Assembly: GCA_031763465.1 (NCBI GenBank)
Contig: JARFOE010000001.1
Coordinates: forward strand, 16,033,591 to 16,083,667
Source of the DNA: Squatina squatina
Taxonomy: Eukaryota
Reading direction: 5' to 3'
DNA: 50,077 nt
In this document: piece after piece, positions 1 to 50,077 of the stretch
How positions within the stretch are numbered: the stretch's first letter is position 1
Layout: each line of letters begins with the position of its first letter
Position numbers and translations under genes: made by a program
Notes under the pieces: generated by a model
What the model saw: the letters and a program-made list of their open reading frames with translations, nothing else
Databases searched by the model: none
Told to the model about the DNA's origin: nothing

Positions 1-194
1 TTGAGTTATGCTAATGAGCTAGTAGTCGCCTCTGCCGGATTTGCCCTTTTTCTTCAGTACTTCATGACTCTCTTGTGTCTAAAGCCTGTGTCCCACAGAT
101 TTCCTCTTGAGGAACTTTCAGCAATTCAGATTACGACCCAGTTTTCAATGTCTAACCTGTACTTTAAAATCCTTATTTTCTTTTGCATTTGAAG

Positions 195-371
195 ATGATT
201 CAAACCTTCTCTCGCTGTATCCTGTGTTCAGAGGATGAAGTGGACCTTGATGAATTGCTAGCTACTCGACTTGTCAGTTTTATGATGGATCATTATCAAG
301 ATATTTTGAGAGTTCCTGAGCATCTGCAAAGTGCAGTAGAGGAACATTTAGCCCACCTCCGAAGAGTTCAG
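195..371 (+). CDS. DEPDC1B: DEP domain-containing protein 1B, late internal coding exon (C-terminal RhoGAP-like region)
   Basis: Acceptor tttgaag|, donor CAG|GTACTT, 177 nt, phase 0/0. Encodes [59 protein letters not shown], closely matching the recalled mammalian DEPDC1B segment ending AHLRRVQ. DEPDC1B lies upstream of PDE4D on the same strand in mammals. Confidence 0.92.
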
Positions 372-974
372 GTACTTTTAAAGAGCTTTTGATTTGAGAC
401 TACGTGTGAAGCAACAGTATTTTTTCACTTAAAAATAGTATTATTGGAAAATAATATGCAATCTGATCTCCTGCAGTATTTTTAAAATCTGTAGAAACTC
501 ATGCTTACAGCCTCAAAGNNNNNNNNNNNNNNNNNNNNNNNNNNNNNNNNNNNNNNNNNNNNNNNNNNNNNNNNNNNNNNNNNNNNNNNNNNNNNNNNNN
601 NNNNNNNNNNNNNNNNNNCGTTTACATACTTTGGCCTGGGGTTTCCACTCGATTATGTTGGTTTCTTTGGTCCAATTCCCCCGATATCAATGTAACTGGC
701 ACAAAGGATCGCAGAATTTTAGGTGCAAATGGCGTTCAGTGCCACTCGAGTTTCCATGATCTTTTGCACTAGATTTAGAAACATCTCTCTGGAAGCAGGC
801 CCTGCCCACAAAACTGGCAACAGCCATCATTAATCATTATTGGGAGTTTCTGCAAATTGCACTCATTTGTAGGTCTTCGAGGAGGCTCCAAAATTTAAGC
901 TGGAACTTTCGGGTGCAAGGACACTAGTAGGTACTTTTTGAAAGGCTTTGACTGTAATGTTTTTAAAAATTTAC

Positions 975-1304
975 TAAGGAACAAAGGTAATGCAATAACC
1001 TTGAGGGTTTTAATTTTCGTACAGATTGGGAAAATCAAATTGGCAAGGGTAGTCTGGAGGACAAGTTCATGGAATGCATTCAAGACAGTTTCCTAGAACA
1101 ATACATCATGGAACCAACCAGGGAATAGGCTATTTTAGACCTTGGATTGTGCAATGAGACAGGGTTAATTACAAATCTCATAGTAAAGGATCCTCTGGGA
1201 AGATTGATCATAATATGATAAAAATTTCACATTGAGTTTGAAAGTGAAATACTTCAGTCAGAAATGAGAGTCTTAACTTAAATAAAGCCAATTACAATAG
1301 TATG
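975..1304 (+). mobile_element. CR1-clade LINE ORF2 fragment (AP endonuclease C-terminal part), degenerate
   Basis: Translates to GxFN..DW...FMECIQDSFLEQYIMEPTRE*AILDL-type motifs, with stops. Confidence 0.8.
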
Positions 1305-1404
1305 NNNNNNNNNNNNNNNNNNNNNNNNNNNNNNNNNNNNNNNNNNNNNNNNNNNNNNNNNNNNNNNNNNNNNNNNNNNNNNNNNNNNNNNNNNNNNNNN
1401 NNNN

Positions 1405-1492
1405 AGCACTTCCACTGGAGTGTCAGCCTAGATTTTTGTGCTTAAGCCTCTGGAGAGATGAGGCTGCTACCAACTGAGCCATTGGTGACACT
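1405..1492 (-). mobile_element. 5' fragment of the same SINE family
   Basis: gtgtcagcctagatttttgtgcttaag...gctaccaactgagcc..gtgacac is similar to 43475-43570. Confidence 0.6.
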
Positions 1493-2358
1493 CTATCAAG
1501 TGCCTTTTTTATGATAGGAATTGTTATTGCCACAAGTGTTGTTTAGTGCATTGTCATTGCTCCTCAATTACCCCAATACTAAATAAATAGGACTAATCGG
1601 TGGTGTGTAGAATTATTGATGTAGTCGCTTGCTTGCAATCAATTGTGTATGCATGTAAATAATCTGCAGTCTGAAGCAAATAGCTTTTTCTTTAAAAAGA
1701 GAATTTGCTCTGTAGAGCTCTAATACTGTTGCAACAAATGAGTGAAGCCTGGCATCCTACCGCTGGTGCTGACTGGATAGCCTTGTCTGTGCTGGACTGC
1801 GATCGTTTGTGGTGATGGCACGCTTCCCTTCCTCGGAGACCTTCAGCTTGTCTTTTATATTATTCTGATCTTAAAATAATTGTGATTTCATAAATGAAAA
1901 GTTTAAAATATATGACACATATCCTGCATCATTAAAAAAAGTGTTCTTGTGGCATTTATTTTCTAATTGTGACTCACATTATTTACAGATGAGACACTGC
2001 TGATTGACAGTCAAGCATGTATTTAAAAGAATAAACAATCCAACAGAGCTCTGATATATTCGCATTTTCCCAATGATCCCTGCAGAGTTGCTTCTTCAGC
2101 AATGTTTGTGATTTTCCCATCATAAATGTTAAGGAGAATCAGTTTCACAAGTCATAAATATTCCCCAGCTATCCAGCCTATCTAATCTTTGGAATATGTT
2201 TTATGAAGAGTATAGATCTGAATATCATCTGATGGAGACTTTTACTTGATGTCTTGATTTCATGTTCTGTTCAATAATTTACATTTAATGACTCTATTCA
2301 CCTGATTTATGTCTTTTTCTGTTAAATAAACTTCTTTAAAGATAAATTTTTTTTTCAG

Positions 2359-2492
2359 CAAAAGGTCTTCATGGACTTTAAATTTTGACTGTCAAACCTT
2401 GGAAATAAGCAGAAGGCGTAAAAAACCTCCAGAATAACTGGGATTCCATCATGGAAAATAACGACAGCAGTGTCACTGCCAACAGTGAGAGC
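2359..2492 (+). CDS. PDE4D: PDE4D7-type exon: 92 nt of 5'UTR plus first 14 codons (CDS 2451-2492, MENNDSSVTANSES)
   Basis: Strong acceptor (T-run, tttcag|) and donor AGC|GTAAGT. Exactly 42 coding nt in phase 0 ending in Ser, the same architecture as the first coding exon of mammalian PDE4D7 (MKRNTCDLLSRSKS). Located between DEPDC1B and the PDE4D5 exon. Amino-acid identity is low. Confidence 0.7.
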
Positions 2493-3479
2493 GTAAGTGA
2501 CACGCACACATTTCCTAATTCTATTCACTCGGAACCTTTTGACTTTTGTAAAAACTTAAACANNNNNNNNNNNNNNNNNNNNNNNNNNNNNNNNNNNNNN
2601 NNNNNNNNNNNNNNNNNNNNNNNNNNNNNNNNNNNNNNNNNNNNNNNNNNNNNNNNNNNNNNTCCTGTGTTATATGCCTTTAACAAGCTCTCAAAGTGTG
2701 GCTGATTTGATAAGCTGGTCCAGCTTTTGCTGTCGTAGCTTGCAAATGTATCTTTGAATCTTGAATGTGACAGCTTTGTAATCCTCTAAGCCAGCTAATA
2801 TTCTATTTACAGTGTATATATAAAAAGATATTCCTGTACTGAATGTCATATTATTTCTCTAAATCTGCTTTAATGATGCCTCAAGGAAGCTTGTTACCTT
2901 TCTTTAAAGGTCATACAATACTAATTTCAGTTGTCATTTTCACTCATAAACCTGAATTTGACTAAAAAAGTTGTAACTCAGCTGAAAAGGCACTCTTAGT
3001 GCTCCAGTATGCAGTTATAGGGGCCACTTTTCCTCTGTTTTGCACGCTAAGGGCAACTATTTTTGGAAACAGGGCAGAGGGGAAATAGGCAGAGATCCAT
3101 TTCACCAGGTCTGTGCCTCAACTGCACTACTTGTGCACTTCCATACAGCGGGGGTAATTTTGATTTTGGGTGTGTAAAATGGGCAATATTGATTCAGCCA
3201 CCCATTATATGGAAATTAAAATCAGGAAAGATAGGGATCTACCTGGACTCCAATTCCCACTCCTACAGGTGGCAGAGGCAAGTGACTATCTCCCTGTTGA
3301 AATGACGTACACACTGCATTTTTCCCTGAGGTTTGGATGATGTTTTGTTTCTGAATACCTGCAAACAGTAATGCTTCCTNNNNNNNNNNNNNNNNNNNNN
3401 NNNNNNNNNNNNNNNNNNNNNNNNNNNNNNNNNNNNNNNNNNNNNNNNNNNNNNNNNNNNNNNNNNNNNNNNNNNNNNN

Positions 3480-3790
3480 TGTTGACGCCCGGTGATGCTG
3501 CAGGGGGTGGGAGCAAATATCCCATCCTGGGCGCTGCGCACTGGCCGACGTCACGATCTACGGGGCGCAAGAGAGCGAGGCAGTAAGTGTTAGTGCCATT
3601 GCAAAACAGCCACAGAAGTTCAAGGGCGTCGGTGAAATCGCCGTGCCTGGTCAATAACCCTTCAGCGTCAACGTCACCGCCCGCCGCGAGCGCTAACGGG
3701 AGGCGCAAACCTGGCGAGTTTCTCCCCGCTCGCCTCTACTCCCCGCTTTCTCATGCGGGCTTGGGTGAGATGGCGATGGTAACGTGAGGA
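3480..3790. repeat. GC-rich repeat arm, same group
   Basis: CpG-dense with gacgtca, ggggcgcaa and gcgctaac motifs; starts at a gap. Confidence 0.5.
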
Positions 3791-4174
3791 ATTGTACAAG
3801 CCTTTAGTCTTGAGAGAAGCCACCTAAAAGGGGAACCTCATAGAGTTGTGTAGGAGAATAAACTGTCTGTAAAAGTTAAGTCTGGAACAGTACTTCGAGT
3901 TAAACCATGAAAATAAAACGAGTGGACAAGTTTGAACTTCTGGATGTCAGGAAATTATTTATGCAGAGTGATCAAAAGAACCTTAGAATCGGTTACAAAA
4001 CAGCTGGGGGTGGGGGGTGGGTGCAGACGAAGGTTTATTTTTCCCTTTGCTGAATGGGACTACTCTCCCCGCTCCCCCATATCTAACTTGTGAATCTCTC
4101 CCTCTCCTTTACCACTCTTGGTACACATGTGTCTCCAGGATATAACGTAGTAGTTAATGAATAAATTGAAACAA

Positions 4175-4490
4175 AGAGTTAGCATGCAGGTACAGCAAGA
4201 AATTAATGGTATGTTAGTGTTTATTGCCGGGGCGTTGGAGTATAAGTGTAAGGAAGTCTTGCTGCAATTATATAGAGCTTTGGGAGACCACACCTGAAGT
4301 ACCGTGTACAGTTTCGGTCTCCTTACCTCAGGAAGGGTATACTTGCCTTTGAGGGGGTACAACAAAGGTTCACTAGATTGGTTCCTCCGATGACGGGATT
4401 GTTGTACGAGGCGAGATTGAGTAGAATTGGCCTATATTTTCTGGAGTTTAGAAGAATGAGCGATGATCTCACTGAAATGTATAAAATTCT
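4175..4490 (+). mobile_element. CR1 LINE ORF2 3' fragment
   Basis: GLEYKCKEVLLQLYRAL.RPHL / WSPYLRK / LEFRRM..DL motifs, with frameshifts. Confidence 0.85.
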
Positions 4491-6396
4491 TTTCTAAACT
4501 TCAGTTCTGACAAAAGGTCATTGANNNNNNNNNNNNNNNNNNNNNNNNNNNNNNNNNNNNNNNNNNNNNNNNNNNNNNNNNNNNNNNNNNNNNNNNNNNN
4601 NNNNNNNNNNNNNNNNNNNNNNNNGAACAAATCTCAACAAGGTAAACTGACATTTTACGGTTTTGTTTGATGCAAGCAGCTCGGTGAATTATTGCAATCA
4701 AAGCTTTTTGCACACGCCAACCCAATGATTTTAATGTAATAGTTTTCCCAAATGAAAGCTACACAGAGAATCCTGTGTTTGCGTTCACCAAGCCAACGAA
4801 AATAAGCCTGAAATCCATCAATCATGACACAAAACTGATATGTGGTGCGAGGCTGCAGTGTAGGAAACAGTAATTCAGGATTGTTTTGCATGCCTTGTGA
4901 AAGAATTTTCATGTCTTAACAATATTATATGTATTAGTAATTGTCTTCTATGGTCAGACCTAGATATTTTTGTGTAAAACGAGGTAACCTTGACTGTGTT
5001 CTTATAACTAACTGCAAGAATATACAATGAAAGGCAATTGAGCATTGGATAGAGCACCCCATCAATGTGCTTTAACAGTGATCTGTACGAATTACTTTAT
5101 AATTCTAAATTTAAGAAAAGAAAACATCTATATACTTAGCAGGATATCTCATGTTTTATTATGTTTTTCATGTTTTATTAAAGCAGTCAATTTGCGTAGA
5201 ATTTGCTGTTCAGTAACGTCATACAGTTTTGCTTTAGTGACATCCTAAATGGGGTGGACAGGGGAATAGAGGCAGGTGCGCAACATTAAAAAAAGGATTT
5301 TACAAAAGCAGTGCCTGCTTCAGACCAGCACTTTTAAAACGTGAGCACAGGAACAAGGCTCAATTTGGAAATAATCAAATACAGCAGAACTAACAATAAT
5401 ATTTAGAATTATGTGGGAATGATAATTCAGTTAAACACACTCACCCTTTACATAATGTACTTAAATGAAGCATAAGAACATAATAAACATAAGAAATGGC
5501 CATTTTGGAACCCAAGTTTGTCCCTTCAGTACCCTAACTCTTTCAACCCAGCATCCAGCCATGTTTTGAAAGCCCCTGGTGAATTTGCCTCTAATCCCTG
5601 CCTGGCAAACTATTTCAGATACTTAACGCCTTTTGCACAAAGAAGCTCTTCCTAATTGATTTTTATTAAAATTACAGTTTGCAAAAGTAATCTTATGTCC
5701 TATTGATCTGCTGGTCCATCCTACATTGAGTTAATATTGCTGGTTTACACTGTTCAAACCTTATAAAGCCTGATTTTACAAAATTACTCTTTTGGAGATT
5801 TTACAAAATTGAGCTGCTGAAGGGGAGTTGCACCTGCCAGGAGCACATGTGAGATATTTTGAGAGCAGCACACAGAGTTTTCCTCCATTAATGGGCAGGA
5901 AATCATGGAGTCCATGCACCCAAATTCCCAATATGTGTTCCTGGCAGGAGAGGCTTCCCAATAAAAGCACTATTTTGTAAATACAGCCCATTATTACTTT
6001 GCATAGCTCAATGAAGTCACCTAAGGCCCTTCAGGTGCATTGTCTCAGGGAGTGCACTAAATAAGGCTGGGACCCAGATACGCCAGGTCCTGGCTGAATG
6101 TTGGGGATTCCATAGGGCAATGTAAGGGATGGATCCTCTGCTTACCCCTTACCATGTCAGCCACAAAAGAGAGGGGAAGGCTGGTTGGGGCTTGGACTCT
6201 CAAAGTCCAGAGCTCCCTTTCACTAATCTGTGTCAAAATGTGTATCAATGGGAATAAGACCATAAGAAATAGGAACAGGAGTAGGCCTGCTCCGTCNNNN
6301 NNNNNNNNNNNNNNNNNNNNNNNNNNNNNNNNNNNNNNNNNNNNNNNNNNNNNNNNNNNNNNNNNNNNNNNNNNNNNNNNNNNNNNNNNNNNNNNN

Positions 6397-6500
6397 AGCA
6401 GGTACGGGGTACTGATCAGCCATGATCATATTGAATGGCGGTGCAGGCTCGAAGGGCCGAATGGCATACTCCTGCACCTATTTTTCTATGTTTCTATGTT
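6397..6500 (+). mobile_element. CR1-type 3' tail (as shared by elasmobranch HER1 LINE/HE1 SINE)
   Basis: gatcagccatgatcatattgaatggcggtgcaggctcgaagggccgaatggc..actcctgcacctattttt(ctatgttt)n. Confidence 0.8.
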
Positions 6501-8567
6501 TTCTGAGAACAATGTCTGCGTGTGCACCCATAATTTAAATTAGAGACCATATTGCATGAATGCCTAGATCACCTTGACTCGGCAAAATATGTGGTGGTGC
6601 CAGTTGAAGGTTAGTTTTTTTAAACATTTCAAGTGTTCAAAATTCCTACTTTGACTAATGCAATCAATTACCTTAAAGTAACCATTTAAATCTCATAACT
6701 CCTCCTGGAACTCGTAGCGATACTGATGCCCGGAACACACCAATCTTCCTTGCATCTAGCGTTGCTAGGTTGCTCATAATAGGAACTATGCCATAAGACA
6801 TCATCCTGTCCTTGGCATCTATTGAAACATACCCACCGAAGAAGATAGGAACACTGAGGCCCTTGATATTTTGCCAAGAGTTTCAGTAAACTGTAAATAG
6901 TAGAGCCAACAAATGACAATGGTTTATAATACCTGTTTTAACAAAAATATTTTATTGATACTATCTATATTTAATCACATATATTTTTAAAACCATGTGT
7001 TTTGTTCCTCATTGGAAATAAGAAGTGTAAGATTCAGAGCAGTTCGTAGCTCACTATTTAAATAATTAATTATGCAAAGCTTCATTTTGGCTGGCTGGTC
7101 TGAATCTGCGACAAGCAACACATCTGAGTAATACTTCCACTGATGGATTTTCCTTTGATATGTAGTTTTCTTTATTTGAGTTTGTAGGAGAATAGAGGCT
7201 TTATAGAAAGGGACAGCACTTGTATATTGTGGAAGCTATATAAACGATATAATAAGAAAATAAAACCACTGGTGCTCAGAAGCATCTACTAAGCCAAGTG
7301 GCAAAATAATAATTTGGCAGACACACAGATGGAGTTTGACATGTCGGGGTAGAATTTCCACAAGGTTTGTCCCAATCTCCTGCTGTAACTTTGGCAGAAA
7401 CCCTGGGGAAATAGCGTCAATGGCCATTTGTGCCATTTCTGCAGGATCTTCTGCTAAACGACGAGAAGTCATGAGAAGTCCATCAGAAATTCCAGGTGAT
7501 CGTCTTNNNNNNNNNNNNNNNNNNNNNNNNNNNNNNNNNNNNNNNNNNNNNNNNNNNNNNNNNNNNNNNNNNNNNNNNNNNNNNNNNNNNNNNNNNNNNN
7601 NNNNNNTAGATCTTGAAAGCTGTTTACAAATGTAAGCTCTTTTTAATGTTTTTCTGAATTTTGTTGCTGCTATTCATATCATCAGTTGTTGGCTGCTAAA
7701 AGCAGTTGTTGTGGCACATTTCTACAATGTGGTACTCTGTCATTTGAAAATGTTATATTAATGAGATACAGAGATGTGATTCACACCCTAGAATGCGAAG
7801 AGGCATAAATAGCATAGATGTAAGTAGGTTATTTAATTTGGACTGAACACAAACTCAAGGGATATAGCTTCAGAATTAACAAGCTTCAAGTAAGATTAGG
7901 TCCCCTTTCAAGATTTATGGATATTTGGAATAGACTCAGCAAAAGCAGTTAACGTTGTATTAATAACTCTTTTTCAAAGAGTTGGGTAAACATCTGGTCA
8001 GAAATATGACTGAATAGTAATATATTTAAATATGTGCTGAGGTGAGTAAATATTCTTGTGAGGCTCAAAGATTTCTGTGTTGCTGTGTCTGGGAAGGGTA
8101 TTCCAATAATGGGGAAATGCTGAATTGCATGAATTGCAGACACCAGTTTTTTGTGTAGCAATTATGGAAGAATTGTTGATGACTAGATTGTTTTCCATGA
8201 TTAAAGCTATAGAGATTTCTTTTGTGAAGTCTTTTATGGGAAAATCCAGACATGCTAAAAATTAAAATTAGTTCAAAGTTTAGTAATTTTTTTCCAATAA
8301 AAATTCTTTGATAATGCCAGGTTAGCATTTGTGATTCGACTGTTGCAGTGACATGAATGTGAGATTTCACAATATTCACCAAATGGAAAAATCTTGTTTC
8401 ATCAGGATCCTATTTCCATTACAGTACTTTTGTTCTGGCTTTGGAAAATGAACAAAAATTAGGAAACNNNNNNNNNNNNNNNNNNNNNNNNNNNNNNNNN
8501 NNNNNNNNNNNNNNNNNNNNNNNNNNNNNNNNNNNNNNNNNNNNNNNNNNNNNNNNNNNNNNNNNNN

Positions 8568-9390
8568 CATTTTTTGAGAAAGTGACTAAAGTAGAACACA
8601 GGTGAATTTTTAATAGCTGCAGTTTATATGGACTTCCAGAAGGTATTTGATAAGGTCCCACATAAGAGACTGTTAGCTAAAGTTAAAGCTCATGGAGTTG
8701 AAGGCAAATTATTGATCTGGTTAGGAGATTTGTTTGGTGGTGGAAGACAGAGAGTAGGGATAATGGGTATGGACTCAAATTGGAAGGAAGTGACTAGTGG
8801 TGACCCACAGGGATCAATGCTGGGGCCTCAACTATTTACTATATGTATTAATGATTTTTATAATACAATAGAGAACCACATACCCAAGACAAAAGCAAAA
8901 CCCTCCAGATGCTGTAAATCTGATTTATAAACAGAAAATGCTGGAAATATTCAGTAGGACTAGCGGCAACTGTTGAGAGAGAAACAGAGTTAACGTTTCA
9001 GCTCGTATATCCAAGTTTGCCGATGACACAAAGATTGGTGGTATAGAACGCAATGTAGAAGGGAGCATAAAATTACAAAGAGACATTGATAGATTAAGTG
9101 AGTGTGCAGAACTGTGGCAGATGGATTTCAATGCAGGTAACTGTGAAGTTACCTATTTTGGACCAAAAAGGGATAGATCTGAGTATTATTTAAATGGTGT
9201 AAATCTAGGAACAGTGGAGGTCCATGTACGCAGATCACTAAAATGTAGTAGTCAGGGGGAAAAAAATCAGAAAGGTTAATTGAATTAACTAAAGGGCTAG
9301 AATATAAAGGGAAGGAAGTTTTGCTACAGCTATACAAAGCCCTGGTTAGACCACACCTGGAGTACCGTGTACAGTCTGGGCACTGCACAT
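8568..9390 (+). mobile_element. CR1 LINE reverse-transcriptase fragment, interrupted by an insertion at about 8889-9003
   Basis: YMDFQKVFDKVPHKRLL, VTSGDPQGSMLGPQLF, ISKFADDTKIG, LYKALVRPHLEY motifs. Confidence 0.92.
8889..9003 (-). mobile_element. Penelope-like terminal repeat fragment nested in a CR1 RT region
   Basis: agatgctgtaaatctga...aacagaaaatgctggaaatattcag...gaaacagagttaacgtttcag; same family as the copies at 26.5, 30.1 and 37.6 kb. Confidence 0.65.
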
Positions 9391-10408
9391 CTGAAAGAAT
9401 AGAAACATAGAANNNNNNNNNNNNNNNNNNNNNNNNNNNNNNNNNNNNNNNNNNNNNNNNNNNNNNNNNNNNNNNNNNNNNNNNNNNNNNNNNNNNNNNN
9501 NNNNNNNNNNNNTCCTTTACAAAAGTATAAAAAGCTTTTATATGTTTACATGAGTGAGATCGTGAATAAAAGACACAAAGTGACAGGAGCTTCCCTGGCT
9601 GCTATCTGTTGAATTGAGTTATATTGGACAAGAGCCCAGTTTTACAGCGACAGGAAAACATTTACTTTCTGGTTGTCAAGGCACTCACTTCCTGCAAATG
9701 TAAATTGCAGAGAAGGGTCAAGCGACTCAGAAAAGCACCCTGATGGAGATAATGGTTATGAATGCTGCAGTAATTTATTTAAGTGTAACTGATGGGATCC
9801 TCGTACTGATCGCTTTGTACTTGCAGAACCAGAGTAACTGCGAGACTTAACTTATTGGTTGTAGCCTATTTGATTGTAATGCCTTAAGTCATTAAAAGTA
9901 TTGAGTGTGAATGTGTTATTCATACAGTTGGAGATTTTCATCTTCCAGGGAAGTCATCAATTGAAGAATAAAGGTTACCAGATCTACCCAAGAGTTTGAG
10001 AATTACTTCTAACAGAAGTAGAAGTAGAAGTTCATTATTAATTCTATGAATATTTTTTATAGTACACAGTATTGAGATCTCAAGATTAAATTAAAAAGGA
10101 TGCTATACACCTAAAATACTTGAGATACTGGGCAACAACTTGAATTTACGCNNNNNNNNNNNNNNNNNNNNNNNNNNNNNNNNNNNNNNNNNNNNNNNNN
10201 NNNNNNNNNNNNNNNNNNNNNNNNNNNNNNNNNNNNNNNNNNNNNNNNNNNAGCAGATTGTTTAGAAAACCTTTTGTGGTGGAAATTTAACTGACATATT
10301 TGTTATCCATACATTTCGACTCGTACAAGGAATTAGTCTCAAGGCATCATTTGTCATTTGACTTGTTGAGTGCTTCAGAGGACCTCTGTGCATATTTATT
10401 GTGAAATA

Positions 10409-10677
10409 ATGGCAGCGCAAGCAACAAGTCCGGACACTGCAACCTCGTCTGATCCAAGAAAAGAATTTCGTCCAAATCCTTCATTAAATGAAGCTCTTGT
10501 GAAGATCATAAGTGGAAACTTGCTGGGACATGAAAAACCTAAAGCTGCACGGAAGTCACCATCCATTTCACCCAGGCTATCCCCCAACATTTCACCCAGA
10601 AATTCACCACGACTTCTGCGAAGAATGATATTGAATGAGAATCAAAAGAAGCGTCGCTTTACAGTAGCTCATACCTG
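10409..10677 (+). CDS. PDE4D: PDE4D5 isoform-specific first coding exon
   Basis: MAAQATSPDT...NPSLNEALVK...NLLGHEKPKAARKS...ISPRNSPRLLRRM...RRFTVAHT(C) matches the PDE4D5 N-terminus. Phase-2 donor TG|GTAAGA joins in frame to the exon at 31618. Confidence 0.95.
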
Positions 10678-12189
10678 GTAAGAATTAATTAATTGCATTA
10701 GCAATAATAACTGAATTTACATATTTAATTTTGAATTTTACTTTGTGAAAGTATGTTCGTTATGAGTTTTGGAAGTAGATTACAAATTATTGCATGTTTT
10801 GTTATCATGACACTTTCATCTGTATTCTTCCCAAACAGCCTGCTAGATGTAGAATATTTTTTAAATAGACAAAATCAGATTTAATAAAGTGCCTCTATTG
10901 TTCCTACAAAGTTCAAGGTGCAGTAGCAGTGATATAAGTAATCTGGCATCAACCTTTAATGAGCACAGTGACCTTGCATTCAAGTGTTTCATTCTTGGTT
11001 ATGTTACAAAAGGTTGTGAAAAGAGAAGGCTACGTAAATTAGATTAAATGAGGTGTGTGTTCATAGAAACACTATTGGTATATTCTGTAAATTGACTTAG
11101 CACTGACCACAATCTTGGATAACTAGGCAGAATATAGGTTTGCATCACTTAGCAATTCCATCAAATTGTATCAGATCTTAAAACTGCTTCAAAATTATTG
11201 CCGTTACAGGAGATTTTCTGTGCTGCCTGTGGCCATCTTGATTATTTTCCTCCTAAGAATTTCAGGGTTAAAAGCATTGTAAAAATTTAGTTGTGTTCAG
11301 CTTCAAACTCAAAGTATAGCAAGAATTTCTTTATCATTCTGGATTTTATCAAGTNNNNNNNNNNNNNNNNNNNNNNNNNNNNNNNNNNNNNNNNNNNNNN
11401 NNNNNNNNNNNNNNNNNNNNNNNNNNNNNNNNNNNNNNNNNNNNNNNNNNNNNNACTTCTGCACTGTAATATGATCATGAGAGATAATGAAGAAAAAATA
11501 AAGAGATTGCAGCAACATTTAGAAGTCAGACAGTCTCCCAGGAAGGTCTGGGGTCCTTTGACGCAATTTGAGCAAAGAGCTGACGTACACTGGGGAGGTT
11601 GTTCACACACCAAAGCCCATATTTCCTGCCTTGTGGTTTTACACAGTGCAGATGGGTTATACTTGTTAAGACTTTAACCAAATCTGTATCTCTTTTTCTA
11701 CACTCAGCACTAATTAAAGCTGCGACATTAGTCTGCTTTAGTTACCTATCTGAGACATAAAAGCAAGCTGTGTGGGTTAAAATAACACCACAATAGTTAT
11801 TGAAATTTAGAATAGTACTTTTATCATTACAAAGATTAAAAAAGTCTGGCAAGTCTTTAATTCCTGAATGGAAACTATGCAAGATGATAGTGCAGTGCGT
11901 CTTTGGAAAATAGATAGGAGTGTTGCAGTGCTGCAGAGAATGCTTTCAGATGCAAAAGAACATTCTGGCATAAGGGTAAAGGAAACTGCATACTTTAAGC
12001 ATAGATTGGATCGCTGTCAAATTAAAGTCTGTGAATAGCTGATAGGACAATACTGTGTAATAGCCCAACTTTGAATAAATGTTTTTCAGCACTGATGTAC
12101 ATTACCAGATTACCAGAAGAATTAGATTGTCCCTTTAAAATAGAATAGTGATTTGGAAAGATTGTGTGTACTCACTGAAGAAATGAGTT

Positions 12190-12350
12190 TATCATAGAAA
12201 TTTACAGCACAGAGGGAGGCCATTCAACCCATCATGTCTGTGCCGGCTGAAAAAGAGCTATCCAGCCTAGTCCCACTTTCCAGCTCTTGGTCGGTACTTT
12301 CCAGCTCTTGGTCGGTAGCCCTGTAGGTTACGGCACTGCAAGTGCATATC
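12190..12350 (-). mobile_element. CR1 3' tail with an internal 21-bp tandem duplication (12275-12316)
   Basis: catagaaatttacagcacagagggaggccattc...; actttccagctcttggtcggt occurs twice in tandem. Confidence 0.75.
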
Positions 12351-13894
12351 CTTCCTGAATTCATGCATATTTGCAGTAAATGTGCAATTTTCTGATGCAA
12401 GTAATAGTTTGGCTCCAGCATCTGTTTTTAGAGTATTGTGAGGAGACAGCAGTGACCTAAGTTGCTCTTAGCATTCTCTGTCAATGCAAGCAGCACTCCG
12501 TAAATGTAGACTGAAACCCATGTGTGGAGCTCTGCTCATCGACATGTTGAAATTCGTTGCCTTAAACTGGATTTTTGTCACAACTTCTGCATTGGTAAAC
12601 TAATGACCCTGTTGAATCAACACAAAATCTGTAGTATGACAGACCCCTTAATGTGCCAGAAAAGATATTGCTTACCAAATATTAAAAAAAATGATTTCAG
12701 TTGAATTTATTTCCTTTATTTTTAAGGCATAACTTTAGTACTTTACACTTAAGATGTAAAAACCTAATTCACTTCTAAAGTCAAAACACCATGTTGGTGT
12801 TCGATGGTTGAAGTAACTGAAAATGTGGTTTATAGTAATTTATGCATATAAAATTTATATAACTTGTATTGATCTTAATGGTTAAGGACTGGATGGCCTG
12901 GAATTGGGGTGTGAACATGGTGAACACATGCTGTATGGGCCTAATGAGGCCTGTGGCAGGACCACCTAAATNNNNNNNNNNNNNNNNNNNNNNNNNNNNN
13001 NNNNNNNNNNNNNNNNNNNNNNNNNNNNNNNNNNNNNNNNNNNNNNNNNNNNNNNNNNNNNNNNNNNNNNNCCACCCATGTATGTAGCATTAAATTGTTC
13101 CATCCAACATACCTGCTAGATTATATTCATCAAAATATGAACTTTTGTCTGCAAAATTAGTTCAATTAATTCCTGCCATATATTATTAAATACTACCAAT
13201 TTTGTTTCTCCCTTTCTATTTTCAAACTAAGCTGCCAACATGTGTTGCCTCTATCACTTTTGGCATACAATATGCAAAGCAAAAGGGCATGGCAATTGTG
13301 TAGGGGGCAATGTTACTGCTAACTACTCCAGTTAGGGAGGGGGAGGCAATTACAGGCATTAGAATATTACTGGGGGATATGATCTGATTCAGAGCCTTTG
13401 AACCTCCCTGTTGAAAATTAATAGATTGGCAAAATACTTGTGAACCAAAATAAATTGAAACTCACTGTGATTTATTAATGGTTATCTCTAAAAGCTGCAT
13501 AAAATAATAGTTCTGATGTTCAAGATCAGATTTCTCAGCCTAGTTTCTGTTCCTTGTTTAAATGTCAAATGTCAGTGAAATTGTTTACTTGCTTCTTAGT
13601 AAAAGGTTGTATTTTGCATTGGAAAGTAATCTTTTGCTAGTTCTGCTTTTCATCATCTCTCATTTTCATGTTTTATGGAGTAAAGGGTAGAAAAGTTATG
13701 CTTTGTACAGGACACAGATGATTATTAAGTCAGTTATTTCATGTTGAATTTTAGCCAAGAACTTCATAAAAGCTCATTTGTATTGACGTGAGCATGCCAG
13801 AATGTAGCTTTTGGAAGAGTGTATTACAGTAGGATGGAAATTATGTTATAAATAATAGCTTTCTAGATTAACCCTTGGACTGACTGTAGGTCTT

Positions 13895-14189
13895 GGAATA
13901 GGAACATTGGAATATGGGAACAGGAGTAGTCCATTCAGCCCTTGGAGCCTGTCTGCCATTCTATTAGATCATGGCTGATCTGTACCTCAGCACTATTTAC
14001 CTGTCTTTGCTTCACATCCCTTAATACCCTAACCCCCTCCAAAAAAGGAAAATAAATCAACCTAAGTCTTGAAAATTTCTACCGATCCAATGTCCAGACC
14101 CTTTTGGGGGACAGAGTTCCAGATTTCCGCTACCTTTTGGGTGAACAAGTGCTTCCTGAGTTCACTGTTAAATGTCTTAGCTCTAATTT
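13895..14189 (-). mobile_element. CR1 LINE 3' end
   Basis: Minus strand reads ...RKHLFTQKVAEIWNSVP, followed by the CR1 3' tail (ggaacaggagtag.ccattcagcccttggagcc on +). Confidence 0.85.
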
Positions 14190-16239
14190 NNNNNNNNNNN
14201 NNNNNNNNNNNNNNNNNNNNNNNNNNNNNNNNNNNNNNNNNNNNNNNNNNNNNNNNNNNNNNNNNNNNNNNNNNNNNNNNNNNNNNNNNGGTCAAAGGGA
14301 CTGCTGCAGGCCGCAGAAGTAGCTTTCAGATAAGTTTTTCTAATATATCTTAATGCGGAGACAAGTGGAGAAACAGTGCTCCTCCTGCCTCCAACTTAAG
14401 ACTGCAGCTGCTCTGCCAGCCCTCGCTCATGCCACTCTTTCCCGACTCACCCTGTCCTCCCCCCGCCCCAAATTCACGTATGGGCGTTGGCTGGCGTCAA
14501 ATCCCCGATCAGAGTGCCACATCAAGACACCCAATTGCTGCTCACAGCTCGCCACAATTATGATGAGGCCTGAGGACCAATTTAGAATGGCCCTTGGGCC
14601 TTTCCATTCTGGCACACCTGGGCTTTATGATCTGATTTCCTTTCTTTTTATCCAAAGAAATCAGCGTAGCAAATAGCTGGGGTGCCTGAGATATTCTCAG
14701 GCTCAGCAGTACTGATTACTCCTGCAAGTGGTCTCTGTGACTTAAGTTCAGAAGTGTGCCTGTACTGACCAAGATATAACCGTATAACAGCATAATGGGG
14801 AGCATAATGGTGATATGAGCGGATTATTCTGGCATTGAATTTCCGAGGGGGTTCTACCGCTTGCCCATCATAACATTAGTGGAAGAAACCCAGACAAAAT
14901 GGTGTAAATGTTTAATATCAATCTGTGAGATGTGACTGATTACTTTAAATTTGGTAACCGCTAGCTGCTTTCCCCAGGTGAGAGAGGATACACATTATGG
15001 CCAGGTAGGTGAAAATGTCACTTCAAAAGCATTATTCCTATGCAAATTCACTTTGGTTGCAAAGGAAGTTGGTAGATTACCAAACGCATTTGATTTGGCA
15101 CCACGGTTCAAATTCAGCTGTGTCCCATGCTGCTTCCTCCAGGCGGCGGTGCATATGCCCACCACCAGCCCAAATAACACTAAAAGTAGAAATTTCCCCC
15201 TCCATTCTGATCAGCATTTAACTTCCAGTTCAAATTTGAATAGTAGGGTACATTGCTGCCAGAATGCTGTCATGCTATATGGCAGTCATCTGGAAGAACT
15301 AACGGTATGAATATGGTCAAAGAAAGTGACGGGAAGGAGGATTGCATCTCATGCATGTGGCACTAGTGTGGCAATGCTCATATTGTCATAAAATACCCAA
15401 TTAAATTTGAGCTCCCGTGGCTAAAAGAGGAAAAATGGGCCCCTCTGTGGGTTACACTCAAGCATAAAACACTTTATGACATGCAGTAATCAGTTCATTG
15501 CTCTACTCCCATTCAAAGATTTGGATTCCACAATCATATCATTATAATAATTCACTTTAGTAATTTGTTTGGAAAAGCAGCTTTAATTCTAAATAAAGCA
15601 ACACTCCACATGTTAATGAAAGAATGATAATGCATAATGCATTTACAGTGTAATCGTTAAAGGTAATTAAAACGCCTATTAAATTCAAATTGCTATTTGT
15701 TTTGAAACAATTAAAATCCGAAATGTTATATGACTCATCAGAGGCTGACAGCGTACATCAGGAAAATATTCTTCCCCACGCTCAATTTTGTTTGAGTACG
15801 TCTTCTACTATTGATGTAATTATAACACCCACATTGTTTCAAGTTTGGTATTTAGTTTCACAACCTCTGAGCTACTCTTTCTGGACAATGGTTTCTTCAA
15901 AGAATAAACAGCTGTATTCAGTATAAAGTGTTGCAAAAAGAACAGTTGCAATGGAAAGACAAACCTGTAGGGCGATTCAGTGCTTGTAGAGTGCATTCTC
16001 TCTCAAAGGGAGCTTTGGTTGCAGTCTTGTGCCCTATTCCAACCGATACTTCCTTCAAATCAGAGTCCCCAATGGAAACTGCTAGATCATTGAACGAGAA
16101 AAAGAATATGGACCAGAAAATACTCCTGTGGTTCAGAAATCAGCATCAAATTTAAGTCTGAATTAGCACTAACACTGTCCAAGTCAGCTTTGTTTTTGTT
16201 GCTGTTTCTATTTAACTCACTTTGCACTTAATTGCGGTT

Positions 16240-16636
16240 ACCACCCCTCACAGGAAGTGAAGCGCAATGTCGCACGCTCCACTTCCCTTTGGGTTGGGTT
16301 CGGGGCACTACTTGGGCAGGTTCGGCAGCACTACATGGCTTCACCACGTAGTGCTGACACCTTTCGATGCCCCTCCCCTTCCATTAAAGGGGAAGGACAT
16401 TGCAAACTCTGCAAGCCATTTGAAGACCTCCACTGGGCCTCGAGGGCTAAGGGGTGCCGTGGCCGCAGACCGGCAATGAGATGGAGTGTAGGACTGTACG
16501 ATGGTGGCTGGGACCCCGAGAAAGGAGTGGTGAACGGCCCGACCGGAGAGTTGGGAAAAAACAAAGATCGCAGCGTGCGGCACAGTGCACCTCCCCTTTA
16601 AGGGACGCCCCATGATGGGTCACCGGCACGGTCATC
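16240..16636. repeat. GC-rich repeat arm, same group
   Basis: ccattaaagggga and cccctttaaggga palindromes; ends at a gap. Confidence 0.5.
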
Positions 16637-19278
16637 ACTAGCAGCACGGGGCGCTANNNNNNNNNNNNNNNNNNNNNNNNNNNNNNNNNNNNNNNNNNNN
16701 NNNNNNNNNNNNNNNNNNNNNNNNNNNNNNNNNNNNNNNNNNNNNNNNNNNNNNNNCCTCAATGCCATACTACCATACTATCTGTAGTTTATCCAACATC
16801 GAGTTGTAGAGGAACCAGAACTTTCTCTAACTTAAAGAACAAACATGCCTTTCACGAATCAGTACAACACAAGATGGGTCATGATGGTCTCCTGGATATC
16901 ACTCTTCATTGAAGGTTTTTTTCTTCTCAATTTTCATCCATCCTCTTATGAAGGCACTGACTTTTGCTTGGACATGGCACCCCAGGTCCTATCAGCCCAT
17001 CACATGGCCCAAGTATATAAGTAGCTGGAAGTTCCTTATATCTGGAGAGAGGTGAAAAGCATCTCAGATATTCTATAAATTGCAGATTATGCAAACAGAA
17101 CAATCAGTGAGGATTTCTATTTAACTACATTAACAATGAGCAGATACACACAGTTTATGGTATACTGAATGCTCTTTTTATGAAAATATTGAATGCCAAA
17201 CAAAGAAGTTTAAGTTGTGGGGTGGAGGTGGGATGGCAAATGGCAGAGTCGTTAAGGTCCCACTGGAGTTTTAATATAGTGAGAAGAATTGGAGTATATA
17301 AGAAGCATCAGCTTTTGGCAGAACAGGAACATGAATAGTGCTGTAGCACTGCAGTGCCACTGGAAGGTCCCTCAGCAGCCTACCTTCACAGAAACTGCAA
17401 TAAATCATTGTCTTTTAAGAATAATTTATTTTTAACTTGAATCATTTCTAATCTATAATTCTGTTGTCACACAAACTATTGAACAATTGGTCAAATATTA
17501 CTTGAGAGTACATCTGTAATATATGTGAAGTGTTGAATTATGATCACTTTTTTTGAAGAGATTTACTTAAAATAAAAAAATCCCCATTTTTAATTCCTAA
17601 AAACAAAAGAAATCCCCACTTTTAATTGCCCGTTCTGCTTTTTCATTTGTCTTCTGAAGCTTATATCCAATAACTGTTTAGTTCATTGTTTACTCCTTCC
17701 CACTTGTCCTAAAAAGGCATTAACTATGCTGTCAAGGGGTCTTTTAGGGTATTTTGAGGTAATCCAATTACTCATAACATTGTTGTGCATCAGATGGAAA
17801 TGGAGAAGCACAGCAGTAATTTTCTTATACTGTGTACTGTAATATAATTCATAAACCAGTTTAGTAAGATGTAAGCTGAAAATAAGCTTATGAATAAATT
17901 TGTTGAAAATGGAACCTACCTAAAGGGGCCCCTTGACGACAGCACATCCTCTGTGCAGCAGCATTCTCACAAGATTGAAGCTGGTTCCGCAGCAGAGTAA
18001 AGTAACCGAGTCACTGAGAATGTGCTGAACCTTTCTGTGCTGCATGTCAGACTCTCTGGAGATGACTGAACCCATATGCGACATGAGTATTGTCAGGACA
18101 CTTTGCTCGTGAATGAGAGCCTTTTCTATTGTTATGCCTTTACAAAAATGCAAGGTTTGGAGAACACAGACTTCAAGCAGATGATCCCATTTACAATGAC
18201 AGAACAGTAATGACAACTGTTGGTGAACTGGATTTGAAAAAAAGGAACAAGGACGATCGGGGAGAGGTTCTTAGATGACATTCAGCTCTGGAGCATTCCT
18301 CTTCACCTTCCTTTGTATCATTACTGACATCCTTTTGCTCTTTGTTATCTCCTGTTATGCCAAATTTACACAGCCTGCATGGATTAAGAAGATCAACAGC
18401 TTAGTTCTTTTGAAGCATAGAAACGCACGTTGGTTTAATAAAAAATTCTTTTAGAAATACCGTTCATAGTTTTNNNNNNNNNNNNNNNNNNNNNNNNNNN
18501 NNNNNNNNNNNNNNNNNNNNNNNNNNNNNNNNNNNNNNNNNNNNNNNNNNNNNNNNNNNNNNNNNNNNNNNNNNNNNNNNNNNNNNNNNNNNNNNNNNNN
18601 NNNNNNNNNNNNNNNNNNNNNNNNNNNNNNNNNNNNNNNNNNNNNNNNTATCATCCCAGAAGGAAAAACTCAATGAAGACGTATTTGTTTTTCGTCAGTG
18701 TCGAAATGAATGCATTGTGCAAGAAAGCTGAAAGGTTTGCAGAAAGAATACGAAGAAAAAGAAAGTAAAACTATACGCACCTTACTTTACTGACAATTGG
18801 GAAGAGTCTTCTGCATAGCTGTCTCTGTCCTCTTGTATTGTAGAATTTCTACATAATGCTGGAAGATAGAGTATATTTTCTGTTGGACTGTTTCTCTCCG
18901 CTTTTTTCTTTGTACCTGACCCCAAGTACTGTGTTGATTGCCTTCATTCACTAGAAGCAGGAGCTTACGTAATTAAGAGTTCAGCTTCAAAAAGTATCAG
19001 AAACAGTTATAACAATGACAGCACTGATGTTTCAAACTACAGTGTGGTTCTAAACTGCTTCTTTTTAAATAAACAATTCAATGACTGCAGATGTGCAAAA
19101 ATGATCCGAATACATTATGATCAAGATTAATAGAGAGGATCTATTAGATTGCTACCAGAAGTTGATTGTATAGTAAAGNNNNNNNNNNNNNNNNNNNNNN
19201 NNNNNNNNNNNNNNNNNNNNNNNNNNNNNNNNNNNNNNNNNNNNNNNNNNNNNNNNNNNNNNNNNNNNNNNNNNNNNN

Positions 19279-19800
19279 GGCTCGAGGGGCCAAATGGCCG
19301 CCTCCTGTCTTATGTTCTTATGACGTTATGGCAGAAATACTAAATAACATTTTTGCATCAGTTTTTACACGTGATGGTGGAATTGAGAGTATAGTTATGC
19401 TAGAGGAAGATATGGGACAAATGTTAGAGAAAACTAAAAGAAATGTTTGAGAAAGTTAACGGAACTCAAGTTAGATAAGTCACCGGGACTTAATGGCTTT
19501 TCAGAGAAGACAGAGAGCAGATAACAAGGCTCTGGTCACAATTTTTCAATCTGCAAGTTATACTGTGGGTCTCGAGTAGCCGATGTAACACCTTTCAAGA
19601 AGGAAGAGAGGGATAAATTAGGTAACTATAGACCAGCGTGGATTTGTTACAGCTAAGTCACATTTAACGCGTTATTTTTGAAAATATGACTTTGGATAGA
19701 TAAATGAAATGTAGTAGAATGAATGCATAGTCATTTTCAGAAGGTGTCTCGCACGAGGGGTGCAGATGCGTGGCATAAAAGGAAATCTAGCAGCATGAAT
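19279..19800 (+). mobile_element. CR1 tail followed by decayed CR1 ORF2 pieces
   Basis: ggctcgaggggccaaatggcc tail; MAEILNNIFASVFT, DKSPG, GNYRP motifs. Confidence 0.75.
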
Positions 19801-19854
19801 NNNNNNNNNNATAGAAAGTTGGATGATGGCCATGTAACAAAGAATTATGCAGAG

Positions 19855-20022
19855 TTACATAGAATCTACAGCACAGAAACAGGCCATTCGGTTTAACTGG
19901 TCTATGCGGTGTTTATGCTCCACACGAGCCTCCTTCCACTTCTCTTCATCTAACCGTATCAGCATATCCTTCTATTCCTTTCTCCCTTGTGTGATTGTCT
20001 AGCTTCCCCTTAAATGCATCAA
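19855..20022 (-). mobile_element. CR1 3' tail (same subfamily as 36254-36720)
   Basis: acagcacagaaacaggccattcgg...tattcctttctccct...cccttaaatgcatc, nearly identical to 36265-36420. Confidence 0.8.
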
Positions 20023-20668
20023 TAGTGGAATTATGGTAAATAGATGTTCATTGGTTTGGAAGTGACGTACCCCAGTTCCTGGAGTTTACACTTGATTGTG
20101 CTGGTTTTTTCGGCACAGTTTGCCCAAAATTGACGTAATCGGTGCAAAAGATCACGGAATTTTAACCGCAATTTACATTCAGCACAAATCGAGTTTCTGC
20201 AATCTTTTCTGCAAGTTTTAAATACATTGCACTTAATCTTCATTGCCTTAATCTTCTCTGTTCCAGTAAAACAGTCCTAATATTTTAAGCCTTCATAATT
20301 AGAATCATGCTAGTTAATTTTAGCTACGGCATTCCTGTGGTTCTAATATATTTCCTATAATCGGGTGCCCAGAACTGCACGCAATCCTCAACTCAGACTC
20401 AGTTGTGTATGGAGCGGCACTGGGATAAGAAAGGAGAAAATGAGAACTGCAAATAAGTATAACCGAGCAGCAGAAAGAAACAATAGAAAGAAGCACAGAA
20501 ACAAGGGAGATTCAAAGTAGCACAAACTCTGCAAGGATACCAATTTTACGAGTGACATTTGATAAAATTAATAAACCTCAAAAAATACATTTTATTTCAA
20601 AGCAGCATTCTGGAGCGTGCTTACTCGCTTTGATTTCATAATAAACTTTTGCACCAATGCTGAAAGAT

Positions 20669-20875
20669 CTCTCTTAGACAGTCTCTCAGGTTCGAGGATG
20701 ACTAGCTTCCACTCCGGAGTTGTGGGTTCTGAGGCAGCTAAATAGTCCACTGCGGGAGCCGCAGATGCGGCCGCAGGTGGGGCAGGGATGAGCGTGTTGC
20801 TGCGTGCTCCTTTCTCTGCCAACGGAGATGCCGACTAACTGGTGCCCTTTGCTTTGGTGCCTTGGGAGTGATGTA
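20669..20875 (-). mobile_element. RTE-clade LINE 3' end
   Basis: Minus-strand CPTCGRICGSRSGLFSCLRTH resembles the RTE ORF2 C-terminal zinc finger, followed by the short tail gagtggaagc..gtcatcctcga...gactgtctaaga. Confidence 0.8.
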
Positions 20876-21254
20876 TGATCATTGCTGCACATTTCAATGA
20901 ATTTGTGAGGTTTCAGGGATCATTATTTCTCACTTGCTTCACGGGAGTCAGGGATTTTCTTACTGAGCACAAGTGTTCGGATCAGATTACTGATGACATG
21001 AAGTAGTTTGACATCACACATCTTAAGCAACCCCAGCACGTAGTTTGCTTTTGTCAAGTATCTGCTATCAGCAAACCATTCCCAAGTGCCAAACATATAT
21101 TTGCGCAGAGCCACCTTGTTTAAAGTATGATCAGAACTCTGAGTACTTAGATCCTCGGGGAGGCTGGGATTAGTACATGAGGGGGACCGAGTGGGAAAGC
21201 CCTATTAAAAATTGCCATTTGGATAAATCTTCTGCTCGGTAAGCACTTTCACAT

Positions 21255-21312
21255 TATTTCGTGGACCCCCTGGAAAGTCTCCATGGACCCCCAGAGAATC
21301 ACTGCTATAGAG
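21255..21312. mobile_element. hAT (Charlie-like) DNA transposon terminus
   Basis: Repeated subterminal tggacccc motifs, TIR-like gagaatcactg ending at 21304, then the 8-mer ctatagag matching the Charlie target preference. Partner end not seen. Confidence 0.5.
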
Positions 21313-22847
21313 TATGTTATTCTACTTTGCAGTCGCATTCAGTATTTTTAAAAAGATAGCTCACAGTGGATATTTTGTCTCAAATAAAAGCCTCTTAATG
21401 GTTGAGAAAAATAATGGGAGAACTGCTGCTGCTTCCTGTAGCGTTAAACCAGATTTCCTGCAAGATGCCGGAAATGAATCAAGTCTGAATGTACAATCGC
21501 AATATCAGGAAGTGAAAATGATAACCAACCTAAAGATTCTATTACCTTTCAAACTTAGTATTTGTAAAACTGATAAAATTAAGGACAGNNNNNNNNNNTG
21601 TATTACTTTAAATCTAACATGCACGCTGTTGAAATAAAGACCCAGAATCTAGATTTGTAGTAATGTGTAGGATTTGTGGTTATGGTTAGATAGTTACCAT
21701 GTTATTCCTGGTCATGATCTGTTTAGTTTCAAGTGTTGAAGTTGAGAAGAAAGGAATGTAAGAAAACATATTTTAAAATAGTTTGATTCAGTGCACTATT
21801 AAATTGTACAGAGCCCATCAGTTAATAAGAAATTGATAACCTGATTACATGAGAGTAGTTGGTGCTCTGTTAAAAACATCTGGAAATTCTAAGTCCAATT
21901 TAGAAACAATTACATATTTCCTTTGAAAACTGTAATAATCTTGAACAAAAATAATTGAGATAAAGATACAAACAAAATGTGAATACTTTAATTTCATCTT
22001 GTTTAGAGCAGTTTCCTGTTATGTGTTTTTTAAAATTATTACACTGGTAGTACACAAGACCTGTGAAGGAAACACTGTGTACATTATATAGTTCTTTATG
22101 ACACTTGCAAACCATCTGCATGAATAGTAATTCAAACTTTGAAAAATTTATGTACCGTACGAAAATTATCTTTCATCTGCATAACTTAAACTTGCAATAA
22201 CAATCTTCTGCTACATGTCTCCTGTAAAAACTAATTTGTTGCGGTTACCTGCTTTTGGAATGGTGCAAATGGGCAAGAGACCAGCTATATTGCCCTTCTT
22301 ACATTGCTGTACTCAGACAAAGTAGAGCTCTAAAACTTGTGCACGTAAATGCATCCACTCACTTGCATTTGAATACTGCTAACATTAAGTTAGTAAAAAG
22401 CTGACTCCTCTGTCAGCTGTGTTTTTTTTTAAATACAAAGTTAGGAAATCCAATAGATCCCTTTTTAAACTTAAATCATGAAGTTTAAGGGGCAGAATTT
22501 CCTCTTGCTGCATCTGGATATATTGGACAACCTGGGCGCAGAACTGTATGAGAAAGATTGCAAACCTGTGAAAGGGTTGATTTTTTGGAAGAATCTTTGT
22601 GGGTGTGCAATACTCGCTTCCTGATTTTCCTTTGTGTGCTCTGTCCAGGCACTCCAGTATGTCTCTATGCAGGAATAGGAAAATTTGATCCTGTGTCAGT
22701 TTGGCACAATTAGTAGCACTCTTTGTCATCGTGAGTTCAAATCTAATNNNNNNNNNNNNNNNNNNNNNNNNNNNNNNNNNNNNNNNNNNNNNNNNNNNNN
22801 NNNNNNNNNNNNNNNNNNNNNNNNNNNNNNNNNNNNNNNNNNNNNNN

Positions 22848-23270
22848 TGCATTAAATTTCATCTGCCATGTGTCTGCCCATTTCATCAACCTGTCTATAT
22901 CTGACTGCAGTTGGTTACTATCCTCCTTGTTTATTACATTTCAAATTTCCTGTCAGCTGCAAACTTTGAAATTATGCCCAGTATATGGAAGTCCAGGTCA
23001 TTAATATACATCAAAAAGAGCAGTGGTCCCAACACTGACTCGTAGGCGACACAACTCTACACTTTCTTCCAATCTGAAAAACAATCGTTCACCATTACTT
23101 TCTGCTTTCTGTCCCTTAGCCAATTTTGTATCCATGCAGTCACTGTCCCTTTAATCCAACAGGCTTCAATTTTGCGAATGTGCAGTACTTTACCAAATGC
23201 CTTTTGAAAGTCCATATATGCAAGATCTACCGCACTACTCTCATTAACCCTCTCCATTACTTCACCACAG
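22848..23270 (-). mobile_element. CR1 LINE RT fragment
   Basis: VDLAYMDFQKAFGKVLH, WIQNWLRDRKQKV, SVLGPLLFLMYINDLD, ISKFAAD on the minus strand. Confidence 0.9.
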
Positions 23271-23344
23271 AAGAATTGGATTCTACTGTACTTCTATTGC
23301 AAATGACAAATGTTGGCTGGGTTGGACATCAATTCAAATCTAAT

Positions 23345-23655
23345 GATTGAAGTGTCATAGAGCAATGGTAATTGTATTTGCACCTGAATTACATGTGGTA
23401 TCAACGGCTGTCAATAACGTATCTAAGCCAGAATAATATCGGCCAAGGCTAGAGTGATCTCCTTCTACTAGTTTTGATCGCCTAAAGCAGCTGAGAGGAA
23501 TTTCCCACATTTTTCCCCCAAATTGGCCGAGGCTTTTATCTAGTTTTTTGCCTCTCCCAGGAGATCCGATGGCTTCAGGTGTGGTGCGGAGTCGATATAT
23601 TGTGATGGGACAGGCTCAATGGACCAGAGAGTCTTTTCCTGTCCATCATTGTCTG
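23345..23655 (+). mobile_element. Probable CR1-type 3'UTR/tail
   Basis: Ends gggacaggctcaatggaccagagagtcttttcctgtccatcattg, a CR1-like terminal stem-loop region. Confidence 0.55.
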
Positions 23656-25964
23656 TATGCTGGTATGGTATACTTGCAGCTGACTTTCTACTAGTGCCAG
23701 TTAAGATTAAAATCAGATCCATCTAATCTGAAGAAAACATCTTGCCACAGCTTAAAAAAATCGGTTTTATTTTGAACTTAATTTTCATTAGGATAATTGT
23801 AAAATTCAAATTCAACTTTTTAATTTGTATTAATTTAACACATCACCAAACCTAATCCACAGAGGAGAGTGGTTCTGTCTAGACACAACTACACAGATGG
23901 GTAGAGACATTGTAGTCCTGGAAGTCCCGACAGGCCCAAATGTGGACAAAGTAGAGTAGACTGAGCTATTTGTTTGACATTACCCTGACTGAGAATCCTT
24001 CAAAATAATACAAAGCAAGACCACAAGAGACTGGAGAAAGAATGAAGATCATTGATTAGATCGCATGGCTGAAATCAGCTCAATGGGATATGTTTCAAGC
24101 CCACCCAAAAACTCTATGCCGTAATTGAATANNNNNNNNNNNNNNNNNNNNNNNNNNNNNNNNNNNNNNNNNNNNNNNNNNNNNNNNNNNNNNNNNNNNN
24201 NNNNNNNNNNNNNNNNNNNNNNNNNNNNNNNCTCACCATTCATTGCAACTCACAGATCTGTCCAAGAAGGCAATGTGTTGAAAATAAAGGCTGATCAAAT
24301 AATAAAGAAATGTACTTAATATACATTGGGCATCTGGTATTCCTATATGTAAAAGGAATTACAAATACGGGAAGTGAGAGCTCAAAGCTTGCTTTCTGTC
24401 ATATTGCTTATAATTGTACTTAATCAACACAGCAGGATATTGTATTAATGATCAGCACCTTTCATTTGTATGCAAATGTCCAATATGATTGTGTTTAATA
24501 GGACTGAGAATAAATCTGCTCATAAAACACAGGAGAGAAAAACTATTTCACAGGGATGTGAAATGGTGACTTTTTTTGTGTAGTTGTAATGAAGTTTCTG
24601 TTCTAAGCTGTAAACAAAGCTACAGTGAGGGATCAATGCTTGCTACTGGTGATTATCCCAAGTCCTCTGAGAGTATGTGAATGAAACCTCAGTTGGTTTG
24701 TCATTCTCGTTAATGAGGGATGATGACGCAGTCTGTCAAACCTGAGTAGACGTCACAGAGTGTAGCAGTGTTTTATAACACAGACCGTGCAGCTATGGAG
24801 AGAAGAAACCAGTGTTTGCTCGAACAAATAGTTGTGTCCTAGAAAACTGGGATCTTATTAAACAACAATAGCATTGTTTCTGCACAAGTTCATTCCCATG
24901 TGGAATGAAAAATATTTCTAGGCTTCTCAGAAACTCAGTTGAATTTAATACAAGAGATTAATGCACTAAGCTGGGTCACGTCTTTTCAGTGTATTTACAA
25001 AGTAGTATTTCAAAGTTTTTTCTTAAACTTAAAGTAATTTTTGTGTTTAGATTAGCTTGAGAAAGTTATTGCTGTGTCAGTCTGATGCATGTATTTGTCG
25101 ATGCAGATTTCCAGCAATAATGAGAACAAAGTTTTATAGATTTAAAATATCAAAGAAAATAAAGGCTTAGGGCAGCCAATTCGACTTCCCTGAGTTACAA
25201 GTGCTAACGGACAAATTGTTGAGTGCAAAGTTCTGGTTTCAGCACTCTCCCTTTAAGGCCTGCAATTCAAGACATTGAAAACAAATATTCTGACAGCTTT
25301 AAAAAACGTGCTAATTTCAGTGCTAAAGGGCGCTGATTATCTTAGTTTATTTCAGCAGGCCAATTGTGGGACGGATCTAAGGAGCTGCTATCAAGTGTCA
25401 GACCACCTCAGCCCTTAAAGGGGTTCGTTCTGGAGACACAAGCAATGCTTAGGTCAGTCAAATCATAGATCGTTGGTGGNNNNNNNNNNNNNNNNNNNNN
25501 NNNNNNNNNNNNNNNNNNNNNNNNNNNNNNNNNNNNNNNNNNNNNNNNNNNNNNNNNNNNNNNNNNNNNNNNNNNNNNNATGCAGTTCTGGGTTTATCAT
25601 GGTCTATCCTTTTAATATCTTATATACTTCTCTAAAGTCCTTTGTGAGACATTTTTTTTTAAAAGATCAAACTTTTCAAATCTCTAGCTACTGCACTGGC
25701 AGAAGTAGTCTACTGGCTTTATTTTTTAATTGTGCGAATCTGTCAATAAAAAGGTCCAATGCTACATCTATGGAGGCTTTTTTCCCAAGTGTTAAAGCAA
25801 TATATTTTTTAAAGGTACATTTAATGATTTCAGGTGTAGCTAATCTATCGAGGTATTACCAGTAAGAAGTATTTTAAAATGGCTACACTTTAAAAAAAAA
25901 CTACTTAGATGCATGACACACATTGTGCAACTGATGTAATATTCAATGGAACAATCATTATTAA

Positions 25965-26051
25965 TAATGTTTTCTTTCATTTTAGGTAAGTACAGCAAAC
26001 TCTTATCTTTTTGACATGAACTCCAGGGACATGGATTATACCAAGGTACAA
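25965..26051 (+). promoter_or_regulatory. Candidate recursive splice site (AG 25984-25985 | GTAAGT 25986-25991) with 60-nt RS-exon 25986-26045
   Basis: Polypyrimidine tract tttttctttcattttag directly followed by a perfect donor GTAAGT. A second donor AAG|GTACAA starts at 26046. No repeat recognised at the site. Confidence 0.72.
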
Positions 26052-26489
26052 TTGTGATATTTGTATTAGTATTGGCCTTGCTCTTATCTCTAGTTAATAA
26101 AAGACCTTTTGATTAGGTCATCCTTTGTAACTCTTTGCAATCCATGTTGAATAGAGTCGAGGCTTCAAACATTGGGATAGACACCAAGTATTTTATTATT
26201 TAGTCACCAAAAGTAAAGTGATCATGATGTGATTTTGAAAGTAAATATTTTGTAATCTTACTGCCAAAAAGGAATAGAAATGTTGAGATTATTGTTCTGT
26301 TGATTTCATGGTATTGGAGAGGTAAAGTTTGGTATTCACATAAGGGACTTCTCAGGAGAGCCACTGAATGTGACAGTCAGATACTGTGGAGCATGTTGCC
26401 ACTTGCACCTGTCAATTACCAGTATTCAATTTTAAAGAAGTTGATGAAATTGCCCACCTGTTTATAGAACAAATATTGTTTTGGCAAAA

Positions 26490-26620
26490 TGAAAGCACAA
26501 TGCTGCAGATGCTGGAAATCTGAAATGAAAACAAAATGCTGGAAAACACTCAGCAGGAAAGGGAACATCTGTGGTGAGAGAAACAGTTAACATTTCACAC
26601 AGATGACCTTTCATCAGACC
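26490..26620 (-). mobile_element. Penelope-like terminal repeat fragment with degenerate hammerhead
   Basis: Reverse complement reads CTGATGA-AAGGTCATC-tgtgt-GAAATGTT-AACTG, followed by the family body. Confidence 0.65.
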
Positions 26621-27374
26621 TTCCGTAATATTTTGGTTTAGCTCAACCCTCACTGCATCTCACCTCCGTGGCAGTGAAAACTCACCTTGTTTACTTTGTG
26701 AGCCTAATCATGAATATGATTTTGAACTGTTGAGATTATTGTTCTGTCGATTTCACTACCGAGGCATCCTTACTGTGATACCCGAAGTTTGTAGTTCACT
26801 GTCTTTTTATTCCCACAAAAGCTAATTGGCCTGATTGTAGGTTTTAGTGATATTTCGTACTTTAGAAAAATGCAAAGAATTCTGTTCACATTCCTTTCAA
26901 ATGCTAAATGTACCTAGTAACTTTCATTGGGGAAAATGTTGCTCCACTGTACTGCCATTGAGCTGCTGGATTTTTCTGTCAGTATTTGAATTGCAGTTGT
27001 TTAGTATGTATTCTGTCTTCATTTATGGAAATATTCATACAGTCTCAATTAACAGAATTTTTCCAAACATCCCAGAAATGTTGAGTTCAGATTTTGAATG
27101 GCAAATAATTCAGATTGAATAGATTGTAATCTTTCCTTTCCAAATGGTACCTTTTTGAACAGAGACTGAAGTGCATTTTCGCAATCCGGCCAAGTAAGCA
27201 AAGATTCAAAGACCGCTCTCCAGCATTTAAAAATTCTTCACATTTTGTTTAGAGCTAGCCACTGGATGAAAAAGATTAAACACCAGTGGATCAATCGTGG
27301 GCTAGAATTGCTCCATGCATTGCATTTATACCCCAGGCAAAGCTGTGGACTCATTATGACTCTTCCTTTTGGAA

Positions 27375-27506
27375 TAAATGAAAGACATGCATTTGGTAAT
27401 GCATTCAGAGAAGGCTAACAAGGCAAAGGAATACACAATACCTGATAGGACACTGCAAAGTGTCGAGGACAGAGGGGCCTTGGAGTGTAGGTCCACAGAT
27501 CCCCAA
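27375..27506 (+). mobile_element. CR1 ORF2 fragment
   Basis: MH..KANKAKEYTI.DRTLQSVE..LGV.VHRSP-like sequence downstream of RT. Confidence 0.7.
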
Positions 27507-27606
27507 NNNNNNNNNNNNNNNNNNNNNNNNNNNNNNNNNNNNNNNNNNNNNNNNNNNNNNNNNNNNNNNNNNNNNNNNNNNNNNNNNNNNNNNNNNNNNN
27601 NNNNNN

Positions 27607-27972
27607 CACTCTGACTGTAGTGGCGCAGATTGGGGAGGACGGGTCTCCATACTCGACGAATTTGGAGACCCCCAAGATTCTAGCAGGCTAAAATTCGGTA
27701 CCACCCCGTTTGGCGGTTGTAACCGAGGCGAGGTGGAATTTCCTGCACTCCATGTGGAAGTCCTGTCCCGGCTGCGAAATTGTGTTACCGCCCCTAGAGG
27801 CATATGTGTAGGCCCTTTAACGCTAACATTGCACGTTTTTGCAAGCTAAATTAGTGTTTCTCATCAGAGAGACTAATTGCAGCCTTTAGGAAAAATTTTC
27901 AAAGAGTCCCATTTCCAGTGCTAAATTCGGCACTTAGTGCTAGAAACGCCCAAAACACGAATTGGGCACCCT
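27607..27972. repeat. GC-rich repeat arm(s), same group
   Basis: CpG-rich; ends acgaattgggcaccc, approximately the reverse complement of gggcagccaattcg near 25170. Confidence 0.45.
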
Positions 27973-28316
27973 TAATGTTTCTGACATTTCTCAACAGTAA
28001 GTGGGTTTGTGATCATGATGTCAGTAAATGTGGAAGTTCCTTGTTCAACTTAACCTTTTATGTCCCTAGGAAAGCCCATCTCAACTCTGTCCTCAGTATG
28101 TGTTAACTGCGACCATGGTAAGAATAAAGTGGCTGGGCTGTTGATCAAGCAATTTGGTTTTTTTTTAAGTTTATTTTGACTCTACCAACAAATATAATTT
28201 GTGTACAGACTGTAAAAAATGAAAAAAACAATTGAACCTCCACCATGGATGCTGTGGAATCTGAGCAAGTGGACTGACATGATTAAGTTCTTTCAGACAA
28301 GCTGTTGGTGATGTTA

Positions 28317-28670
28317 ACTGACGTCAGTCAGCAGTTGTGTTGCAGCTGGAAATTAAACTTGGATAGAATTCTTAAGAAGCTATCAGCTTGGCTTGTCCTA
28401 TGAAAGAAGTCAGCTTCAAAAAAAATTACAAGTTCATATTTCCTGATACTGTTGTTTCCGTTTCTGCAGAAAGCAGTGATATCTTAGAGGCATTTTGTAA
28501 TCAGGAATAGATTATGAAAAGGGACAGGCTTTCCTGTGGTAATAAGATAACTGCCTAAGAGCATTTAACCCAGATCTTTTGTGTAGTGCAAGTGTTGGTG
28601 TACAGAAAATCCACCTGAATTCCACTTCCAATGGTCGACAATCCGGTTTGGCCACGTCATAATAAAAGGA
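28317..28670 (+). promoter_or_regulatory. Putative PDE4D8 promoter with CRE
   Basis: Full CRE TGACGTCA at 28319-28326 inside the palindrome ACTGACGTCAGT. CCAAT near 28628, GCCACGTCA at 28651-28659 followed by an AT-rich TAATAAAA, all in the same contig upstream of ATG 28771. Confidence 0.5.
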
Positions 28671-28770
28671 AGTCCTCATTGACAATCAGATGTTCTGATG
28701 TTTACAGCATTATTGGCCTGCTTCCTATTTTAATCAAACCTTAGTGCTAGGCTTAACTTTTTAGCAGCTT

Positions 28771-28859
28771 ATGGCTTTCTACAGTGATTCTGCAGGAGCC
28801 TCAGGCCCTCGTATTTCTCCAAGAGGCAAGAAACAAGTCCGCATTTTGAAGTCTTACAG
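28771..28859 (+). CDS. PDE4D: PDE4D8 isoform-specific first coding exon (below the ORF-track length cutoff)
   Basis: Encodes MAFYSDSAGASGPRISPRGKKQVRILKSY(S), 30 aa like human PDE4D8 (MAFVWDPLGATVPGPSTRAKSRLRFSKSYS). Phase-2 donor AG|GTAGCT is in frame with 31618. Confidence 0.88.
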
Positions 28860-29953
28860 GTAGCTGTATATGTCATTACATTAATGTTATTCAGCTAAAG
28901 GTTACAATGCAGAATTCCAGACTCTGAAAGAAATGTATGATTTTTAATATAGCTGCATTTATTCTGGTTATTTATCATGCAGATGGAAGCAATTGTCCAA
29001 TGTATACTTTATTTAATTGTTTTTATTTACAAAACCTTTCTGAAGTATGTGTTGTTGACATTGTGTAAAACCTTAAAATGCAATAATCTGCATATTCTTT
29101 GCAGGAATGCCTTTGTAAGTGATGCATAGCGATTCATTATCTGGGAACTCTAAAATCTGCTATTGTGCCTTTAAGTTAGATTTCTATTTTTCAGTTGCTC
29201 ACAAAATTGAATAATCTACTGCATATGTATATTAAGTAAGTGCAAACTTTGTCTTATTGAGTGAGTGTGGTTAGATTTTTAGCTCTATTCCTGAAGGAAA
29301 GTGTGTGAGAGGCTGAATTAATGACTCTTGCAACTACCACAAATTCTATGTTTATAAAACAGGGGTAACACAATGGGGAGCCTCACTCAAAGGGAGCCAC
29401 AGGGCAGAGGATGAAAGCTATAGTGTTTTAGCCCCATCCTCAACCTGGGATGGTTGAGATTGGTGAATATATCCAGTAAACTGGAAAATCCTGCGCTTAA
29501 GCTGTCGCAAACTGAGCAAGCGAAGGTTGGAGAAATGCGCATTGCGAAATTTGCCAGCTCCCCACCCACTTCGCACTGCATGTAAGATTTTTGACTTTGT
29601 CCACCAGCAATGCTGTCTCTTGCACAGAATGCAGGAGACGTTTATTAATTTGGCAAATGTTATTCAAATCGAGGTAGCCCACAATTTCCCATTCCTACCA
29701 AACACTATGCAATAACACATTTAAATTGAGTGTTCAAGGCCAACAATGTTATCATCTGTTGGATAGGTATCCCTTAAAGCTACACTTACTTTATTCCTGC
29801 CACTCCTTTGTAAGATATAGGCATTTCTTTAAACACTCAGCTATCACAGGATTTCATTCAGAAGCGGAAAAAAAACCCAAAAACAAAATCAGACACCACC
29901 AGAACAGGACTGCTTGCATCTGTCACTTTGCCACCACAGGCCTATACAAAGCT

Positions 29954-30180
29954 AGAATACAAACAAAAATTGCTGGAAAANNNNNNNNNNNNNNNNNNNN
30001 NNNNNNNNNNNNNNNNNNNNNNNNNNNNNNNNNNNNNNNNNNNNNNNNNNNNNNNNNNNNNNNNNNNNNNNNNNNNNNNNTTTTTCAGTTCTGACGAAGG
30101 GTCATCGACCCGAAACGTTGACTCTGTTTTTCTCTCCACAGATGCTGCCTGACCTGTGCCAGCATTTTTTGTTTGTATTC
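29954..30180. mobile_element. Penelope-like element terminal repeats in inverted arrangement around a gap
   Basis: gaatacaaacaaaaattgctgg left of the gap is nearly the reverse complement of ccagcattttttgtttgtattc on the right. Contains the hammerhead motif. Confidence 0.6.
30087..30123 (+). ncRNA. Minimal type I hammerhead ribozyme motif in a Penelope-like element terminus
   Basis: Stem I AGUU/GACU, core CUGACGA, one extra A, stem II GGGUC-AUC-GACCC, GAAA, self-complementary ACGU as stem III, GUU cleavage triplet. Confidence 0.65.
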
Positions 30181-30619
30181 CACTTTATGTTAAGTTGATC
30201 TTGATACGGTTGAAGGAAAGATGCATACAGAGTGAGTGCCATTACAATAGCTGCAAGGGAAGACCACTCAGTTTGGGAAGGGTGTAGAAGTTTGGCTGGC
30301 TGGCAGTGGTTGTGTCCTCGCAATTTTAGTTATTTGGCAACACTACTATTTTTAACCTGGATGACAATACCACTTTAAAGTAATACATTACAGTTGACAA
30401 ATGCCGCTGTCTGTCAGGGACTTGCTAGAACAGGATGTTCAATAATAAAGATGACGACTGACAGCTGGAACCCACTATGATTTCAAAAGGATCGTGATAA
30501 CAATATGTTTGAATGAAAATTCTGCTGTCAAGTCCATTTAGAATGACACTGATGAAAACATCGCAATGGACTCAATCTGTCTGCCACCATCCTCACTGTA
30601 AATAAATCTGCTGTTGTCC

Positions 30620-30918
30620 TGTTGTCCTGCTCTCTGCCTTCTCCTAAACCGCCTCTGGGGACTGCCTTTTCATCAGCACCCGCATGGGCTTTGACGTGTG
30701 GCTTCAGCAGCAGCAGAGCCTGCAGCTGTTTAAATCTAAATCTTTGGATCTTCCTCGATAAAACCTTCTGTTTAGCTACTTCTCTCTCCAAATTTAAATA
30801 CCTCTTTATATCCTATCTGTTCAAACTTATTCTTCTAACTTTTTGGCATTGATTTCCTCTCTGTGAAGTGCCTTAGGATGTTTAATACATTGAGATCACA
30901 GCAAGGTACGTTGCTGTT
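30620..30918 (+). mobile_element. Decayed L2-clade LINE 3' end
   Basis: GxAFS..AP.LW..LP-like remnant and tail ctgtgaagtgccttaggatgttt. Confidence 0.55.
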
Positions 30919-31579
30919 CTGACAGAGCACAGTGACTACATCCCAGTTGAAACAGAGTCTTCTGTGAGGCCCATATAGTTGCGCTGGAAAGGTAGTCAAC
31001 CTCCTCCGGCCTTTCGGCTCCTGTGCTCTCCTCTCCTATTTCTTTCATTAATCCTCCTCAATTAGAACCACTGTCAACTGGATGTTGCTGAATTTAGACT
31101 GTTCTACTGTGTGGCTCAGGAATACAGTAAGCTCCNNNNNNNNNNNNNNNNNNNNNNNNNNNNNNNNNNNNNNNNNNNNNNNNNNNNNNNNNNNNNNNNN
31201 NNNNNNNNNNNNNNNNNNNNNNNNNNNNNNNNNNNAGGCGCTACTGAGGTGCTAACTTTTGCCTTAACACCTCCGCGGAGGCGACAGCCAATTTCACCCC
31301 GTATATGACCTAAATCAAAACTTATCATTATAACCTTCAGCCCTCTTCCTGCCCAGATATTTAATCATTTTTTTATTTAAAGGTGTTAATCAACAGAGCT
31401 TTTGCTGGAGTATGGTCCATATATCCACTACTCTGGAGGAAAAATTACATTTCTGTTCTGTAGTCTTGCTTGAGGCTTATTTCCATCAGTATCTGAGTAA
31501 TAATAGGGTACAGATCACTATAGGTTGAATCAATAAAAGCAGTGCTTGAGCATTTGATGCATGTCCGGTACAGCAATAA

Positions 31580-31810
<231 letters not shown>

Positions 31811-32919
31811 TAAGTAAAATGAGCATCTTCATTTATGCCCAACAAATGTTCAAGTGTGATGACAAGGTTAACATTCCCCATGTCTCAGAATAAGCAGAAC
31901 ATGTTTATATATTATTGTCTTTGAAAAGCTATGTACTGCATGGACACCTTTCAGGATGAAACCTTTAAATACCGTGNNNNNNNNNNNNNNNNNNNNNNNN
32001 NNNNNNNNNNNNNNNNNNNNNNNNNNNNNNNNNNNNNNNNNNNNNNNNNNNNNNNNNNNNNNNNNNNNNNNNNNNNAGAGTTCCCTGATGCTGCTCCTTA
32101 AACCTCTTAATTATTGATGCAAGCTAGCAGCACATGCATGGCAAACTGACTATGCTTGCCGGGACAATGCTGTAATCATCCTATAAACATATTCCACTAA
32201 AACTTTGAATTTGTTTTACAATATGTATTCATTGCTTTCAAGGTTATCCCAACAATCCTAAAGTTGGTTTAAAAAGACAAGAGCTCCCTCGGTATTCTTT
32301 TTAAAAATCAAATTGTCACAAAGAATTGAACATTTGTTTATTTCTTGTTGATTTTTCCTGAATTACTTTGTTTAAGTTGCATGTGTGAAGACATTGCCCA
32401 TAGTACTGCCTTACAGCAGTTACGCAAACCAAGCAGTGTTGCGTGAAGGAGCTGATTGAACAGCAGTAGAAATTCACAATCTCCGTTAACTCCCCCTACC
32501 CTATCCCTGTGGTTCAATTTCAAGTGCATTAAATCAACTCCTCAAATTCTCAAGCTCATTAGCGTTCACAATTTTGACAAAAATATTCTAGAGGGAAAAA
32601 ACAGCATGATAGAAATCAACCTAATGATACTACAGATTATTTAAAAATGATGAGCAAGAAATTATTGTTGATAGTGATCCCATACCTAATGCAGTCACAT
32701 GAGGTTCCTCCGTAAGTTAAAATAGCATACAGAAGGATGTCATACTGGCACATTTAGTGTCCATTCAATACTTCTGGCAATAGTAATTTATAGCCTAATA
32801 TTCAATAGTTTTCAGAAAGTATGAGTATGATTTCCTCATATATAAAATTGGTATTAAAAGATCAAGCCAATCATCAAATAGTACAATGCAAGATGTGCCA
32901 TTCAGAACAATAATTCACA

Positions 32920-33062
32920 TAGCATCGTAGAATGGTTACAGCACAGAAGGAGGCCATTTGGCTCATTGAGCCCTTGGTGGTTCTATACAAGAGCACCTTC
33001 AGCTAGTCTCACTTCTCCACCCTTTCCCCGTAGCCCTGTAAATTTTTTTCCTTCAGGTAACT
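32920..33062 (-). mobile_element. CR1 3' tail
   Basis: tagaatggttacagcacagaaggaggccatttggc...ctttccccgtagccctgtaaa, related to 12190-12350. Confidence 0.75.
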
Positions 33063-34834
33063 TAGTGAGGAAAGCAAGGCAAAGTAAATGCAAAACTTAA
33101 GGTGGGTAACAATGAATTTAAGAGGACAAACAGGCAGATTGCATAGACTGTATAATATCAAAGGATATTATTAATTATTCTTTGGATCTTTGAGTTTTTT
33201 AAAAGGACACCGATGGTGACAGCATCACTCTTGAAATACTTGAGCACCAAGAACAAAGTCATATTACAGTGAGAGAAATTTTCATTCATTTATCCTCTTG
33301 GTACCCAGTGAGATGAGCATAACCTTTGTCTTCTCAAGACTTTCTTTTGATAACTTTGTCCCTGTTGATAGGATTAATCGCCATCAGAGACCCAGTTTGG
33401 TTTCACGGAGATCAGAACCAGTGCTTACATTGGCGGTAGGAAAGTAAGTGAATGTAGTAGTTGTTCCTTTCCATAAATACTAATAACTAAACCNNNNNNN
33501 NNNNNNNNNNNNNNNNNNNNNNNNNNNNNNNNNNNNNNNNNNNNNNNNNNNNNNNNNNNNNNNNNNNNNNNNNNNNNNNNNNNNNNNNNNNNNCAGCACC
33601 TAAAGCGATTGCTTTCCGAATGGAGGTGCTACTGAGCTCAAAACTTTAAGCGTTCGGCCTTTGCGGAGGTGTCAGGAAATTTCACCCCCACAGTACTCAG
33701 ATCGGTTCAAATACGTGTGTTTGGTGAACAAATGGAAGAAACATGCACATACCTCAGTGAGCACTGTACATGTCACAGCAAGTACACACCTGGGGCGATG
33801 TATCAGAGGATTGATCAATCATTGTACTTGCCACAGAGATGGAGCTTTTATTAAATGTTTCATTAATAGTAAAAGATTTAAGTAAAATTATGAATGAATT
33901 TATTGGAATATAACTCTTATATGAAAAATCATTTGATTGCAGAACAACTACAATAGAAATGATGGTGAAATTTAAAATATTTTATACTACATTAAACATT
34001 TGTTAAAAAAATAACTTGCACAGAATCATTTTGCACAGGGCATTTTTCACTATTATAGTCAGCCTTGACCGCACGTCACTTTTTCCCCTGTCTAGTAATT
34101 TGTGTCATTAAAAATTTGGTACAACCAACAGAATGCATAGTTTAGAGTGTGGAGGAAAGGAAACGTTTTTAAGGGTTCGGTTCAATAAGCCAAAGCACAG
34201 GAGTAAAAAAAAACTGCCCCGCGCTAAATGTAAGCTGGCACAAACTGGTAGAGCATCACGAAGCGGAAAGCCATCCCTCTTGTTACTAAGCAGGTCAAGA
34301 AAGTCGGGTCCTGGTATATCAGTGGGACAACTTGCATCCATATGTGGTCTCATAGCTTCGAACCCAGGGGTGACAGACTTCACTCCATTATCAACAAGTA
34401 GTGCACCAAAGCCAGAAGACGACTGTTGCGGAATTCATTATTTCCTCACCAATTTCTAGCTCTCTTGATGTTGTTAACTCAGTGACACCACACCCCCTTC
34501 CTAAGATTTGGATCTTTGGCATATAATGTGGTATATTTCCCACTATTTTAAATTTCTATCTTTCAAGCCAAAAATAACATATGCTGGAAGAATTAGGGAT
34601 ATTTTTTTAAATATAAAAATAAAGTAGATGTCGACCTTCAGCACAACTTTACAGGATTGGTTATTTTCATTGGGAATCTAACCCCAGATACAGTTTGGTG
34701 ATTTGTGAAGTGAAACACTGACTACAATAATCCCAACCAGCAGTGCTTTCTAACTTCATAAAACCTCTGCGTCTATCCCTGTTCTGGAACCCATGGCAGA
34801 CCTGGGGCAAGCAAGAGTTACTTAGATTAAACAA

Positions 34835-34973
34835 ATGCTGATATGTCTGAGAGAATTGAGGGTGGAAATCACGGAGGTACTGGCCATAATGTTCCAATTC
34901 TCGATACATACAGAGTTGGTGCCAGAGGACTGGAGAATTGCAAATGTTACACCATTATTCAAAAAAGGGTGTA
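34835..34973 (+). mobile_element. CR1 ORF2 fragment
   Basis: LRELRVEITEVLAIMFQFS...VPEDWRIANVTPLFKKG. Confidence 0.9.
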
Positions 34974-36253
34974 NNNNNNNNNNNNNNNNNNNNNNNNNNN
35001 NNNNNNNNNNNNNNNNNNNNNNNNNNNNNNNNNNNNNNNNNNNNNNNNNNNNNNNNNNNNNNNNNNNNNNNNNAGAGGGATGCAAAGTGAGATACACCCT
35101 ATTGGGTTGGGGATGGTGGGAGGAGATAAGAAGAGAGAAATCATGATCTGAATGGAACAGTGAACCTGTTGGGGCATTGGTGGGGGGAGAACCTGTTGAA
35201 AGCAAAGAGAGACAGATGGCATGTTGAGTGGGAGGGTGTGGAAGAGGAACGTTGTTGTGGTGAGGTATCTCTAGCTCTGCTGCAGGCAGGGTGGACAATT
35301 GGTGTCTGGGCCTTCCTAACCCCATGGTGTAAAAAGGGCTAGCCTTCCAACTCACCGTGAAACAGACCATGGGAGATCTGCTAATATATATATTCTTGCA
35401 AGGCTTACTTTTTATTTTATTCACATCACACATTTGGAACTGTCAAGCACTCATCTGGAAATATATATATTTCATCTGTCTTGTTTTTCAAGTTTGTTTG
35501 ACAGTGTATTGAACTAACAGGCTGTACCCACTACCCATGATGATTACTGTTGCTCAGTGTTTGCTCATGTTAGGTATCTCCTGTTACTGAAGCTGGAAAG
35601 TAGGTGTTTGTTTTTACTGTACCGTGGTTACTGCATTTCATTTAGCATGCAGCCACGTCACTCACTAGCAGTGCTCNNNNNNNNNNNNNNNNNNNNNNGC
35701 TTGCAGCAGTCTTGGGCGGTACATAAACAGATTTATTTGGATTTCAAATTGCAAAATAGCTGTTTTCCAGCCCCCAAAACAAAACTGAGTGTTTTAAAAT
35801 ACCCAAGTCACATTGTATATTCACTAAACTCCAATTCAAATGTTGCAGAGAGGTTAACATTATTTCTAAAAAGGTGTTTACAAGAAAGTTTTTTGATGCT
35901 GTCATGTTTTTCAACAGTAACTTGCCATATAAAGGAATGAAGGTCAGATTACAGTGTCATTTTATTGCGCTTTACCTTAATTACTTTATGATGCATTTAA
36001 AAGGTACCTGTTAGCAAAATAAACTCCCACTTTGAGCCACTGTTACGCACAAGTGGGCACTGAATAATGACAGGAATTTAGTGGTGAGCCAGCACTAAGA
36101 CAAATCTTGTTCTAACAAGAAGCAATTGCCTTGAGTAACACTGTAAAATTCAATAGCATGCATAATTTCCCTCCAGAAATATAATTTAATACATTGTGTG
36201 GTATATGGTCCACCTCATGCTACCTTGTAATACTGCACTGAATATTTGTTTCA

Positions 36254-36720
36254 CATAGGATTATACAGCACAGAAACAGGCCATTCGGCCTAACCAGTCC
36301 ATGCCGGCGCTTATGCTTCACTCGAGCCTCATCCTGTCTTTCCTCATCTAAATTTATCAGCATAACTCTCTATTCCCTTCTCCCTTATATGCTTATCTAG
36401 CCTCCCCTTAAATGCATCTAAACTATTCGCTTCAACCACTCCCTGTGGTAGCAAGTTCCACATTCTCACTACTCTCTGGGTAAAGAAGTTCCTTCTGAAT
36501 TCCCTATTGTATTTCTTGGTGACTGTCTTATATTAATGGCCTTTAGTGATGCTCTTCCCCACAAGTGGAAACATTCTCTCTGTATCCACTTTCAAAACCT
36601 TGCATCATTTTAAAGACCTCTATTAGGTCACCCCTCAGCCTTCTCTTTTCAAGAAAGAAGAGACCCAGCTCGTTCATCATTTTGTGATAGGTATACCTTC
36701 GCAGTTCTGGTATCGACCTG
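36254..36720 (-). mobile_element. CR1 LINE 3' end
   Basis: ELGLFFLEKRRLRGDLIEVFKMM on the minus strand, plus FFTQRVV.MWN and tail. Confidence 0.9.
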
Positions 36721-37557
36721 CAGAATTCCACCAGGGACTTCATGAATTCAGTCCGATTACTTCCTGCTTTCTGTTGTTAAAACTGGTTTTCTATCCATTG
36801 GTTAATTTGCCTTTAATTTCTAGAGATTTATCACATTTATTCTAGACATGTATATGCACTAGAATTACTTGAACCTGCAGTATTCTTCTCCACCATGGAA
36901 GGATATCTTAATTCCATTCGCATGGCAGAATAGCTCAGGTGCTTAAGCACTAAATCCTCAATCAAGTTCATATTATATGGTTACCTACTATTCTAATAAA
37001 TTAGCTACAACCTATATTACAAGGTGTGTGGGGAAAAAACGCATCTCTGGGAAAGGACAAGAAAATTGTACAACTCAGACTTCTTAAATCCAGTCAGTAT
37101 ATCACAAAAATCAGGAAGACTACACAACCTCGACTACCTTAGTTTTGGAGGACAGGGAGAAGGACGACCAGGGAGGAAGGCTTTTCAGCAAAACATTCTA
37201 GGATAAAGTTATTTTTCATCAATATCTAAAATGGGAGAACTATTGATAAACTGTTAAAACAAACATTGTGCAATTAAACAAGCTTACCTGGAGAAGAGCT
37301 ATGAAAAGGAAAAAGGAATTGGCTGCTCTTCTGAACTGAGAGTACAGGAACCTCGGCAGGAATGTAAGTGGATTGTATTTTGCAGTGCTAAAGAGAAACG
37401 AGAGAGAAAAAAATTTCACAGATTTTAGGCCAATGTATTCTAATTAGAATGGCTTTTAGATGAAGCAATATATATGCTGGGGAATTTCTCCACCATCATA
37501 ACAAGCACTATGTGCATACAAATGCAAATAAACACACCAAGTATTGAATAATTATCC

Positions 37558-37691
37558 CAGTTCTGGCAAACTGTCATCGACCTGAAACGTTAACTGTTTC
37601 TCTCCCCACAGATGCTGCCCGACCGGCTGAGTATTTCCAGCATTTTCTGTTTTTATTTCAGATTTCCAGCATCCGCAGTATTTTGTTTTTG
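37558..37691 (+). mobile_element. Penelope-like terminal repeat fragment with degenerate hammerhead
   Basis: CAGTT-ctggcaaa-ctgtcatcgacct-GAAACGTT-AACTG, then ccacagatgctgcccgaccggctgagtatttccagcattttctg. Confidence 0.65.
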
Positions 37692-37915
37692 AATAATTAT
37701 TTGTAGGNNNNNNNNNNNNNNNNNNNNNNNNNNNNNNNNNNNNNNNNNNNNNNNNNNNNNNNNNNNNNNNNNNNNNNNNNNNNNNNNNNNNNNNNNNNNN
37801 NNNNNNNACCCCAGCTATTTAGTTTAAAGCCCTCTCTTCAGATTGTTGCTTGGCAACCAGAAGGTAGTGTATAGCTGTCATAGTGCAGAATGCTAAAACA
37901 TTTACAAGAGACCAA

Positions 37916-38955
37916 GAGGGTGGAGTTTGGCAGTTTTCATAAGTTGTTAAACGCCGCCTTAAGGCATTATTGAGGCGCAAACTCATCTTTAGGCGTTAAA
38001 ATGCTGTTTAGTGCCTCCCGCGAAATTTGTCTCCAAAATTCTTTAAGCGCTGAACGTTAGTGCCTCAGCGGCCAGGCGAGTTTTTGGTGGTTTGCGCTCC
38101 TGCCGACGTCATCAGTGGGCGCAACGCTTCTGCGGTGCCTCGTCGTGAAATTCCCCCCTGTCAGCGCCTAAAGCGTCATGCCAAAAACAACGCCTTAAAA
38201 ATTTGGCGCTACACTTATTTGCCGGGTTGGGCCGCCAACTTGCTAGAGATGAGAAGTATCCGGATGACAGCCACCATTCCCAGTGGGGGCAGGGGAACTT
38301 CTCGTGGACCTCCCGCCTGAGGGTTCTTCAGAGCTCAGTTACAGACGTGCTGATATGATTTAACCCCTGTAACGGCGACTCACTTTTTCAGTCATTCGGC
38401 CCATCGTCATGGTGCAGTTTTCTTCTGATGCACCTGATCAGGAGGAGACTGTCAATACAGAGGTAGAGGCACAGCTCACCAAACATTGTGAGGGACAGGC
38501 GTCCCCAAGCACAAGCTGACCCAGCACCCACTTCACCAACCTGTCAGATGAACTCTGGCGTTTTCTTCGTGAGTGATCTCCGATCTCCTTGAAGGAGGCG
38601 TCCTCTTCACTCTTCTATGATGCCCATTTCTCAGCACTCTGCAGTGTGGTGTGCTTCAAATCAACATGGTGCCTATTCCTTCATCCTCTGATCATTTCAG
38701 CGATTTTCCATTGCTTACCTGTGTAGTCACTTGCAGCAATGGCAATGGTGAGCGTGCGCCTCGCCTCCGTATCCAGCAGGGCATCTCTGCACATCACGCC
38801 TAAACTCACTAATTACTGCCTCTTGATCTCGCCTCCCCAATAAACATTTTTTCAAAAAGCCAATTTTACATCATCGTGCCTCCGCATCGAGGCGCTATTA
38901 AGGCGCAAAAATTTCTTGTATCTCCTTCCCCGAAGCGCTACTGAATTTCGGCCCC
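37916..38955. mobile_element. GC/CpG-rich DNA transposon-like element (putative PIF/Harbinger derivative)
   Basis: CpG-rich arms with repeated aggcgc motifs, terminus gaatttcggcccc, and a possible decayed internal coding remnant. Confidence 0.5.
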
Positions 38956-40313
38956 TTGGACTTTTGGCCGGGCTCAGTTTGTCCGGGTCCTCTCCTAATT
39001 TCTGACACACTCCTGGCAAAGCAGCTCTGGGAGTTTGCAGGATGCACAGTGGATTTTTGGTCTCAAATGTTCAATGATACAGATGTCAGGAAAGAAAGCC
39101 CAACAATATAGTTATACTGTACATCTCGTGTTGTTGCAGAGCAGATTCTGCTTCACAGTAATACAAGATGTACAGTATAGCTGCAACCAAGCCAGCATTA
39201 ATTTGGTATTTTCCATCAAGTGTGCAGGTGATCTCATACCACTTCAGTTTTGCTTCATTTTCAGTATAATTGCAAACTAAAGTTTAAAAGATGTTCAGGC
39301 AGTTCACTGGCCCACCGTTACGTTTTACAAAAGAGCCAACTGTCCGATTGTGAAATAATAGCTGAATTATAACTACTAATTATTATTAAATGTAAATTTA
39401 ATTTTGATAACAGGAGTTATTTTCATATATTTATTAATTGTCTTACCTAGCACAGAATTATTGATCCACAGCTATCTTTCAAGCATCTTTTATATCTGTA
39501 ATGTGAAGATTGCCTTGCACAATTTATTTCTCCAAATTCTACACAATCTAAGAAAACATACATATATGAGTTCAGTATAAAGCAAATGTTACTTTAGCTG
39601 AAGCCTGAAATCTTTTTGGCAGGATATTTCATCGAAATCTGATATGGTTTGTTTACCTCTTATTGGAGCATTGCCAGGTCCTGATCCTCTGTGGATTCTA
39701 TGCCAGGATTTTTGTTCAGCCTGGCCCTTGCTTGTATAGTGTACTGGCGCTTCTGGTTGTGGTTCAAAGAAAGAGGCAGACTTTGTTAGTTGTGTGATGC
39801 CACATAAGAGTCCACTAACTGACTCAAGTGTTATGNNNNNNNNNNNNNNNNNNNNNNNNNAAAAATATGTGACAGTTTAGATGTCACAGCTAAAACTGAG
39901 CAAAAACAGGAAACCTTGTTTCGTCGTGTCTTATTAGAACTGAAATGTATATTCTATGAGTTACTATTGAGAGGACTTACTGGCTCGTTTATATGGCTTT
40001 ATGCATTCATCTGTGCAGTACTGGTGTGGTTAGAAAAAATCATTTGAAATCGTCATGGAGAAATTTTCATGGGCAATGGGAAACTGACTCAACTACCTGG
40101 CTCGGGATAAAGGCTTTCACTTATTTTATGGAAAATATTCTACATTCTGAATAAGTTTGTTCATTTCTGGGTTTAATAATACCAGTAGACCAAAAGGTGG
40201 ACAAAGAGAGAATTCTTCATTCATCGTGTTGTGTTTCTGACTGACAGCTCTAGAACTGTGTTTTCCTCTCCTACAGAAGAAGATCGCAAAACTATCGTGG
40301 CTGCTTGGTTTGA

Positions 40314-40676
<363 letters not shown>

Positions 40677-42819
40677 TAGGGCCTGTCGCGATATAACACT
40701 GAGCTACATGAATAAAGTTTTGTGTGTGCACACTGGCAAACCTATAAAAGTTTGAACATTATAAGTGATCAGAGTTTGACTGATCTAGGTAAGGAAGATG
40801 TCTGCACACAGTGTATCTTGTGCAATACTACACAGTCATATTCTCCAAACATTAAAAAAACCTCCTCATCAAGAATCGATCCACGTAGTAAGTCGGGACT
40901 CAAATTGGTGGCCCACTCCCCATACCAACCCTCCAAGATCAAATGAATTTGCGTTCCGTCTATTGCATAGGAATCAACCTGAATCATATTAGTGTATCTG
41001 CAGCAAAATACTGCATGTCTCCAGGTAAGAATACAGACACAAAACAGGTTCAGTTTTTTTATATGAATACAGGCCTTGTTTATCCTCTGTCAGTCAGATA
41101 AAATGTGTTTTCATTTAGTGATTTCAACTTTAGTATCACCAGCCTGTTGCAAATGAAGTGCTTAAGTTGCTCTTGATCATTTTGTGTGTTTTCCTGAGAC
41201 AAACTTACAGTTTCAATAAGCTAGTCTCATAATCGAATCATAAATGAAATGCATTCTGTGACTACCAAGAATGAAAGCAAATACTGTTAACTGTCTAATA
41301 CTGTGCATTTAGGATTACAGTGCAGTTATTTTTCAGTAAGTGTGATATGTAAAACTCTTTTCAACATATAGGATTTCCCAGTCTGCTTTTCTGGCGATCC
41401 TATCCTTTTGGGTGGCTTGTAGGTTATGATTTAAAATTATCTCAATTTTTGTGGAAAAGGGCCATATTATTACGACAGATATATGGCCACCTCAGCCACT
41501 ATAGTGAAGTATGGGTGTGTTTGTAATATAAACATCACAGTAGAAGGCCAATACATGTTACTGTGTCAAAACAAATAGAAAAATGGCAGTTGTATATGAT
41601 GTACATTTCCTTTTTTCTTGTGTTTCTGTGACCAAAGTTTGTTTTTAATGAAACTGAATAGATATGTGAATTATGACAGCATTTCTTTGAGCCAAATGCA
41701 AAACAATAATAAGGTTACACTTCAAACATCAATCCTTCGCAACCATAATGCAATTGCCTATGTACCGTCAGAATTAGCCACCATTTACATCCTTTAGATT
41801 AGACATTTTGTAGATTCTGTATGGAGCATTTTGTTATAGTAGGTGCTATGTGATACTTTTATAAGATCCGGTATGATGGCTGGATTTGAAATTCATGCTT
41901 TCAACTCATAACTTCGATAGTAAACGGACATTGTCACATTTTAATGATAATCTTCTGCTTGCACTAGCCATGATTTCTGGTTTCACCTCTTCCATCATAG
42001 TAATGGAAAATCTTGCTCTGCCAAGATATTTGTTTGGAAATATAAAACTGAAATAATAGTTAATTTTATATTCAATAACTGAAGTTGGGTTGATTGTCTG
42101 CTAAATTAGCTCAAAGATTTACTGATGTACTGAAGCATAAAAGAACAAAGTCTTGGTTCTTTTATCCAAGCTGTGTGACGAACTGTTCTTTATATAATCA
42201 CAGATAATCTCATCGGACCAATGTACTTTACATATGGTTAAATTGCCACTATGGTCTCCCCTGATATCTCCAGGAAAGGCAAGAAAGGCCAGAGTTTAGA
42301 CTACGCACAAAGTGCTGAAATTAATAGGTAGAACTGACTGTAAGTACATAGTGTATTTACAAATGAGCAGAGTTACTTTAAGTGGCACGTCAGCAGTAAA
42401 GCATCTCACCCCTGCATCTTCATTATCTTTTGTTCTTCCTAAGTTAAGATTAAATGGCATGAAATTATTATTCTTTAAAGAAATTGTTGACAAAAGTTTT
42501 GTTCTTTGGCACATTTACAGTGCGTGCAATTTCTTTCTCATGTTGGAACGTTACACAAAACATTTCATTTTATGCGAAAAGAAGACTTGATGGCCCAAGG
42601 ACAATCTTTGTTTCTCAACTATCAATAAGTGCTGTGTGGAGATAAAACTTGGTCTGACTGTGGAATTACATGACAGAATGCACATACAACCATTAAATGT
42701 CAAATCTGGTCCTCGACTTTAAAAAAAAACACAGAATAAAGTACACACATGGGAGGAATGGTCTCCTTCTGCCCATTCCCAGACTAATGCTCCTGAAAGC
42801 CTACTTCTTGACCAAATAT

Positions 42820-42923
42820 CTCCTAATGTGGCTCAGTGTCAAATTTTGTTTGTTAACGCTCCTGTGAAGCAGTTGGGAAATTTTACTTGTTAAAGGCACT
42901 ATCTAAATGCAAGTTGTTGTTGT
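42820..42923 (+). mobile_element. L2-type 3' tail
   Basis: ctcctgtgaagcagttggga...ttaaaggcactatctaaatgcaag(ttg)n. Confidence 0.7.
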
Positions 42924-43137
42924 TTCTCATTTCCATGGAGATTTAATGTTTGTTCAGTGCAACATATCCTGTGTCTGTATCCTGTATCTAATACAATAAT
43001 TGTCTTTTTGCTAGCTACTTTACCATATACAGACATATTCTTATCTGTGGAAAAGAAGGTAAAATGTGCTAATTTTGAAATTATTGGTCCTTTTATGGTC
43101 CCCTTGTATCTAACTTAGCAGCCTATAAACAAAAAAA

Positions 43138-43570
43138 ACCTTGCATTGTTATAGTTTCATGTCCTTGGGTCATCCCAAAGTGCTTAACAGCCAACAATGT
43201 ACTTTGGAAGTGAAGTCACTGTCGTAATTTAGGGAAGCAGGGCAGCCAATTTGTTCACAACAAGGTCCAACAAAGAGCAGTGAGATAAATGCCCAGATAA
43301 TGTGTTTTTAGTGTGTATTTTGAGGGGCAAATGTTGGCCATGGTACTGGGAAAATTCTCCTACCCTTCTGTGAATAGTGCCATGAGATCTTTTAGGTTTA
43401 CCCTAGATGGCAGACAGACCTCGGTTTAACATCTCCTCCGAAAGATGGCATCTCCATCAGTGCAGCACAATCTCGGTCTAGATTATGTGCTCAGAACCTG
43501 GAAAGAGGCTTGAACCCACGTCCTTCTGACTCAGCGGCAAACATGCTACTGGTGATTCTAGGCTGATACC
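43138..43570 (-). mobile_element. Near full-length tRNA-headed SINE with L2-type tail (DeuSINE/SacSINE1-like)
   Basis: Minus strand shows a tRNA-like head (gagtcagaaggacgtgggttcaagcc B-box), a central gatctcatggcactattc segment and tail aagcactttgggatg...atgcaag. Family name recalled, not searched. Confidence 0.7.
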
Positions 43571-44140
43571 CCAGAAGAAAATAAAAACTGTCTGAACCTC
43601 ACAATATTCTAAAGGAAGGAGTCATGTCCAAAGAATAACATTTATCATCAAACGTTGGAGAATATTAAGACTGAGATTGGCAGCAGTTGATGGGTGTGGG
43701 ATTTCTTGGTTGTAGAGTTCAATGGTCCAATCCAGGAGGAATATGAATGTGGAACAAGAGGCAGCATAAAAAGAGCCAGATCTCCACCTGAACATCATAA
43801 AGGCAAAATATTTTTCTGTAGAAGGGATTCTTCTTTTTGGAATAGGTTTACATACACTATTAGTCTAGTTTGTATCATTGGGAAAAATTGAATGGAATTG
43901 TTAACCGAAATATCAACAATGATCTCCTTAAAAAAAACTAACTGCATTGCATTTTTACAAGGGTAATTTTTGTTTAGTGAGAACTGCAAATGCAAGTTCC
44001 AATTAACTTGGAATTGGGACTTCGCAGCAACTTCTGCATTTTGGAACGTTGATCACAGGGATATAGATTAAAAAAACAAATTAAAATGTAGTAATGGTGT
44101 GGGCAAGAGTCAGTGAACATCCACAAAATCTGAACTCTCC

Positions 44141-44309
44141 AGAGTGGAGAGAATGAGCCTGAGGGGAAACCGTGTGAGAGAACACCAGATAAAAGTTGGA
44201 GAACCAGCAGCAGAGAGCCAGTGAGAGTGGAGAGAGCAAGCCTGAGGGGAAACCGTGCAAGAGGACAACAGAAAAAAGCGGGAGAACCATGGGCAGAGAG
44301 TCAGTGAGA
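44141..44309 (+). repeat. Two diverged copies of an 83-bp purine-rich tandem unit
   Basis: agagtggagaga...agcctgaggggaaaccgtg...ggagaacca...gcagagag.cagtg begins at 44141 and again at 44224. Confidence 0.85.
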
Positions 44310-45479
44310 CCGATAAGTCAGAGCACAAGCTGAATGAAATTCGGAAGACATGTCACTGCCGCGGAGGGAGTGGATTGGTGGGTAGTAGGTGCAAGTGTTA
44401 GTTTGTTAGCTTGTTCATTTTTCACTGTTGAATTTCACTTGATGGTAGTTTCCATNNNNNNNNNNNNNNNNNNNNNNNNNNNNNNNNNNNNNNNNNNNNN
44501 NNNNNNNNNNNNNNNNNNNNNNNNNNNNNNNNNNNNNNNNNNNNNNNNNNNNNNNTTGATGTAAATGCCAGATCCAAAACTTTTCCTCAATCTAAATGTC
44601 AAATGGCTGAATTTAGAACAGTCTACTTAATGAAAGAAATTGAAGGATCAAGGTAGGAGACAAGAATTCGGCTGCTTCCTTTGTTTAATCTATCACAATT
44701 TTTCCCCTTTCATCTTCCCTGAAAAGGGACAGCCTGCTGGCATTTCTGCAAATGTCGTCAGTGGAGCTCCTAAGTCGACTCACTAAGGCATGCTTTAACA
44801 ATGCAGGGAGAAACAAGAAATAATTGGCTGCATTTCATATTACTCTTACTTTATGATTTAAGAATAAAAGGTGTGAGGTACACTGAGCTTCTTGCTGTTA
44901 GATGACAATGAAATATAAAGCTGAGCCAACCATTTGCATAGAACTGAAGCTAAAGGGATATTATCATTAAATAGCATTTAACAGAGTAATGAAGAAAACT
45001 CCGAATCCCTGAGGATCTGCTTTCCATTTGGCCAATAAGCAACTGGTACCTAGCTTTTCCAGAAGCACACTCTTGTCTCTATTCCTAGAGTAAAAATTCA
45101 TTGGCTGTCATGTCTGGAAAGTAGGTGGGTTCACCAAATAGCGTACATAGCAGCTGTGTGTTCAGGCCCTTATTTGGTATCTGTGAGCAGAACCAATCCT
45201 TCCAGCAGTGAAGCATCCTCACATGCATAATTCATTAACTCATATTTCAAGGAGATGCTTGTCCATGAATACCTCTCCAAATCATTCTTTTTGGCTAGGA
45301 TTTTCCATTTGCTTTTGTAAATTCTAATCTATTATATCAAACTGGATTTGTGCAAATGGCCACTTTATACCAAACAGGTNNNNNNNNNNNNNNNNNNNNN
45401 NNNNNNNNNNNNNNNNNNNNNNNNNNNNNNNNNNNNNNNNNNNNNNNNNNNNNNNNNNNNNNNNNNNNNNNNNNNNNNN

Positions 45480-46128
45480 GAGTCAGCATTTCGCTCGCCG
45501 ACGTCCACCCCGCCCCGGCCCTCCCGGTATTCGCTACTCCGGAGCGCCTGCAGGACGCAGCGCGCTCCCGGGCTCGGACGCCAGTGGTGACGCTTCAGCG
45601 CCATGCCCCTGGCCTCTGAAACGTCGCATCAGTGTCTTGCGCACTGACGTCAGCAGGAGAGCCGGGCCTCCCTTAAAGGGGAGAGCTGCCGGCCATCCTG
45701 AACCCTATACCCTGGGCCATCAGGGCGGCCGGCGACCAGGCCACCAGTTGGTGTGCCAGGTGAGGCGATGGTGGCCTGATCCGGCCGAGGGGCTGCCATT
45801 TCTAGTCAGCCGATAAAAAAAAATGTCGGCCAGAGGCGTAGACACCCTCGCCTTTAGGGGGCCCGTTGCAGCAACAGGTTTACCCTGGAGGCGGCCGAAT
45901 TTCCCCATGGGACGCAAATGGGGCGGTGAGGGCATTGTGGCTGCACGTTGCAGGGCGTCTTGATTACGTCACGCAAAATTCAGCTGAGCTGGCGTAAAGG
46001 TCTTTGCGCCTAGCCGAATTTTGGAGAAGACGAGATGGCCGTCTCCCGACCCCATTTTCCTTTTGACGTCCCATTAGTGCCCCTCAGAGGCACTAATGTT
46101 CCATTAAAAGAGGCCAATTTTGGACCCA
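45480..46128. mobile_element. GC-rich non-autonomous DNA transposon-like element
   Basis: cccttaaagggg palindrome, gacgtc motifs, terminus ggccaattttggaccc; abuts an assembly gap. Confidence 0.55.
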
Positions 46129-46220
46129 CCTTGTGTAGTGTAAAATTTAAAGATAACCAATTTTGTTACATGTTTGTTCTCATTGATATACTTCATGTGG
46201 AATATTTGTTCAATTTATAG

Positions 46221-46319
46221 GAATTAGAAGGAATTAACAAATGGGGCCTTAATATCTTTAAAGTTGCCGAATATTCTGGAAACAGACCTTTAACAGTCGT
46301 GATTTACACAATTTTGCAG
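46221..46319 (+). CDS. PDE4D: Catalytic-domain exon (not in ORF track)
   Basis: tttatag| [33 protein letters not shown] |GTGAGT; 99 nt, phase 0/0. Confidence 0.96.
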
Positions 46320-48075
46320 GTGAGTTTGGAGTGTATTTATGGTTGACCATTTGAAGATGTTGCATTTGGTGATGGTACCCTCCTGAGTGCTCTCCAACAC
46401 TGTTGTGTATAGTAAAGTACTAGCTAACCTCTGCATATTGCTTTGTAAATGTCAAAAACACTGTCAGTTGCTAGAATCGAAGAAGGTGTGTGAACCTATT
46501 GGAGAATCCGTTACCCAAACAACAACTGAATTGAAGGCCGCGATTTTGCCAGCGCCGAGCAGACCTGATTGGTATCGGGGTAGAAGCAACTGAGCCAATT
46601 ATTGGCTTGTTTAGAAGCCCTTAACAGTGATATTTTACTCATCTTTTGACTTTAACAGCTCGCCCACAGATTTCATGCTGCTCCTGGACCCCGTCTGTTC
46701 ATCTGAGGCGGAGGTTGAGTGGCCATTGAAGCAGATGATTGGTGACTGCGTTAAAACTTGTATAAAACCTCATAATTTACATCTGCACACTTTCCAAACT
46801 GAGAGACTCTTTGGNNNNNNNNNNNNNNNNNNNNNNNNNNNNNNNNNNNNNNNNNNNNNNNNNNNNNNNNNNNNNNNNNNNNNNNNNNNNNNNNNNNNNN
46901 NNNNNNNNNNNNNNTCAACTAATCACTCCCGTCACCAGATCAGCATCATTGGAGAGTTCACTGCCAGTGTCTGAGCCCAAGCAGTGGTTCTTTGACAGCA
47001 ACAAAAGATCTGAAAAATGAGACTGTGCCTCAAAAGGTGGCTGATACTGATTGAATAGCACAACCTGTACTGTAATAACAAATTGAGGATCACAACCTCA
47101 ACCTGACTGAAAACATCATCTTACAGATTTGTCCTTCAGCTTGTCCTATTTATTTTCAGTTCTCTAATGCAGTATGGACAGTTATCCATCATTAACTACA
47201 AATACGCAAGCAATGGATATCATTGAAGATGATTTATAAAAATGTCAAATTCTATTCATTTAACCCCCCCACTGGAATAGCATAAAAGCTGTGTGTGACT
47301 TGATGAATTTAGGACCTGACAGATTTGTGATGAAACCAAGAGCAGCCTCCTTCTTATCTAGTCTTTGAAATCGTTACTAAGTGCCCTGGAACCAAACAAC
47401 CTTAAGCACCCATGACATTTCATAATTGATGCCACAATTTACTGAGAATTATACTTGAATTATACAGACTTAAAAGGGGAGGGTGACTATTGTTTCATTT
47501 TTAGTTCTTTAATAGTAATAGAATTGGAGCTGAACATTACAAATGTAGCACTCACACACACACTTGGGAACTGGTTATTTATAGCCATGTTTATCAATTC
47601 TTTATTATTGTAAAGTATCTTTTTGTGATGTAGACATTTAATTTATTGTACTATGAATCCTAGACAATGTCCTGTACATGTGCTCAGTCCGAGATTTAGA
47701 GAAATGCAGTCAAGATTTGTTTTCTATTAAGGAAGCTCATTTTGGGGGTCTGGTGGCACAACAGGTTATTGCTCCAACCAGCTGCACCCAAGAAGCATTG
47801 TACAAATCTGTGCCTAGAATTCCTTATAGACTGAGTAGAAGCCAGGCACCTGTGCATTGAATTGTGGAATGAGAGTGAGTGACCTGATAGCGCTGTTGCA
47901 CCTCTTACCAGCTGGCTACAGAGTTGCATTGGCAGGTATCTGGGAGTAGGGCTTTTGCCCGTCTACCTGATACATAATCCAAAAAGGACTAAAGGTAAAG
48001 GGTGAGGGAGGGGGAAGAGACAATACACAAGCGGTTTCAGTGGCTTAATATGAGCCCCATTTTCACTTCTTTTAG

Positions 48076-48240
48076 GAGCGGGAATTATTAAAAACTTTCA
48101 AGATTCCAGGAGACACTTTACTTACTTATTTGATGACCCTGGAAGACCATTATCATACAGATGTGGCTTTTCATAATAACATTCACGCAGCAGATGTTGT
48201 TCAGTCCACTCATGTTCTACTATCAACACCTGCATTAGAG
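48076..48240 (+). CDS. PDE4D: Catalytic-domain exon with HNxxH metal-binding/catalytic motif
   Basis: cttcttttag| [55 protein letters not shown] |GTAAGC; 165 nt. Confidence 0.98.
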
Positions 48241-49032
48241 GTAAGCAGTACACTCTTAAACATTTTTACTTTCCCAGATAAATTGGCATTTGTAAGCAGA
48301 GGAATGTGCAATGAAATTTTTGTCATTAGGATAATGTCATTGTGTCAACCTCTGCTGATAAAATAGCGACATGTATAAAGCTTAACTAAAAAATATGCAT
48401 CAAAACATGAAACAATATTGTAAAAGAGCATCGTCTGTAGAGCCAATTGCAGTGACTTAGTCTAGAAACTGAACTGACATGAAGGCATCCCAATGTGTTC
48501 AAATTTGACTTTAAGCATTGCTTTATGTGATGTGGTACTCCTATAAAAACTAAAATTGAGTTTTAAGAAAACTGTATATTGTTCCTACTCTTAAGCATAA
48601 TTTTGGACATAATATCTATTTCCAGGGTGCCAAATTGTCTGAGTCGGAAGTGTTTTTTAATGAAAAAATAGATTTTACCTGAATTTATCAATGTTTGCAT
48701 GCATTCTTGGCTTAATGTTACATTACATGGTACTTGCAGATGCACACATTGCATAATTCTATACATTCTGGTAGCACTGAGGGTTGATAGGACAGAGTCA
48801 TTCCTTGGTAGGTGAGATTTGGACAATATACATGTTAAACATTTTGGTTCTTTTACACTAGGTATTTTTGGCTTCTGTGATTCAGCCTACTCTTGCAGGT
48901 GAGCCTCATTTTCCTATGTGAGAGTGTTTTAATTTGCTCAGTTATCTAAGTAAATGCTCCCTAACTCAGCAGCACTAAAACCTATCATAGCCCTCCAATT
49001 TCTACCTTGGCTGAGATCATTTAAGGATGCAC

Positions 49033-49233
49033 CAGAACATAGGAATAAGAGTGGACCATTTAACCCCTCGAGCCTGTTCCGCCATTCAATGAGATCATGG
49101 TTAATCTGTGACCTAGCTCCATATACCACGCCTTTGCCCCATATCCATTAGATTTTTGTTAACTCAAAGGTGTTATCAATCTCAGATTTAAAATTAACAA
49201 TTGATCTAGCATCAATTGCTGTTTGTGGAAGAG
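49033..49233 (-). mobile_element. CR1 3' tail
   Basis: gaacataggaataagagtggaccatttaacccctcgagcctgttccgccattcaatgagatcatgg. Confidence 0.8.
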
Positions 49234-49972
49234 NNNNNNNNNNNNNNNNNNNNNNNNNNNNNNNNNNNGTAACATAATATATTTTACAGTAGTTGTTAAG
49301 CTTAGCTTGTTCCTCATTATAATGGGAAATAATAGACTTTTGTGCTAAACTATGGGGGAATTAATTTTCATTCAAAATTATACTTTTTGTTCCTTTTTTC
49401 ACCAACCACAGAATTTATTTTGCATAGCTAACCTACTTGTAAGTTGCAGACAGACCCTCTCTTTGAATGATACACTCATTAGGGGTAATTTTAACTTTTG
49501 GCAATATTGTAAAACATGCAATATCCTGTTATACATGTGCCCGATTTTCTTTCCATGGACTTCAATGTATAATGGAAATCTAAATATAAGGACACAGTGT
49601 GCGACTTTGAAATGGGGAACAAATTATGTCTGTGCTTCATTATCTTCTAACCTCTACATCCTGCTTCACTTGAGGACTACACTTGGTCTTAACTCCTCAT
49701 GCACAATATCACTAATATATTTCACTAGTATATATACACATATACAGACATACATACACACATGCATTAATCTGGATGCGAATTTAAAAAATACATAAGA
49801 TCACTTGAAGTTGGAACAAACTGAGAAAAAAGTTTTTGTGGAGCTATTACTGCTGTCCTCAAAGAGTTGAGGTCATAGAGATAGCAATAAATACCAGAAG
49901 AAACTGCTGGAGGCAGTGTGGCTGGTTCTCAATCTTGCTAATGTGTCAAATTTGCACATTTTATTTCCATAG

Positions 49973-50077
<105 letters not shown>

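Follow-up and report, generated by a model that had tools for sequence, protein, structure and literature searches.

A probable recursive splice site in the long PDE4D intron of Squatina squatina, with first-step splicing joints in related organisms

The long intron of PDE4D in Squatina squatina contains what is probably a recursive splice site, to which the D3 first exon is joined in three related organisms and at which a rebuilt donor is then likely to remove the remaining intron, leaving no trace in the mRNA. The joints between the D3 first exon and the site, seen in relatives F, G, and H, are the first-step intermediate of recursive splicing. All positions refer to the window, which is the whole stretch of 50,077 nucleotides of S. 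squatina DNA that was analyzed.

The PDE4D locus and its first exons

By its sequence, the gene in the window is PDE4D. Three of its coding exons frame the site.

10409..10677, + strand: PDE4D5 first coding exon, phase 2, donor CTG/GTAAGA (tblastn to named PDE4D N-termini, E 1e-40, 62-75% identity)
28771..28859, + strand: first coding exon of PDE4D8-like type, phase 2 (best tblastn match a Rhincodon PDE4D isoform, E 5e-31, upstream letters included)
31618..31809, + strand: first exon shared by the long PDE4D forms, at which UCR1 starts (named PDE4D proteins match at 94-98% identity)

We presume the labels D5, D8, and D9 for the first exons found here. The D3 first exon, which has its own GT and reads MMHVNNFPFRRHSWI, is on the unplaced contig C940909, and the D9 first exon is likewise on an unplaced contig. 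Residues 1-14 of MMHVNNFPFRRHSWI are identical to human PDE4D3 as printed (PMC2173774). The assembly consists of 1.15 million contigs, and the intron measures 20,940 nt in the window. This cannot be the true intron length because 14 N-gaps interrupt it and because the D3 and D9 first exons, which belong inside it, sit unplaced; most of the intron is absent from the assembly. The equivalent human intron is 552 kb long (PMC6110456). The first-pass annotation had placed the site upstream of the PDE4D8 exon, and the tblastn match at 28771-28859 bears this out; the contig with the site adjoins the D8 contig, and the order of the two rests on scaffold order across one gap. A 42-residue first exon of other vertebrates had no match in the window.

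Several further features of the locus were observed. A full CRE palindrome at 28319-28326, about 450 nt upstream of the PDE4D8-like exon, likely marks a cAMP-responsive internal promoter. On the contig before the site, two neighboring CRE-like words at 24724-24755 look promoter-like, and no known PDE4D N-terminus was matched near them. After the first common exon, a 72-nt in-frame exon at 33372-33443 adds about 24 residues within UCR1; it is in bamboo shark and teleost entries, the bamboo-shark form being closest, and is missing from several other isoforms, so it is likely alternative. At 40302-40607, the exon starting AEEAYQKL is preceded by an open frame of about 60 codons that runs into it, and this extension resembles the intron-derived N-terminus of what we take to be the short PDE4D1-type forms.

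The fused acceptor and donor

At 25985/25986, behind a polypyrimidine tract, the sequence reads TAG/GTAAGT, so that a 3' splice site directly abuts a consensus 5' splice site. The surrounding elements are as follows.

25805..26460, + strand: intronic block, 91-93% identity in four other organisms (A, B, D, and E; DNA-type runs), substitutions only, a figure without a neutral baseline
25909..25983, + strand: AG-free zone, 75 nt, spanning candidate branch adenosines (25953-25967; putative branch point) and the pyrimidine tract
25970-25983, + strand: pyrimidine tract, 13 of 14 Y
25984..25985, + strand: 3' splice site AG, to which the D3 exon end is joined in organisms F, G, and H
25986..25991, + strand: GTAAGT, putative donor rebuilt after step 1, holding an in-frame TAA
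25986..26045, + strand: putative 60-nt RS-exon, never seen included and without coding constraint
26043..26051, + strand: weak competing donor AAG/GTACAA, junction 26045/26046, 60 nt past 25985, no listed difference in F, G, and H
26096..26101, + strand: AATAAA hexamer, unchanged as far as listed in F, G, and H, with contigs running beyond it

A strong acceptor fused to GTAAGT, with a second donor exactly 60 nt on, had been described here previously, and the sequence confirms this arrangement. The motif letters quoted at that time stand, except at the start of the tract, where four T rather than five follow the G.

How unusual the arrangement is depends on how much of it is considered. With the search pattern Y9-N-Y4-AGGTAAGT, which was tailored to the site at 25985/25986, the full motif occurs once in the window and in none of 100 shuffles, and bare YAGGTAAGT is commonplace, appearing in 54 of the 100. 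Genome-wide, at least 30 matches to the full pattern compare with at least 31 for a backwards control, and one repeat family accounts for about 20 of the 30. The full motif is rare, and it is without genome-wide enrichment. Of the five other matches that are placed on scaffolds, one begins an ordinary DUF2045 coding exon, so the motif by itself is no proof of recursion. No known recursive gene was found near the other copies in 86 of the 322 open stretches near five placed copies (same strand, with the repeat-family copy left out).

The block around the site is shared among related organisms, with a small share of 25700-26300 contained in 20 of the 23 listed runs (eight organisms). Among the 40 of 127 difference rows listed for A, B, D, and E, the AG, the GTAAGT, and the second donor are untouched. 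The second donor and the AATAAA are also without a listed difference in the RNA-type contigs of F, G, and H, where differences near contig ends go unlisted. Variable positions number 3 of 60 within the 60-nt exon and 9 of 68 outside it, in runs that were found by their exact words, and this conservation peak is not significant (Fisher p 0.14).

Splicing joints in relatives

The evidence for the first splicing step comes from sequencing runs of relatives; 8 of the 23 listed runs, from seven organisms, were aligned to the site region, none of them from S. squatina. Four runs with contigs aligned to 25800-26300 were taken as RNA-type, their RNA status being a guess and the library type not on record. 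In three of the four (X16, X17, and X19, from organisms F, G, and H and studies P5, P6, and P8, respectively), the contig enters the stretch precisely at 25985, with 26, 23, and 22 loose letters ahead of that position, and continues through the GTAAGT and the 60-nt donor to 26168, 26153, and 26164. In the fourth run, X18, coverage is limited to 26031-26168. For the loose letters, this genome has a single match, with no mismatches and no control matches, at the exon end directly before the GT on C940909. In DNA contigs of organisms A, B, and D, intron and not the D3 exon precedes the site. Because the D3 exon end falls precisely on the AG and the intron continues beyond it, the D3 donor was spliced to this AG with the downstream intron still attached. 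The D5 exon, which the first-pass annotation had named as the upstream partner, gives way here to the D3 first exon; these contigs show no joint between D5 and the site. The blank at 25800-25984 in the four RNA-type runs was not counted as a sawtooth edge; contigs show presence, not absence.

The first-step intermediate is therefore seen in three of four runs and three organisms, all of them relatives, with 23-27 letters on the exon side, which is below the 31-letter bar for a bridging record, and with a contig depth of 3-6. The D3 exon end and the acceptor have 6 letters in common, which makes template switching at the joint formally possible. These letters, the short exon side and low depth, the motif's want of excess over its genome-wide control, and the nonsignificant conservation peak speak for a chance motif in a slowly evolving intron, with the joints as template-switch or assembly artefacts or as functionless splicing noise. 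However, the identical joint recurs in three organisms and three studies with canonical GT-AG placement, the full motif was absent from every shuffle, and its position falls in the interval of known sites. We regard this as the least probable of the readings considered.

The main rival to recursive splicing is a cryptic (composite) last exon, in which the D3 exon would be spliced to 25986 and the transcript then cleaved and polyadenylated within the intron, giving a dead-end transcript with a 16-residue peptide that attenuates the long PDE4D forms. The shape of the contigs fits such an exon equally well. The AATAAA, unchanged as far as listed in F, G, and H, is followed by more signals at 27275 and 27373, the runs that show the joint are of ordinary size and of unrecorded library type, and typical RS-exons are without cleavage signals according to PMC7997972. 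However, all four contigs go at least 52 letters beyond the hexamer, and two go 173 and more than 255 letters beyond 26168. Nothing about a last exon would call for a perfect GTAAGT right at its start, and the hexamer is cheap because the region is A+T-rich. Recursive splicing, moreover, has been shown for the sites that human and mouse have in this interval (PMC6110456 and PMC8797253). On balance, a cryptic last exon appears unlikely.

The SFPQ-repressed cryptic last exons described in PMC7997972 offer a useful comparison. Like the shark site, they have an acceptor in a long intron to which an upstream exon is spliced, and they show read-through, with a poly(A) hexamer nearby; unlike it, they do not begin with a consensus donor. 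It is also conceivable, though a shade more doubtful than the last exon taken singly, that the site has a dual use. It would then be a stepping stone retained and used since the shark-mammal split that also bears, 110 nt farther on, a conserved poly(A) signal. This one element would let the transcript either continue (recursive splicing, full-length PDE4D) or terminate, making it an attenuator of the long forms ahead of the D8 promoter.

The rebuilt donor and the fate of the 60-nt segment

Recursive splicing requires that the donor rebuilt after the first step be used in the second, and donor strengths are consistent with this. Pairing energy with the U1 5' end was taken as a proxy for donor strength. 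The rebuilt donor gives a duplex of -10.5 kcal/mol both after D3 (ATG/GTAAGT) and after D5 (CTG/GTAAGT), whereas the native donors of D3 and D5 give -8.0 kcal/mol and the 60-nt donor gives -5.6 kcal/mol. By the U1 proxy, the rebuilt donor is therefore stronger than the donor that closes the RS-exon. Among the 24 GT sites within 350 nt, the 60-nt donor ranks second by the same pairing. ATGGTAAGT is listed at MaxEnt 11.01 in S4 Fig of PMC8797253. According to the competition model, it is the contest between the rebuilt donor and the RS-exon donor that decides skipping (PMC6224609 and PMC6110456); because the rebuilt donor is much the stronger here, it would be expected to win, and the segment would be skipped.

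We propose that recursive splicing proceeds in two steps. In the first, the D3 donor would be spliced to the AG at 25985, as in the joints of F, G, and H and presumably also in S. squatina. In the second, the rebuilt ATG/GTAAGT would be spliced either to the common exon, which begins at 31618, or to another recursive site. This second step leaves no junction of its own. By analogy with the vertebrate model, the weak 60-nt donor likely serves only to help define the site as an exon; if it ever won, an immediate stop (TGG TAA) would follow, and the product is a predicted NMD target. Lariats at human RS3 branch about 20 and 33 nt upstream (PMC6110456). The window has an A at -20 and at -33 from the site, which was not counted, the region being A-rich and the coordinate convention unsure.

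The first-pass annotation had noted that the upstream D5 exon ends in phase 2, so that inclusion would read TGG TAA, and had proposed a poison RS-exon acting as a promoter-dependent switch. Joining the sequences confirms the phase and the reading for D5, and D3 gives the same TGG TAA. The immediate stop is, however, no independent evidence for a selected poison exon because any GTAAGT in a phase-2 intron yields TAA. Nor did inclusion itself find support, with none of the four RNA-type contigs joining 26045 to anything, although rare forms are lost from contigs and would be masked by NMD, and with 0 downstream junction reads at the mouse Pde4d sites as listed in PMC8797253. The donors rebuilt after D3 and after D5 are equal in strength, which argues against a promoter-dependent switch.

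A regulated poison cassette, with certain promoters giving inclusion of the 60-nt exon and hence NMD, thus seems very improbable, if marginally less so than a chance motif. It can draw on a second donor that is without a listed difference in F, G, and H, on the stop that inclusion would bring, and on the 68% of human RS exons that would give a PTC (PMC6110456). The 26045 donor, unused in the four contigs, the 0 downstream junction reads at the mouse sites, the equality of the two rebuilt donors, and the fact that the stop belongs to the donor consensus all weigh against it. Two other roles for the segment were considered and rejected. As a coding microexon, it has the wrong phase, and all four listed substitutions change a residue in its only open frame. 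As a new first exon, it offers only ATGs within the 60 nt that are out of frame with 31618.

Comparison with the recursive sites of human and mouse PDE4D

For this comparison, the human donor at 58652583 is taken to be that of D8. The statement in the first-pass annotation that PDE4D is a published recursive-splicing gene proved correct (PMC6110456 and PMC8797253), but its implication of a single human site did not, as three such sites in the human D5-to-common-exon intron are found among the rows listed by Zhang et al. 2018 (PMC6110456). Of these, RS2 (hg19 chr5:58764261) and RS3 (chr5:58678237) come after the D3 donor (58882154, hg19 chr5), lariats run from RS2 to RS3, and both sites are backed by junction reads, lariats, and a sawtooth pattern, with phastCons close to 1 (PMC6110456). 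RS3 is credited also to Sibley et al. 2015 by the same paper. A further study (PMC13622621) confirms the human sites and adds one between; among the rows listed in its Table S1, RS3 is the most covered (4304 versus 527).

The shark site lies in the same gene and the same exon interval, D3 to D8, as human RS2 and RS3, and the joint to D3 excludes RS1, which is upstream of D3. Like the shark site, RS2 and RS3 have D3-type upstream junctions and a strong 3' site fused to GT (PMC6110456), and RS3, as the last used site before D8 (25.7 kb), recalls the shark site, whose contig adjoins that of D8. The human sites have sawtooth and lariat proof, whereas the shark site is known from step-1 joints alone and is matched by position, and one site is present in the gappy shark intron compared with several in human.

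In mouse Pde4d, the sites at chr13:109333510, 109550007, and 109614417 are all AGGTAAGT (Moon and Zhao 2022, PMC8797253). They resemble the shark site in this core, in a pyrimidine-rich 20 nt, and, as listed in the paper, in having upstream without downstream junctions. Their RS exons are listed at 208, 230, and 150 nt, compared with 60 nt in shark, and the listed downstream donor of the middle site has GTACAA in common with the shark 60-nt donor (PMC8797253). Over the 20 nt upstream, a hand count against the three sites as listed gives 11/20, 12/20, and 9/20 matches, and none is singled out.

Judged by position only, the shark site and human RS3 or RS2 likely go back to one ancestral element, with RS3 slightly favored. 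Taken individually, RS3 as counterpart is a tentative assignment, favored by the neighboring D8 contig and by its higher use. RS2 is possible but weaker, resting on the six-letter likeness to the listed mouse downstream donor, though that donor is at 230 nt and not 60, and a counterpart that is neither RS2 nor RS3 is given the same modest chance. Because the sizes of the gaps are uncertain, no weight was given to how far along the intron the site lies (a fraction of 0.73 here, compared with 0.70 for RS3 and 0.54 for RS2).

Relation to other recursive splicing systems

The mechanism considered here is not new, as PDE4D recursive splicing is known in human and mouse. Cryptic RS-exons of vertebrates are described for CADM1, CADM2, ANK3, NTM, OPCML, HS6ST3, and ROBO2, and a zebrafish cadm2a site is also cited (PMC5126111); they share with the shark site an RS site, a short cryptic exon, and a weaker competing donor. 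In lungfish, two candidate introns in other genes were reported from coverage only, with human PDE4D as a control (10.1101/2024.12.11.627982). No report of recursive splicing in cartilaginous fish was found in the literature searched, most subscription papers being outside it. What is added here is RNA evidence of the first step in likely cartilaginous fishes. If the orthology is true, this intron has retained a recursive site ever since jawed vertebrates had their last common ancestor, and such long retention would argue for selection on recursive sites and not for splicing noise. Selection versus noise is still debated for these sites (10.1101/2024.12.11.627982).

Other fused sites in the genome

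Further copies of the fused motif were observed elsewhere in the assembly. The DUF2045 coding exon mentioned above (L012:104-105, G000:C222:2582103) opens with GTAAGT behind a strong acceptor and is a candidate annotated RS-exon of the EJC-protected kind; the protein is presumably KIAA0930-like. Five full-motif copies outside the repeat family (L013-L017, on unplaced contigs C708951, C941104, C629823, C486635, and C401364) are candidates for other recursive sites, perhaps including the missing PDE4D ones. The repeat family itself (L007, L008, L018, and about 18 more contigs) carries the full acceptor-donor motif, and copies landing in introns in the sense orientation could give rise to recursive-like sites. 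Within the PDE4D intron, a weaker fused CAG/GTGAGA was observed on the same strand at 14977/14978.
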